DNA of 64,000 nucleotides from an uncultured Nitrospiraceae bacterium (GCA_963846575.1 CAWJWJ010000002.1:2688001-2752000); one strand, 5' to 3'; positions 1-64,000 are shown, counted from the first letter of the stretch. The notes: generated by a model not told the origin, from the sequence alone. Numbers and translations are program-made.

Positions 1-1
1 T

Positions 2-232
2 GAAAACGGCGTCCTTACGATTCAAGGGGATCGGCACCAACAGGCCGTGGAGAACGGCAAAAAGTACCATCGGATCGAGCGTTCCTACGGACGGTTTGTC
101 AGGAGTTTTACGCTTCCTGAAACCGTTGACGAGGGCAAGGTCCAGGCGGAATATGCGGAAGGGATGCTGCATCTGCGTCTCCCGAAATCCGAAAAGGCCA
201 AGCCTAGGCAGATCGAAGTGAAAATCGCCTAA
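2..232 (+). CDS. Hsp20/alpha-crystallin small heat shock protein (5' part outside window)
   Basis: ENGVLTIQG...HRIERSYGRFVRSFTLP...AEYAEGMLHLRLPK...IEV. Confidence 0.9.
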   Translation, partial: ENGVLTIQGDRHQQAVENGKKYHRIERSYGRFVRSFTLPETVDEGKVQAEYAEGMLHLRLPKSEKAKPRQIEVKIA

Positions 233-248
233 GGCGTTACGCGGGCAC

Positions 249-274
249 GGAGGCCCGCTCAACTGCGGGCCTCC
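249..274 (+). terminator. GC hairpin after hsp20, possible terminator
   Basis: ggaggcccgc-N6-gcgggcctcc; no U-tract. Confidence 0.45.
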
Positions 275-482
275 AGCGCGACTTCACCCAAGGCTGAAGC
301 CGCCACTCGAACTCGGCCGAACTGCGGCCGGTCTCCCACCTGAGTCTTGACTCAATTTTTGATTATGTACAGACAATTGAGAAGCAGATGGTACTCTTGA
401 TGAGAACGTCCTTGCGCGTGCGATAAGGCCCTCCACAAGGCCAGCATCGCGGGAGGGTGGCTACCGGTCGTTTCGGATTATC

Positions 483-944
483 ATGACTCTACGACTCAGC
501 CTTCTCGTCCTGCTTAGTATCTTCTGCCTCCTTCTCGGAGCGGGGTACCTGGCCGGCATTTCCTATACCGACTTGCTTCCGCGCACGTTCTCACTCGACA
601 CGTCCTCACTTGAATCGTCGCGCGCGTCGTCGGGCCTCACCATGAACCTGCCTCGCGTCGTCGTGTCCGTAGATGACGGCCGGCAGTTCTATTACATTCA
701 AGCGAATATTGCGCTGGAGATTAACCGCGCGTCGACCGCCCCCTTGATCCGCGCCCGCCACGAGATGATCGATCGGCAAATCATGGACCTCTTCCACACC
801 TATTCAGTCAAAGACCTGCGTGCTGCCGGACAGCCATCGGCACTACGAGCGGACATCAAACGCACCATCAACAACCTGCTTCCGCAGGGGCAGGTTCAGA
901 ATGTCTATATCACCAATTGGGTGATGATCCCGGCACAGTACTGA
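483..944 (+). CDS. FliL-family flagellar basal body-associated protein
   Basis: N-terminal TM; YIQANIALE...IMDLFHTYSVKDL...LRADIKRTINNLL...VQNVYITNWV. Confidence 0.7.
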   Translation: MTLRLSLLVLLSIFCLLLGAGYLAGISYTDLLPRTFSLDTSSLESSRASSGLTMNLPRVVVSVDDGRQFYYIQANIALEINRASTAPLIRARHEMIDRQIMDLFHTYSVKDLRAAGQPSALRADIKRTINNLLPQGQVQNVYITNWVMIPAQY

Positions 945-990
945 CTCGATACGGCCATGAACTTTGGCCGGCAAGTTGACCTCTCGCCCT

Positions 991-1220
991 GTGCCTTGGT
1001 TGAGTCGCTGACCGGGCTCGACGAGCGACTGGAGATCACTCAAACCGGCTACGGTTATCGAGAATATCCGACCCCACTTCCGAGCATCCTGGCAGAGCAT
1101 AAGGACAGGACGGATCAACCCTCCCTGCCCGATCTTGGGAACGCTGTTCCACGGCGGTCGCATTCCGCTGACGCCAGTAGTAAGGCCAGCAGGTACCTAT
1201 TATGAGTGTAAAGGTATGAG
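991..1220 (+). pseudogene. 3' remnant of a large serine recombinase (homolog of 30791-31080)
   Basis: Colinear DNA similarity to 30791-31024, e.g. tcgcattccgctgacgccagtag and aggtacctattatgagt; frameshifted. Confidence 0.7.
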
Positions 1221-1245
1221 GTTACAGGGACGGCCCCGGTCGGTT

Positions 1246-1737
1246 TCATTCACCGTACGTTTGCTCCGGCGTCCCGCCTTCCGTCGTGGGCGCATTCCGG
1301 CTGATGGCTTGCTTCGCCGTCTGAACGGCCACGCCTAGTTCCTCCGCTTCTTGCGCCGTCATGACTGCCTGGGTTTGGCGGAAGAGCGAATTTTCCTCGG
1401 CGGCAACATGAGTCTCGACGAGCTTGTGTAAGTCCTGGAATTTCGATACCCACCTATGGTCGTACACCGGAAATGTCTCCAGTTCATCCAGGAGAATTTT
1501 GATCCGGCGATGCGCTTCGAGGGCATCATGTGCCTCATCTCGTGTAGGCTCTGCCTGCTGGAAGACACGATAGACGTGCAAATCCTCCACGGCTGCGTGG
1601 AGGTCCAACTCACTCTTGAGTTGCCCGAACAACCGATGGCGTTCTGGCGAGTCAGGCTCTGCGAACCCGCGTTGGATTTGTTGAAACAGGGACGCGACGT
1701 GCTCGTGATCACGTCGCAAGAGTGTCACGAAATCCAT
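1246..1737 (-). CDS. Hemerythrin/HHE domain protein
   Basis: LRRDH...HAAVED...EAH...HVAAEE pattern. Confidence 0.85.
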   Translation of the reverse strand: MDFVTLLRRDHEHVASLFQQIQRGFAEPDSPERHRLFGQLKSELDLHAAVEDLHVYRVFQQAEPTRDEAHDALEAHRRIKILLDELETFPVYDHRWVSKFQDLHKLVETHVAAEENSLFRQTQAVMTAQEAEELGVAVQTAKQAISRNAPTTEGGTPEQTYGE

Positions 1738-1820
1738 GGGATCTCCTTTCGGTTTCCACAGGACCGCTCAGGCCGGATGTTCGTAGGCGCCCACACGCGG
1801 CACTCAACCTTCTAGCTCCA

Positions 1821-2300
1821 TCAGACAGCCGAAGGGCCGGATGGCTCCATCGCTTGCCATAGTCCCAACGAGGTCAGGGTGGCATAGACGTCCGTCCGCC
1901 CTTTGTCTGGCCTGATCACCATACGCACATGAGTCACCTGGTCTTGCGCGATGTCCCACCTTTCTGTTTCCCAGGTCGCTCCATTCGGGCTGAAGGTAAA
2001 TTCCTGACGGACGACCTCGCGATACGTGAGGCCGCCGTCTGAGGACAGCGCGAGTTGCACCTCTTGAGTGCGTGCAATTTCCCGTTCTTCCACTTCCATG
2101 GCGATGCGGGCAAGGGCACATGGTGCCTTGAACGCCACGGTGATCGTTTGTTCCCCGGGATCACCGGCTTTCCAGTACGTCGCACCCGGCCCGTCACCGT
2201 CATCGAATGCCAACAAAATCGGATGCGCCTCATCCTCGGAGCTGGCCCGCACCTCGGCGAAGGCCAGCAGGGGCAATTTTTGTAATTGTAATTGAGCCAT
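1821..2300 (-). CDS. Discoidin/galactose-binding-like (F5/8 type C-like) domain protein
   Basis: ASSEDEAHPI..AFD...TYWKAG..GEQTITVAF...SSDGG. Confidence 0.6.
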   Translation of the reverse strand: MAQLQLQKLPLLAFAEVRASSEDEAHPILLAFDDGDGPGATYWKAGDPGEQTITVAFKAPCALARIAMEVEEREIARTQEVQLALSSDGGLTYREVVRQEFTFSPNGATWETERWDIAQDQVTHVRMVIRPDKGRTDVYATLTSLGLWQAMEPSGPSAV

Positions 2301-2476
2301 AGCCGATGTTGGACCGCCCCGGGAATGAAGAACAGTAGGGAGGCCCCTAGGGGACCTTACCGAAAAGCCAGGTCAACGACCATGCTGGTCGCAGCGGGAG
2401 GCGCTTAGAGGGCCCCCTTGACTCAAGTCCTAAAAAACTTATTGAAGTAATGATCCTCATTGGACTGAGGTGGATC

Positions 2477-2872
2477 ATGCAATCCCAGCGATCAATTAAA
2501 AAGCTAGTACCTCTGAGTGTCGCATTGTTGTGGCTGTTCGCAGAGCCGGCTGCAGGTGCGGAAGGCGGAACTTACGAGACCATGCACGAAGTCATCGGCC
2601 AGACCGAATTGGTACTGAAACGAGCCGCGAAAGAAAGTCCCCAATGGCATCGTCGACAGGACGCGATTCAACGCGACGTGGAGGACATCACATTCTTCGT
2701 GGACCGCGCGCTAAAAGCTTCAAAAAACCTCAATGCTGCCGCAAGGAATGACTACGCGGAGCAGGCGCTCAGGCTACTTCAACGAGCCGTGAGGCGAGGG
2801 CACTTTGATCCCAAGGACATTGAACCGGTGCTGACTCTGATACGCGAACTGTTGCCCAACGTGGCTGCATGA
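2477..2872 (+). CDS. Secreted helical hypothetical protein
   Basis: Signal peptide (AAGA), RBS gagg. Confidence 0.6.
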   Translation: MQSQRSIKKLVPLSVALLWLFAEPAAGAEGGTYETMHEVIGQTELVLKRAAKESPQWHRRQDAIQRDVEDITFFVDRALKASKNLNAAARNDYAEQALRLLQRAVRRGHFDPKDIEPVLTLIRELLPNVAA

Positions 2873-3182
2873 GGGTGGAGCCGGCTGTGACCGAGTGGCA
2901 GCATAATCTGTTTATCTGACGGATGAAGTAGCCTAAGGTCAACGAAGCCTGTGCCGGCTTCCACTGCCCTTCGCCGAGTCCATCGCTCAGCCGGAGATCT
3001 TCCCTGCGTTACCCTGAGGCACTCACAATAAGGAACCTGGCGCCTGCCGCGCACTATCGTGGGTACGCTCACATTGCATCATGGCATGCACGCGTTAGGG
3101 CGGCAGGCGCCTGTCGGTTACCGCCAGGACGGAGTACTCAGACGCTCACGCAGCTTCGCCCAGGCATTGCTGAGGGGATTGG

Positions 3183-3710
3183 CTAAGCGTGCCCAACGAT
3201 CCGACTGACCAATCTCCGGCCTTTAGAGGAGCCATCTTGTGCCAAGAGTGACCGTCCCGGCGCCGTCACCTCAATCCGCCGAGGTTTGGGCCTTTCGGAC
3301 TTCGGGCAAGACAGGCGCAACATCCCATTGGCGTATTCCGCTCGCACCCTGCGTTCGTCGGCCTCAGCAGGAAGCGCAAATCGTCTGACGAAGCGACCAT
3401 AGGTACGCTCGACCCGATGATGCGTTCGTCCCCTCTCCGCCTGTTCATGTCTCCGTTCTCCCTCAACTGAAAGCACTCCGTTCTCCACTGTCACCTTCAC
3501 GTCTTTTTTTTCGACTCCGGGGAGTTCCGCGTGGATCGTATACTCCGTGTCCGTTTCGCTGGCGTCCACCGTCGGGATCCAATCAGCAAGGGTCCTTCCT
3601 TCCATCGCGCGGTCGTCAAGCATACCCGCTCGTGGTCGCGCCATGATCTCGTCCAGTCTGTCAGACATCTCTTCCAACTCACGCAAGGGGTTCCATTTCA
3701 TCACGGCCAT
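3183..3710 (-). CDS. Hsp20/alpha-crystallin protein
   Basis: WNPLRELEEM...WIPTVD..E...AELPGV...ERTYGRFVRRFALP. Confidence 0.9.
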   Translation of the reverse strand: MAVMKWNPLRELEEMSDRLDEIMARPRAGMLDDRAMEGRTLADWIPTVDASETDTEYTIHAELPGVEKKDVKVTVENGVLSVEGERRHEQAERGRTHHRVERTYGRFVRRFALPAEADERRVRAEYANGMLRLSCPKSERPKPRRIEVTAPGRSLLAQDGSSKGRRLVSRIVGHA

Positions 3711-4108
3711 GCTGCACCTCCTCTGTAGATAGGTAATGACCTACTGTGACCTCTGCTATGGCGGAGGTGATTGCGGCAGGATACAAGTCAAGGGAGGCAA
3801 GATAGCCCCTTCCAGGCCCAGACCGGAGAGTTTGACGTGATGGCTGGAAGTCGCGTCTCATCAGGACGATCCTCGGAATATCTCGCCTCCGCGACAGTCA
3901 TTCGTGCGCCAGGGAATTTCCTGTCGTGCCGACGTCAGCCTGTCGAGGATCGCGCAACACCCATTCACATCCGAGTGGGCATAAGCCTGTGCCGGGCCGT
4001 TCAGCTCATGGTGGGTCGCACAATATCGTCAAGGGTTCCTACGAGCTTTACTACGCTCTGGAAAATTGTAGGCTGTTTTTTGTGCTGGTCCTGAGAATGT
4101 ACTGTCGC

Positions 4109-4588
4109 ATGTCCGAGCCATCCACCCCTGCCGCTCGAATCTTGAAGCTGTTGTCCGATGACCACAGGGTCATCAGGACACTCTTCGAACAATTCCAGGC
4201 GGCGTCGTTGGAAGCCCGGGGGGCTCTTGTCCTCAGAGCGATTCACCGGTTCCAAGCCCATGCCGAGCTTGAGGAAAGATTCATTTACCCAGCCATTCAC
4301 AGGGCGGTTGGCGGGCCGAGGTGCATGATGCAAGCCGTGGAGGATCATCGTTCCATCCGTCGGGCCATCAGGAGGTTGATGAGGCTGAGTCCAAGCGATG
4401 CGAGATGTCAGGCTTCATTCTCCGCATTGGGCGAGCAGATCGGGCGTCATATTGACGAAGAAGAACGGGACCTCCTGCCGCGGGCCGCGAGAACTTGCCT
4501 CAATTGGGAAGTGCTGGAGGCACAAGTGCTCGCCTACAAGCAGGTGTCCGAGGGCAGACGCACCAGAAAGAGACCTGTCTTATTGTAA
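4109..4588 (+). CDS. Hemerythrin domain protein
   Basis: LSDDH...HAELEERFIYPA...EDH...HIDEEE. Confidence 0.8.
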   Translation: MSEPSTPAARILKLLSDDHRVIRTLFEQFQAASLEARGALVLRAIHRFQAHAELEERFIYPAIHRAVGGPRCMMQAVEDHRSIRRAIRRLMRLSPSDARCQASFSALGEQIGRHIDEEERDLLPRAARTCLNWEVLEAQVLAYKQVSEGRRTRKRPVLL

Positions 4589-4713
4589 ACAGACACTGCG
4601 GTCCGCTCCTGGTTCTGGGAGTGTCATGGTCGGTACTCCCATAGAGGAGATCAATCACAACGGTACGCGGGCGAGTGCTTCTCGTCTCGGGCCAACAGGG
4701 AAGGGGGAACTGC

Positions 4714-5466
4714 TTGAAGACGACAACGAACGGGTTTTCCGCCAATCGCATTCTGGCCCTGCTGCCGCATCGGGAGGCCGAGGTGATTTTTCCCCACATG
4801 GAACTGATGGAAGTCCAATTAGGCGATATCATCGACCGGCCCGGAAAGCCGATCCAGTACCTGTTCTTTCCTCTCCGCGCCGCCATTAGTATCACCGACA
4901 TTCTGGATGAGGAGCATACGGTCGAAGTCAGTCTCAGCGGACCCGAGGGTTGTAGCGGCGCATCGGTAGTGCAAGGCAACGATCAAGCCGTCTGTATGGC
5001 GCTGGTTCAAATCGGTGGCTCCACGGCCCGGCTCCCGGCCTCGGTATTGCTGTCCGAGCTATCTCGCCTGCCCTATCTACAAGGAGCGCTCCAGCGATAC
5101 AACGTCCTGCTGCTGCGCCATGCGGTGGTGTCCGTGGGATGCAACCGGTTCCATTCCCACCGTCAACGTCTTGCCCGCTGGTTAACATCCCATTGGGACC
5201 GGACGGGGCTGGAGACGTTCCCCTTTACCATGGACTTCCTCGCGGCCCAGGTGGGGGTCGACCGGAATACGGCCAGTGAAGTAATCGCGGACCTGGAAGC
5301 GCAGCGGATTGTCGCCAAGCGCCACCATGCCGTTACGATCACGGATCACGAAGGGCTGACCGCCGCCTGCTGTGAATGCTTTGCCGTCTCCAAGGAAGCC
5401 ACGAGCCACTATCTGGAGGGCCTACAAGACCTTGCGCGCGCGCATGGCGACGCGTCCTCGACGTAA
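4714..5466 (+). CDS. Crp/Fnr family transcriptional regulator
   Basis: NRILALLP...GPEG...CNRFHSHRQRLARWL...FLAAQVGVDR HTH...CCECF; start uncertain. Confidence 0.85.
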   Translation: MKTTTNGFSANRILALLPHREAEVIFPHMELMEVQLGDIIDRPGKPIQYLFFPLRAAISITDILDEEHTVEVSLSGPEGCSGASVVQGNDQAVCMALVQIGGSTARLPASVLLSELSRLPYLQGALQRYNVLLLRHAVVSVGCNRFHSHRQRLARWLTSHWDRTGLETFPFTMDFLAAQVGVDRNTASEVIADLEAQRIVAKRHHAVTITDHEGLTAACCECFAVSKEATSHYLEGLQDLARAHGDASST

Positions 5467-5851
5467 CGATGCCGATGCGCAGAACAGGGAAGCCAAGATG
5501 CCCTGTCCGTGAGACCATCTGCGCTTCCTCAAATGCGGTTGATGAGTCCCCAGGGACGTAACCAGGCATCCTGGATAAAAAGCAGAACTAGGCTATCGAG
5601 CGAGGCATCCCAGGCCAGTCAACGCGAACGGATATGGAACTGCATACAGGGCACACATAATGGGGCGCCGCACAGCGGGTCGGACATTCACAGGTTGGCG
5701 GGGACGATGCGCGTAAAGCCACTGAGTCAGGATCGCCGTCGTCGGCTTGAATGGTGGCGACGTAACCAAGGCGATCGAACCGGCAGGGAACTTCAACGGT
5801 CGACCGGGGGGAATAGGAAGATCGGTAGCGTCTCGCTGGAGGCACTGTGTG

Positions 5852-6157
5852 ATGAGCCTTCAAATTGATGTCAATACGATCACCCGCATGCTCTTGAAAG
5901 ATGGTGCCTGGTATGAAGTATTGCCCGGCTCGCTGACAATGGAGGCTTTGGAGTGGACGGATGGTTAAGGCCTCGTGATCGCAACCGGAGACATTGCGGT
6001 ACTTCCCCCGATGGGTGTCCGGTTCAAGACGCGGGGGATTACCGGATGGATGTCCTGCCCGCTTATGTCAATCCTGGCCGTACAGTATGAGCCCATCGAA
6101 ATGGAAGATCCGCTCGGGATCAACGTGCCCGCTGCCTTAGCAGATGAATTCGACTAA
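5852..6157 (+). pseudogene. Hypothetical gene interrupted by an in-frame TAA (5966-5968)
   Basis: RBS ggagg + ATG; two track ORFs in the same frame separated by one stop. Confidence 0.6.
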
Positions 6158-6563
6158 CCTCGATGACAGGGGACGCGAGAACAAAACTGTCGTCACGGAC
6201 CCGCCTCGATCAACTGGAATTCTGACCACGGGGAAATGACATGACCACGAGATTCTGGTGGATTCTTCTGGCTGTTGCAGTTGGCGCGCTCGTCGCGGCA
6301 GGGATGCTCTCCCGGCTCTATGTCGGACAGCAGGTACCGCCCGAAGTGGAACGTCTCGCACCACGGTGATACTGACACTCCCAAGTCTTCTCGAGACCTT
6401 CTCGACGCGAAGTTTATTGACGCCCCGGCACTGCCCAGGCCATCCTCCAGACCGTGAATTCCGTTTCCTGCGGCCCGGCCCCCTACGCGAGGGGCTACCC
6501 AAGCTGGCACGATAGGGCCAGAGCCAGGATAAGTCATGCCGCATGCCTACGCCTCGAGGGGCC

Positions 6564-6660
6564 CTACGGGGCGATGCTCAAAAACACCGTGGCATTGCCG
6601 CGATCGATGAGCAGAAGGACCGGCTTCCTCGGGGTCGGTGTAGCCGTGAGCCGTTCGCCG
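6564..6660 (-). pseudogene. C-terminal remnant resembling the DegP/HtrA PDZ end
   Basis: ERLTATPTPRKPVLLLIDRGNATVFLSIAP*. Confidence 0.45.
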
Positions 6661-6675
6661 GTTCGCGCAGAGTGG

Positions 6676-6858
6676 CTAGTTTTGAGACATCGACCCTTTG
6701 ACGCTCTGGCAATGCTTGAGGAGTTTTTCTAAATAGAACTCGACCACTTTGGTTTCTTCGTGAGTCAGGGGAGGTTGGAGAAGAATGGGAGACAACAGCG
6801 TTTCGCAGTCGAGGATGAATGCCCGGATTTCCGGCCTATACAGGTCGTCGCCGATCAT
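6676..6858 (-). CDS. Small hypothetical protein
   Basis: RBS ggggga; amphipathic 60 aa. Confidence 0.55.
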   Translation of the reverse strand: MIGDDLYRPEIRAFILDCETLLSPILLQPPLTHEETKVVEFYLEKLLKHCQSVKGSMSQN

Positions 6859-7500
6859 GGTGAATCCCCCATTGAGCCTTAGGTGCGATGTTTCTGCGGG
6901 TGGTGGTCTGAAGAGCCATAGGGTACGTCTTAGGTGCAGCGAAGTCCATGGGACATATGTGCTGGTGCGGCCCTAGTGGTTTCCACTGTAGACGATAGCA
7001 ACAATCATGTCGTCCTACGCGAACATGCGGTGCAGGCACAGCAGAGAATAGATAGCCGATGACGCCAGAACTCTCCACCTCAGCCAACTATTCAGGTTTC
7101 ACGTCCGGCTGTTTCTCCTTCTTCGCAGTTCGATGCGATCGTGGCCCGAGGCTTCTATCCGCCGGCACATGTGCAGATGAGCGGTCGGCAAATTGTAGAT
7201 GTCGCTCACAAACGCTCCGTCCTCCACGTTGTTCTCCAGTCGAGCTCAGTCAGGCCGCCTTTCTCCTCACACCTATATTCAGCCCTGGTTCAGAAGTCCT
7301 GTTTTTCGGAATCACGCCCGAGCCCTGATGAAGGTCCTTGCATCCGCTATGGCATAGGGTCCTCCCTAGTAGGAGGAGAGCCCGAGGTCCCGCAGAATGG
7401 CACCATCTTCTGCGTAGATATTCAAGGAACTGCGTCAAAAGTGGGACGATTCCCGTTTCATGTCGAATCCGGCCCGCTTTCGCTCACAAGGAGGAACGTT

Positions 7501-7992
7501 ATGCGATCTCCGGTAGTCATTGGATTGGCTGTGTTGGTGTCAGGATGCACGATGTGGTCGAATAAACCCACAGTCCCAGAGACCAGTCGAACCGCGGTCG
7601 TGCATGACGTGCACGTGTCATTGACGGACATCAATCCCGTTGAGCTGCGGGCCAACGTTGGAGATGAAGTGCGATTTATCAATGATAAAACGCAGCCCAT
7701 TCGCATCGTACTCATTGAAGCGGGCAAAAGCATTGCCTGCAACAAAGGTTTCAATGGAACGATCGATCAGGAAGCCGACATTAAACCAGGGCAATATGCA
7801 GGGTTTTGCTTCAGCCGGACGGGAACTGTCAGATACATGGCTCGAGATCAAACGGCTGTGACCGGCGGCGAGGTTGTGCTGCCCGCACAAATATTAGTGG
7901 GATCTGGCATAAGCCGTCCCACCCGTACCGAAAGCGTCCTGCCATTCGGGCGGTCCGAGGAGGAGAATTCAACGGGGTCACCGCAAAGATAA
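7501..7992 (+). CDS. Cupredoxin-like lipoprotein
   Basis: RBS aggagg, lipobox LVSGC, INPVELRANVGDEVRFIN...IKPGQ..GFCF..GT.RY. Confidence 0.7.
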   Translation: MRSPVVIGLAVLVSGCTMWSNKPTVPETSRTAVVHDVHVSLTDINPVELRANVGDEVRFINDKTQPIRIVLIEAGKSIACNKGFNGTIDQEADIKPGQYAGFCFSRTGTVRYMARDQTAVTGGEVVLPAQILVGSGISRPTRTESVLPFGRSEEENSTGSPQR

Positions 7993-8247
7993 ACTCTCGC
8001 TCATCGGCATTGGCACTCCTGCAGAAATAGGGAAGGCGAGACATCTATGCAGCGGCTCACCTTCCTTCTTCATCCCGGCTTCACGTGAACACCGTGAACA
8101 GCCCGGATTGCGCTCCCGGGAACCAATATGACTTAGCACCCGGCGGGCAAGTCGTCGTCGTCCGTTTACGCTCATCAGGAGCGAGGATCAGACGCGTCGG
8201 ATCATCCGCCGGAGTTGCTTCCGGAATGGCCTCCAGGAAGCGCCGGG

Positions 8248-8424
8248 TTACGCTTTCTTCCGGGGGACCTTCTTGCCCTTCTTCCTGGCTTCCGACAAAC
8301 CAATCGCGATGGCCTGCTTGCGGCTTTTCACTTTTTTTCCGCTTCCGCTTTTCAATGTCCCCTTCTTGCGTTTATGCATGGCCTGCTTGACAGTTTTCTG
8401 AGCACCCTCGCTATATCGGGCCAT
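8248..8424 (-). CDS. Small Lys-rich DUF6496-like protein (below ORF-track cutoff)
   Basis: MARYSEGAQKTVKQAMHKRKKGTLKSGSGKKVKSRKQAIAIGLSEARKKGKKVPRKKA; RBS gaggagg. Confidence 0.8.
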   Translation of the reverse strand: MARYSEGAQKTVKQAMHKRKKGTLKSGSGKKVKSRKQAIAIGLSEARKKGKKVPRKKA

Positions 8425-8442
8425 CTCTTCCTCCTCACCAGG

Positions 8443-8877
8443 TTACCGTTGGGTCCGTGAAGGATCTGAGACATTGTGCAATACAGCCCCTGACGTCTGA
8501 GTATCCAGACCGTCCACGCTGAGATCGCCGAAAGATATGATCCCGACCAGTTGTTTCTCTCTGGAAAGCACGGGCAAGCGACGGATCTGCTTATCAGCCA
8601 TAATTTTGGCGGCTGCTTCTGCGTCCTCATCCTCAAAGCAGTAGACTACGTCCCGCGTCATTGCGTCACTGACGGTCGCCTGTGCGGGATCGCGGCCCGC
8701 TGCAACGACCCTTACCACGAGATCCCGATCAGTCACCATACCCAGCAAACGCTCACTCTCACAGACAGGAATCGCCCCGACATCCAGTTCCTTCATTTTG
8801 CGAGCCGCATCCGCAGCGGTTGCGGTCGGCGACAGGGTCTCCACGCTCGGTGTCATGATGGCATTAAGTAGTGGCAT
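8443..8877 (-). CDS. Tandem CBS domain protein
   Basis: AARKMKELDVGAIPV...GMVTDRDLVVR...QIRRLPV...GIISFGDL. Confidence 0.9.
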   Translation of the reverse strand: MPLLNAIMTPSVETLSPTATAADAARKMKELDVGAIPVCESERLLGMVTDRDLVVRVVAAGRDPAQATVSDAMTRDVVYCFEDEDAEAAAKIMADKQIRRLPVLSREKQLVGIISFGDLSVDGLDTQTSGAVLHNVSDPSRTQR

Positions 8878-9082
8878 GGGGCTCCTCCTTAATGTTTCCG
8901 GCTGAGATTCCAAAGCTCGAATCTAAATTATCACCTGTGGATCGGCAGTCCACTGGGCGAAGCCCTTGCGAATATGGCGCGCCTGCGGGTGCTGCCCACT
9001 GCTGAAGCAGCTTCCCGATCAGAGGGGACTCTGTGCGCCTGGCGAGCGTGCACAGCACGATCCCATCCCTTCAATCGCCGGG

Positions 9083-9250
9083 TTACCATCCTGCTTCTGC
9101 GAAGGTAGTTTGTTCCATGATCTGACGGATAGTTTCCAGATGTTCCCTTTCCTCTGAGAGAGCAATCATAAACTTCTCAGCCATATCGGTCTGACCCATT
9201 TCTCGGGCTAACTTGATCAACAGATCCCAACCATCCCGATCCGTGAGTTC
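9083..9250 (-). pseudogene. 3' remnant of a ferritin-like domain gene
   Basis: ELTDRDGWDLLIKLAREMGQTDMAEKFMIALSEEREHLETIR; in-frame stop immediately upstream. Confidence 0.65.
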
Positions 9251-9441
9251 TCATTGGCAGTGTTACTCTTCTGAAGCGCTCCGATGCGGCGGGGCAGCAC
9301 CAGCAAATGACCTTTGTCTCAGGCAGACAATTTGTCATCGGACCTCACAAACACGAAGGCAGGAAGCTCCGGTGACCCTCCTGCCTACGTAACTGCCATC
9401 TCGTGACTGAGGCGCAGAACCCCACCCTCATCCTTATGGAT

Positions 9442-9774
9442 TCAACTGGGCAGCTTCAGGGTATTGTTGTTGAGATACGCAACCGGCGCCGAAAGGACCC
9501 AGTGAACGATGTCACTCTCTTTTAAAGCTCTTTCGAGTTCGCTCCTTGTACGCCGGGTGTCTAGCAGTAAGTCCATGCCGATCTGAACAGTACATTTGAA
9601 CGTTCCGCCTTGAAAGAGATGCAACGTGCGGTCCACATTGGTCCGGGAACCATCTTCGATACGCCAGTCCGGGAAGGTCTGGGACAAATACTGACGAATT
9701 AAACCAATTTTCTCTGCTTCACTATTCATGTCGGACCCGTCGCCATCCATCCGGTTATGGGGTGGCATCGTCAT
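9442..9774 (-). CDS. Hypothetical protein
   Basis: ORF with globular composition. Confidence 0.5.
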   Translation of the reverse strand: MTMPPHNRMDGDGSDMNSEAEKIGLIRQYLSQTFPDWRIEDGSRTNVDRTLHLFQGGTFKCTVQIGMDLLLDTRRTRSELERALKESDIVHWVLSAPVAYLNNNTLKLPS

Positions 9775-10102
9775 GACCTGGCCGCGGCTTCACGACAGTG
9801 GGAGGTGAATTCAGGGCGGAAATAGGATTCTGTCCGGCTTCCGACAGGCTGACGGTAAAATGGTGGCACTGTCGGCAGAGGGCTGAAAATGAGGAGGTTT
9901 TCGGATCGTAGCGCGTGTGAATATGGTCCTCCGGTATGTCTGCGTCTGGCGCGAGGAGGGACTCGTCTAACTCAATGGGTTTCCCGCATTCAGGATTCTC
10001 ACACGGGACAACGTTGGGTGACCTTGCGCTCGCACTCTCCTTTTCTCGCATAGCTTCCCTCCTTCGTGTCGCAGCCTTCCGCCAGCCATGCGCCATCGGC
10101 AT
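9755..10102 (-). CDS. Putative zinc-ribbon protein
   Basis: CENPEC...CRQCHH; start uncertain. Confidence 0.45.
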   Translation of the reverse strand: MPMAHGWRKAATRRREAMREKESASARSPNVVPCENPECGKPIELDESLLAPDADIPEDHIHTRYDPKTSSFSALCRQCHHFTVSLSEAGQNPISALNSPPTVVKPRPGHDDATP

Positions 10103-10725
10103 GAGGCTGGCATCGGCATACGGTGCTCGTTATGCCGTACGAAGGACCCAAGCGAGTGAGTAACGCCGCCGACGCTTCCTGCCATGATCTTTTTCTGCGG
10201 GCCACGATCTCAACGCGCTGCGTCCATCCGTGGATCGGGCTCCTTTATATAAAAATGAATCACGTACCGGCCACTGGGTAATCCCCCTGCACCGTTCGTG
10301 GGCAAGTTACTGCCGGCCTGTTGTGACTATCCTCCGCTTCCCCTTACCGTGACCGCGCCAAACCCCCAGTAGACACATCGCCCTCGGGCTCGGGCCGTAA
10401 AGCACCGCTCTCCCATCGCCCCCATAGCGAACGCTAAGGTTGATCGATGGGGAGAGAGTAAGGCGCGAGAAGGGTCGCTAGGGACGACATCTACAACGGC
10501 AGAGAAACTCCGGCAACGCTGCCCGTGGACACTTTGAAGTTTGTTTCAGTGCGGCGTCGGAAGGCTGAATGTATAGGTACCCGGTGTTGCACATAGTGAA
10601 CATGATCCTGAAGTTCGGCCGCTTGCACCATGACCTAACCCATTGTGAAAGCCCGGCAGAGCTGCGGGTTTGATGTCGAAGAGGAAAGACACATGCCGGA
10701 CGAGTGAAGGCAGGCAGTGATCCAA

Positions 10726-12402
10726 TTACGGTGCGTCATGAGGAGGCATCTGATCGGCGGAATCACGGACCTCCGCAACGATGCCCTCATGGCCTTGCAA
10801 CGAGAGCTGGTCCTCGAACGGTTCACCGCGTCGCCTCAGCAGAGTAGAGAGCACGATGTGACCAGGCTGCTGAACTTTGACAGCGCGTGGGTGGGAAGAA
10901 AAATTGAGCACGATCAAGAAGCGGCGCTTTCCCCACTCACGGCGATAACACAGAATGTCGTCGGTGGCCCGTTCGAGCCGGTACGCCCCGAGCGTCAAGG
11001 CCTGCTCCGTGCGACGCAAGTCGATGAGCGATCGATAGAGGTGCAGGATGGAGTCGGGATCGTCGCGCTCCACTTGGACATTGACGGATTCAGCATCCGG
11101 CGAGAGCGGCAGCCAGGGCGTGCCCTTCGTAAATCCAGCCTGATCCGATGTGTCCCACTGCATCGGTGTCCGCGCTGGGTCCCGCCCTAGGCCGAAACCC
11201 GGCATGTTCTTCTCCCACGGATCCTGCACGTGATCCGGTGCGATCGGCACATCTGTCATGCCAAGCTCCTCGCCATAATAAATCGTGGGCGTGCCGCGGA
11301 GCGTGAGCAGCAGCATGGCTGCAATCCTCGTGTGGGCGCTGCCGATGCGCGTGGCGAGGCGGGATTTGTCGTGGTTACCTAACACCCAGTTCGGCCAGCC
11401 GTGAGGAGGCAGGGCCGCTTCGTAGGCCTCGATAGTCGCGCCGATGGTTTCCACCTGCCAGGGCACCTCGATCAGTTGAAAATTGAACGGCAAGTGGCAG
11501 CCATTGCCAGCAGCGCCATAGTACGTGACCAACCGTTCAATCGGCAGATAGACCTCTCCGATCATCAAACGATCGTCGTATTCGTCCAGGACGCGCCGCA
11601 TACCGCCAATGATGTCATGTACCTCCGGCCGATCCGTCGTATAGGTCGCCAATAACTCTCGATAGGGCCACTCGCCCGGACGGAATTGGGGATTGGGGGG
11701 GTTACTGCGAAACTGATCGTCTTTGACGAGATGCCAGATCACATCCACTCGGAACCCATCCACGCCGCGATCGAGCCAGAAACGGAGCACCTGGTGCATC
11801 GCGGCCTGCACCTCAGGATGCCGCCAATTCAAATCCGGCTGCTGCCTCAGATAGGCGTGATAATAGTACTGACCGGTGCGGGGATCGAGCTCCCACGCAC
11901 TGCCCCCGAAGGTGCTCAACCAATTGTTCGGGGGGCCGCCGTCAGCCGCCGGGGCTTTCCAAATGTACCAATCCCGTTTGGGATTCTCGCGCGACGAGCG
12001 GGACTCGATGAACCAGGGATGTTCGTCGGAGGTGTGGTTCGGCACCAGATCCAGAATGACCCGGATTCCTTGTGCATGCGCGGCGGCGAGCAACTCATCG
12101 AAGTCCTTCAAAGTCCCGAACATGGGATGGATATCCATGTAATCTGAGACATCGTACCCGAAGTCCGCCATCGGCGACGGATAGATGGGTGAAATCCAGA
12201 TGGCATCGATACCCAGCCAGCGCAGATAGTCGACACGTTCGATGATGCCGCGCAGGTCGCCGACGCCGTCGCCATTGTTGTCCGCAAATGAGCGAGGATA
12301 GATCTGATAGATCACACCGCTCTGCCACCAGGAGGAAAGTGGACAGGTTACATCCACGTCGCGGTTCGAGGCCCCTGGATTCTCGTTGCCGTCTCGTGTC
12401 AT
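10726..12402 (-). CDS. GH13 alpha-glucosidase/alpha-amylase family
   Basis: YQIYPRSF, DLVPNHTS, GFRVD, GEVY, GNHD. Confidence 0.92.
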   Translation of the reverse strand: MTRDGNENPGASNRDVDVTCPLSSWWQSGVIYQIYPRSFADNNGDGVGDLRGIIERVDYLRWLGIDAIWISPIYPSPMADFGYDVSDYMDIHPMFGTLKDFDELLAAAHAQGIRVILDLVPNHTSDEHPWFIESRSSRENPKRDWYIWKAPAADGGPPNNWLSTFGGSAWELDPRTGQYYYHAYLRQQPDLNWRHPEVQAAMHQVLRFWLDRGVDGFRVDVIWHLVKDDQFRSNPPNPQFRPGEWPYRELLATYTTDRPEVHDIIGGMRRVLDEYDDRLMIGEVYLPIERLVTYYGAAGNGCHLPFNFQLIEVPWQVETIGATIEAYEAALPPHGWPNWVLGNHDKSRLATRIGSAHTRIAAMLLLTLRGTPTIYYGEELGMTDVPIAPDHVQDPWEKNMPGFGLGRDPARTPMQWDTSDQAGFTKGTPWLPLSPDAESVNVQVERDDPDSILHLYRSLIDLRRTEQALTLGAYRLERATDDILCYRREWGKRRFLIVLNFSSHPRAVKVQQPGHIVLSTLLRRRGEPFEDQLSLQGHEGIVAEVRDSADQMPPHDAP

Positions 12403-12433
12403 GCGTCCCCTGCGCTGCTCGAGGAACAGTCCA

Positions 12434-14080
12434 TCATATTGATTCCGCCTGCCGGCTCGGCAGAACACGGTACCATCGATAGCCGTACGGCTCCAGGTGC
12501 ATGATCGGATCGATCTGCCGGTTCTCGGAATCGCTGGACAAAAGACACACCAGGTTGCTCTGCGGCTCTTGGATCACCCGGACCCTGCAGGATTTATCCC
12601 CCAGATTGTGCAGAGCGATCACTCGATGGCCCTGCCATTCGGCCTGGTGTCCCAGCACCGTGGGTTCGCCTGTCTCGAACGGACTGACTTTTCCGGCTCC
12701 CCATTCGGGGCATTGTCGCCGTGTCTGCAGAAGACGGGTCGTCCAGTTCAATAGTGACTCGGGATCCCGTTGTTGATCCGCCACGTTCACGCAGGCGTAG
12801 CGGAACGTCCCTGCATCGATCGGCGGCAATGGCAGCGACCCGGTGGGAGCGCTGGAGAAGCCACCATGGATGTCCGACGACCATTGCATCGGAGTTCGCA
12901 CGGCATTGCGTCCGGGCAAGGACAAGTTTTCGCCCATTCCAATTTCGTCCCCATAGATGATCATCGGGGCGCCGGGCATGGAACAAAGCAGACTGAGTGC
13001 GAGTTCGACCCTCGGCCTGGCTCCGAGCATGGGGGCCAAGCGGCGACGGATACCCCGCCCGAAGATGAGCATGTCCGGCTCGGGCGCAAACGCCTTGAAG
13101 ACGAGGTCCCGCTCGCTATCGCTGAGTCGCTCCAAATCCAACTCATCGAGATTCCGAAGAAAGTTCACGAAACGTCCGGTTTCCGGCACGGGGGGCAACA
13201 GGCGCAGGGCCCGGATGACGGGCTCGGCTCGCTCGGTCGCCAGTGCGAGGTACAGGTAGTTGGTCAGCATAAAATTATAGAGGAGGTGCAGTTCGTCCCC
13301 GCTACCGAAGAACGCGCCCAGCTCACCGGGATCGACGTCCGCCTCGCCTAACAGCACCGCGTCCGGACGCCGGTCGGAGGTGTAGGCACGCAGTTCGCGG
13401 AGAATCGCATGCGGGTCGTGAATGGCGGGACGTGTGTCGCGTTCAAGCGGTGATTGGATCATATGAGACACGGCATCGACTCGGAATCCGGCAATGCCGA
13501 AGGACAACCAATAATCGATGACGCGTTTGATTTCTTCGCGCACGTCCGGATTCCACACGTCGAGGTCCGGTTCGAAGTGATAAAACTGGTGATAGTAGTA
13601 TTGACCGGCCAATTCGTCGAACCGCCACACGGTCTGCTCTTCGCCTGGAAATATGTTCTGGTGAGCCGGATCGGTCGGTGGCGGCGCATCGGTCCAAATG
13701 AAATAGCGCCGATAGCGGGAATGCCGGTCGTGCCTGGCAGCCTGAAACCAGGGATGTTGGTCAGAGGTATGGTCCATGACCAGGTCGATCATGACCCGTA
13801 TCCCTCTCTCGCCGGCTTTGCGAATGAAGGCTACAAAGTCTTGAAGAGTCCCCAGCCTGGCATCTATCCCGAAGTAGTCTTTCACATCGTACCCATTATC
13901 CCCATCGGGCGTTGGAAAGAAGGGAAGTAACCAGACGCATGTGATTCCGAGATCGACAAGGTAATCCACTCGCGAACAGAGACCGGGGAAATCGCCGATT
14001 CCATCGCCGTTCGAATCCTGAAATGTCGAGACGTCGACACCGTAGAATACGGCGTTGGCATACCACGGTTCTTTCGGCAT
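12434..14080 (-). CDS. GH13 trehalose synthase (TreS)-like protein
   Basis: WYANAVFY, WLLPFF, GFRVDA, GEAD, FLRNLDEL, GIRRRLAPML. Confidence 0.8.
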   Translation of the reverse strand: MPKEPWYANAVFYGVDVSTFQDSNGDGIGDFPGLCSRVDYLVDLGITCVWLLPFFPTPDGDNGYDVKDYFGIDARLGTLQDFVAFIRKAGERGIRVMIDLVMDHTSDQHPWFQAARHDRHSRYRRYFIWTDAPPPTDPAHQNIFPGEEQTVWRFDELAGQYYYHQFYHFEPDLDVWNPDVREEIKRVIDYWLSFGIAGFRVDAVSHMIQSPLERDTRPAIHDPHAILRELRAYTSDRRPDAVLLGEADVDPGELGAFFGSGDELHLLYNFMLTNYLYLALATERAEPVIRALRLLPPVPETGRFVNFLRNLDELDLERLSDSERDLVFKAFAPEPDMLIFGRGIRRRLAPMLGARPRVELALSLLCSMPGAPMIIYGDEIGMGENLSLPGRNAVRTPMQWSSDIHGGFSSAPTGSLPLPPIDAGTFRYACVNVADQQRDPESLLNWTTRLLQTRRQCPEWGAGKVSPFETGEPTVLGHQAEWQGHRVIALHNLGDKSCRVRVIQEPQSNLVCLLSSDSENRQIDPIMHLEPYGYRWYRVLPSRQAESI

Positions 14081-14637
14081 CCGTCGGGCGGAGCACATAG
14101 GAGACCTCCAAGAGTGGGCGGAACTGTATGCGACGCGGCGTGAGGGCGGCAAACGGCGACTCGGTTGCGTCCCGGATCCTCCTACCTCCCAACATTTCGC
14201 AATGAACGAAGCGTGATCGCCGGCCGGGATTAAAGGACATTGTCTCCCGGCGCAGGACTGAAGCTCGCTTCACGGATCTATCCCGCTCGACCCTGCAGGG
14301 CAGCAGAGCTATCCGGATCCCCCCCGTATCTGCATGGCTGCAGATTCACAAAACCGCGGTTGAAAACGTGTTGAAACTACGATATCGAATCACCTCTTCC
14401 CTTGGGCCTAGGAAGATCCATAGGGTGCAGGAGCCCCCCGAGCCATGCCGTCGCGAACGGCTCCTGACAAAACACAGGGCTCAGGCAGTTCTTGGAGATT
14501 GTCCATGCGACCGCTTAGAGCAATGCCTAGTCCCTCAGGTTGCCGCAAGCCCGTAAACTACCTCTCGGGAAGATTTGTTCCAGGGCAGACCTGGCAGGAC
14601 AAGATACCTCAAAAAAACACAGGAGAAACGGTGGCCT

Positions 14638-15540
14638 ATGAAGACTCTTGGTCAAGTCGGATTGTTCCCGGTCATTCGCCGTGCTGGTGGATTGCTCATC
14701 GTTCTTTTTTTAACCGGTACTTATCCGGCCGGGCTCTCGGCAGGGGAAGCTCTTGGTCCGGAAGCCACAGTGCGCCTTATCGTCGAGGCCAATGCCGCCA
14801 GGGACCTCGCGACGCTGTCCCGGTACATGTCCCACGATGCAGATGCGGTGGGGTACACCGTAGACGGACATAAATATGTTGGATGGCCTGTGCTCGAGGC
14901 CGAAATGCGAGCCGAGTTTCAGTCGGTGCACAAACTGGAGCTTCCCATCACCTACCTGCAGGTGTGGCAGAAGGGCGACCTGGCCTGGTTCGCGATGGAA
15001 TTGGACTACATCCGCTACTTCAGTGCGGTGGATCCGACTCAACGGATGGTACTGCCCCTACGAGAAACGGGCGTTCTGGAACGGCGTGACGGCCACTGGG
15101 TGCTGGTCGCCTGGCATGAATCCGGTCGACAACCCGATACCGGCCTCGGCAGCGCACTGACGGCCTCCACGACGGTGACCGATCGGCACGACGTCGTGCA
15201 GGCGGATCTTCCTGGGGTGAGCGGCGAGTGGGACATTACCGAGGTGGAGGACAATAAGCATTACCGCGCAACCCTCGATGCACAGGGCAACGGCCCCTAC
15301 ACATGGCAGGGAGGACGGATCGTGACCACAGAACTGCACGGGAGGCGTTGGCGAGGGACCTGGGCGCAGCCGGGGAACGACCGCGAAGGAGGCTTTGAAG
15401 TCGTCCTGTCGGAGGACGGGACGGAAGCGAAGGGGATCTGGTGGTACACGCGGGTCGGAATGAAGGACAATATTCCGCCCCGGCAGCATGGCGGCACCTA
15501 CGTGTGGACTCGCCATATGCCGTCCACCACGTCCCAATAG
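14638..15540 (+). CDS. Exported SnoaL/NTF2-like domain protein with extra C-terminal beta domain
   Basis: Signal peptide; LRETGVLERRDGHWVLVAWHES. Confidence 0.75.
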   Translation: MKTLGQVGLFPVIRRAGGLLIVLFLTGTYPAGLSAGEALGPEATVRLIVEANAARDLATLSRYMSHDADAVGYTVDGHKYVGWPVLEAEMRAEFQSVHKLELPITYLQVWQKGDLAWFAMELDYIRYFSAVDPTQRMVLPLRETGVLERRDGHWVLVAWHESGRQPDTGLGSALTASTTVTDRHDVVQADLPGVSGEWDITEVEDNKHYRATLDAQGNGPYTWQGGRIVTTELHGRRWRGTWAQPGNDREGGFEVVLSEDGTEAKGIWWYTRVGMKDNIPPRQHGGTYVWTRHMPSTTSQ

Positions 15541-15853
15541 GAACCTGTGCCAGTACGGTGTAGACAATGAACCGGTTGGATCGAGTATCGGGGGGGTGAA
15601 GGCACATCCCGCTAAGCGGAGGGAGAGGTCGAACGGCCTGGATGGGCGCAACCGGATCCGCAGCCTTCACCCCTTATGGCAACATCCAAGGCGAGGCCAC
15701 CGGCCCTTCGGAGGCTCTTCAGTAAGACTCGGTGACGCACCGTTGGCCGAGGTCTCTTACTGTCATCTCTGTGATCAGAGTGACGGCGGTCTCATTTTCC
15801 TGCCTGAGCCAGAAAAGGTCGTTGGGCTCGCGCTCCGATCTTGCGCCTCGGGC

Positions 15854-17479
15854 TCACTTCTTTCCCTTGCCTTCGAGTCCCGGCAGCACCGCATCGAAGA
15901 ATGCATTTTGAAAGAGAGTGACGACGACCTCCCACGTACTCGCTTGCGGATTTTCCACGGGCCCCGACACCTCCGCCTTCGTCGCCACCTCTCCCCGGGG
16001 AGTATTTTCAAGCACGTCAGAGGCCAGGTTGATCGTCTTTTCAAAGATCTTCTCCAAGAAGCCTTTGTCCTGATCCTGCTCGGGATCGTAGGCCTGGACA
16101 TCCTTGAAGAGAGGCTTGAGATACCCGCGCGCCCTGCCCTCGTTGACTGTGATTTCGCTATAGACTGAAAACACTCCCGTCGTCACATCCATCCCGCCGT
16201 AGGCCCGCAATAATGGGTTCAGAGACTTCGCTTGGGTATTGATAATCTTCACACTCAGATCAAAGTCCGGGGATTTTGTCTCCGGCCTGAACGCCCCTGT
16301 GATCCGGGTCGCCCCGCTACCCATCAGGAGACCGTTCAGTGTAACCCGAGCCGTCCCTTCAGAGAGCTGATTGCTCCAGTTCTCCAATTCGAGATCGGTC
16401 TTCGTGATAAATATCCGGTAGGGAGGGTTGCTCGCTCTATTGACGAGGCCGAACTCGCTATTCTCGATCTTCCCATGATCGATTTTTAGGACGAGCGTGG
16501 GATGATTCGTTGCGCGCCCGGCGGTGTGCGCCACCTTCCTGGCCGTTTTTTTCACCTTTTTTTCCGTCTTGGCTGAGTGGATAAAATCAGCCGTGACCTC
16601 TTGCAGCCTCAGGGTGCGGAGTTGCACCACTTGCACGGTCGGGGCATGTTCTACATGCCCCGTGGCGGACAACCGTCCCTTCGACAGGTGGACCTGGTGT
16701 TGGGCCGTGAGCGGTAACAGCTGCGCAAGCTCGATGTCGGTGAGCGTCAGATCGGCGTTAACCGCCATCGTCGGCTCGGCAAAAAAGTCGGCCTGGCCGT
16801 CTAATTGAAACCGCCCGCTGTCAAAGATCACCGCCTCGACATGCAGATCTGAGGGATACTGCTGAGGCTTTGAGCGCACGTTGCGGATATTGTCCACGGT
16901 TACACTCAGGTCCGTGATATGGATTGGTTGAGCGGTCGCGTTTTCCCGGTAGGTCACATCCCCGTGCGTCACGCGGACTTCGTTGAGTTGGACCTGCTGC
17001 ATGGCGAACAGGGCTTCCTGCCAACTCCGTTTCTTCGCGGGTGAGTCTTCGACTTCCCTGGCTGCCTGGGGGCGCGTCAGGTGAATCACCGGACGATCGA
17101 TCCATTGGTCGCTCACGAGACGGCCACGCAATAACGCACTCCACTGAATGCTGGCCTGTATCTGCGCGACGGAGGCGATCGGCGGTTCCGGATGCTTCTT
17201 TTGCCGCACAACCACATCCTTGATATCAACGGCGAAACTGAGCGGATGCAAATCGAGCGCCCCGATGCTGAAGGTATAGACAGGGATTCGCCGGTTCAGC
17301 TCATCTTCCACATAGGCACGCAGGGGGCCATCGATGAAGAACAACGCCACGCCGGCGAGCAGGATGAGGCCCAAGGGGAGTGCAGCAATCCACCACCAGA
17401 ATCGTCGAGAGGGCGCGGGAGCTGCACGGTCAGAAGGTGTGTCCGGACGGATGGCTGTCGACGTCACCGGCGCCGCCAT
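15854..17479 (-). CDS. DUF748/AsmA-like membrane-anchored protein
   Basis: N-terminal TM; beta-rich repeats; GYLKPLFKD. Confidence 0.75.
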   Translation of the reverse strand: MAAPVTSTAIRPDTPSDRAAPAPSRRFWWWIAALPLGLILLAGVALFFIDGPLRAYVEDELNRRIPVYTFSIGALDLHPLSFAVDIKDVVVRQKKHPEPPIASVAQIQASIQWSALLRGRLVSDQWIDRPVIHLTRPQAAREVEDSPAKKRSWQEALFAMQQVQLNEVRVTHGDVTYRENATAQPIHITDLSVTVDNIRNVRSKPQQYPSDLHVEAVIFDSGRFQLDGQADFFAEPTMAVNADLTLTDIELAQLLPLTAQHQVHLSKGRLSATGHVEHAPTVQVVQLRTLRLQEVTADFIHSAKTEKKVKKTARKVAHTAGRATNHPTLVLKIDHGKIENSEFGLVNRASNPPYRIFITKTDLELENWSNQLSEGTARVTLNGLLMGSGATRITGAFRPETKSPDFDLSVKIINTQAKSLNPLLRAYGGMDVTTGVFSVYSEITVNEGRARGYLKPLFKDVQAYDPEQDQDKGFLEKIFEKTINLASDVLENTPRGEVATKAEVSGPVENPQASTWEVVVTLFQNAFFDAVLPGLEGKGKK

Positions 17480-17911
17480 CGTGAAGATGGAACATTCATA
17501 ACCAAATTCTAGTTGGGCGGTCGAGCGCAAGAACACTGGGTAGAGCCCTTGCGCATTAGGCTGCTGGGTGGCATTCCCCGAGTGCCGTCACGCGCACTGG
17601 GGCTTTACCGAGTTATACGACCATTCTCAGCCGTGCCACCATGAAGACGTCGTTTGGCCATGGTCGGCTCTCCACCAAGGCCTGGACTTTAGAGGCTACC
17701 CTCCGTCGAGCCACAAGAGGGAGGCAAATACAGAGGCACACTACAAGAGCGAGGCAAAAATAGAGGGCTCTCAATTAGTCAACGAAGTGAATGAATGGAA
17801 CAGCGGATCGCTGACTGGATCTCCGGGACCGGAGGGCGTCCCAAAACGCCAGTGGCCTTTGAGTTGCCTCGGACAAGTTGCGAGATTACGACATACAGAA
17901 AGGAGGCCCAC

Positions 17912-18130
17912 ATGCCCTGTCATCGCTGCCAGAGTCTCATGTTCCCGATTGACCTGTTGGACGGATCCGGCGGGCTCGTACACCAATGCGACACCGCCTG
18001 GCGCTGCTTCGCATGCGGCGACATCATCGACGACGTCATCGCGGAAAACCGTGCTCGCACGGCACGCGGGGACATCGACGAGAGGAGCCCCGCACCGCGA
18101 CCTCGCAAGCTCGTGGGCGCGAGCCGCTAA
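17912..18130 (+). CDS. Small CxxC...WRCxxCG zinc-finger protein
   Basis: RBS aaggagg; CHRCQSLM...AWRCFACGDIIDDVI.ENR. Confidence 0.8.
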   Translation: MPCHRCQSLMFPIDLLDGSGGLVHQCDTAWRCFACGDIIDDVIAENRARTARGDIDERSPAPRPRKLVGASR

Positions 18131-18382
18131 TCGGCCCCTTCCCACTCCTGAATCCACCGCTACTCTCAGGACGTTTGTCGAACCGGCTTCGCCGGACGTG
18201 ATGGATGTCCTTGCGGATGATAGAACGAGTGACTCGGCCTGCGATATTCGTGCTGGGTCCGTCTTGCGATCTCGCGCAGCCGTGGTCCAGCGCGTAACCC
18301 AGCACACTGATTCATTATGCGACGGGACGAGGGGATTAATAGGTACCGAACCCGGCGCAACAATCGGGGGAAGGATATCTCA

Positions 18383-18577
18383 ATGGAGACCAAACGAGGA
18401 GGACACAAGGGGACGAGCATCGGACGCCATGAAGAGAGCAGTGCTCCGGCGGGTGCTGTCCGAGATCCACACGCGCCGGAAAAAGCGTCGAATGAGGAAG
18501 ACAGGTCGTCACGACATGACGGCAAAACGGGTGACAATATCGGAAGGGGAAAAAGTGGTGCCCGGACCGATCAATGA
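18383..18577 (+). CDS. Small hydrophilic (hydrophilin-like) protein
   Basis: RBS aagga; Gly/charged-rich 64 aa. Confidence 0.55.
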   Translation: METKRGGHKGTSIGRHEESSAPAGAVRDPHAPEKASNEEDRSSRHDGKTGDNIGRGKSGARTDQ

Positions 18578-18839
18578 CTACATCTGACCGTCACCTGTTG
18601 ACCAAAACGTCATCCTTCTCGTGTGAAGAGTCACACATGCTCAGTTTGCGGTATTGCCGCTCACCAGCCTGCGAAGCTGGCCGCCTGCGAAGCCCATTTT
18701 CACACCCAGGCCGGCGCGCCATTCTACTCGGCGGCCTTCCAGATCCGGAAACCCAGACCGTTCCCTACAGTCTTCGCCATTCTCCACGTGCTCAGCTTGT
18801 GAGTCCATCACGACGTCAAGCGGTCGTCATAGGATTAGA

Positions 18840-19943
18840 TCAATTCCACCCAGACCAGAGAGAACGGGCACAGTGATGGTGGCCCTGGTCCCCATGGTAG
18901 GCTGGGACGCAATCTCGAGTCATCGGTCTCAGGCGTTGTTGCATGCTCGAGAGGCCGAATCCAAGGTCAGTGCGGGCCGCTCGGAATGTCGCATCCCATC
19001 CCTTCCCGTGATCCTGGACGATCACGCGAAGCATGTCCGGCCCCCGTTCCAGCGTCACGAAGGCCTCGCGGGTTTGGGCGTGTTTTAATACATTAAACAG
19101 GAGTTCGCGCACACATCTCAGGATAGTCATCGCGGTGGCTTCAGCGACTACGACCGCTTGGCCGGGCCCCTCCACCACGACCGTGAGCCCATGGTCCCGC
19201 ATGCGATCGCACAGCCACCGAAGTGCGATGTCAAGCCGCCCACCCTCTAACTCCGGCGGCAGTAGATCTGACATGAGTGACCGCGTGTAGCGGAGGCACT
19301 GTTCCAGCACCGAATCGATTTCGTTCACCGTTTCCTCGGCAGGACGGTGTCGTTGTTGGCGGAGTTTCATCCGGGCGACGGCGAGCAGTTGGGCCAGATC
19401 ATCGTGCAGACTCTGGGCCAGATTTTTCCGTTCGTGCTCCTGTATAGTTCTCAATTGATCGGTCAAACGACGGATCTCTTCCTGGGCATTCTGAACAATC
19501 GGAAACTCGTGATCAGGCCGGCTTATGTCCCGTAAGAGGTGCCGATATTCTTCTTGTCGCCGATGCAACCGTAATAAGGCCTGCACAGAGGCCAGAAACT
19601 CTTGCGGGGCCACGGGCTCGTTCAGGTAGGAATCCGCACACTCCAGGCCCAGCGCGTGATCATGACCGGACCTGAAGTAAGCGGATATCTGCAGTACCAG
19701 GATGATGGCCGTCTCTGGGTCCTGCCGGAGTTGCTGACAGACGTTACGCCCCGAGATGTCGGGTAGCTTCACATCGAGGATGATAAGAGCGGGGTGCTCG
19801 CTGCGTGCCAGATCCAGTGCCTCTGACCCGGTGCTCGCGTCGAGCACGCGATGGCCGGCCCGCTCAAGAACTTTACCCCGGGCATAACGAATACCGTCAT
19901 TGTCATCGACGTTCAGAATCGTGCAGGCAGGTGCAGTTATCAT
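18840..19943 (-). CDS. Receiver + HisKA_3/HATPase hybrid kinase, C-terminally frameshifted
   Basis: ILNVDD..LDVKLP receiver; LHDDLAQ H-box; ELLFNVLKHA; DHGKG; GFGL. Confidence 0.85.
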   Translation of the reverse strand: MITAPACTILNVDDNDGIRYARGKVLERAGHRVLDASTGSEALDLARSEHPALIILDVKLPDISGRNVCQQLRQDPETAIILVLQISAYFRSGHDHALGLECADSYLNEPVAPQEFLASVQALLRLHRRQEEYRHLLRDISRPDHEFPIVQNAQEEIRRLTDQLRTIQEHERKNLAQSLHDDLAQLLAVARMKLRQQRHRPAEETVNEIDSVLEQCLRYTRSLMSDLLPPELEGGRLDIALRWLCDRMRDHGLTVVVEGPGQAVVVAEATAMTILRCVRELLFNVLKHAQTREAFVTLERGPDMLRVIVQDHGKGWDATFRAARTDLGFGLSSMQQRLRPMTRDCVPAYHGDQGHHHCARSLWSGWN

Positions 19944-20217
19944 GTGCGACTTTCTTCGGGCCTCGACTTCGCTGCCGGTGCGGACCACTCGGCCAACGGT
20001 TTCCTCCAGATCAACGCTGGGTATTCTGCCATCGCTACCGTGGCTCACATATCTCCCGAAGCCAATTGCTTCCTCCCAGCCCGGGCGCACCGCGACGCCC
20101 AACTCCCCCAGACGTCCTTCAAGCTTGGACTGCATCACCGGGAGATCCGAGGCTTGGTGACGCAGTATCCTCAACTGCGGCGACGTCTCGCCGCTTGTCG
20201 TGTCGACAAACCGGCTT

Positions 20218-20454
20218 TCAATGGTGATCGGTCATGCGGGAATCCTGCAATCTCAACATGGATCTTGTCATGTGTCGCGTGCGGAACTTCGGAAAAGAGA
20301 GGTCTTCAAGACTTCGTGTAATCGCCTGGCTCAGCAAGAGTTGCTCGATCGCCGTCCGAGGGGTCCGCAAGGGTTCACGGGTCATCGCCCAACCGACTGA
20401 CAGAGCTGGTAGAGCGACGAGAGCTGTTGCGGCCTTCCAATTGCGAGACGTCAT
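20218..20454 (-). pseudogene. Truncated lipoprotein remnant (DUF6655-like N-terminus)
   Basis: TPRTAIEQLLLSQAITRSL; no lipobox Cys; truncated. Confidence 0.45.
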
Positions 20455-20891
20455 GTGATCAGGGTGACCGCAGAGCTGCTGGAACCTTTCTCCGAGAATC
20501 GAAACATTTGACTGTAAGTCAAAGCAGCCATGCGTGGCCGACTGTCTACGGAAACTGGTTCAGACGAGCATGTCCCGCTCATCCGCGAGAAGTGGTGAGC
20601 CTCCCGGTCCGGTCCATGCCGTTATAAAGAAGATTGGGAGCATGAGGCCCAGCCGCCGGTGGATTGGAGTACCGCTACGAGTAGGTGGCATCTGATGACG
20701 CGCTCTCTCCATTTCCGGATCTTCTCTGAAGAGCACACATCGTTATTCATCCGCGGGGTGCCGGCCCGGAGGCAAGCGACGCCAACAGTGTTGCCGTCGC
20801 TTGCTCCCTCCGACTGCGTCCTCCGGCACCTGAATGTCCGCAGCCACTACCCCCTAGGCGGGGCGATCGTCCCCCGCGCTCCATCATCTCT

Positions 20892-21593
20892 TCAGTGCCC
20901 TGGTTTCTGAGATGCGGTTCCTTTTCCCTTCTGGGAACCGGAAGAGGTTTTACTGAGTTTCTGAATCGTGGTCGCCTTCCCATGATCCGCACCTTCTATC
21001 TGCACGTGATCGCCCTCCTTGAAGTGACAATCCCCGATCTGAAAGCCGGAACCCCGCGCTAAATCCTCTTTCGCCTTGTGGTCCGTCGAGCCGACCACTT
21101 CCTTATGCTTACTAGGGTCTTTTGAAATCTCACCGCTCCTTCCCTGAGGGTCCTGACGCAGTTGTTCCATCATTTGCTTTTCCGTAGGCGGCGGTCCCCC
21201 CTTCCCGGCTTGCTCCTTCATGAACGGCGTCGGCGGAATCTCCTGATGTTCCTTGCCACTTTCGATGCCCGAGGTCACCTTCGAACCGGATCCGTCGGTG
21301 CAGACCTGATTCGTGTCTTTCGTGACGCGCAAGGTGACGTCCTGGCCGCGATCGCCATGCACCGTGTACTCTTCGCCGGAAATTTTCGTGATGACACCCT
21401 CGATGATCTCCGGACCGCCGAGGATGACGTTCGAGGATTTACTTTGGCCCGACAGCCCATGCCCTTGCTGCCCCTTTTGATCGGTCGTTTCTCCCTTGGC
21501 CGTACCCTCCGCCGCGTTCACGCTCACGGCGCCGCAAAAGCCTGCGAGCACAAGAACGGATATGGTCGATAATCTTCTCCGGATGCTTCGCAT
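20892..21593 (-). CDS. Secreted hydrophilic hypothetical protein
   Basis: RBS aggagg; signal peptide; OB-fold-like segments. Confidence 0.7.
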   Translation of the reverse strand: MRSIRRRLSTISVLVLAGFCGAVSVNAAEGTAKGETTDQKGQQGHGLSGQSKSSNVILGGPEIIEGVITKISGEEYTVHGDRGQDVTLRVTKDTNQVCTDGSGSKVTSGIESGKEHQEIPPTPFMKEQAGKGGPPPTEKQMMEQLRQDPQGRSGEISKDPSKHKEVVGSTDHKAKEDLARGSGFQIGDCHFKEGDHVQIEGADHGKATTIQKLSKTSSGSQKGKGTASQKPGH

Positions 21594-22021
21594 ATGTGAC
21601 CTCCTCATGGTTGTCGTTAGCGCACCTAATAGAGCGGATTATAGGATTCTGCGGGAGGCGAAAAGACTGGTCATGCCCCTAGTCTTTTGGACGGTCTCTT
21701 CGGGGATCACTAGGAGACAGAAGGATGCCGGCAGCTGGACCGTATCCGCTGACTGTCAGCGGGAAGACGCGATGGAATCGGGCGGTTCGAAGCGGACGAA
21801 ATCATACAGTCCGAACGCTGCAGACCAGCACGTGACCGGGGCTCAGAGACCGGTGTGAAAATGAATGGTCTACAAAACTTCTTTCAGGTGGCCTGACCCC
21901 GTCCACTGCATCACAATTCTGCCGAGCACGCGCCATCATTCGAATGATGGACGGAGGGGGCTGCGAGAACTACCTATCCGGAACTGAAGACCGATACTTG
22001 GATGAATCCCAGGTTCGGCGA

Positions 22022-22520
22022 TCAGCCTTTCATGTACAGCACCTGTGTCACCTCAGCGACGCTCTCCACGAGATCGGATTGATTGCTCACGACCTGATCA
22101 TGTCGTTGTAGGCCGCTGGGATCCGATCCAAGACGCCGGCACGCTTTCGGCATTCCAGTCAAAGGTGCGTTTAGCCTGCCCGCGGGACATCCACGGTCCC
22201 GCGCCATGAGCGCACCACTCAGAGACTTCCTGGTTCCCGCCGCCGCGCACAAGATAGGAGCGACTGCCCATCGATCCTGAAATGGTGCCCATTTCGCCTT
22301 GTCGCGCCCGGACAGGGCCCTTCCGCGTCACAATGACTTGATGAACGACGTGCGTTCTCGTTCAGTGCCATCATGATGGCAATTCACTTCCATCACCGGA
22401 GCGATAACTCCTCGCACCCAGGGCAGTACGGTGCTCGTCGCCCGCAACAGGCGCGGCATCATGACGTCCCGGTTCATAAAGGCATATTCCTGGACCCGTT
22501 GCAGGTCGTTCGATAGGCAT
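22022..22520 (-). pseudogene. rtcB: Frameshifted 3' half of RtcB RNA ligase
   Basis: QEYAFMNRDVMM, VNCHH, TRKGPVRARQGEMGTISGSMGSRSYLVRG, AHGAG, QSDLVE...KG* spread over different frames. Confidence 0.85.
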
Positions 22521-22636
22521 CGAACGATCGATGAGCGGCACGTCCACAAGCCAGGGCTCTCCCCAGCTACCGCCTCCCTGACCTGGTGCACTAAGCTAGC
22601 ACTGAACTCGACACTCCTTCTTCGTCACGCGTACAG

Positions 22637-23164
22637 GTGAGTGTGCAGGCGAATCAGAACACGCGATCTCTCTTCTTTGGGCTGCTAGTGGTCTGCCTGT
22701 CCGTGGGATGCTCCAATGTCAATGTCCTCCGTCTCACCTCCGAGACGTTTCCGCCTCGCTCGATCGAGGAGGTGGCAATCTTGAGCGAAGTCCCGCCCGA
22801 CCAACATACCCGAATCGCGGAGCTCACCGAGACATCCTCCTCCGGTGTCGATTCCCTTCAGCGACATATTCTGAAAAAAGCGGCTCAATTGGGAGCGGAT
22901 GCGGTCATCTTTTCGGTACCTCACACCCGTTCCGAACAGCGCGTAGACTATCAGCCGGTGTATAGCCCCTGGGGCTACTATGCGCCGTATTACTATGGAC
23001 CCGGTCCCTACGGATATTCGAGACCCTGGGGCTACTCCTACAGCGCATTTGGAGCGTTCGGAGGGTACCGCCGGTATGCAGCCGTCCCCTACTCAGTCCG
23101 GGTCACGACCCTAAAGGGTGTAGCGATCAGATATCGCGGGTCGCCTGGAGAGCCCGCACCATAA
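22637..23164 (+). CDS. Lipoprotein with Tyr/Gly/Pro-rich insert
   Basis: Lipobox SVGC; KKAAQLGADAVI. Confidence 0.7.
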   Translation: MSVQANQNTRSLFFGLLVVCLSVGCSNVNVLRLTSETFPPRSIEEVAILSEVPPDQHTRIAELTETSSSGVDSLQRHILKKAAQLGADAVIFSVPHTRSEQRVDYQPVYSPWGYYAPYYYGPGPYGYSRPWGYSYSAFGAFGGYRRYAAVPYSVRVTTLKGVAIRYRGSPGEPAP

Positions 23165-23179
23165 AAGGGAGGAGACATC

Positions 23180-23656
23180 GTGAACCGACACATGCAGGCA
23201 CTGGCGGGTATCGGACTGTGGGCATTGGCAGGATGCAGCCATGCGCCCGCCGTACACCAGGAGCGGCACCCGGTGGATCCCGTCATGGACATGTTGCACC
23301 GAGGCATCCTCGACTTGGAGGAAAACGTTCAGGAACTCAACGAACGCATCGCCGAACTGCAACAACTGCCCCCGGCGCAGGATCCCACCGTCCAGGAGTT
23401 GCGGACGCTCGATCTCGCGGGGTGGCACCTCCATCAGCAGCAGTGGTTGCTGCAACGTGAGCGGCTCTTCCTGGCGGTGCATCAGATTCAACAAGCTCAG
23501 GCACACCCGCCTCAGCGCGCCGATCTCTGGACGCAGTGGACATCACGACAGCAGGAATTCATGACCGCACTTGAGAACCTTCGCGCGCAACGGAATACCC
23601 TGGAACAGAAACGACTCGCGGTGGAATCCCGGCTGCTGGAGCGGTATTTCAAGTAA
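23180..23656 (+). CDS. Coiled-coil lipoprotein
   Basis: Lipobox LAGC; RBS ggagg. Confidence 0.7.
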   Translation: MNRHMQALAGIGLWALAGCSHAPAVHQERHPVDPVMDMLHRGILDLEENVQELNERIAELQQLPPAQDPTVQELRTLDLAGWHLHQQQWLLQRERLFLAVHQIQQAQAHPPQRADLWTQWTSRQQEFMTALENLRAQRNTLEQKRLAVESRLLERYFK

Positions 23657-24181
23657 GGTCCGTTCAGCAACGGCTTTACCTCCCGGATAGATCCACTCAG
23701 GGCACAGAGCCCATACAATTTAGAAAAATACCAAGCCAAGCGTAATGCCGAACGCCCGAACCCACACCGATCGTCAACAATGGCGAAGGGAACGGCTCTC
23801 TCATCTCAAACCACGCTGTCTCCCATCTGGTTTACGATTTCCGCTTGGAACTGGATGATGCCCTGAACAGCCGGGTCGTGCCGAAAGGGCCGAGCCTTGC
23901 TCCTGTGACAAACCGCTGGCGATGCAGGTTGGAGGATCATCCCGTCGTGTACGGCTCACTTAAGGGGATTATTCTTCGAGACGAGTATGGCGGCCGCGCG
24001 GTCCTGCTGCGCGACCGAGACACGTGGGAACCGGTCTGCGACCCACGGCACGCCAGGGATTGGGCAAGGGAACGCCGGTCTTCAAACTCTATGGTGAAAT
24101 GCTGCACGGCGATATGTGTTCGACTTACTGTCTCACCAGCGTGCCCTGATCCCCTGCAAACCTGCTGATTTCACCCCCCGA

Positions 24182-25342
24182 TCAAAACCGATAGACGGCG
24201 GCGAGCACCTGTTGACCGGGCATGTCCTTCTGATCAGTGCCGTATAAGATCCCGCCGTGCAGCAGCGTTTGCATAGCTGCGAGATCGATCAGCTCGTCAT
24301 CACCCGGTTGCTGTTCGGCATGCTCTTCCAGGCTCAGACTGTCAAAGTCGAATCGTCCGTACCGGCGCACTCCCGACGCAAGGAACAACGTCGCAATTCT
24401 TCCTTGATGGGCAGCCGTCAGGACGTCGAGGAGTGCATGGCCGGCTCGCCCCTTACCGAGGCCTTCATGATATTGCGTGGCGGCCATGGCTCGCGCTTCC
24501 AGAAAGGACGGCTCTGCAATAGGCCAGGCACGGTGATGCAGTTCCTTATCGGACAGCCCGTCAGGATTTCCTTGCACAATGGCCTCAAGAATATTGCGAT
24601 CGCCGGTGGCCTCTTTGAACAGGGGTGCTAGATGGTCCACGCAGGCCAGAACGATGGGCGCGCGATTCTGTGCGAGGATGTCCTTGAGACCTTCGCGAAC
24701 CCGGTGAAAATACCGAATCACATTCACGGCGTCGAGGTCCTCAGCGCCCGCGCCGTGTCCGTGGAAACGCGTCGAGGCGTTATGCCCGACCGGAAGCGAG
24801 TAGTGCTGATCTTGCGGCGACCCACCTTCCGGGAGCGCCGCTTCCATCCCTTGCGGGACACTCGCAAGGTCCACGGCCTGAACATGGTCACGGGAGCATT
24901 CCAATAGTCGAACGGCCTTTTGACTGAGCGCGAGCACGTAAAACCGAGATTCATTAATGAGTACGGGCAGGAGTGGTTTGACGTAGAAGCGGGTCGAGAC
25001 TTGAACAAACTCCTCGAGGGGTATAGGAAGCCGGTACACTCGAAAGACCTCACGGGAGCGAAAAATCGCGAGGCCATCTTCTTGGTGCCGCCAAAAGTCA
25101 GCGTCGTCCAAAAGAGCCGATATTGGTGCGAGCAGTTCGCGTGCCTCGGGAGCACGCATGCCCTCCTTGATGAGCTGATCCTCGGCCTGCTTTATAAGGT
25201 TCTTCAGCCTGATCGGGTCTTGCTGAATCTCGGCCCCGGCGCGGTGTGTGGGAAGAAACACAGAAACGGCCGGTTCATGGCCCGCCGTTACGATCGACTT
25301 CAGTTCTTCTTGAGACATGGTTAACATAATTCCCCCCTGCAT
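24182..25342 (-). CDS. Bacterial archaeo-eukaryotic release factor-like (baeRF3/baeRF7) protein
   Basis: VSVFLPTHR...IRLKNL...GLAIF...FYVKPLL...FYVLALSQ...GNPD...AHQGRI...AAVYRF. Confidence 0.8.
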   Translation of the reverse strand: MQGGIMLTMSQEELKSIVTAGHEPAVSVFLPTHRAGAEIQQDPIRLKNLIKQAEDQLIKEGMRAPEARELLAPISALLDDADFWRHQEDGLAIFRSREVFRVYRLPIPLEEFVQVSTRFYVKPLLPVLINESRFYVLALSQKAVRLLECSRDHVQAVDLASVPQGMEAALPEGGSPQDQHYSLPVGHNASTRFHGHGAGAEDLDAVNVIRYFHRVREGLKDILAQNRAPIVLACVDHLAPLFKEATGDRNILEAIVQGNPDGLSDKELHHRAWPIAEPSFLEARAMAATQYHEGLGKGRAGHALLDVLTAAHQGRIATLFLASGVRRYGRFDFDSLSLEEHAEQQPGDDELIDLAAMQTLLHGGILYGTDQKDMPGQQVLAAVYRF

Positions 25343-25627
25343 GTGCGTCGATATCTCCCTTGCCTCGCTTCTTCCTTCGATTCATCTGTAAGGGCGCACT
25401 ATACGGATCATCATAGGGTGATTTATGCCTTTCAGGATCTGGACATGTCCCTAGTCTCGGGACTCTCGATGTTTTCCGGCGCGCAAGCTACGGTCTCGTG
25501 CTGAAAACTTCGCATCGCGCTGTCTAGTGGAAGGGAGCGGAAGGGTGTGTTATCCGATATCGGATCCTCAGGAGCTCATGAAGGTTGGCTTGCCCTGCTG
25601 GTCCTAACGTACTCGAAGGATCAACGA

Positions 25628-26731
25628 TTAAAGGTTGAGAACGGGGGGGCGGCTGGCAGTTGTGGGAGCTACGGATCGTTGGTACATACGAAGAAGGATG
25701 TGAAAGGTCGCTTTCGTCATTGCTAGGATGATGGGGCCTACAAAGAGCCCAAGGAATCCCAGCCAGGCCAGCCCCCCGAGAGAGGCAAAGAAGACCAGAA
25801 TTACGGGAAGGTCGACTCCGGCCCCAACGAGAAAGGGATGAACGACATTGTCCATGAGTCCAACGATGACGATTCCCACGGCGAGCAGTGTCACCCCTTT
25901 CCATACTGCGCCTGTAAACAGCAAATACAACGTTACCGGTCCCCATATTAATGCGGTGCCTCCGACCGGTACGAGCGACGCCACCGCGCTGAGAGCTCCG
26001 AGTAGGAGTGCCAGCGGCAGGTCAAGCAGCCAGTAGGTGACACCCGACACGATGCCCTGACCGACCGCGGTGAGCAGGGTACCCCGAACAATCGCCACCA
26101 CGGCATTGTCTAGACTTTCCGAGATTTCTGTTTTCACCTTCGCCTCGACCGGCAGTGCCTCATTGACGGCCTTATACACACTAGGGCTGTCACGAAACAG
26201 AAAAAACAACGTGAAGAAGGTGATCAGGAAATGAGTGAGGCCTTCCGCGACCCCTTTCAGCACTTCTCCCATGGTGCCGGCCATAGACTTTCCGACCGTC
26301 GCTGCTTCCGGTGGGGGTTCGACCTGCCCCTGTGTCCCGATTACTTTGCTCAGAAATTCCTGCGACATCGAGCCCACAACCGGGATCTGTCCCACCCGCT
26401 CGGGCACCTTCGCTAACCCGCCGGACCCGATCCACTCTTTTCCGACTTCATACGCCTGCATGAGTTCGGTGGCTGCGACTGCACCGATATAGGAGAGAGG
26501 CAACACAAGAAGTACCATGGTTCCCACGGCCATCATCGTGGCCGAAATCGTTCGCCTTCCGTTGAGTTTATTTGCAAGCCTTTCATGAGGCCCATCAAAT
26601 ATCCTCCATAAGAGAAGGGCCCAGGCGATTGACGTCAGAAAGGGCCAGAAAATCCAAACCGAAAGACATCCCAGAAGGATGCCGAACATCACGAGCAAAA
26701 CGTTGGAAAGAGTCTGACGTGAGACGATCAT
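25628..26731 (-). CDS. AI-2E family transporter
   Basis: Multi-TM; PVGGTALIWGP, DNVVHP, GGL..GFLGLFVGP. Confidence 0.9.
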   Translation of the reverse strand: MIVSRQTLSNVLLVMFGILLGCLSVWIFWPFLTSIAWALLLWRIFDGPHERLANKLNGRRTISATMMAVGTMVLLVLPLSYIGAVAATELMQAYEVGKEWIGSGGLAKVPERVGQIPVVGSMSQEFLSKVIGTQGQVEPPPEAATVGKSMAGTMGEVLKGVAEGLTHFLITFFTLFFLFRDSPSVYKAVNEALPVEAKVKTEISESLDNAVVAIVRGTLLTAVGQGIVSGVTYWLLDLPLALLLGALSAVASLVPVGGTALIWGPVTLYLLFTGAVWKGVTLLAVGIVIVGLMDNVVHPFLVGAGVDLPVILVFFASLGGLAWLGFLGLFVGPIILAMTKATFHILLRMYQRSVAPTTASRPPVLNL

Positions 26732-27452
26732 TCGTGAATGGGCTTATTATTCCGGGCACGGCACTGCTGAGAGAACTCCGCCACTAGCTGGTTCATCATT
26801 TCCCCATGGATGAGGCGGCCATCGTGGCGCGTGTGCTCGTAAGACACCCTTTCTAACTGGGAGCCTTCTCCGGTGGCCTGTGCTTCGCGACTGCCGGGCA
26901 TTCTTCACTACAGCAGGTGCTTCCTTGAAGTCAGCGCGAACAGCCCGGATGACTACATTCGTTGTATCTATGAAAATTTCGACATCAGTTAAAGTACCGA
27001 AACGACAGACAGTTCGACTACTGGTGGTATCCCTTGCATAGTCCTTGATGAGGCCGACCTTACTTGCCTCGGCTTTGCCTGAAGGTTCTCGACCAGGCAA
27101 TCTATTTGCAGTTTTCGTTCTGCATTTGGCCTGCCCACAGACGTAGGTCGTGACCACCGCCCGATCGCACAACTTCCTCATAGATCTTCCACCGCAGTAA
27201 AGACTGCGCTCTCCTCGGCGGAGATCATGGTGACCGAGCACACTTTTTACCCACGAGTCGCTCACTGGAAGACGTTAAAACGAGACCTTCGAGCAGCACA
27301 TAGTTTGGACCATGAAGCTTTCCCACCGCCGGGCTACGTCCGACCAATTAGAGGTTTGCCTAGTCCCGGCCCGCGTGCCGATAGCGTAAATTAAAACTTG
27401 TGAGTGCTAGGAAGAGGTTGCTTGTATATTTCACTAATGGGAGGAAGATTGT

Positions 27453-27740
27453 ATGAGAATGGAAAAATTTATAGCTGTCGCCTTATTTTCTGGCTTGATT
27501 GCGAGCCCCGCGTGGGCCTTGTTTGAGACGAACAAGGAATTGATCTCTACGGCCAAAATCACCATGGAAGAGGCGGTGCACGCCGCGACGAAGGCCGTTC
27601 CGGGTGGCAAAGCAGTGGAAGCGGAACTCGGCAAGGAAGATGGGCGGACAGTCTACGAGGTGGAAGTCATCGACGCCAATACGAAGACGCAGAAAGTCTA
27701 CGTCGATGCCCAGACCGGACAAGCCAAAATCGATAAGTAG
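27453..27740 (+). CDS. PepSY domain secreted protein
   Basis: AKITMEEAV..A...GKAVEAEL...YEVEV...VYVDAQTG. Confidence 0.85.
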   Translation: MRMEKFIAVALFSGLIASPAWALFETNKELISTAKITMEEAVHAATKAVPGGKAVEAELGKEDGRTVYEVEVIDANTKTQKVYVDAQTGQAKIDK

Positions 27741-27748
27741 CTCTCGAC

Positions 27749-27772
27749 GTGCGGCCTCGCGGGAGGCCGCAC
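27749..27772 (+). terminator. Hairpin after the PepSY gene
   Basis: gtgcggcctc-gcgg-gaggccgcac. Confidence 0.55.
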
Positions 27773-28003
27773 AGGTTTCCCACCATTACAACGACCACAC
27801 AGCGATAACCTCGCGGGTCCTCAAATAGCCGCGCAGCTTCCCCCTAGGCTTCCATCGGGATGCATTATCAATCGATTGCGATTATGCGTCGACGATTGGT
27901 CAATGGTCTGAAAAAGGTATCTTGAAACGGGTGTCTGTCCGGCAGCAGAGGTGGCTAGAGCCAGGATATTATCGGTTCAGTTGGGCGATCTTCGCCATGC
28001 AGC

Positions 28004-28260
28004 TCATCCTCCGCCGAATCGTTTTGAGATGGCCCCTCGGCTGCACGCCGGTGCCATGACTGTAAGGCCGGCAAGCATGCTTGCGAGGCTCTGGTGATAC
28101 TCCAGATGAAGGGTGAGATCACGAGTCACAGACCGAGCCCACATTGACCCATCGCACAGTTCGCGCCGACTCCCGGATCGCGACCCTGACGAAGGTGGCG
28201 AACCGGGCCCCAACGACTTGATGATTGCGGCGGGGCGATTACTTGCGGTGGCACCGTGCT
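28004..28260 (-). pseudogene. Decayed SPW-repeat membrane protein gene
   Basis: NHQVVGARFATFVRVAIRESARTVRWVNVG and RGAISKRFGGG in different frames, directly downstream of VKOR. Confidence 0.5.
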
Positions 28261-28300
28261 CCACATACGTTATCCCTGCAAGTCCTTGAACGTTCTCTTC

Positions 28301-28858
28301 TCAGAGATGATCCCCATCTGAAGCGCCTCTCCAAAAGATCTGCCAGAGCGGCAGTTTCTTATCATGCGCCCGCTTGAGGAGTTGAAGGCTGGCCAGCACC
28401 TCATCCATGGCGGGGCCGATCATGATGATCGAGATGAGGGCGGACACGAGGCAGAGTGTGCACCATGCATGCAGCACCACGGGTTGCGCAATCACTAACA
28501 GCACACTCACCAGCCCCAAGGGTCCGACGGCCAGTCCAAACAAGATGACCATCCAGGGCATGCTTCGCCAGCGTTGAGTGCCGCCGATCGCCCCAGTGAT
28601 CGCATCGAGAGCATAGGCAAAGGCACCCAGTGCGGCGTCGGGGATGGGAAGTAGTCGAGAGAGTGCGGAATGCAAAACCGTCTCACTCCCCCGGTCAAAA
28701 AATGGTTCCCAGACATGGTCGAGAAGGCCCCATTGATACCATGCTAAATATCCGGAGATCGCGAACCCGAGCAGAGCCACGCCAATCAGCCACACCCGCT
28801 CCGACCACGTCGAAGGATTATAGCTCCACCCGGGTGGAAAGGAGGACGTGATACTCAT
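28301..28858 (-). CDS. Vitamin K epoxide reductase (VKOR) family protein
   Basis: PPGWSYNPSTW, PDAALG, WCTLC. Confidence 0.85.
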   Translation of the reverse strand: MSITSSFPPGWSYNPSTWSERVWLIGVALLGFAISGYLAWYQWGLLDHVWEPFFDRGSETVLHSALSRLLPIPDAALGAFAYALDAITGAIGGTQRWRSMPWMVILFGLAVGPLGLVSVLLVIAQPVVLHAWCTLCLVSALISIIMIGPAMDEVLASLQLLKRAHDKKLPLWQIFWRGASDGDHL

Positions 28859-29946
28859 TACGTCTCTTGCTGCGAGAGTTCAGGCGAGGGACTGAGTTTG
28901 TGGGCGCGATACCAGGCCAGGGGATCTTGCTTGAGTGCGCAGATCATTTTGGGAATGGTATCCCGCAACGTGCGTCGGGGTTGCCACTCTAACCAGGCTT
29001 TGGCTCGAGCGATGTCTAACGCATAGTGGTCATCGGCAAAATCGATCATCCATGCTTTGATGAAGGGATCCTCGATGAAGGGCATGGCGTCCTGCATCCA
29101 GGCACCCGTTTTCGCCAGAGCTTTTGGAATCTGCACGGTTTCCCACTCTTCATCGTGCAAGAGCCTCCCGAACCGATGCTGAAGTTCATCGTAGCTGACA
29201 GGCTCAGGCTCACCGATGAGCATGACGGCATCAGATGCCAGTGTCCGACGGCGGTCGACCGTGCGCTCGATGGCATCGACCAAGTCCTCTACATGAACAA
29301 AGGACTGGCCGTGCGAAATATGACCGGGAAACAGTTTGCTGGTGACGTGCCGTTCATGGATCCGCTCAATCTGATTCGCGAGCGGAATGGAATGACAGAA
29401 ATCGTCATAGACGCCTGCAATCCGCAAACTGACCGTGGGAATGGTTCCCCGCTCCTCGTCAATCAGCCGTTCGGTCTCGACTTTCGATTGAGGATAGGGC
29501 CAGCGAGGATCGAGGGGCCACTCTTCGTGAATAACCTGACCCGGCTCACACGGCGCGTGGACCAGCATGGTGCTCGAGAACACAAACTGCTCAACGTCGA
29601 ACTTCGATTCATGAAGTGCTCGCAAGAGGCGCCTCGTGCCTTCCACAGTCACTTCTTGATACTTTGAGCTCGCTTCGCCTGAAAAATCAAAATAGGCGGC
29701 GAGGTGGATGACCGACGCGACCCGTCCACGGTATCTCTCAGCGACGGTTCGCAGTCCGCTTCTGACACTTTCGGTGGAAGTGAGGTCAACCGGAATGTTG
29801 TAGGCGGAAGGTGGCGGATGCGGAGCGCCGGGGCGATCTAATCCAACAACCGTGTAGGACGTGGCGAGACGATTGGCCGTGTGGGACCCGATGAGACCAC
29901 TGGCTCCGGTTAGCAATACGAGAGGCTTGCTAGTTTGAGAATTCAT
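28858..29946 (-). CDS. NAD-dependent epimerase/dehydratase
   Basis: TGASGLIG, HLAA, YPQSK. Confidence 0.9.
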   Translation of the reverse strand: MNSQTSKPLVLLTGASGLIGSHTANRLATSYTVVGLDRPGAPHPPPSAYNIPVDLTSTESVRSGLRTVAERYRGRVASVIHLAAYFDFSGEASSKYQEVTVEGTRRLLRALHESKFDVEQFVFSSTMLVHAPCEPGQVIHEEWPLDPRWPYPQSKVETERLIDEERGTIPTVSLRIAGVYDDFCHSIPLANQIERIHERHVTSKLFPGHISHGQSFVHVEDLVDAIERTVDRRRTLASDAVMLIGEPEPVSYDELQHRFGRLLHDEEWETVQIPKALAKTGAWMQDAMPFIEDPFIKAWMIDFADDHYALDIARAKAWLEWQPRRTLRDTIPKMICALKQDPLAWYRAHKLSPSPELSQQET

Positions 29947-30790
29947 TGCTCGAGTTGGGCCGCTCTAAGGCATGTCGGTAAATAAAAGGTGCCCCTCTTT
30001 CGGAATCGGGCGGTTTTCTTTAGAAGTTGTGCCAGTCGGTCGTACTTCCTTTTCAACATCGTTATTTTCTTCAGAATCGATTTAAATTTACTCCGGTCCT
30101 GGAACCCTGAGTACTGGAACAATCCCCAGCTCATAGAGATGCCAGCCCTCGACCTTACTCTCACGACCACTCAAGACATGGAGAGGAATTCACAGCACGA
30201 TTTCTCACGCCGCCGGATGAAAGTCTGTTCGTTCTTAAATGGCAACTGGAAGACAGGAGTCTGGTCCGCGAACGGGGGAGTCGATGATTCCGAGGTCGCC
30301 GTGTAGGTTCAAATGATTAGGGAAGGCTTGCTCCTGTTGCGGTGGGAGAGTCAGCTATCAGGTCTCTTAAGAAAGGTATCGCGGGGGGAAGGGGACGTTG
30401 GGATGAAAGCGACTGGTCCCTTGGTCACCGGAAACGAGCAAAGCGCCGCTTTGACGATCGAGTTGAATTCCCTCTCCAGACGGCCGGCGTTCCCCTCTGT
30501 CCGAACCTTGCGCGGGTGGCAGAACCTGGCATTGGCTCGACTCCTTTCAACTCCCGTCTGAGGCTGGTGACGAAGATAATCCCGCCGATGATGATAACGA
30601 GAAAACAGCTGTATACCGTGATGGATTGTACGGTGAGGGGGAAAAGTGAAGGAATGTTGTTGAGCAATGCCATGAAGTCCGGCATGCCGTCAGGAAATCA
30701 TACAGAAGAAGTGAAGTCAAGTAAGGGTGCCGGGGCCTTCTCATTGAGCGACAATACGACTGATTCTTCAAGCATGTCACGAGCGTAAAA

Positions 30791-31080
30791 GTGCCTTGCT
30801 TGAGGCGCTGACCGAGCTCGACGACCGCCAGGAGCCCGACCAAACCGATTACGCTGAATTGGGAAAAGACCTTCGAGCGCACTTCCGAACCTCATGGCAG
30901 ACCATCATGACGCGACAGATCAGCCCTACCCGTCAGATCCTCAGCAAGCTCTTCAACGGCAATCGCATTCCGCTGACGCCAGTAGAGGGGCCATTTAGGT
31001 ACCTATTATGAGTTTGAAGGGATGGCCTCGATCGGCCGGCTGCTGACTGGTCGTACAAAGGCTGTGGTGTCCCCAACGGT
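30791..31080 (+). pseudogene. 3' remnant of a large serine recombinase ending at the att repeat
   Basis: RQILSKLFNGNRIPLTP / YYEFEGMASIGRLLTGRTKAVVSPT; same architecture as the 37300-37488 C-terminus. Confidence 0.7.
31065..31079 (+). repeat. att direct repeat: copy of the tRNA-Glu 3' end
   Basis: tggtgtccccaacgg identical to 37467-37481. Confidence 0.85.
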
Positions 31081-31327
31081 ACCCGTCAAACCACGGAGCA
31101 ATCACTCAGTTTTTACATTGACCTGCTGGTCGAGGCAGCGTGAACCAGCAAGCCTTGCCCACATGCACCAGTAGCACTCTCCTTTCAGTGCCAACCGTCT
31201 CAGATTCTCTCTTCACATGGACGGCACCACCAGGTAGGATGACCCGAGGGGCCTATAAAAACATGAGACTCGGATAGTCCGAGAGGGCTCTTACGCCCCT
31301 CTCGGGAGCTGGCCCAAAGGAGGCTTT

Positions 31328-31576
31328 ATGATCGGTTGGATATTGTTTGGTCTGGTCGTCGGAATCGTCGCGAAATTGGTCATGCCTGGGAAGGACCCAG
31401 GGGGCTTCATTATTACCATCCTCTTGGGCATCGGTGGTGCATTGATAGGAGGCTATCTCGGCCGTTCGCTCGGCTGGTACGGGGAAAACGATCCGGTGGG
31501 CTTTATGATGGCAGTAGGCGGAGCCGTGCTTTTGTTGATTGGGTACAGGTACCTGCTCGCCCCCAAAGCAGCCTAA
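31328..31576 (+). CDS. GlsB/YeaQ/YmgE stress membrane protein
   Basis: WILFGLVVGIVAKLVMPGKDPGG...LGIGGALIGG. Confidence 0.9.
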   Translation: MIGWILFGLVVGIVAKLVMPGKDPGGFIITILLGIGGALIGGYLGRSLGWYGENDPVGFMMAVGGAVLLLIGYRYLLAPKAA

Positions 31577-31731
31577 TCGGACTGCCTCTTCACACCATAC
31601 ATTTAGCGTAGAGGAACACTGATACTCTGACGGGACCTTGAAAGGGCAGCTGAAAGTGACGGGCGACATCCGTTGCTCTCCGCCGATCGGCCACTCGCTA
31701 CTTGCCACTGTATCTGACTAGGGAGACAATC

Positions 31732-32121
31732 ATGTCAAAAAATGTCAAGACGGTGTCTACCCGTGATTACGAAGAAGTCGTTTCCACTGTCACAAAATAT
31801 GTCGAGGGGCTACGCATCGGCAGTGTCGAAAATGTCGCAGAGGCGTTCCATAAGGACGCTGTGATGTACGGCTTTACCGAAGGAAAGCTGCTGGGCGGCC
31901 CGATAACGAACCTCTACGACTTCGTCCAGAAGAACGGCACCGCGCCCGACATCAAGACGCGGCTGGACGTGCTCGCGATCACGCCAACAACCGCAGTGGT
32001 GCGCGTGGACATGGAGAAGGATGCGATCGGTGCCGACTACACCGACTTCCACACCCTCCTGAAGCTCGGCGACACCTGGCGCATCGTGGCTAAGGTGTAT
32101 CACATGTATGAACGTCTTTGA
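31732..32121 (+). CDS. NTF2-like (lumazine-binding-like) protein
   Basis: YVEG...AFHKDAVMYG...YTDFHTLLK....WRIVAKVY. Confidence 0.85.
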   Translation: MSKNVKTVSTRDYEEVVSTVTKYVEGLRIGSVENVAEAFHKDAVMYGFTEGKLLGGPITNLYDFVQKNGTAPDIKTRLDVLAITPTTAVVRVDMEKDAIGADYTDFHTLLKLGDTWRIVAKVYHMYERL

Positions 32122-32243
32122 CTGATGGTCAGATGGAATGGTTATACCACTGGATACGAACGCCTCTCGGAAACCCTGTCTGAGCCTTGAGAGGACGGAC
32201 GAAAGTGAAGAAAATCAACGAGATGACTCGTCCAAACCGTCCA

Positions 32244-32926
32244 ATGAGTGACAAGGGTTTACAACAAGTTACAGATTCCGTGTCCTATATAGGACACGCT
32301 CCTGAGCCTACCAGACTGACCCCCAAAGAAGAGGCGTTTTGCATCGCTGTGTTGTCGGGGCAAAATCCCTCTGACGCATATCGAGCTGCATATGCACCGC
32401 AGCGTGCGAAGGCCAAAACCATCCATGAAATGTCGTCACGCCTGATGGCGAAGCCCAAGGTTCGCGCAAGGATCGAGATGCTAATGCAGCCGGTGATTGA
32501 ACGAGCGCAACTGACCCGCGAAGAATGGTTGGGGGGGCTGGCGCGTATTTGTCTGGCCGATATACGCAAGATGTTCGACGATCACGGCAATCCCATCGCG
32601 ATCACCAAATTTACTGATAATGAAGCGGCGGCGATCGCAGGCTTCGAGGTATATAGTGATCGGGCACCAAGTAGAAACGTGTCGGAGGTAGGCGGCCGAA
32701 CGGTAAGAGTCAGGATGGTCGATCAATTGAAGGCGCTCGAAATGTATGGCAAGGCCATGGGGTACTTTGCGGAGCAGAATCACGGGTGTTACGGAGGGAC
32801 CCGCCGAACATCACGGTGGAATTTGTGGACCCCGCCGACCAGCTTCCGCATCTCGAACGGGAAATACCCATTCTTGACCAGACAAGGACCGTCGTCGCCG
32901 GTGGTGATACTGCACTTAGCTACTAA
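32244..32926 (+). pseudogene. Phage terminase small subunit, probable C-terminal frameshift
   Basis: LTPKEEAFC...SDAYRAAY...SRLM.KPKVRARI...ADIRKMFD...DQLKALEMYGK; NITVEFVD lies in another frame. Confidence 0.75.
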
Positions 32927-33386
32927 ACTATCGCTGCGTGGTTTCTACCGCAGGAGGGTTCGAGGCATTCACGACCTTGCGAGCGCCCCAGCGGAGCGGC
33001 TCAGGATCAGGATGCAGATCAATGCGAGGCGTGGAAAGAAGGACGAGGGGTGTATGAAGAGGTCCTCTGGGACGATCAGGGCCATGGTTCCACTCACGTT
33101 TTCCAACCCGTAGCGAAGCGTGCACGAGGTGCCGGTCCAGCACCTCGACGCTCGTATGCTGCCTTCCAACGTGCACGCCCAATTCTAGCCATCTGCCGAA
33201 GCGTACCCACATGAATGAATCCCTCTGATTTGGTGCCAGTCGCTGCTGACGGTGAGGTAGTGTAACCCTTTTCATGTGCCATGAATACCATTGGGCCAGC
33301 CTCCGCGCCTCATGGTGATGGCTTCGTGGGAGCGTTCACGGGTGCGTCGCTCGGGCCCCGGACCCTGGCATCCTGATGCGAGGCCT

Positions 33387-34760
33387 TCAGGCGACCCTCG
33401 CAGGGAGATCAGGTAGGCCTGCTGGGTCTCCCTTGAACATCGTCTCGCTTGATGACGGGGGACATGTCAGTCCGACGCCAGACGGGTGGCGTCCCTGCCG
33501 ACCGAAGCACGGGGCACGTCGGATCAATTCGGTCCCCGCTACGACGGCGAGCGCGCCAAGGCAGGTAGAGACGGTGACGGCCTCGCTCAACCACATATAG
33601 GCCAAGCCAATGGTGCAGATCGGAATGAGATTGTGGTACGCCCCCACCACGGCTGGCGAGAGCGATTGCAGCGCCCGAGAGCGCAACAAGAAGACCCCAG
33701 CGGTGGCGGTGCCGATGAAGAAGAGCAAGCCATACACCATAGCGGACAGATCACGCAGGGGGAACGTGCCGTGGGCCGCCTCGCCCGCCAGGAGGACGAA
33801 TGAGGCCGTGCCAAACATCATCGTATTTGCCGTCCAGACGCCCACTCGCTTGATGGTATTCGGACTCACCACGAGATAGCAGGACATCATCAACGTAAAC
33901 AGCAAGATCAGGACATCTCCCACGCCCCACCCCTTGCCTGAGACGGTGGGGCTGGCTAGGACGGCCAGCAGACAGCCAGCCCAAGACAGGAGCAGGCCAG
34001 TCACACTCGCGACAGTGGCGTGGTCCCTGCCACGCGCGATGCTCAGCATCGTCGTAAAGGTGGGCAGCAAGCTATAGATAATGGCGAAATGCGTGACGCT
34101 CGTATAGACCAGCCCCCACGCGGCGATGGGGTACCCGCCGACGCCCAGCAGTCCTAAGAGCGTCAGCTTTCCCACCTCGCGCGGGGTCAGCGATCGAAGA
34201 CCCGGTAAATCAAACCAGACCGTGATCCCCGCCAGAAACAGAAATCCAATGGCGACCCGGCTCGTCGCCAGTTCCAAAAAATCAACGGCACTATGCTGGA
34301 GCGTATATTTGATCGCTGGCGTAATGGCACTGACGAGCACGATCACGCCGCAGAGGCAAAGGAGGGGCACCAGGTGACTCACCGGATGCGACGTAATCCG
34401 AGGTGTCCTGTGTTGGGGCTCGTGATCCACCACGACCGTGTCCGTGATATTGACGGTGATTACATCCTCAATGAACTGCGAAAGCCGCGCCCGGTGTTCG
34501 GTCGACATGTCGACGATCTGTGTCCCCACGCCCGACGGATGAAGATGCGTCACAACCACGCGGCACTCGATGTTGTCGTGGGCACCCAGAGCACAGGTCA
34601 GGTGCACGACGTCGCCCACCAGGACGGACAGCGCGTCTGTCTGAAGACGGAATCCCTCTTCGGTAAAATCTAAGACCCGGCATTCCGTGGTGTGGCCATG
34701 ATCACTCACCAGACCGAGGCGTTCGATGGCGATCCGAGACTGATGACGCAGTGAGTGCAT
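33387..34760 (-). CDS. PilZ domain fused to EamA/DMT transporter
   Basis: RHQSR and DFTEEG motifs, then ~10 TM EamA repeats. Confidence 0.8.
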   Translation of the reverse strand: MHSLRHQSRIAIERLGLVSDHGHTTECRVLDFTEEGFRLQTDALSVLVGDVVHLTCALGAHDNIECRVVVTHLHPSGVGTQIVDMSTEHRARLSQFIEDVITVNITDTVVVDHEPQHRTPRITSHPVSHLVPLLCLCGVIVLVSAITPAIKYTLQHSAVDFLELATSRVAIGFLFLAGITVWFDLPGLRSLTPREVGKLTLLGLLGVGGYPIAAWGLVYTSVTHFAIIYSLLPTFTTMLSIARGRDHATVASVTGLLLSWAGCLLAVLASPTVSGKGWGVGDVLILLFTLMMSCYLVVSPNTIKRVGVWTANTMMFGTASFVLLAGEAAHGTFPLRDLSAMVYGLLFFIGTATAGVFLLRSRALQSLSPAVVGAYHNLIPICTIGLAYMWLSEAVTVSTCLGALAVVAGTELIRRAPCFGRQGRHPSGVGLTCPPSSSETMFKGDPAGLPDLPARVA

Positions 34761-35332
34761 CGTGTGGTTCCTTCATGGAGATTGGTCAACAAGGCATCGG
34801 CGTGGCCGATGTCGACTGTGTGAGCCCGGCTGTGGGGAAGAGGGTTACAAAGGGGGAGAGTCCGCCCTGGCGCCCGTCCGTCCGCAGTGGCGGTGTCCGT
34901 TACTGGGTCACCCTATCACGAGTCGACGAGGCGTCAAGCATCCTTCACATTCGCGCATCCGAACGGTTCAGATAGGGTCGCACAGGCCTTAATCGCCTCC
35001 GCGTCGGTGCACTCGTGCCGAATGGAATGGAGGAAGACCCTCGCGAGGTAAGAGTCGATGAGTGACAGGCGGCAGCAGTACAGACTGAGATTCCTATTCA
35101 TCTGCCCCCAATACTAGCTGGTGAGAAGTGCGGGAAGGATGGCGTGGCGACGACCGCCGTGGGAATTGCAGCCTTGACAGCAAGACAAGGGTCCGTTCTG
35201 GCGGGGGTCAGACGGTTGGCCGAGGACCACACTTGCCCCTCGGGCAATGTCTGCTACCTTTAATAGGTGTGTCGGCCACTCTAACTATGTAGTCCTAGTG
35301 CTCCGAACGTAATTAGTCAAACGAGGTTTCTT

Positions 35333-35752
35333 ATGAAGATGCACCCGATCGCGTTCGGAATGCTCTTTCTCGTGCTCTCTCAGGCAGGATGCTCGGTGTA
35401 TAAGGCTGCGTCTCAACCAGGGCCAGCAGATGTTACAGGAATAGGCGTAGGAACTCGGCGTACTGAGGTCATTACGCGCCTCGGCGCCCCAAAATTTTCT
35501 GACACCGATCCGAGCGGGCAGAAACAAGACACGTTCGAGTTTCAATCTGGGTTTCACCAGGCGTCAAAAGCGAGAGTGATCCTGTATCTCGCGGCCGATG
35601 TCTTTACTCTCTGTTTGGCCGAAATCATTCTCTGGCCGGTTGAACTCACGGTCATGGAGCGTGCAAGTTGTGTCGCGGTGGCTACCTACGACCCTACCCA
35701 GAAAGTAGAGTCCTTTGCCCTGACGCAGAAGGACGGAGTTCAGGGATGCTGA
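35333..35752 (+). CDS. Lipoprotein (SmpA/OmlA-like start)
   Basis: Lipobox QAGC; GTRRTEVITRLGAP. Confidence 0.7.
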   Translation: MKMHPIAFGMLFLVLSQAGCSVYKAASQPGPADVTGIGVGTRRTEVITRLGAPKFSDTDPSGQKQDTFEFQSGFHQASKARVILYLAADVFTLCLAEIILWPVELTVMERASCVAVATYDPTQKVESFALTQKDGVQGC

Positions 35753-36242
35753 ACAGTGATGAGTTTTTTGAAGTACGTCGTCAATATTTCTGAAGGCTCG
35801 CTCGAACATAGGGATGTCCTCAAGCCCAATAGCCACGTATGAGTCGGGCGGAGAATAGGCGTTTCGTTTCACAAAAAACCAGCCAACCAGTGGGGAACTA
35901 TGAGCGATATTCCTCACTTAGGAACCCACACGTTCGGGCTGGATGATGTTGGACTCACAATCACGTAAAAATCTTGCGACCCGCTGTACCAGGCAAGGTT
36001 GTGATTCACTCATCTCCGCCATGGCTGTGCACATCCAAGTTGCCTCCCCGTCTGTATTCTCTAACAACACGCCGATGTAACATAGTGTGTCAGCTTGTCA
36101 TTGAGCGGGAGCACTCATCTGCCTGACCCAGCCTGAGATACCAATAGGCAGCCGTCTCGGTCACCATTCAAAGTCCCGCCGCTCCGGTTGCCCGGGCAAT
36201 CAGTCGATGAACGCATAAGCGTACTTCAGGACAGGATTCTCC

Positions 36243-37488
36243 TTGGCGAATTTTGCCTCAGAGATGGAAAGAAAAAAAACCAAACAGCGCACGTATGACG
36301 CGATGTCTCGTAAGGCCCGTGCAGGGCACGTCACGGGCGGAAAAACCTATGGGTACGACAACAAGGAAGTGTCTGCTGCTGGGCGCCACCTGCACGTAGT
36401 GCGGATTGTCAACCATCAGGAAGCGGCGATCGTCTCTCAGATATTTGAGATGTATGCAGGCGGGCTTGGCATTTCACGCATTGCCAAGCGACTCAATGAG
36501 GAAGGCGTTCCTGCGCCCCGAAAAAGCCCACGAGGCTGGGCGCCAAGTGCGGTGCGCGAAATGGTGCGTCGGCCTATCTACAAAGGGGAGATCGTATGGA
36601 ACGAACTCCAAAAAATTGATCGAGGGGGCACCAAGAAACGCCGCCTTCGGGATGAGAAGGATTTGGTACGAGTGGACGCGCCTGACCTCCGCATTATCAC
36701 TCCTGAGTTATGGGAGAAGGTGCAGCGCCGTCTGACGAAGACTAAAGGAAAAGGTCGATGTCCCAAATAGGGATCAAGACTCCAAGTATCTGCTGACGGG
36801 CATGGCGCGTTGCGCGCATTGTGGTGGCCCGATGACTATCGTAGGAGCTGATTATCATCGACGGAAAGGTCGCTTTTACGGATGCAGTTATTACAAATCA
36901 CGCGGCTCATCAATTTGCGCCAACTCACTGCTGGTCGAGCAGGAGTTACTCGACCAGATCGTCCTGAAATCGATTGAAGAGGCACTTACAGAGGAAATGC
37001 TCAAGGTGGCTATTGAAAAGGCTCTGGCGAAACATCGGGCTCTGGCGAGCGACCAACTGGGGCATCGAACTAGGATCGAGCGGGAACTCTCACTCATTGA
37101 GGCTCACCTGAACAATTTGGTGGACTCCGTCGCTAACGGAAGAAAGGAGGCTTCCCTGTTCGAGCGGATCGCAAATGAGGAATCGCGGAAACGTACCTTG
37201 ATTGCAGAATTGGAACGTCTCACGCTTCTACAGCCAATTGCGTCCATCAGTGACGCTCGGCTCAAACGCGAACTGAAAGCCAAGTTCGCAGAGATGCGGG
37301 GAATTCTCGGGCGCCACATAACATCCGCAAGGCAACTGCTTCGCATTCTGATTCAAGAACCGCTGCGCTTGGAGGCCGTGCCGACCAAGGCAGGAAAGAA
37401 TTATCGCGTGATTGGCAGGGGGAGCTATCTGCCGGTTCTGACCGATTCTGCCCGCTCCGTGGTAAATGGTGTCCCCAACGGGATTTGA
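36243..37488 (+). pseudogene. Large serine recombinase/integrase lacking its catalytic N-terminus, frameshifted near 36765
   Basis: ASEMER...GGKTYGY...IAKRLN.EG...IITPELWEKVQ; YLLTGMARCAHCGG zinc ribbon; coiled coil. Confidence 0.9.
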
Positions 37489-37544
37489 ACCCGTGTTACT
37501 GCCTTGAAAGGGCAATGTCCTAGGCCAGGCTAGACGATGGGGAC
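37467..37544 (-). tRNA. tRNA-Glu (anticodon TTC), encoded CCA
   Basis: gtccccatcgtctagcctggcctaggacattgccctttcaaggcagtaacacgggttcaaatcccgttggggacacca cloverleaf. Confidence 0.97.
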
Positions 37545-37706
37545 GTAGAGGTTCGTTCGAGCGGTTGATTCATATCATACTTGATCGAGGAGTGTCACTA
37601 GTTTGAATATCACGGTCATATAATAGGTTTCCACCCGGGACGTTGAGCGCGAGTACCGTCTGGGAAGCGATTGACGACCAGACCTCGAGCACAGTACTCT
37701 GCACTT

Positions 37707-39674
37707 ATGGATCCACGTTTAGATTTCGAAGGCGAGCGCCGCCCATCGTTACCACAAACTGAAGAGTCCGGCCCGTCCAGCGGCAGTCCGCTCACGGCGG
37801 AAGACCTGTACCTCTTCAATGAAGGCTCACATTTTCATCTCTATGAGAAACTGGGCGCACACCCCATGACGGTGCAAGGGGTTGCGGGTACCCATTTTGC
37901 CGTCTGGGCTCCGGCGGCTGAACGGGTCTCGGTCTTCGGGACGTTCAATCATTGGGATCCCTCTCGTCACCCGCTTCGACCTCGCCAGTCTTCAGGCATC
38001 TGGGAAGGCTTCATCCCCGGGGTGGAGATCGGGGCGCTGTACAAATTTCACATCCGATCTCACCATCACGGTGCGGAACTCATTAAAACCGATCCTTTTG
38101 CCCGGTTGAACGAAGTTCCGCCGAAAACCGCTTCAGTCGTCTGGACAATCGATTACACATGGGACGACGATGCGTGGATGCGGAATCGCGGCCGGCGTAA
38201 TGCGCTGAACGCCCCGATCAGCATTTACGAGGTGCATCTTGGTTCTTGGATGCGGGTGCCCGGCGAGGGCAATCGCTCCCTCAACTATCGCGAAGCGGCG
38301 CCAAAGCTCATCGATTACGTCCACCGGCTGGGCTTCACGCATGTGGAATTTCTTCCTCTGATGGACCATCCCTTCTTTGGGTCCTGGGGCTATCAGACGA
38401 CGGGGTATTTTGCACCCTCCGGCAACTATGGTACCCCGCAGGACCTCATGTATCTGATTGATCAGCTCCATCAGCACGACATCGGGGTAATTCTGGACTG
38501 GGTGCCCTCTCATTTTCCGACCGACGCCCACGGCCTGAGTCGATTCGACGGCAGCCATCTCTTCGAACATGCAGATCCGCGGCAGGGCCATCATCCCGAC
38601 TGGGACACCGCAGTGTTCAACTACAGTCGCAATGAGGTCCGCAGTTTCCTCATCAGTAGCGCGCTCTTCTGGCTCGAACAGTATCATGCGGATGGCCTCC
38701 GAGTGGACGCTGTCGCCTCCATGTTGTACCTGGATTATTCACGGAAAGAAGGCGAGTGGGTTCCCAACCGGTATGGCGGCCGAGAGAATCTCGAGGCGAT
38801 CGCATTTCTGCGGCAACTCAATGAGGAAATCTATCGACGGCATCCGGACGTGCAAACCTTCGCGGAGGAATCCACCTCCTGGCCTTCGGTGTCACGCCCG
38901 ACCTATGCGGGAGGATTGGGCTTCGGCATGAAGTGGGATATGGGCTGGATGCATGACACACTGGAATACATGGCGCTTGATCCCGTGTATCGAAAACATC
39001 ACCATCGCAATCTGACCTTCCGCATGCTCTATGCCTTTCAAGAAAATTTTTTACTTCCCCTCTCTCACGATGAGGTGGTCCACGGAAAGGGCTCGCTCCT
39101 GCGGAGGATGCCTGGCGACGATTGGCAGAAGTTCGCCAATCTCCGAATGCTCTTCGGATACATGTATGCCCAAGCAGCCAAAAAACTCATCTTCATGGGG
39201 GGCGAGATCGGACAATGGCGTGAGTGGGCGCATGACGATAGCCTTGACTGGAACCTGCTCGAATATCCACCTCATCAAGGACTGCAGCAATGGGTCGCTG
39301 ACCTCAACCGTTTGTACCGTACTGAATCGGCGCTCCATGAACTCGATTTCGATCCTCGAGGCTTCGAATGGATTGACTGCCAGGATGTCGACGCCGGCGT
39401 GATCAGTCTGTTGCGCCATGGCCATCCCCCTCAGCAGACCATCGCCGTCGTCTGTAACTTTACGCCCGTTCCTCGACTGCATTATCGCATCGGGGTCCCC
39501 GAAGGCGGGTACTGGAAAGAACTGCTGAACAGCGATGCATCGATGTACGGCGGCAGCGGGTCTGGCAATCTCGGTGGTGTGGTGGCAGAGGCTGTGCCAA
39601 CGCATGGCCGCTCTCACTGCCTGTCACTGACTCTGCCTCCCTTGGCCGTGCTCTTCTTCAAACCTATCCCGTAG
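37707..39674 (+). CDS. glgB: 1,4-alpha-glucan branching enzyme
   Basis: [55 protein letters not shown]. Confidence 0.97.
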
Positions 39675-39763
39675 ACGCAGACAAGGGCCGTGTTGTCGGA
39701 CATGGGAAAGGCCCCCGCCTCCGATCCTGACGCCGAGCTACCCACGTCAGGGCATACAAGGAG

Positions 39764-40255
39764 ATGAAGATCATGACCCGCTCACAAGCACTCTCGGCAT
39801 GGCAGGGTCTCTTGCTGTTCTTCCTCTGCCTCACGGTGGTCCATTGTTCGCACGACATCCATGAAAAGCGCGCGGACACCATCAAAGATCATGTCGAATC
39901 CTTCTATAACCACTTGAAACATGATCGAGTAGCGGCCGCGGTCCGTGACAACGAAGCCATCGAACACCTGTCGGCCCAATTGGGCGACATCATTGCCCGG
40001 CGGGTCAATCAGCCCGGAACCAACCAAGTCGATCGTGAATGGACCGATTTACGAACGGCTAATGAAACTGCAGCCCAAAACTGGCTGGCCTTGGGCCAAT
40101 ATCTCTCGATCAAGAAGCAGTACTCTCAAGCAAGAGCCACCTATCGGCGAGTCATCGATACCTACACAGGGCCGACAGAACGCACCTATCGAGACCAGGC
40201 TACGCGGGCCATCCGGGACTTGGATATCCTCAATCCTACACCTGCCGTTCCATAG
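39764..40255 (+). CDS. Exported TPR-like protein
   Basis: Signal/lipobox-like N-terminus; helical TPR-like C-terminus. Confidence 0.65.
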   Translation: MKIMTRSQALSAWQGLLLFFLCLTVVHCSHDIHEKRADTIKDHVESFYNHLKHDRVAAAVRDNEAIEHLSAQLGDIIARRVNQPGTNQVDREWTDLRTANETAAQNWLALGQYLSIKKQYSQARATYRRVIDTYTGPTERTYRDQATRAIRDLDILNPTPAVP

Positions 40256-40270
40256 CGGGAGGACGAAGCC

Positions 40271-40831
40271 TTGTTGAAGACGCTGACTCGTCGGTATCGA
40301 TCGCTGTGCCTGTTGCTTGGACTCAGCCTCCTCGGAACCGGATGCGTCCATCGAATACATGTCACTCCTCCGTCGGGAGACACGGCCACCTCGACCCTCC
40401 CCGTCCGCGTGCAGCTCGAAATGCCGTTCCTCGCCATCGAGGGTGCCGACCACATGCCCGGCGTACCGCTGTTGGAATGGCCGGTAACAGATCTTCGCCA
40501 AACCACGATGGACTATTTCAGCCAACGCCAAACCTTTTCGGCGATCGGTACGGAACCTGCCGAGCTAAGACTGGTCGTCAAAGCCTGGTTTATCCTTCGA
40601 GCGCCTGATCGTTATCTATATACGGTCCACTTGGAATCTGACTTTTCATTCTCAGGCCAGGCGCCTTTCAAAACCTATGTGGCCGAGGGATCGGCTCTGG
40701 GATCGTCAGTTCGATGGGTCACCGCCTCCGATCAGGAGCCAATCTTGGAAGCCACGGCTCAAGCACTTCGCAGCCTGGCCTCACAGATTGAGCAAGATCG
40801 CGACCTGATCATGAAACGCAAAACCCCCTAG
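40271..40831 (+). CDS. Lipoprotein, unknown function
   Basis: Lipobox GTGC; RBS ggagg. Confidence 0.7.
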   Translation: MLKTLTRRYRSLCLLLGLSLLGTGCVHRIHVTPPSGDTATSTLPVRVQLEMPFLAIEGADHMPGVPLLEWPVTDLRQTTMDYFSQRQTFSAIGTEPAELRLVVKAWFILRAPDRYLYTVHLESDFSFSGQAPFKTYVAEGSALGSSVRWVTASDQEPILEATAQALRSLASQIEQDRDLIMKRKTP

Positions 40832-41092
40832 GGATCTCGCTTGTCCGTCTCGCGAGTCTCGACTCTCCCGCCACTGTCATCAACTTCTACATACACGGCG
40901 GCATGCTCATGGGCCAACATCAGGATAGGCCCAAGCGAGCACGTATTCATTCGGATACGGCTTCGTATCGTTTCTAATACACGTATAGCGCTTCGCCCTC
41001 TCGTCTCGGCTTTCCTTAACCTCTGCCTGAGGCCAATGGGAAGTTATTTGTCCCGGACAACACACAACTGTTTGCTCATTTGTACCCAATGC

Positions 41093-41108
41093 TGGCATTA
41101 ACATTGCT
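41093..41108 (+). promoter_or_regulatory. Putative sigma-54 -24/-12 promoter
   Basis: TGGCATTAACATTGCT (GG-N10-GC) upstream of the DUF2235 gene. Confidence 0.55.
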
Positions 41109-41181
41109 TGATGCTAGCCACGTGCGGGCTAATGACGTGGTTGACTGAATTCAACTTACGCATCTCGGGCCACAAGGGGCA

Positions 41182-42417
41182 TTGATAGACGGGAGGCTCC
41201 CCACTCACGGAGACCAAGATATTGTGTCCAAACGGCTGATTCTATGTTTCGACGGGATGTGGGACCTGCCTCCAGAGCCTGTGATAACTCGGGGACCATC
41301 GAACATTCTGCCTCCGTACGCATCGTGCGACTTACAGAGTGTTGCTTCACCCGAAACCAATGTGCTCAAGCTGTATCGATCGATCACCCCGCACGGCCAG
41401 GATGGACGAACCCAACAAAAATGGTACGTATCCGACTCAGGAGCACCCTGGTTTCGTCGCTTTCGCCCGGAACCATTTGGCTATGGCTTGGACCAGACAA
41501 TTCTTGAAGCCCACGCCTATCTAGCCGTAACCTATGAACCGGGCGATCAGGTCTTTATCTATGGATTCAGCCGGGGCGCGTACGTTGCGCGGTCTCTCGT
41601 CGGCTGGCTCTCTTGCTCGGGATTACTTTCTTCGACCTGGTTGGATCCTGACTGCGTCAGCCGCGTACGGAGCGCCATTGCGGCGGACGATCATCAGCAC
41701 AGACCCCAAGAGTTTGCAGAATGCCTCACTGACTTGGTCCTTGCCCCCTCCAAACACTCGATCGACGATTCGTATCGCCTCTATCGTAATCTCCACAATG
41801 ACGCCCACACTTTGGGGTACGAGGCGATTCGACGACGGGGCACTCAGGACATACAGATTGCGGTTCTTGGTCTGTGGGATACCGTCGGACCCTTGGGAAT
41901 TCCGACGGCAGCACTGAAGTGGCTCAATGACCGCCGCTACAACTTTCACGATACGGAACTCAGCGCCATCGTTAAGCGGGCCTATCATGCCCTCGCGCTC
42001 GACGAGCACCGTGTGGATTACAACGCCACGCTTTGGACATCCCCTGCCCTCCCTGGACAGTCCATCGAGCAATGCTGGTTCGTCGGCGCACATGGAGATG
42101 TGGGCGGTAGTTATCAGGAGCAGGAACTGGCCGGAATCCCGCTCTTATGGATCCAACGGAAGTCGTTCGAGGCAGGACTTTCAATCGAGGGAGCAGCGAT
42201 GCAGAAGGAGCAGGACCCGTTCGGTCCGTTACACGACTCCTTCGTCGAATACTTGGGCAGCTTTCGAAAGTGGTTTCATTCTCGATTCTATAGGCCGGTC
42301 ATGCAGACCGGTACGAATACCGAAACTCTGGACGGGTCGATACGGATTCGATTGTTGAATAATCCGGAGTACCGACCGAACAATGAGGGTCTTAAAAGCG
42401 CCATCACTTTCCGGTGA
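41182..42417 (+). CDS. DUF2235 (Tle1-like) alpha/beta hydrolase
   Basis: LCFDG, GFSRGAY.ARSL, WDTVG, HALALDEHR, WFVGAHGDVGG. Confidence 0.88.
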   Translation: MIDGRLPTHGDQDIVSKRLILCFDGMWDLPPEPVITRGPSNILPPYASCDLQSVASPETNVLKLYRSITPHGQDGRTQQKWYVSDSGAPWFRRFRPEPFGYGLDQTILEAHAYLAVTYEPGDQVFIYGFSRGAYVARSLVGWLSCSGLLSSTWLDPDCVSRVRSAIAADDHQHRPQEFAECLTDLVLAPSKHSIDDSYRLYRNLHNDAHTLGYEAIRRRGTQDIQIAVLGLWDTVGPLGIPTAALKWLNDRRYNFHDTELSAIVKRAYHALALDEHRVDYNATLWTSPALPGQSIEQCWFVGAHGDVGGSYQEQELAGIPLLWIQRKSFEAGLSIEGAAMQKEQDPFGPLHDSFVEYLGSFRKWFHSRFYRPVMQTGTNTETLDGSIRIRLLNNPEYRPNNEGLKSAITFR

Positions 42418-42765
42418 TTTGCAAGTGTGTATGCCCAGATAAACCGTCCGTGGAGCACAAGAGCGAATCAAATCCCGCAACAGTTTTTGGTCACTCGCTG
42501 ACGCGGCCTTGTCGTCTCATAAACATCCGTTGCGCGTGACCACTTGCCTGGTCCGCTCATTACGCAGGGCATAGGCCAGCCCGTTCACCAACCAGCCTCA
42601 GGCTGTGGTCGTTCCGTGGAAGAAGTCCGTCGATTCACTTCCATAGCCCGCGAGAGAGCAACCCTCCGTCCGCAGTACCCACTATGCAGGCTATTTGATA
42701 GGTCACGAAGACGGTACTCTTCCGCGAGCTCATTTCCAACCTGAAGTTACGATCGGGAGGTGGAT

Positions 42766-43128
42766 ATGTCACGCCGCGCAGAACCCGCCTTTATCGTCCA
42801 CTGCGCCCTTTCACATCTTGCCGTGGGCAATGCGGACGCCGGCAGAATCATTGACACCCGCGTCGCCTACGGTTCGCACAGCACCTCGGAAAGTCTCATC
42901 GACGGAGATCATCTGGCGCTCAGACTGAGCGTTCCGGAGCACTGCAGACCGATATCAGTGAGATTGGCGAAGGTGAACTGGGTGCAGGGCAATCGATTCG
43001 AGGTACAGCTTCTGATGATGGACGCGGACGAACGGCTTCGCCTAAGTCAATTCTTCGACCAACTATCTCCCTTGGAGCTGGAGTCTCGCGAGAGCCGATC
43101 AGCACTGATCATTACAGCGGTGGAATAA
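42766..43128 (+). CDS. PilZ domain protein
   Basis: RAEPAF...GRIID...LAKVNWVQGNRF; c-di-GMP motifs degenerate. Confidence 0.65.
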   Translation: MSRRAEPAFIVHCALSHLAVGNADAGRIIDTRVAYGSHSTSESLIDGDHLALRLSVPEHCRPISVRLAKVNWVQGNRFEVQLLMMDADERLRLSQFFDQLSPLELESRESRSALIITAVE

Positions 43129-43565
43129 GCGGAATACACTGAGCCGGTTAGCCCCTTGCATCCAGGCAATCAGAACGACGTCCACGTTAAGGCGAGGCAT
43201 ACACATTCGCGTCAAATCTCGGTGGGCGCCCTGCGACCCGGTTCCGCATCGCACTGCAGGCGCGTCCATCCATGTCTCTGCGGCCTCCGTCCGTTGGTCC
43301 AGGGCGAATTCGGCACCCACATGACCGAACAGATTACGATAGCCACCATCAAAACCTCTAGTCGCATGACCTCCGACCCGACACACCCGCACCATCACGC
43401 GTGCCAGATCACTAACGATGAATCAAGCAACTGAATGCGGTTTCACCAGTGAGACCCTAGATATGAACCGCGGTACCACCAAGGGGTTACTGCATTCAGG
43501 TCTATCGAAAACAACGTTCGCGCTCTACGTTTAATCATAGGAGATGAACAATGGAGGAGGCCACT

Positions 43566-43811
43566 ATGAGTTGCTCGCGTTGCAATGGACACATGATCGA
43601 AGACCACCTGTTGGATATGGAAGACTCATCCGGCCCAATGTGGCTTCAAGCCTGGCGCTGCATGAACTGCGGCAATGTGTTCGATCACATACTTCATCAG
43701 AACCGTTTAACGCACGACGCGAAACTACACCCAAGCAGCATCTCTGCTACAGGCATGGATGGTGCCGTCAAGCATACCTCGGCAGCAAAATTGACTCGTC
43801 TTGTAGCGTGA
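43566..43811 (+). CDS. Small CxxC...WRCxxCG zinc-finger protein
   Basis: CSRCNGHM...AWRCMNCGNVFDHIL.QNR; RBS ggagg. Confidence 0.8.
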   Translation: MSCSRCNGHMIEDHLLDMEDSSGPMWLQAWRCMNCGNVFDHILHQNRLTHDAKLHPSSISATGMDGAVKHTSAAKLTRLVA

Positions 43812-43959
43812 GGTCCAGACAGGTGGACGTCACCCATACCGGTCAAACAGCTCAATCAAGAGACCCAGCCCCCTGCCATACCGCCGACAAAGACGCGGTG
43901 GAGTGGATACGGCTGGGTCCTCCTGTTCACCCAGCCACGCAATCTGCGGAATAAGCACC

Positions 43960-44160
43960 ATGTCCATCAATGTGGAATTAGCTCTGGTCCTGAGTCTGTT
44001 CATAATTGGTGCGCTAATACTGGCGATCGATAACCTGCTTGATGGATTGTACCGGCGTCTTACCCGCTGGATACAAAGTCGGAGATCACCTCCAACCGCT
44101 CCACAACCAGTTCTCTCCTCACAAAAGAAGCGTCATGGCGAGCCATGGGAAAAGTGGTAA
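43960..44160 (+). CDS. Small single-TM protein
   Basis: Hydrophobic N-terminus. Confidence 0.45.
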   Translation: MSINVELALVLSLFIIGALILAIDNLLDGLYRRLTRWIQSRRSPPTAPQPVLSSQKKRHGEPWEKW

Positions 44161-44403
44161 TGCAGCAGAATCGAGGACGTTTATATGGGGACTGTCTTCC
44201 GAATCGGACGGATCCACGGCGGCAGTACGTCCAAACCAGCCGCAGGATCGAAGAGGGCTAGATGCAGAGTCTCTACGACCAGGGCATGACGGGCGGGGAA
44301 TTCAGGCGCAACCGCCTCCCCGACATTGTATTCGGGCTCCCTGGCGTAGAGAACTGTTACAGGCAGAACAATCCAGGCACCCTCGACTGTAAGAAATCAC
44401 CAC

Positions 44404-44799
44404 ATGACAACTCTTAACATCAAGTCGATCATACGGGATGCCCTCATTGTCTATGCCCTGACATTTGGCTTTGGATTGGCCTCGGCTATCGCGGGCTTGA
44501 CCGTGCAAAATAGTCCGTCAACCGCCTTCATGGTCAATCTATTGTCAGGCGCAGCCGGATTCGCGATGGCGGCATTACGGACTGCTCGCTCTCGGGCCGA
44601 ACACATGGCCTGGGTCGCAGTCACTTTCTGGACACTCAACCTCACAAACATTGTGATTGGCTTGCAAACCTACCGGTCCTGGATACACAGCGGCGTCACC
44701 ATCATACTCATGGCAGGTCTGGGCGGCGTCTTCGCCAGAATATTGCAGCCGCTCTCTCATTCGATCCACACAGGCTACCGGGCGACACCGACGGAATAG
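44404..44799 (+). CDS. 4-TM membrane protein
   Basis: Hydrophobicity pattern. Confidence 0.65.
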   Translation: MTTLNIKSIIRDALIVYALTFGFGLASAIAGLTVQNSPSTAFMVNLLSGAAGFAMAALRTARSRAEHMAWVAVTFWTLNLTNIVIGLQTYRSWIHSGVTIILMAGLGGVFARILQPLSHSIHTGYRATPTE

Positions 44800-44954
44800 C
44801 CTCATCCTTGCCAGATCTGGAGCACCAGGGATCGCGTTGGAGCCGTATGCCTGGAGAAGCTCTGCCCGGGGATCCCACATTGAAAAATGAACTGGAGGAG
44901 GAAGATACCTCGAGCAAATCGGAAGGAGGTAAAAGACAAGCCCGGATTTCACGT

Positions 44955-46391
44955 CTAACTTTTCTCGGTCTCCGAAACGATCGGCAGGGGCCGCGCGGGC
45001 GGCTGCGGTTCTGGAGTCCAGCCACCACCTAACGCTTTGTAGAGTTGGACTATCGACACCAAATGCAGCCGATGCGTTCCCATCAGGGCTAATTCGGCTT
45101 CAAACAGATTGCGCTGTGCGATCAATACATCGAGGTAATTCGCCAACCCACCCTTATAACGGAGATTGGCCAGATTTAAGGCCGATCGCAAAGCTTCGAC
45201 TTGCTGCAGTTGAGCCGTGCGTTGCTCCCGCACAGTCCGAACCGCTACCAGGGAATCCTCGACTTCCTTGAAGGCCACCAATACGGATTGTTCATAGTCC
45301 GCCACGGCTTGCCTCGCCTGGGCCTCCGCCGCTCGCTGTTGAAAACCAAGAATCTGTGCATTGAATAAAGGACCGGCAAGGCCAGCTCCTGCCTGTCCGA
45401 ATGCAGTTTCGTTCGCCACCAGACGAGACAACTGCGGACTGGCCACACCCAGTATCCCGGTAATGCTCAGCTTCGGAAATCGATCAGCCTTCGCAACTCC
45501 AATACGTGCAGTAGCCGCAGCGAGACCCTGTTCCGCCTGCATAATGTCCGGGCGTCTTTGTAATAGCTCCGACGGCAGGCCGGGGGGAACCTCCGGAGGC
45601 ATCACCTGTTCTGTCAGAGAACGACCTCGAGCTATTTGGCCGGGATTGCGGCCCAACAGCACACTCAATTGGTTCTCCTTCTGTACCTTCTGACGCTCGA
45701 ATTCCGCCGCCTTGGCTGCCGCATTGGCGCGTTCCGCCTCAAATTGATCGGCATCCAGTTTAGAAATCATGCCTTGCCGCAATCGTGCCTGCGCGATCCG
45801 GACAGACTCCTCCCACGATTTCAATGTCCGCCGCGCAATATCAAGCTGCATATCGAACTGAAGGAGATCGAAGTAAGCTTCCGCAACACCACTGACGAGC
45901 TGCAGTACCACAGCACGACGGTTTTCCTCACGCGCAAGAAGGTCCCCCCGGGCGGCTTCATTCGATCGGCGGATGCGCCCCCAAATATCGAGTTCCCACG
46001 AGAGGGTTCCCTGCAGATAATAATTGAAGGGATTGGGAAATCCGGGAAAAAGGAAATTAGTTTTCCGTCCGAAGATCGGTGCATTAGACGTGAGGTCCAT
46101 TTTCGGAGCGAAATCAGTCCTGGTAATAAACAGGCGTGCCTGAAATTCCTCTACCGATGCTACGGCACGCTGGAGGTCTTTGTTCTCCTCCAGGGCGGTA
46201 TGTATCAATTTTTGTAATTCCTGATCCTTCAGTAACTCCCACCAAGGGGTATTGGCGATCGAGTCAGCATGGTCTCCCGGTTCGGCCATCCGGAAACCAT
46301 TCGGTGTGGTGGCCTCAGGCCTTGTAAAATCAGGTCCGACGGCGCAAGCCGCTAAAAGACTGGAAGAGATCACCAGAGCCAGTCTACGCAT
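44955..46391 (-). CDS. RND efflux outer membrane lipoprotein (NodT/OprM family)
   Basis: LAAC lipobox; WELDIWGR; PSELLQRRPDI; LYKALGGGW. Confidence 0.95.
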   Translation of the reverse strand: MRRLALVISSSLLAACAVGPDFTRPEATTPNGFRMAEPGDHADSIANTPWWELLKDQELQKLIHTALEENKDLQRAVASVEEFQARLFITRTDFAPKMDLTSNAPIFGRKTNFLFPGFPNPFNYYLQGTLSWELDIWGRIRRSNEAARGDLLAREENRRAVVLQLVSGVAEAYFDLLQFDMQLDIARRTLKSWEESVRIAQARLRQGMISKLDADQFEAERANAAAKAAEFERQKVQKENQLSVLLGRNPGQIARGRSLTEQVMPPEVPPGLPSELLQRRPDIMQAEQGLAAATARIGVAKADRFPKLSITGILGVASPQLSRLVANETAFGQAGAGLAGPLFNAQILGFQQRAAEAQARQAVADYEQSVLVAFKEVEDSLVAVRTVREQRTAQLQQVEALRSALNLANLRYKGGLANYLDVLIAQRNLFEAELALMGTHRLHLVSIVQLYKALGGGWTPEPQPPARPLPIVSETEKS

Positions 46392-49300
46392 GTTGATACT
46401 TTCGCTCCTTGTCGGTTCCATCTGATTCATCTCTGCTGGGGGACGGCGTCTGTCTTTTCAGACGATGGCTCAGCGAGCGAATCAGAACAAAAAAGAGTGG
46501 CACGAAAAAGATTGCTAGAAAAGTGGCGGCCAACATACCTCCGAACACTCCGGTACCGATCGAATTTCGACTGGCGGCGCCAGCTCCAGTGGCAACGACC
46601 AGTGGCACCACGCCCAGAATAAACGCCATCGAGGTCATGATAATGGGACGAAACCGGAGTTTGGCTGCCTCGATGGTTGAGTCGATCAAGGGGTGTCCCT
46701 CCTCGTATCGCCGGTTCGCAAATTCTACGATCAAAATGGCGTTCTTGGCCGAGAGTCCGATCAAAGTGACCAGACCGATTTGGAAATAGATATCGTTATT
46801 CATACCTTTCAGCCACACCGCCGAGAGAGCGCCGAAGAGACCGATCGGCACGGCCAGTATCACTGCAAACGGGACAACCCAACTCTCATATTGGGCAGCA
46901 AGCACCAGAAAAACCATCAACAGTCCGAAGCCGAACGCGTAGAGTGATTGACTTCCGACCATGCGTTCCTGAAAGGAAATGCCGCTCCAATCGATCGCAT
47001 ACCCCTTCGGCACAAGCACTTCCGTAGCAATCTCTTCCAACGCATCAAGCACTTGTCCCGAGCTGACCCCTGGAGCAGCCGCACCCAACACCAATGCCGT
47101 ATTGTAGCCGTTGAAATGTGTGACCGGATCCGGACCACTCGTGAACTCCGTAGTGACGACGGTATCCAAGGGAATCATCGTGGAACCTTGCGGCCCATTC
47201 GCGCGAACGAAAATCTTGGAAATATCTTCAGGCGTGGATCGATACTGGGCTTCGGCCTCGGTCTGAACGCGAAATACCCGGCCGAATTTGATGAAATCAT
47301 TAATATAGAAATTCCCGAAATAGGCCTGCATGGTATCAAAGACTTCCGAGATCGGCACCCCCAAGGCCTTGGCGCGTTCGCGGTTCACCTTGGCGTAAAT
47401 CCGCGGCGCACTGACCCGAAAACTGGTACCAATCGCGCCGACGGTCGGATTTTGCCTTGCCTTGGACACGAACTCTTGCGCAGCGGCCGAGAACTTATTG
47501 AAATCGCCGCTGCCGGGATCCTGTAGCTGCAACGTAAACCCGCCCGTCGCCCCGAGGCCCCGGATGGAAGGCGCATTAAACGCCAATATGAGCGCCTCAG
47601 GGATTTTGGCGAACTCGCCGTAGGCCGCGCCAATGAGGGACTTCACATGATCTTTGGGCGCAGTTCGCTCATCCCAATGCCGGAGCGGCACGAACATGGT
47701 TGCGGCATTGGGGCCCCGCGTGTTGAACACAAAATTTTGGCCGGACAATGCATCAGTCGAATGGATCGCCGGATTCGCCAGGAAATAACTCTCGATCTTG
47801 CTTAAGACTGCATCGGTCCGCTGCTTGGAGGCGCCGTCGGGTAATTGAACAATCGTAATAAAATACCCCTGGTCTTCTTCCGGCAGGAAGCTCCCGGGAA
47901 GCGCCCGAAAAAGCAGAAACACGCCTACCAGCAGTGCGGAAAACACCGCGAGTGACAATAAACGTCTCTTCAGCGCGCCTCCAACCGTGGTGACATACCG
48001 GCCCTGCATCCAGGCAAAGGTCCGGTTGAACAAACCGAAGAATCCATGGTGCCGCTCCTCGCCCGGCTTCAAGACAAGCGCGCAGAGCGCAGGGCTCAGC
48101 GTGAGGGCGACAAATCCGGAGATGATGACGGCGATCGAAATCGTAATCGCGAACTGTTTGTACAATTCCCCGGTAATGCCGCCCAGGAATCCCACAGGGA
48201 CAAATACCGCGCACAGCACCAGCACGATCGCTATAACAGGCCCCGTAACCTCTTCCATGGCCAGCTTGGCCGCCTGTTTGGGGGAGAGCTTCCCCTGCGT
48301 CATGTGCCGTTCGCAATTCTCGACGACCACGATGGCGTCGTCCACCACGATGCCGATTGCCAACACCATTCCGAAGAGAGTCAAGGTATTGATCGAAAAC
48401 CCGAGCGCTTGCATGCCGGCGAAGGTACCGATCAGGGACACCGGCACCGCCACGCCAGGAATCAACGTGGCGCGCCAGCTCTGGAGAAACAGATATACCA
48501 CGAGAATAACGAGGACCATCGCCTCCGCGAGCGTCTTCACGACTTCCTGGATGGAGACCTCGATAAAACGCGTGGTGTCGTAGGGGATATCGTAGGACAC
48601 CCCGGAGGGAAAGCTCTTGGAGACCTCCGCCAGTTCCGCTCGTACCCGCTTCACCGTATCGAGTGCGTTGGCCCCTGGCGAAAGAAATGTCAGCAAGAAC
48701 ACGTTGGGCTTGCCGTTCCAACGTCCTTCGAGCGTATAGGATTGCGCTCCCAGTTCAACGCGCGCCACATCCTTCAATCTGATCATCGATCCGTTGGGCA
48801 TGGCACGGACAATCAAATTCTCAAAGTCCTTGACCTCGGTGAGACGGCCTTGCGTAATCACGGGTATCGTCAGCTCGGTTCCCTTCAACGCCGGTTCACG
48901 ACCGATCGTCCCGGCCGGAAAATCCCGATTCTGCTCACGGACGACGCTGGAGATATCGGTCGGGGTGAGGCTGAGCTGCGCCATCCTGATAGGATCCAAG
49001 ATCAGCCGCATCGAATAGTTCTGGGATCCGAAGACAAGGGCGTTCCCCACCCCTCGCAACCGCTTCAGGTTGTCGACGACGCGGAGAATCGCATAATTGG
49101 ACAAGTAAACCGTATCGTGTGTCGGGTCGGTCGAACTCAGAGCCACGACCGCAAGCAGATCCGGCGAGACCTTCGTGATGCTGATGCCTTGGCGCACCAC
49201 TTCCGGAGGGAGCTGCGGTTCGGCCAGCTTCACCCGATTCTGCGTCTGGACTTGAGCGATGTCGACGTCGGTGCCGATTTCGAAGGTCAGCTTGATCGAC

Positions 49301-49566
49301 ATGTGTCCGTCATTGGTGCTCGTAGAATCGTAATAGAGCAGATTGTCGATTCCCGGAAGCTGGACCTCGATCGGGCGGGCAACGGAGTCGGCCACGATCT
49401 CCGCATTGGCACCGGGATAGTCGGCTTCAACCTGAACGACGGGCGGAGTGATTTCCGGGAATTGCGCGACCGGAAGCGCCCGTAAGGCCACCAACCCAAC
49501 CACGACAATAATAATGGACAAGACCGACGCAAAGATCGGCCGGTCGATAAAAAAGTGTGAGATCAC
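46384..49566 (-). CDS. RND efflux permease (HAE1, AcrB/MexB-like)
   Basis: FFIDRPIFA, GIVVDDAIVVVEN, KNAILIVEFA, RFRPIIMTS. Confidence 0.96.
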   Translation of the reverse strand: MISHFFIDRPIFASVLSIIIVVVGLVALRALPVAQFPEITPPVVQVEADYPGANAEIVADSVARPIEVQLPGIDNLLYYDSTSTNDGHMSIKLTFEIGTDVDIAQVQTQNRVKLAEPQLPPEVVRQGISITKVSPDLLAVVALSSTDPTHDTVYLSNYAILRVVDNLKRLRGVGNALVFGSQNYSMRLILDPIRMAQLSLTPTDISSVVREQNRDFPAGTIGREPALKGTELTIPVITQGRLTEVKDFENLIVRAMPNGSMIRLKDVARVELGAQSYTLEGRWNGKPNVFLLTFLSPGANALDTVKRVRAELAEVSKSFPSGVSYDIPYDTTRFIEVSIQEVVKTLAEAMVLVILVVYLFLQSWRATLIPGVAVPVSLIGTFAGMQALGFSINTLTLFGMVLAIGIVVDDAIVVVENCERHMTQGKLSPKQAAKLAMEEVTGPVIAIVLVLCAVFVPVGFLGGITGELYKQFAITISIAVIISGFVALTLSPALCALVLKPGEERHHGFFGLFNRTFAWMQGRYVTTVGGALKRRLLSLAVFSALLVGVFLLFRALPGSFLPEEDQGYFITIVQLPDGASKQRTDAVLSKIESYFLANPAIHSTDALSGQNFVFNTRGPNAATMFVPLRHWDERTAPKDHVKSLIGAAYGEFAKIPEALILAFNAPSIRGLGATGGFTLQLQDPGSGDFNKFSAAAQEFVSKARQNPTVGAIGTSFRVSAPRIYAKVNRERAKALGVPISEVFDTMQAYFGNFYINDFIKFGRVFRVQTEAEAQYRSTPEDISKIFVRANGPQGSTMIPLDTVVTTEFTSGPDPVTHFNGYNTALVLGAAAPGVSSGQVLDALEEIATEVLVPKGYAIDWSGISFQERMVGSQSLYAFGFGLLMVFLVLAAQYESWVVPFAVILAVPIGLFGALSAVWLKGMNNDIYFQIGLVTLIGLSAKNAILIVEFANRRYEEGHPLIDSTIEAAKLRFRPIIMTSMAFILGVVPLVVATGAGAASRNSIGTGVFGGMLAATFLAIFFVPLFFVLIRSLSHRLKRQTPSPSRDESDGTDKERKYQHA

Positions 49567-50759
49567 GAAGTACGCTCCACTTCGGGCCGGACGGGGTTCG
49601 GCGCGGTGGTCGCACCAAGGTCCGGAACCGGAACCGGCTTCACCGGAGCGCCGGGAGCGATTTTATGCAAGCCGTCGACAATGACGCGGTCGCCTACTCG
49701 CAAGCCCTCCTCGACCATCCATTGCTTCCCTTGCCAGCTGGTCGCCTGGATCTCCCGCATTTGAACGTTATCGTCGTTATCGACCACATACACGATCGAG
49801 CCCTTCGCACCCTGCTGGACGGCGCGTTGCGGCACGAGAATCGCGCCGGTCTTGACTGTGCCCTTGAATCGCACCCGCACGAACTGTCCTGGCAACAGCT
49901 GTCGATCAGGGTTCGGAAAGACCACCCGCGCCTGCCGTGAGCCCGTATCAGTCCTGAGCCCGATATCAAGAAGGTCCAGGACACCTTCGTGCTCATACGT
50001 CGTGCCATCCACGAAGGTGAGTATCCCGCGCAAATGGTAGACGCCCGGATGTTGGATTCGTTTGGCATCGCTATCCCGGCGTCGTTTCAGCAGGAAACTT
50101 TCGGGGGCGCTGACGATCACATACATCGGGTCTACCTGGTAAATCATAGTCAGCAGGTCGGTTTGCGCCGAAACCAGCCGCCCCTCATAGGCCCTCGTAC
50201 GCTCAATCATGCCGTCCACTGGAGCTATGATGAGCGTATTATCCAAATCAAATTTTGCTTTCACCAGTTCTGCCTTGGCGCCTTCAAGGGCCGCCTTGGC
50301 CGACAATTCCTCTGCCACGGCATCATCCACATCTTTCGTGCTCACAGCCTGCTCCGCCAGCAGCGGCTTAACCCGAGCTAAATTCTGCTTTGCTTGCACG
50401 AGTCGCGCTTCCGACTGCGCCACCTGGGCCTTGGCGCTCAACATTGCAGCGTGAAACGGAACCGGGTCGATCTGATACAAACGGTCGCCTTTCTTCACGT
50501 CGCGACCTTCTTTGAAAAACCAAGCCTTCAATATCCCCGTCACCTGGGATCGGATTTCCACCGGACGCGAAGACTCTGCTTGCCCGATGAACTCCGGTTC
50601 ATCCGGCACATCCTGAGCCGTCGCCACGATAATGCCCACCTCCGGGACCGGAGGAGCGGGAGGTGCGCCAGCTTGCGGCTTGCAACCCGGCAGCACAGTG
50701 AGGATGAGACAGGCGGTCAGAATGGACGCTACGGTCGATGAACGCATTCGTCTCGCCAT
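49563..50759 (-). CDS. RND periplasmic adaptor (MFP)
   Basis: EIRSQVTG, LYQIDP, IAPVDG, LLPGQFV. Confidence 0.95.
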   Translation of the reverse strand: MARRMRSSTVASILTACLILTVLPGCKPQAGAPPAPPVPEVGIIVATAQDVPDEPEFIGQAESSRPVEIRSQVTGILKAWFFKEGRDVKKGDRLYQIDPVPFHAAMLSAKAQVAQSEARLVQAKQNLARVKPLLAEQAVSTKDVDDAVAEELSAKAALEGAKAELVKAKFDLDNTLIIAPVDGMIERTRAYEGRLVSAQTDLLTMIYQVDPMYVIVSAPESFLLKRRRDSDAKRIQHPGVYHLRGILTFVDGTTYEHEGVLDLLDIGLRTDTGSRQARVVFPNPDRQLLPGQFVRVRFKGTVKTGAILVPQRAVQQGAKGSIVYVVDNDDNVQMREIQATSWQGKQWMVEEGLRVGDRVIVDGLHKIAPGAPVKPVPVPDLGATTAPNPVRPEVERTS

Positions 50760-50908
50760 GCTCGCTCCCTGATAAAAATCTGAAAAGCTGATCGCACAAG
50801 CCGAATGACGGCGCTATCTTACTGTTTGGACCCCGCGTTAGCAACGAAACCAGCGGCCCTCATGCGGGGATCGCCATGAGTCTCACCCGGAGGATTGAGT
50901 GGTTTCCC

Positions 50909-51196
50909 TTATCCGTTTTCGGTCGGCCCGCGCCCTGTGATGTTCTCTACAATAGACCGTGTGAGGCAATCTGGTGCGTGAAACATCGCACCCTGCTCCC
51001 ACAGGTGAGTCAGAAGTTGCCTTCCATCCTCGTCAATGAAAGTGACCCCCGCCAGATCGACGATTGTGCCGCTGCGCTGATGGGATGGCAGCTCCGCCCA
51101 GCAATGCGCCAACTCCTGCACCCATGGCCCGGTTAGTCGACCTTCCAATCTCAGTCGGGGAACGGCATGAGAACTGTCAGGGGTGATCCTCAACAA
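50909..51196 (-). CDS. STAS-like domain protein
   Basis: LRLEGRLTGPWV...VDLAGVTFIDEDG. Confidence 0.8.
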   Translation of the reverse strand: MLRITPDSSHAVPRLRLEGRLTGPWVQELAHCWAELPSHQRSGTIVDLAGVTFIDEDGRQLLTHLWEQGAMFHAPDCLTRSIVENITGRGPTENG

Positions 51197-51291
51197 GACA
51201 TCACCCTGTCAGGAGATGTTCCAGCCCTCTTGCCCCGCCTGTATTGAGACAGCAGCACGATTTCCGTGGTTCTTATCATGCCTGGAACAAT

Positions 51292-51307
51292 AGCAATGAC
51301 TATTCCA
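51292..51307 (-). promoter_or_regulatory. Putative sigma-54 promoter for the STAS-RND operon
   Basis: TGGAATAGTCATTGCT on the minus strand. Confidence 0.5.
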
Positions 51308-51638
51308 GCGACTGGTCGGCCGAAACCAATCCTCAGAAACCGCCACTGTATTGATTATTCCAGCGTGAGATTCGCACTGGGAGGTGTGCGACAGAAGAAA
51401 TGCCGACGGGCAGATGCCGAATTGTCGGCATCTGCCCGTCGGTCGGCAGCCTGTTCATCGACGCAAAGAGATGGCCATCCAGCAGCTAGCCATGAACCGA
51501 ATTCGCCACCTCCTGCAGTTATTCCCGATCAGGTCACCAATCTGCGGGATCAGGGACCAGTGGGGGCTCTGAAACGCCGGGCAACGCGTGCCGCGACCCC
51601 GACGCTTGCCGGCTTGTTGCACCTGACCAGGCCGGTGC

Positions 51639-52235
51639 CTATTTTCGGGTATAGATGATCTCCATCATCTTCATCTCTTTTCCGCCCTTGTGGGTCCCGT
51701 ACATCTCGAAGGTCTGGCTGTTCGCATCCACCAACTTCCAGACCGCGCGATGTTTCATCTGACCTCCACCCGGTTCATCATGCTGCCCCTCCAAGGTGAT
51801 GGTCTTGCCGTCCGCGCTTGCCGTGCCTTCCATGAAGAAGATCCCGGTCGCCATGGTATCGATCCACATCGTGACGTATTTCTTGCGAAGATTGTCATAC
51901 CCGTCGATCCCGATCCCGGAGAAGGGTTTCCCCATCATCTCTCCCGTAAATTCCTGGTGGAGAAAGCGGCCGTCCAGCAACACCTTCATTTCAGCGGTGC
52001 CTGCGGATTCCATAGGCGGTTTTCCAGGTTCCATCCAGGACTTGGTGTGTGTGGTCCAACTTCCGGCCAGACTGGCAAGTTGCTGGTGAGGCTCACCGGG
52101 CGTGGCCAGCTTTTGGTAGACCTCCATCATGGCCTGCGGATCCATTTGTGTGTCCGACTTCTTCTCTTTGGCCATAGCAACGGAACTCGACAGCAGGATG
52201 CAGAGAGCAGCGACGGTCAGAAATGTCAGACGCAT
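51639..52235 (-). CDS. DUF1579 exported protein
   Basis: ATPGEPH..LA.LAGSW...GYDNLRKKYV..WID. Confidence 0.85.
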   Translation of the reverse strand: MRLTFLTVAALCILLSSSVAMAKEKKSDTQMDPQAMMEVYQKLATPGEPHQQLASLAGSWTTHTKSWMEPGKPPMESAGTAEMKVLLDGRFLHQEFTGEMMGKPFSGIGIDGYDNLRKKYVTMWIDTMATGIFFMEGTASADGKTITLEGQHDEPGGGQMKHRAVWKLVDANSQTFEMYGTHKGGKEMKMMEIIYTRK

Positions 52236-52564
52236 GGTGTCCTCCTCAGGTCATAGTTATGGTTGTTCACCTCGATGATGGCGTAGCCGCCGGGCCAGGC
52301 GGCAGTGAGGCTCTCAGGCCTTAGCCAACATCCTGAATCTTCCCCTGGTGCGTTCAGTACCTCCGTACTGTTTCAGCAGTAGGCCCCAGACCCGCCCCTT
52401 TGGCCTCCGGCGGCCCGTTTCTGCACTTACTATCCTCGGACTGAGGACCTCCGCTCCTTGGTACGTATCGAGTCAGGACGTCATCGACACGGACGCTCTC
52501 GCCTTTCCATCAACGAATGGTGCTCTTGCCCGTTCGAGGCTTATGTGATCAGTCAAACAACGGC

Positions 52565-53338
52565 TTAGTGACGTTTCGGTTTGGGCACACACCACAGGTC
52601 TTTGACTTTGCAAAGGCTTGCGAGCATCTCTTCGGACTCTTGAGTAATGGTTGCTATTTCCGTCTGGTCGATCGGCTGCACCATGTATCCATGGGGGCCA
52701 TGAAGGATCACAAACGGATACATGCCACCGGGTTTCCCGCCGCCGATGTCTTCGTTGGATACATGGGGAGCGTAATACATCACGTGCGGGAAATTAATGG
52801 TTTGGACATGGTCGCTTTCATCCGGGTTGGTGAACGTTCTGAGCACTGGAGACAGCATATACGAAATCCCGGTTCGTTCCGGCGCCCTATAGTAGCCTGA
52901 TTTGTAACGGTCCTTGATCGTGCTCTTGAGTTCACCCGGAGACATACCCGTAGCCTGCAGTTTTGCGATGTCAAAAAAGACCTGCATCTGTGCCCCGGGA
53001 CCTGCGTTGTCGAACGAAATCGGGTAGAGAATATCATCCCGATATTCCTTCAAGGGCCAGGCTCCCCTGCATGTATCCTCCCCGGTTCGGGCGACAAAGG
53101 CATGGAAACCGTTCGTCCCCTTGCGGGCAACCTCAAAGCCCGACTCGGGATTCAAGGTATACACGGTTGCCTCGCCTCTGAGGCGTGCGGGGAGCGCGCT
53201 GAGCGCCAGTTGAATCTCCAGATCTCGCGGGAGCGGTTCGAGCGTGGTCCTCACCTTGGACATCGTACTCTCCTCGGCATTCGCGCTGAGCACAAACAAG
53301 AGGGTCACAATGGCAACAAGACACTGAACGGTTTTCAT
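52565..53338 (-). CDS. Exported hypothetical protein
   Basis: Signal peptide; ALSALP...GTNGF...SYMLSP...PHVMYYAP. Confidence 0.75.
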   Translation of the reverse strand: MKTVQCLVAIVTLLFVLSANAEESTMSKVRTTLEPLPRDLEIQLALSALPARLRGEATVYTLNPESGFEVARKGTNGFHAFVARTGEDTCRGAWPLKEYRDDILYPISFDNAGPGAQMQVFFDIAKLQATGMSPGELKSTIKDRYKSGYYRAPERTGISYMLSPVLRTFTNPDESDHVQTINFPHVMYYAPHVSNEDIGGGKPGGMYPFVILHGPHGYMVQPIDQTEIATITQESEEMLASLCKVKDLWCVPKPKRH

Positions 53339-53511
53339 AGTGCGTTCCTCCTGTGTGTGACTGCCTGACGCTGGAGCCCTTCATTTGTTCTGACGGCCGA
53401 TGGCGTGCGGCGCGACTCTGCAACGACGGGATCCTGCTTCATTGCGACATCGATGAACAGCGCAGGATCACGGTCACAGCATCGATCTGATGACGTCAGT
53501 ACCACTCCTTG

Positions 53512-53943
53512 CTACTGCCTCTTGGCTGCCTCTGCCCGGATGCGCTCTTCTTGCGCTCTCAGTTCCGGCGTGAACTCGGCTCCAAAGTCCTCCGCTTCGA
53601 AGATCTGGCGAATTTCGATTTCTCCTTCTCTGCCGTCCACGGCCGGATTCGGACAGCGCTTCACCCATTCGATCGCTTCCTCCTTCGACCGCAGTTGCCA
53701 GATCCAATAGCCGGCGATCAACTCCTTGGTCTCAGCAAAGGGTCCGTCGATCACGGTTCTCTTGTCTCCAGAGAATGTGACCCGCGCGCCTTTGGCACTC
53801 GGCTGAAGTCCGTCGCCGGCAAGGAGAACGCCGGCCTGTACGAGTTCTTCGTTGAACTTCCCCATCTCTGAGAGCAACTTCTCGCTCGGCATCACGCCGG
53901 CTTCCGAATCCTTCGTGGCTTTGACAATAATCATGAATCGCAT
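53512..53943 (-). CDS. YciI/DGPF domain protein
   Basis: IDGPFAETKELIAGYW. Confidence 0.9.
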   Translation of the reverse strand: MRFMIIVKATKDSEAGVMPSEKLLSEMGKFNEELVQAGVLLAGDGLQPSAKGARVTFSGDKRTVIDGPFAETKELIAGYWIWQLRSKEEAIEWVKRCPNPAVDGREGEIEIRQIFEAEDFGAEFTPELRAQEERIRAEAAKRQ

Positions 53944-54056
53944 AATGATCTCTCCTCCCTGCATCCAGAGTCACGGGGACCCCTTCGGGGGCTCGACTGG
54001 TGCGAAGGCCGTACCGACTATCCCAATCCGCCCAATTGAGCACCTCCTCTCCTCTC

Positions 54057-54084
54057 TAGTCGATGGCGGGACGACATTTCGACG
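54057..54084 (-). promoter_or_regulatory. ECF42-type promoter
   Basis: CGTCGA-N16-CGACTA. Confidence 0.6.
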
Positions 54085-54101
54085 GCCCTTCTCCCGGTTC
54101 T

Positions 54102-54572
54102 CTAATCGCACATCATCTTCTCCGCCGACTGCCGTATCTCTTCGGGACTGACATCGCGGATGTGGGTGGCAACCGACCACTGATGGCCGAACGGATCTTC
54201 GAGCTTGGCGTACCGGTCCCCCCAGAACGTATCCTCCAGCGGCATCGTAATCGTCGCACCTGCCGCGACCGCCGCCTTGACGACAGCATCGACATCCTGG
54301 ACATACAAATGGATCGTGACGGCCGAGCCCTTGAGTGACTTGGGGCCGAGCTGCCCCCAGTCGGGGAATTCGTCGACCAGCATCACCGGGGAATCCCCGA
54401 TGCGGATCCGCGCATGCATCAACTTTCCGCGCGGGCCCGGCACCCGCCATAATTCCTCGGCTCCGAACGCTTGTGTGTAAAACGCGATGGCCTCGGCGGC
54501 ACCGGCACACACCAGATGCGGAGTCACCGTATGCATACCGGGTGGAATGGCTTGTATTGGTGCGGTGGGCAT
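54102..54572 (-). CDS. VOC/PhnB-like glyoxalase family protein
   Basis: TVTPHL...AIAFY..AFGA...FWGDRY...DPFGHQW. Confidence 0.9.
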   Translation of the reverse strand: MPTAPIQAIPPGMHTVTPHLVCAGAAEAIAFYTQAFGAEELWRVPGPRGKLMHARIRIGDSPVMLVDEFPDWGQLGPKSLKGSAVTIHLYVQDVDAVVKAAVAAGATITMPLEDTFWGDRYAKLEDPFGHQWSVATHIRDVSPEEIRQSAEKMMCD

Positions 54573-54702
54573 GGTCGGGTCTCCTTGTTGATTGTGAAAT
54601 CATGAAGTTCAGCGTCGGTCCCTTCACAAGACCTACTGCCGTCCCGGCGAAGGGGCCCTCGAAGGTATGGCAACGAATCACTTCGCTTGCCACATGAGGT
54701 CG

Positions 54703-55116
54703 TCAACCGTCAGGCTGCTTTCCGTTCTTCTGCGGGATGCGGTGGCAGATCTCGAGGCGATTTCCGCAGGGGTCCTCAAAAAACAGCGCGTAATAACCAG
54801 GGCCCTCATCGTATCCGGGACCTTCGATATTCCGACCGCCGGCGCGGCGTACGACTCCCGCAAGTCGATCCACTTCGCTCGTGCTGTCCGCCCAAAACGC
54901 AACGCGCGTCCCATTGGGAACGTGATCCGGGGATTCCGTAATACCGAAGAACTCGGCCACACCCGCTTGGACCTCCGCTTCCAATTGATACCAGGTATCA
55001 TCGCTCACGTCCTTGGTAAACCCGAGAGCTGGCAACAGCAGCTGGTAGAATGGCCGCGCGGAAGCCAGACTCGTCACACGCAGATCTATGTGATCAAACT
55101 GTCGTTGAATCGTCAT
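54703..55116 (-). CDS. VOC family protein
   Basis: FDHIDLRV...YYALFFEDPCGNRLEI. Confidence 0.9.
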   Translation of the reverse strand: MTIQRQFDHIDLRVTSLASARPFYQLLLPALGFTKDVSDDTWYQLEAEVQAGVAEFFGITESPDHVPNGTRVAFWADSTSEVDRLAGVVRRAGGRNIEGPGYDEGPGYYALFFEDPCGNRLEICHRIPQKNGKQPDG

Positions 55117-55354
55117 GACACCCTCCGGTATGGAGCCCGGGTTAGATTAAAGGTCGCAGCGGGAACCGATACCGGGCCTCCGGCCTGTCGCCTGGTACAC
55201 GTTGTTGGGCCGGATGAGGAGTATTGGTTGTCATGATCGTCTCACATGCGTCCTGGCTGGACCAGCAGCCGGTCCTAAGTCCATCACATTCAGGTTGAAG
55301 CGCCGGATAATCTGCACATACACCGAGGTCACTGTCCCCTGCCGCATGAGGTTG

Positions 55355-55651
55355 TTAGCCTCCCGCCATAGCCCCTACGATCAACAATGGCTCGGCGCCG
55401 TTCGCGACCGCCTCAGGGAGCGGCGCGTCCGGCCCCTCATGCGACAGGTCCTGCTCGCAGGCAAAAAACCGCACGAACGGTCGTCGCCGTTGTGTGACGT
55501 GGTCGCGGATCGTGCCCCGCAGCATCGGATAGCGGCCCTCCAGCGCGTCGAGCACTGCGCGCGTCGTGACGGGAGAGTCTACCTCCAATGCCACCTCACC
55601 GCTGATACGTGCCAACGTCCGCAAGTGCGCCGGCAGAACGACCCGGATCAT
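55355..55651 (-). CDS. MoaD/ThiS ubiquitin-like protein
   Basis: Beta-grasp pattern; C-terminal AMAGG. Confidence 0.88.
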
Positions 55652-55781
55652 GTTGCCTCCGTTGATGTTATCTCGCGGGCACAGCCAATCAACTTTGGGC
55701 TCCCGTCTCCCGTGATCCTGCGACTGTTCCAAAAGCCACAGCGACCGGGGCGGCAACTGCAAGACTATCTTCAGCGGCCGG

Positions 55782-56963
55782 CTACAACGTCTGTACCTCG
55801 ACCGACAACACAGCCGGAAGATCCCGGACTATGGGATTCCAACTCTCCCCCGCATCGGCCGACACATAGACCTGCCCGCCGGTGGTCCCAACGTAAAGAC
55901 CGCAGGGATCAAGCGAGTCGGTGGCCATGGCATCGCGCAGGACATTGACGTAGCAATCCTGTTGCGGCAGGCCCTTCGTGAGTGCCTCCCACTCGTTCCC
56001 GCCGGTGCGGCTGCGATAGACCCGCAATTTCCCGTCGGGGGGGTAATGCTCCGAGTCGCTCTTGATCGGCACGACGTAGATCGTCTCCGGTTCATGCGCA
56101 TGCACCGCGATCGGAAATCCGAAATCGCTCGGCAGGTTGCCGCTGATCTCATGCCAGGAATCTCCGGCATCGTCGCTGCGAAGGACATCCCAATGTTTCT
56201 GCATGAACAACACGTTCGGACGCGACGGATGCATGGCGATGCTGTGCACACAGTGGCCGACTTCCGCATCCGGATCCGGCAGCTCAAACTGCGACTTGAG
56301 GCCGCGGTTGATGGGTTTCCAGGTCTTGCCGGCATCGTCGGTCCGGAAAGCGCCCGCGGCAGAGATGGCAAGAAACATGCGATCGGGCCGGCTTCGATCC
56401 AACAGGATCGTGTGCAGACACATCCCGCCGGCGCCCGGTTGCCAGAGATGCCCCTTCGCGCTACGCAGGCCTGGCAGCTCCTTCCAGGTTTTTCCCCCAT
56501 CCGACGATCTGAACATCGCCGCATCTTCCACTCCGGCGTAGACCGTGTCCGGATCGGTCAACGATGGCTCAAGATGCCAGACCCGTTTGAACTCCCATGG
56601 ACGCTGCGTGCCGTCGTAATGTTGATGGGTGGTGAGCGGCCTGCCTGTTTCCTCGGACGCGTCATAGACGAACATGTTGCTCTCGCCTGTCGGCGTCCCG
56701 TCCGTTCCCATCAAATCTTCCGGCTTGGTCCCGGGCGGGTGCCAGGTTTTCCCGCCGTCATCCGAACGCTGAATCACCTGACCGAACCAACTGCTGGTTT
56801 GCGAAGCATAGACCCGGTTCGGATCGGCGGGAGATCCCTTGAGATGGTAGAGCTCCCAGCCGGCGAAATGGGGACCATCGACGGTCCAGTGCTTGCGCGT
56901 GCCATCCGCAGTCAAAATGAACGCCCCCTTGCGTGTCCCGACCAATACGCGTATCGCACTCAT
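55782..56963 (-). CDS. BNR/Asp-box beta-propeller (sialidase-like) protein
   Basis: Repeated SxDGGxTW motifs. Confidence 0.88.
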
Positions 56964-57043
56964 TCCTTCCTCCTTCGTTCGATTCGTCCCGCCCATAGCG
57001 TTGGCGTCATGCGCCGGCGGTGCCCGGGGTGCACGGTCAAGCC

Positions 57044-57445
57044 CTACGGCACCGCACCTTCACCCATCGACACCAGCTCCCACATGTGGCCGTCGAGATC
57101 CTGGAATCCATGGCCGTACATGAAGCCGTGGTCTTTTGGATCGCTGAACGTGGTGCCGCCGGCCGCCACCGCCTCACGCACCATGTCGTCGACCTGTCCC
57201 CGGCTGTCGAGGGAGAGACAGATCAGAACTTCGGTACTCTTCGTCGCGTCACAAATGTGCTTGGGGGTAAACGACTGAAACTTGTCCCGGGTCAGGAGCA
57301 TCACGAAGATGTCATCGGTCACGACCATGCAGGTGGCGGTCTCGTCGCTGAACTGCGGATTGAACGTAAAGCCGAGGGCGGTAAAGAACCGGATGGATTG
57401 TTCGAGGTCCTGAACCGGAAGGTTCACGAAGATCTTGGTAGCCAT
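57044..57445 (-). CDS. VOC/glyoxalase family protein
   Basis: IFVNLPV...FFTALGF...[10 protein letters not shown]. Confidence 0.9.
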
Positions 57446-57504
57446 GGAATATCCTGTTCTGAAACCGCGCTCCCCCGCAGAGGGGAAGACTGTTTCTGTA
57501 TGAC

Positions 57505-57532
57505 TAGTCGCATAGGTCACTGGAAATCGACA
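57505..57532 (-). promoter_or_regulatory. ECF42-type promoter
   Basis: TGTCGA-N16-CGACTA. Confidence 0.7.
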
Positions 57533-57561
57533 GGCCCCGCCGCCCCGGATGTCTCAAATTG

Positions 57562-58050
57562 TCATCGCGATTGCCCATAGGCTCGCCTGATAGCCCCCAG
57601 GTCTGGTTTGGTCATCTGAAGAATCACCTGCATGACCGCCTCCGATTTCTTCGGGTCTTTGTCCCGCAACATCTCCTCCCACGCAGGGTGGACGAGTTGC
57701 CATGACAATCCATATTTGTCCTTCAACCAGCCGCACCGGCCCTCTTCTCCCCCCCGGGAGAGCCTGCTCCACATGTGATCGATCTCTTCCTGGGTGTCAC
57801 ACGTCACCATGAAAGAAACCGCTTCGGTGAACGTGAAAGCAGGCCCGCCGTTTAACGCCACGAATTCCTGCCCGTCGATGGTAAATGACACGGTCAGCAC
57901 CGACCCCTTCGGTCTGCCGGAGACCTCGGCCCCTGCCTCGCCGTAGCGGGTCAGGTTCCCGAGTGTGGAGTTCTTGAACACCGACACGTAAAACGTGGCC
58001 GCTTCCTCGGCCTGGTCCTCAAACCACAGACAGGGGGTGATCTTCTGCAT
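57562..58050 (-). CDS. VOC/PhnB (3-dmu-9_3-mt) family protein
   Basis: KITPCLWF, LNGGP, CGWLKDKYGLSWQ. Confidence 0.9.
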   Translation of the reverse strand: MQKITPCLWFEDQAEEAATFYVSVFKNSTLGNLTRYGEAGAEVSGRPKGSVLTVSFTIDGQEFVALNGGPAFTFTEAVSFMVTCDTQEEIDHMWSRLSRGGEEGRCGWLKDKYGLSWQLVHPAWEEMLRDKDPKKSEAVMQVILQMTKPDLGAIRRAYGQSR

Positions 58051-58107
58051 CTGGTCTCCTTTCAGAGGCGATATGCCGCGCTCCGGCATCGCGTCAACAC
58101 GCAAGGG

Positions 58108-58803
58108 CTACGTATATCGATCATGGTGCCGAACCCAGTCCATGGTCGAATCGGGATGCTCGTCCCTCCCCCGGCACGCCAGGTCCAGCCAGTTGTAGGC
58201 GCTATTCAACAGGTCGAGGCCCCGGCCATAGGTCGAGTAGGTGTGAAACACCTCGTCATCGCGACGGCAAAAAAAGCTTGCTCCGGGCATTTCATCGCTC
58301 AGGTAGGGCCCGACTCTATAATTGTAGGTGGCCTGCCCTGTCCGTTCATCCTCGTCCGAAAAGGACACCCCGAAATCCACGTTGAAGTCGGACTCGAGCG
58401 ACGACACCCATGGAAAGGCCCATCCCATCCGCCGTTTAAACTGGTCGAGTTTGGAAAGGGGCGCCCGCGACACCACGACGAAGGCCAGGTCACGGTGGGC
58501 CAGATGAACAGGTATCCCCTGAAAGCCGTCGGCCCAAAACGAGCAGCTTTTGCAGCCCTGCTCCCAATCGGGCCCGAACATGAAATGATAGATCGCGAGC
58601 TGCGACCGCCCCTCAAACAGGTCGATGAGCCGCAGCGTTCCATCGGGGCCGCTGAACAGATAGTCCTTCTCCACCCTATGCCAGGGTAGGGCACGGATCT
58701 CAGCCGTCAGCCGGTCCCGCTGCCTGGTAAACGCCTTCTCCCGCTCGAGCAGGTCCTTGCGCGCCTTGATCCATTCGTCCGGGGATACGATGTGCTGTGG
58801 CAT
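58108..58803 (-). CDS. DUF899 thioredoxin-like protein
   Basis: LFEGRSQL.IYHFMF...CKSCS...HTYSTYGRG. Confidence 0.9.
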   Translation of the reverse strand: MPQHIVSPDEWIKARKDLLEREKAFTRQRDRLTAEIRALPWHRVEKDYLFSGPDGTLRLIDLFEGRSQLAIYHFMFGPDWEQGCKSCSFWADGFQGIPVHLAHRDLAFVVVSRAPLSKLDQFKRRMGWAFPWVSSLESDFNVDFGVSFSDEDERTGQATYNYRVGPYLSDEMPGASFFCRRDDEVFHTYSTYGRGLDLLNSAYNWLDLACRGRDEHPDSTMDWVRHHDRYT

Positions 58804-58907
58804 GGCAGCCCTCCAGGTTGAGGATGGAAACGGTCGGCGCGAGTCCGGCCGGGGCCTGCCGGCACCCGCCGGGCGGAACAGGGTCCGGTCTTCGGATCAC
58901 CCTTCGT

Positions 58908-59273
58908 TTACTCATTCGGCAACCCCGCGATCTCCCTGACCGGTCGAACCTCCACCGTTCCGATGCGCGCGCCCGGAACCAGAGCGGCGATGGCAGTCGC
59001 CTCCTCAAGATCCTTGGCATGGATCAGGAAGTATCCGGCGAGTTGCTCCTTCGTTTCAATGAAGGGACCATCGGTCACGGATCGCTGGCCGTCCCGCACG
59101 CGCACCACCCTTGCCGTGCCGGCCGGATGCAGGGGGGACGCACTGACATACTGGCCCGTCGCGTGGAGCCGGTGCGTGAGCTCCACAGATTCCTTCAGCA
59201 ACTCCTTCCGGGTGGCCTCACTCATGTTGGCGAAGGCCCCTTCATCATGATGAACCATCAACAGAAACGTCAT
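58908..59273 (-). CDS. YciI/DGPF domain protein
   Basis: TDGPFIETKEQLAGY. Confidence 0.9.
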   Translation of the reverse strand: MTFLLMVHHDEGAFANMSEATRKELLKESVELTHRLHATGQYVSASPLHPAGTARVVRVRDGQRSVTDGPFIETKEQLAGYFLIHAKDLEEATAIAALVPGARIGTVEVRPVREIAGLPNE

Positions 59274-59297
59274 GCGACCACCTCCCCGGCTATGTGT

Positions 59298-59325
59298 TCG
59301 TCGCTCGACCTGTCCACAATCGACA
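59298..59325 (-). promoter_or_regulatory. ECF42-type promoter
   Basis: TGTCGA-N16-CGACGA. Confidence 0.65.
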
Positions 59326-59417
59326 GGGCCCCCGCTGCCGCCCTGTTCCGTCGATCACCGGCAGCTGTCCTCTCGCCCCCGGCGCTCGCCGGACGGGATG
59401 TTCCGCTTCAGACGGCT

Positions 59418-59771
59418 CTACGTCGGCATCCCTGTGAGGTCGATCACCGGCCTGACCTCGACCGTGCCCCATCGCGCGGGGGGAATCCGCGCCGCAATGG
59501 CGATCGCCTCGTCGAGATTCTTGGCATCGATGAGGAAGTAGCCGCCCAGCTGTTCCCTCGTCTCGGCAAACGGACCATCGATCACGAGCCGCTTTCCGTC
59601 GCGCATGCGGACGCTGGTGGCCATCGAGGTCGGGTGCAGCGGATCGGCGGCCAGGTAGTGGCCGTTCGCCTTGAGATCGTGGGCGACCTGCTTCGACTCC
59701 TCGTAGCAGTCCTGACGCGCCTGTTCTTCCAGCGCCTTCTCATCCGCATAAATGAGCAGCATATATTTCAT
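59418..59771 (-). CDS. YciI/DGPF domain protein
   Basis: IDGPFAETREQLGGY. Confidence 0.9.
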   Translation of the reverse strand: MKYMLLIYADEKALEEQARQDCYEESKQVAHDLKANGHYLAADPLHPTSMATSVRMRDGKRLVIDGPFAETREQLGGYFLIDAKNLDEAIAIAARIPPARWGTVEVRPVIDLTGMPT

Positions 59772-59807
59772 CTGCACGCCTCCTTCGTGTGGCCGATTGA
59801 TATGAGA

Positions 59808-59835
59808 TAGTCGTCGCGCCGCCTTGAAATCGACA
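59808..59835 (-). promoter_or_regulatory. ECF42-type promoter
   Basis: TGTCGA-N16-CGACTA. Confidence 0.7.
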
Positions 59836-60113
59836 TCCGTACTCCTGGAATAATTTCAACCTCTTACATCCCGCAAGCCCAGAACCGCCCGGTGCACGGC
59901 CACCCTCCTGGACCTGACGAGGGCTGCCGGGGCCTGATGAGGAATGGATTCCACAACGGCCCTGCTCGAGTTTTGTCGGTGGTCCTATGTTTGGTTCTGT
60001 CCTCCGAACCATCGCGTGGTGCGGGGAGTGACAAATAAAAAAGAGTGGGCCATGGTGTCAGGGACAGGAGCGCGAGCAGGCGCGATCGTCGAGCAGATGG
60101 GGAGCCAAAGGCG

Positions 60114-60263
60114 TTAATGACGCTTGAAGTACTGCACCGCACGCTCATGGTCCTTGGCAGCCTGGAGACTGTCGAAGGTGCCAAGGTTTCTCCGCCTGCC
60201 CGTCTTTGGATCGGGGTTACGCGAGTAGAGCCGGTATCTGCCGGAACCCAACTTTCGAATCAT
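60114..60263 (-). CDS. Small basic hypothetical protein
   Basis: MIRKLGSGRYRLYSR...RRNLGTF...HERAVQYFK; RBS ggagg. Confidence 0.75.
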   Translation of the reverse strand: MIRKLGSGRYRLYSRNPDPKTGRRRNLGTFDSLQAAKDHERAVQYFKRH

Positions 60264-60553
60264 GGCGGCCTCCGGTTCATGGTTCAACGGGCGAGTCCTG
60301 TGACAGTTCACCGTACCACCAGGAACATCGGCTTGAACTAGGTCCGTCCCTAGCCGCATCATTCCCCGATCGCTGAAACGTCGGCATCCGCGGGGCGACC
60401 AGGAGTTTTTCCCAGTGGCCCCTCAACCTCGAATGGACTTATCGTCAGAGCATGGGCGGCCATCCAGCCCTGCTGGAAGCATGGTTGCCGTACCCCTGCG
60501 GGACCCTGGCGCCCGCAATGGCAGAAGACAACGACCGCGTTCCACAAAGATCC

Positions 60554-61147
60554 ATGTTGTTCCGGAAACAGGTCCTGGAAGGGATCAGGAGAGGTAGAGT
60601 CACGCTTGCGTTCCGGCGCTGGCGACGGCCCTCAGTGCGTGAACGAGGCACCTTGCTGACCCCCGCGGGCAAACTCGACATCGGATCAATCTCTCTCGTG
60701 AAGCCCGACCGCATCTCAACGGCCGATGCACGACGCGCCGGATACGATTCCCGGGCTGCGCTGCTGACGGACCTGAGGCGTCGTCCACAGGGGCAATGGT
60801 ATCGCATCGAACTCGGCCCGCTACGGCCCGATCCGCGTCTCTCGGCCCGCACACGTCCGGTTAAAACGCCTGAGGACTTACAGGATCTCCGCATACGTCT
60901 ACGGAGGATGGACGATCGAGCCGCGGCGGGCCCCTGGACGCTCCGAACGCTCCGGGTCATTCAACGGCATCCCGGGGTTCGGGCGGGCGATCTCTGTCTC
61001 ATGCTCGGCCAGGACAAAAAACCCTTCAAACTAAACGTCCGAAAACTGAAGAAGCTGGGCCTGACTGAAAGTTTGGAGACGGGGTATCGACTATCGCTTC
61101 GTGGACGGTCCTTACTAAGAAAACTACGCGCGGCTTCCCTCGACTGA
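60554..61147 (+). CDS. ASCH-like domain protein with C-terminal HTH
   Basis: GRVTLAFRRWRRP...DARRAGY...FKLNVRKLKKLGLTESL. Confidence 0.7.
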   Translation: MLFRKQVLEGIRRGRVTLAFRRWRRPSVRERGTLLTPAGKLDIGSISLVKPDRISTADARRAGYDSRAALLTDLRRRPQGQWYRIELGPLRPDPRLSARTRPVKTPEDLQDLRIRLRRMDDRAAAGPWTLRTLRVIQRHPGVRAGDLCLMLGQDKKPFKLNVRKLKKLGLTESLETGYRLSLRGRSLLRKLRAASLD

Positions 61148-61600
61148 CGATCCAGGGGCATCAGCCGACCACGATGCGAATGAGGGCCTTTCCAGATCGC
61201 GAAGCCTCCCGGTACCACGCCAGTCGTCCACGGAGCGTTGCGTTGCGCAGATCGCCAGCCGCACGGTGAGGTCAAGCGATGTGCGCCGATGCGGTTGATC
61301 ATGTGGAACAGCTGGCTCCAGGGTATCTCCCAGTTGGAGCCTCTGCCGCGATCTGACAGAGTGAGCCATGCGTACACACTATACTTCCTCGCTAACCCCG
61401 AGCCCGAATCCCAGGCCCAGCCCACCGACCCCGGGGCCCCTTCCCCATCCTCAGCCGCCCCTGCCCAACCCTAATCCTCTGGATCCTCCTAACCCGCCCA
61501 CGCATCCGCCGACTCCGCAATTCAGGCCCTAACAAGTCGCTGCCCTGACCAGGGAAACGCCTAGCTGTAGAGGCACCCCTCCCGTACGCTAGACTGAGCT

Positions 61601-61990
61601 ATGTGGACTCGATGCATCCTCGGACTTGCCGGTGCGTTGTTATCCGGTCTCGTGCTGGCGACATCCGGGTGGGCTCAAACTCCGCCGGGTACTTCGCAGC
61701 CACAGGCTCAACCTCCCGGAGCGATTTCGCCGATTCAGCCTTCGTCTGCGCCGACAAGCGGGCTTCCCGCCAATATCATCACTCCATCTTCCACCTCACA
61801 GCTGGCCCCCAATAGCGGTCCGCGCTCTGCTCCTGCGCCCTTCACCAGTGCTGGACGAGGGTTGCCGGGGATGCAGGGCGGTCCTCCGGTGAATGCGCCG
61901 CTCGGTGCGCAGGATCCATCGAGAGGTTATATGCAGCCACCGACTGTCGGACCGCTGTTCTGTGATCCGGCCCTCAACATTCAATGTTGA
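61601..61990 (+). CDS. Pro-rich secreted protein
   Basis: Signal peptide; low complexity; C-terminal Cys pair. Confidence 0.65.
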   Translation: MWTRCILGLAGALLSGLVLATSGWAQTPPGTSQPQAQPPGAISPIQPSSAPTSGLPANIITPSSTSQLAPNSGPRSAPAPFTSAGRGLPGMQGGPPVNAPLGAQDPSRGYMQPPTVGPLFCDPALNIQC

Positions 61991-62420
61991 GCGGTCTCTC
62001 CGCATTCCTACGAACACCCTGGTCTCTCTGCCGGCTCCAGCACTCTATCTGTTGAGTGACGCTCCGTAGCGCAAAAAGCACCCGATCGCCGCCATCTTCG
62101 CGACGCACCATGTCGGATGAAGGCAAGTGGGGAAGGTCAACGAGCGACAGGGGCAGTCCTACACCTGTGCCCCTGCGGAACTACCACGAACCGGCAGCAA
62201 GGACCCGGCTCTTCAGTGATGATGCAGACTACGTCGATCGGGCCGGTGGTGGTGGAGTGGAGCGGCGAATATTTCTGGACATGGCGCTCTCATGAGCCGC
62301 TGGAAGGGCAGCAGCGAAGAACGACTGACGTGTGGAGGTCGAACGGAGCCATGGGCGACCTGTTGATGCTCGAGCGATCGCCCCCCTCGCCTGTAGGCGG
62401 GGTCTGACTAACGGCTCTCG

Positions 62421-62777
62421 CTAGGAGTGTTCAAACATTCGATGGACCACCGCCCCAAGAAAGGCCCCGACGAATAACGCGATCTCGGACGAGGCGATCA
62501 GTATCGTGACGGCGGTGCCGGCGAGGAATCCGATGACGGGCAAACCCACCAGGCTCAGCAGCGCCCACAGGCCGACTGCGACGATTAACGCCGGAAGAAG
62601 CGCCGCGGTCAAGGCTCGTCCAACCGAACCGATCATATAGCCTCCCACCAGGCCGGCAATGAGACCATTGATGCCCGGCAGAAAAAAGAGCACCAGGCTG
62701 AGGACGACCATCCACACGGCTCCAGCGAGGGTGCCCGTATGGGAGTGCGGGTCTGTGACTGCGGATAGGTCTGACAT
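62421..62777 (-). CDS. Small multi-TM membrane protein
   Basis: LFFLPGINGLIAGLVGG. Confidence 0.75.
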   Translation of the reverse strand: MSDLSAVTDPHSHTGTLAGAVWMVVLSLVLFFLPGINGLIAGLVGGYMIGSVGRALTAALLPALIVAVGLWALLSLVGLPVIGFLAGTAVTILIASSEIALFVGAFLGAVVHRMFEHS

Positions 62778-63022
62778 GGGATCCTTTCGGCAACCCGGAC
62801 ATCACGGTCCGGAGGCGGGGCATTGGTTCATTCACTTACCATGCGCCATGCACGGTATTCCAGCATGAGGGGCCAAGTACAGTGGTCCTCGCCGACTCTT
62901 ATGCATGCTCAACGAGTCGCTTCGTGATTGGGACCTGACAGGAAGTGAAGACTTCAGGACCATGCCAGGGCCTGCCCGGCATGGCCCCCGACCATCTGTG
63001 CGCCTCTCTTGTCGGCCCTCCG

Positions 63023-63730
63023 TCAAGCCGACTGGCTGCCCGCGGAGGAAGCAAACCGGGTCAGGACGGTCCAGACCGCATGGCCGAGACGATCGGCAGC
63101 CAGGTGGCTATGTTTGGCAAGGCGAGCCGCAAGGGGCCAGGTCGATGGACGAGTCAGTACGCGCAGGGCGATTCGGGGAATGTGAATGATGTCGAACCCG
63201 CCCAACACCGGCGAAAGATCGTCCTCGATGCCGTCTGACACGGCTTTGAGCGCGAGACAGGCAATGCCGCGTTCTTTGCACAGGGCCGCGATGGTTTGGC
63301 TTTCCATATCGACCCCGATGGCGTTCGTCGTCGCAGCCAGTTTTCGGCGCGCCGCGGACGTGAGCACCGGTTGCGACACGGTCACTAAAGACCCGACATG
63401 AAATCGAATCGACGTGGTGCTCAGGGCCTCGGCGGCCGTGGCGGCTAACGAGGGGTCATGCGACTGCACGAGCACATCGCCAATGGACAAGTGCGGTTGG
63501 AGGGCCCCGGCCAGCCCGCTGCTGATCATCAAGTCCGGCTTCACCTCGTCGAGAAAGCGATCCACCCGCTGCTTCGCGACGGCAGGAACCATTCCTGAGA
63601 GGCAGAGCCGTATATCGTGCTGTTGCAAGGTCGCCCCCCAGAGATGCGCGGCAGATAGCCGTGTCAACTTCAACTGCCGGCACACCTCCCGAACTTCCCA
63701 CTTCACTTCCGCCACCAATCCTATTCTCAT
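63023..63730 (-). CDS. Nucleoside phosphorylase family protein (HpnG-like)
   Basis: SSGLAGAL, GVDMES, KAVSD; translationally coupled to the hpnA-like gene. Confidence 0.8.
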   Translation of the reverse strand: MRIGLVAEVKWEVREVCRQLKLTRLSAAHLWGATLQQHDIRLCLSGMVPAVAKQRVDRFLDEVKPDLMISSGLAGALQPHLSIGDVLVQSHDPSLAATAAEALSTTSIRFHVGSLVTVSQPVLTSAARRKLAATTNAIGVDMESQTIAALCKERGIACLALKAVSDGIEDDLSPVLGGFDIIHIPRIALRVLTRPSTWPLAARLAKHSHLAADRLGHAVWTVLTRFASSAGSQSA

Positions 63731-64000
63731 CTGGATCCTCCTCCGGAGACGTAACCATGCGCCCGATACCAGTGGACGGCTTCGGCGACCGCGCTTCGAA
63801 TGTCTGTTTGCGGCAACCCGAGTTCCTGCACCGCTTTGCTTGCGTCGAATCGCATGGGACTTGCCGCCATGCGGATACCTTCAAGCGCGGCTTGGGGCGG
63901 GCGCCCGCTGAGGCGTCCCCAAACTTCACCGCCAAGGCCTGCCGCATAGGCGAGTGCATAGGGGATTTTGACCCGGGGCGCGGGTCGGCCGCTGACCTCG
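63727..64000 (-). CDS. 3' end of NAD-dependent epimerase (HpnA-like), partial
   Basis: SGRPAPRVKIP...FDASKAVQELG...AVHWYRAHGY*. Confidence 0.75.
   Translation of the reverse strand, partial: EVSGRPAPRVKIPYALAYAAGLGGEVWGRLSGRPPQAALEGIRMAASPMRFDASKAVQELGLPQTDIRSAVAEAVHWYRAHGYVSGGGSR

Follow-up and report, generated by a model that had tools for sequence, protein, structure and literature searches.

What becomes of a serine integrase when the site at which it recombines lies inside the end of its own gene? This question is raised by the window, the whole 64,000-nucleotide stretch of Nitrospiraceae DNA analysed here. A 15-bp att core occurs at 31065–31079 and again at 37467–37481, with identity extending on neither side. 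The latter copy coincides with the 3' end of a tRNA-Glu(TTC) gene (37467–37544, minus strand), and the recombinase ORF at 36802–37488 terminates ...GVPNGI* within the tRNA antisense, one residue past the core. Across the 4.2-Mb genome the core was found only at 31065 and 37467, as were 12-mers of it, which bears out the two positions and the tRNA-Glu assignment given in the initial annotation. A chance origin of the repeat is ruled out, the 15-mer pair being unique in the genome. When attP was rebuilt in silico, the reading frame was observed to run on for 20 codons beyond GVPNG to a stop at 31141–31143, so that the tRNA-coded integrase end is swapped for a 20-residue tail ending LVEAA, just as had been predicted. 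Neither of the remaining two frames of the rebuilt attP gave an AA ending. The features of the locus are as follows.

About 990–1280, plus strand: 3' stub of a third recombinase, further decayed, bearing a degenerate core-like sequence and lying in the same island stack
About 30766–31064, plus strand: 3' stub of a second serine recombinase, a neighbour from another clade; it is frameshifted and reads VSPT on entering the core, in a frame other than the tail's
31065–31079, plus strand: far att core copy, a duplicate of the tRNA-Glu 3' end; it marks the left edge of the 6.4-kb element and its junction with an older one
31080–31143, plus strand: far att arm, which encodes the detached tail of 20 residues, TRQTTEQSLSFYIDLLVEAA*, in the frame starting at 31066; tail type shared with the three nearest intact relatives
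31328–35752: cargo region of the element
31328–31576, plus strand: cargo, transglycosylase-associated protein
31702–32121, plus strand: cargo, lumazine-binding-like
32187–33113, plus strand: cargo, terminase small subunit-like
33387–34760, minus strand: cargo, PilZ-EamA
35333–35752, plus strand: cargo, ORF with no Pfam match
36237–36770, plus strand: piece 1 of the serine integrase pseudogene, with recombinase domain PF07508 but no N-terminal catalytic domain
36763–37488, plus strand: serine integrase pseudogene, piece 2, in another frame, with zinc ribbon PF13408, coiled coil and C-terminal hairpin, ending GVPNGI* in the tRNA antisense
37467–37481, plus strand: near att core copy, in the last integrase codons
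37467–37544, minus strand: tRNA-Glu(TTC), the integration target

To which recombinase does the tail belong? The stub to the left of 31065 showed 80–86% DNA identity to a different clade, and because this foreign 3' remnant adjoins the core, position 31065 marks where stacked elements meet and not a chromosomal boundary, a point on which the initial annotation was silent. DNA adjacent to tRNA-Glu in two relatives (two of the nine flanks tested) matches this genome about 13.8 kb to the left of the window start; with the stubs on the left, the 6.4-kb unit is therefore the innermost of a stack of islands. The left-hand stub is in another frame, and both tail type and frame recur in the three intact relatives closest to the right-hand integrase, so the arm to the right of 31065 is assigned to the 6.4-kb element. 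The possibility that the tail is a property of the left-hand remnant was ruled out on the same two grounds.

The integrase itself is a relic in this genome. Its pieces align to residues 128–302 and 270–544 of an intact homolog (P0001, 544 aa), whereas residues 1–127 are unmatched; the N-terminal catalytic (resolvase) domain that intact homologs carry (PF00239) is absent, and the recombinase domain (PF07508) and the zinc ribbon (PF13408) with its coiled coil are present. A frameshift near 36760–36800, which had gone unremarked, separates the recombinase and zinc-ribbon parts. The copy had been called a relic for want of a catalytic domain, and that description holds, with the frameshift besides. 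Because the gene is both truncated and frameshifted, any switch would be dead in this copy. Four soil runs of low and patchy cover contained no joint read between the two cores of the element; in the search for an excised circle no RNA dataset was listed, and the DNA datasets shared at most 14% of sequence words. What implies site-specific recombination by the family is its direct repeats and stacked arrays.

Is the tail confined to this dead copy? Homologs at E 1e-30 or better were found in 64 of the 251 genomes of the family, the named relatives being Nitrospira and Nitrospiraceae, and further loci came from metagenomes (79, from the best 80 of 562 hits), viral sequences (7) and genomes (9). 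At most loci examined, the integrase gene terminates in sequence antisense to the 3' end of tRNA-Glu, tRNA-Ala, tRNA-Ser or tmRNA, and it does so in three frames (GVPNGI, WCPQRDLNP... and VSPTGFEPV...), with GGGQGS at the Ala and tmRNA targets. The seven IMG/VR loci include two at a called tRNA-Glu, two truncated by contig ends, and one (L046) with an -AA end away from any tRNA, at which the att core was unlocated. No close relative was found in phage or plasmid collections, the best being about 28–32%; a search of solved-structure sequences matched the catalytic domain alone, and the ESM Atlas returned only unnamed clusters for the C-terminal part. Comparison of the loci shows the att core to lie within the gene end across the family, at all four kinds of target, with the far arm encoding a tail in the frame of the integrase itself.

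Far arms were taken from multi-copy genomes, core copies being found by pattern among the matches listed, and from the metagenome, viral and further genome loci. An -AA tail of 15–45 codons was present in 56 of 95 far arms, in 50 of 87 after de-duplication at 90% and in 36 of 70 after de-duplication at 75%, with chance core matches kept in the denominator. A looser tail rule, fixed after the arms had been seen, was passed by 63 of the 87. Random genome positions passed the strict and looser rules at 0.8% and 2.8%, respectively, and 52 of the 3111 long ORFs of this genome have an AA end. The -AA tail of an arm almost always occurs in a single frame. The 37 arms without -AA comprise near misses (VA, GA, AV, AT, AD), arms with a frameshift and sequence of no relation. 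The conserved part of the tail is a 12-residue amphipathic stretch, alternating as L/W, x, F/I, x, I/F, x, G/L/V, x, V, x, A, A. At both terminal positions each of the four alanine codons was found and all three stops are used, and the last 12 codons of eight tails of the window type showed 150 third-position differences, as against 66 and 60 at the other positions. Selection therefore acts on the tail as a peptide.

A tail that belongs to the integrase should be read in that integrase's own frame. Integrase ends were called by an HMM trained on such ends and were callable in 29 of 55 core-to-core elements. The tail frame was found to be that of the element's own integrase in 24 of these 29, with three mismatches and two unscorable (20 of 23 by the strict -AA rule); the mismatches are G106:C5 (a weak call), G155 and L157 (a circular contig whose gene is frameshifted). 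Among tRNA-Glu elements alone, 19 of 22 were in frame as against a shuffled mean of 9.0, in a test that kinship inflates. As a control, the neighbour's integrase reading into the arm was in frame in 4 of 27 scorable cases (43 junctions overall), and in 3 of 24 once three duplicates were removed, when 8.0 would be expected by shuffling (p about 0.02); this is suggestive of stacks avoiding the rebuilding of a tailed gene. On a tree of 23 integrases (26 tried, three too short) the frame must have changed four times or more, and the tail keeps in step in 21 of the 23. Tail and frame-matched integrase gene lie 0.4–38 kb apart. The tail is retained in 13 of the 26 elements without a callable integrase end (9 by the strict rule), and arms can therefore persist untranslated; several of these elements are similar cassettes, perhaps of recent derivation, and some of the elements have weak stubs under the HMM threshold. 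The initial annotation held that tails varying in frame would speak against its reading. The frames do vary, but the variation tracks the element's own integrase, and that expectation needs amending; the anticipated check on rebuilt homolog tails otherwise came out as hoped, with tails in frame, narrow in length and strongly enriched in -AA over random positions. With frame co-variation and codon evidence both marking the detached tail as a selected peptide, we are highly confident that the tail swap is real and under selection. Judged from the DNA, then, a selected tail swap is a property of a widespread integrase family of which the window copy is a dead member.

How does this arrangement relate to known systems? 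Both of its parts have precedents, the att-in-gene layout in DsiB and Mx8 and degron removal in the BPs repressor, and their combination was not found in the literature searched. Mx8 Int is a tyrosine recombinase. The Mx8 attP lies inside int, and integration gives int a new 3' end without killing the enzyme, an arrangement called a molecular switch (PMC6070905); the effect described there is on site specificity, with no degron mentioned in the accessible portion of that paper, whereas the tail here ends degron-like. In Dehalococcoides, the 3' end of dsiB always overlaps the att site at the tmRNA 3' end in stacked ssrA islands (PMC3146451). The likeness to the present family extends to a CcrB-like serine integrase of about 540 residues, encoded in stacked islands by a gene whose 3' end overlies att at the 3' end of a tDNA; the window integrase and DsiB are both CcrB-like below the curated cut-off and are likened by the paper's description. 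The suggestion made there is that DsiB might have its full function on the circle alone, or beside an island supplying the 3' fragment; its C-termini were called divergent with the stop unclear, and the 2011 paper gave no settled meaning to a gene end that overlaps att; a conserved tail, frame co-variation and -AA are unreported in the sections available (PMC3146451). The Dehalococcoides islands target ssrA and carry a six-gene module of which DsiA is one member, whereas the window element sits at tRNA-Glu and has no DsiA-like partner or six-gene integration module within 31065–37481; some relatives sit at tmRNA, and the targets of this family also include tRNA-Glu, tRNA-Ala and tRNA-Ser, unlike those of the DsiB islands.

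In mycobacteriophage BPs, integration splits the repressor at attP and removes its C-terminal proteolysis tag, the integrase being tagged in both states (PMC3694055), whereas here the integrase itself is split at att. Unlike the int-rep-cro unit of BPs, the window element has no repressor-cro unit, and no repressor family, among its scanned ORFs. BPs, which the initial annotation had put forward as the precedent, remains one for tag removal by integration, but the closest precedents for the layout are Dehalococcoides dsiB and Mx8 int. SSV-type archaeal integrases have attP inside the gene, with att read in alternative frames and indels restoring the C-terminal frame (PMC7253208). Those are tyrosine enzymes split into two fragments, whereas the present enzymes are of the serine family and exchange only about 20 terminal residues with a degron-like end. 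In the literature searched (mainly open-access main texts), no report was found of a serine integrase whose exchanged tail is conserved and degron-like, and the available text of the tycheposon and Integrase-On-Demand papers contained nothing on such a tail.

What could the swapped tail do? An AlphaFold2 model of P0058, a natural protein with a window-type tail (76-row alignment, mean pLDDT 88), contains the coiled coil, a hairpin at 504–524, a low-confidence linker at 538–558 and a strand at 562–570 (pLDDT about 68), with both terminal alanines beyond the strand; the fold of the homolog model resembles solved large serine integrase complexes, Bxb1 and phiC31 among them. The last dozen residues are thus predicted to pair as a β-strand with the enzyme, leaving the two alanines free. 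Terminal Ala-Ala is a ClpX signal, and a free one is present on the window tail and on family tails. The host genome contains two clpX genes over cut-off and a tmRNA tag ending ALAA, and a PF04386 search found no SspB in it. It is plausible that the tail end acts as a ClpXP-type Ala-Ala degron. The earlier label "ssrA-like" suits the last two residues; the remainder is a conserved hydrophobic alternation modelled as a β-strand.

Several observations run against a degron reading. According to the accessible account of an E. coli degron screen, AA is insufficient alone, β-branched residues are disfavoured at −4 and [LFYW]-[LAR]-L-A-A is favoured; LVEAA fits this consensus, which comes from E. 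coli and may not be the host's, at −5 only. Valine occupies −4 in 36 of 51 tails and leucine −3 in 11 of 51. The arms without an integrase, the three out-of-frame pairs (L157 among them) and an Azospirillum tail without AA point the same way, and a docked strand could hide the tail end from ClpX.

On balance, we lean slightly towards a reading in which the tail carries both a strand and a degron: with att in the last integrase codons, integration trims, and excision would restore, a conserved C-terminal tail comprising the predicted β-strand and a likely ClpXP-type AA. The integrase encoded by the circle would be the complete but short-lived form, presumably turned over by ClpXP-type proteolysis and giving one pulse of integration, and the integrated gene would yield an enzyme without the tail, spared this turnover and probably altered in activity. 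Serine integrases normally require a separate directionality factor, and the finding bears on the question of how many islands control excision without one. A bolder version is self-control without any helper, in which att amputates a two-part tail, the strand setting direction and the AA degron setting lifetime, so that the DNA state would write both; this is put forward tentatively, as rather unlikely. Since the integrases deposited in databases have the tRNA-coded end of the integrated state, screens for genome-engineering enzymes may cover just one of the two forms that occur naturally. If the strand and degron reading is true, the circle form with its degron would make a compact, self-limiting tool for integration.

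Could structure alone account for the tail? The strand would then complete the region after the coiled coil and set directionality as a built-in directionality factor, and Ala-Ala would be no more than a small-residue end. The hydrophobic alternation at −12, −10, −8, −6 and −4 is conserved together with AA, the strand is modelled as paired, downstream of the hairpin that follows the coiled coil, and SPbeta integrase directionality factors act at the coiled-coil base. A tail swap alters site specificity in Mx8 (PMC6070905), and the Azospirillum homolog, at tRNA-Met, has an in-frame tail of 17 residues that lacks AA. However, the final two residues lie outside the modelled strand and are yet the most constant, by way of all synonymous codons. 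The AA ending is not general outside this group: of 107 distant full-length homologs it is borne by 16, another 54 finish in tRNA-antisense text and 37 in some other way, and in the 16 the upstream pattern is loose. In addition, one tail type occurs on very distant integrase bodies (L038 and the window clade), which is better fitted by a generic signal than by a co-evolved contact. An explanation by structure alone is accordingly considered doubtful, and a strand together with a degron is preferred to it.

It is also conceivable that the tail is required for folding or activity and that the integrase is silenced by integration and has full activity on the circle only, as a milder counterpart of the "suicidal" integrases of archaea. 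This was raised as a possibility for dsiB (PMC3146451), SSV-type integrases break their own gene (PMC7253208), and the rarity of stacked junctions that rebuild an in-frame tail agrees with it. All catalytic and DNA-binding domains, however, precede the core and are modelled at high confidence apart from the tail, and no second integrase was seen in the element stretches examined, some elements being covered in part; an off-switch would therefore leave the elements without an enzyme of their own for excision. Inactivation by integration is judged improbable.

Least probable is that -AA is a by-product of translational coupling to the next gene (GGAGG and an ATGA overlap) or of conservation of att-arm DNA, for although 24 of 51 tails overlap an ATG or GTG start, 11 of these with a Shine-Dalgarno sequence, and arms persist in integrase-less cassettes, the idea is largely refuted by the 27 tails without overlap and the 24 that end in TAA or TAG, while the alanine codons vary freely with a strong third-position bias, AA lies about 60–75 bp from the core, outside the 40–50 bp that serine integrase att sites span, and coupling leaves unexplained the frame match to so distant a gene. 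The start-codon overlaps do indicate that coupling may shape part of the tails.

The reading frame of the tail across the core differs among members of the integrase family, and the frame-0 arms of the elements L157, L126, L148, L097, L100 and L061 were observed to resemble frame-1 arms of the type found in the window with 11 bases added. In L157, the 11 extra bases of the arm were found to be a short tandem duplication. Judged from the sequences, this 11-base difference between frame-0 and frame-1 arms reads as a visible compensating frame shift. Many tails in related arms finish on a Shine-Dalgarno sequence and an ATGA overlap, at the start of a similar small ORF (MSTRLAL...), of which only a decayed GTG version is left at the tail end in the window (31128-31143).

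A second member of the integrase family, a frameshifted 28-kb element lying outside the window at tRNA-Ala(CGC) (G000:C2:434421-462835), has a far arm that codes for an in-frame tail with an IALAA end. Tails ending in -AA are also still coded by the far arms of cassettes that lack an integrase and are stacked at tRNA-Glu in four genomes (L234 in G001, L235 in G040, L240 in G145 and L236 in G201). These cassettes, possibly non-autonomous elements, share a conserved terminal arm of about 25 bp with a 10-bp palindrome immediately before the core. L093 (G201:C1:438941-439322), a mini-element of 381 bp, is composed of a tail arm plus the 3' stub of an integrase, both in one frame. The core is present in at least eight copies on its contig.

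In L023 (G191:C217) and L045 (IMG/VR), the core lies in the opposite orientation to the integrase, and the integrase runs into the tRNA-sense 3' end, which suggests that inverted recombination occurs now and then. In L127 (G175:C85), a tRNA-Ala-type core and arm follow a tRNA-Glu-type arm within 100 bp; thus, elements with different targets can stack.

In the window, the recombinase stubs at 990-1280 and 30790-31064 are 75-77% alike at the DNA level. Because this likeness starts abruptly near 990 and 30790, an old duplication of one stub is suggested. The left stub is followed by a degenerate core and a decayed tail-like frame with an FAV end. Within the 6.4-kb unit, a terminase small subunit-like gene (32187-33113; PF03592 match) hints at a phage-satellite origin.
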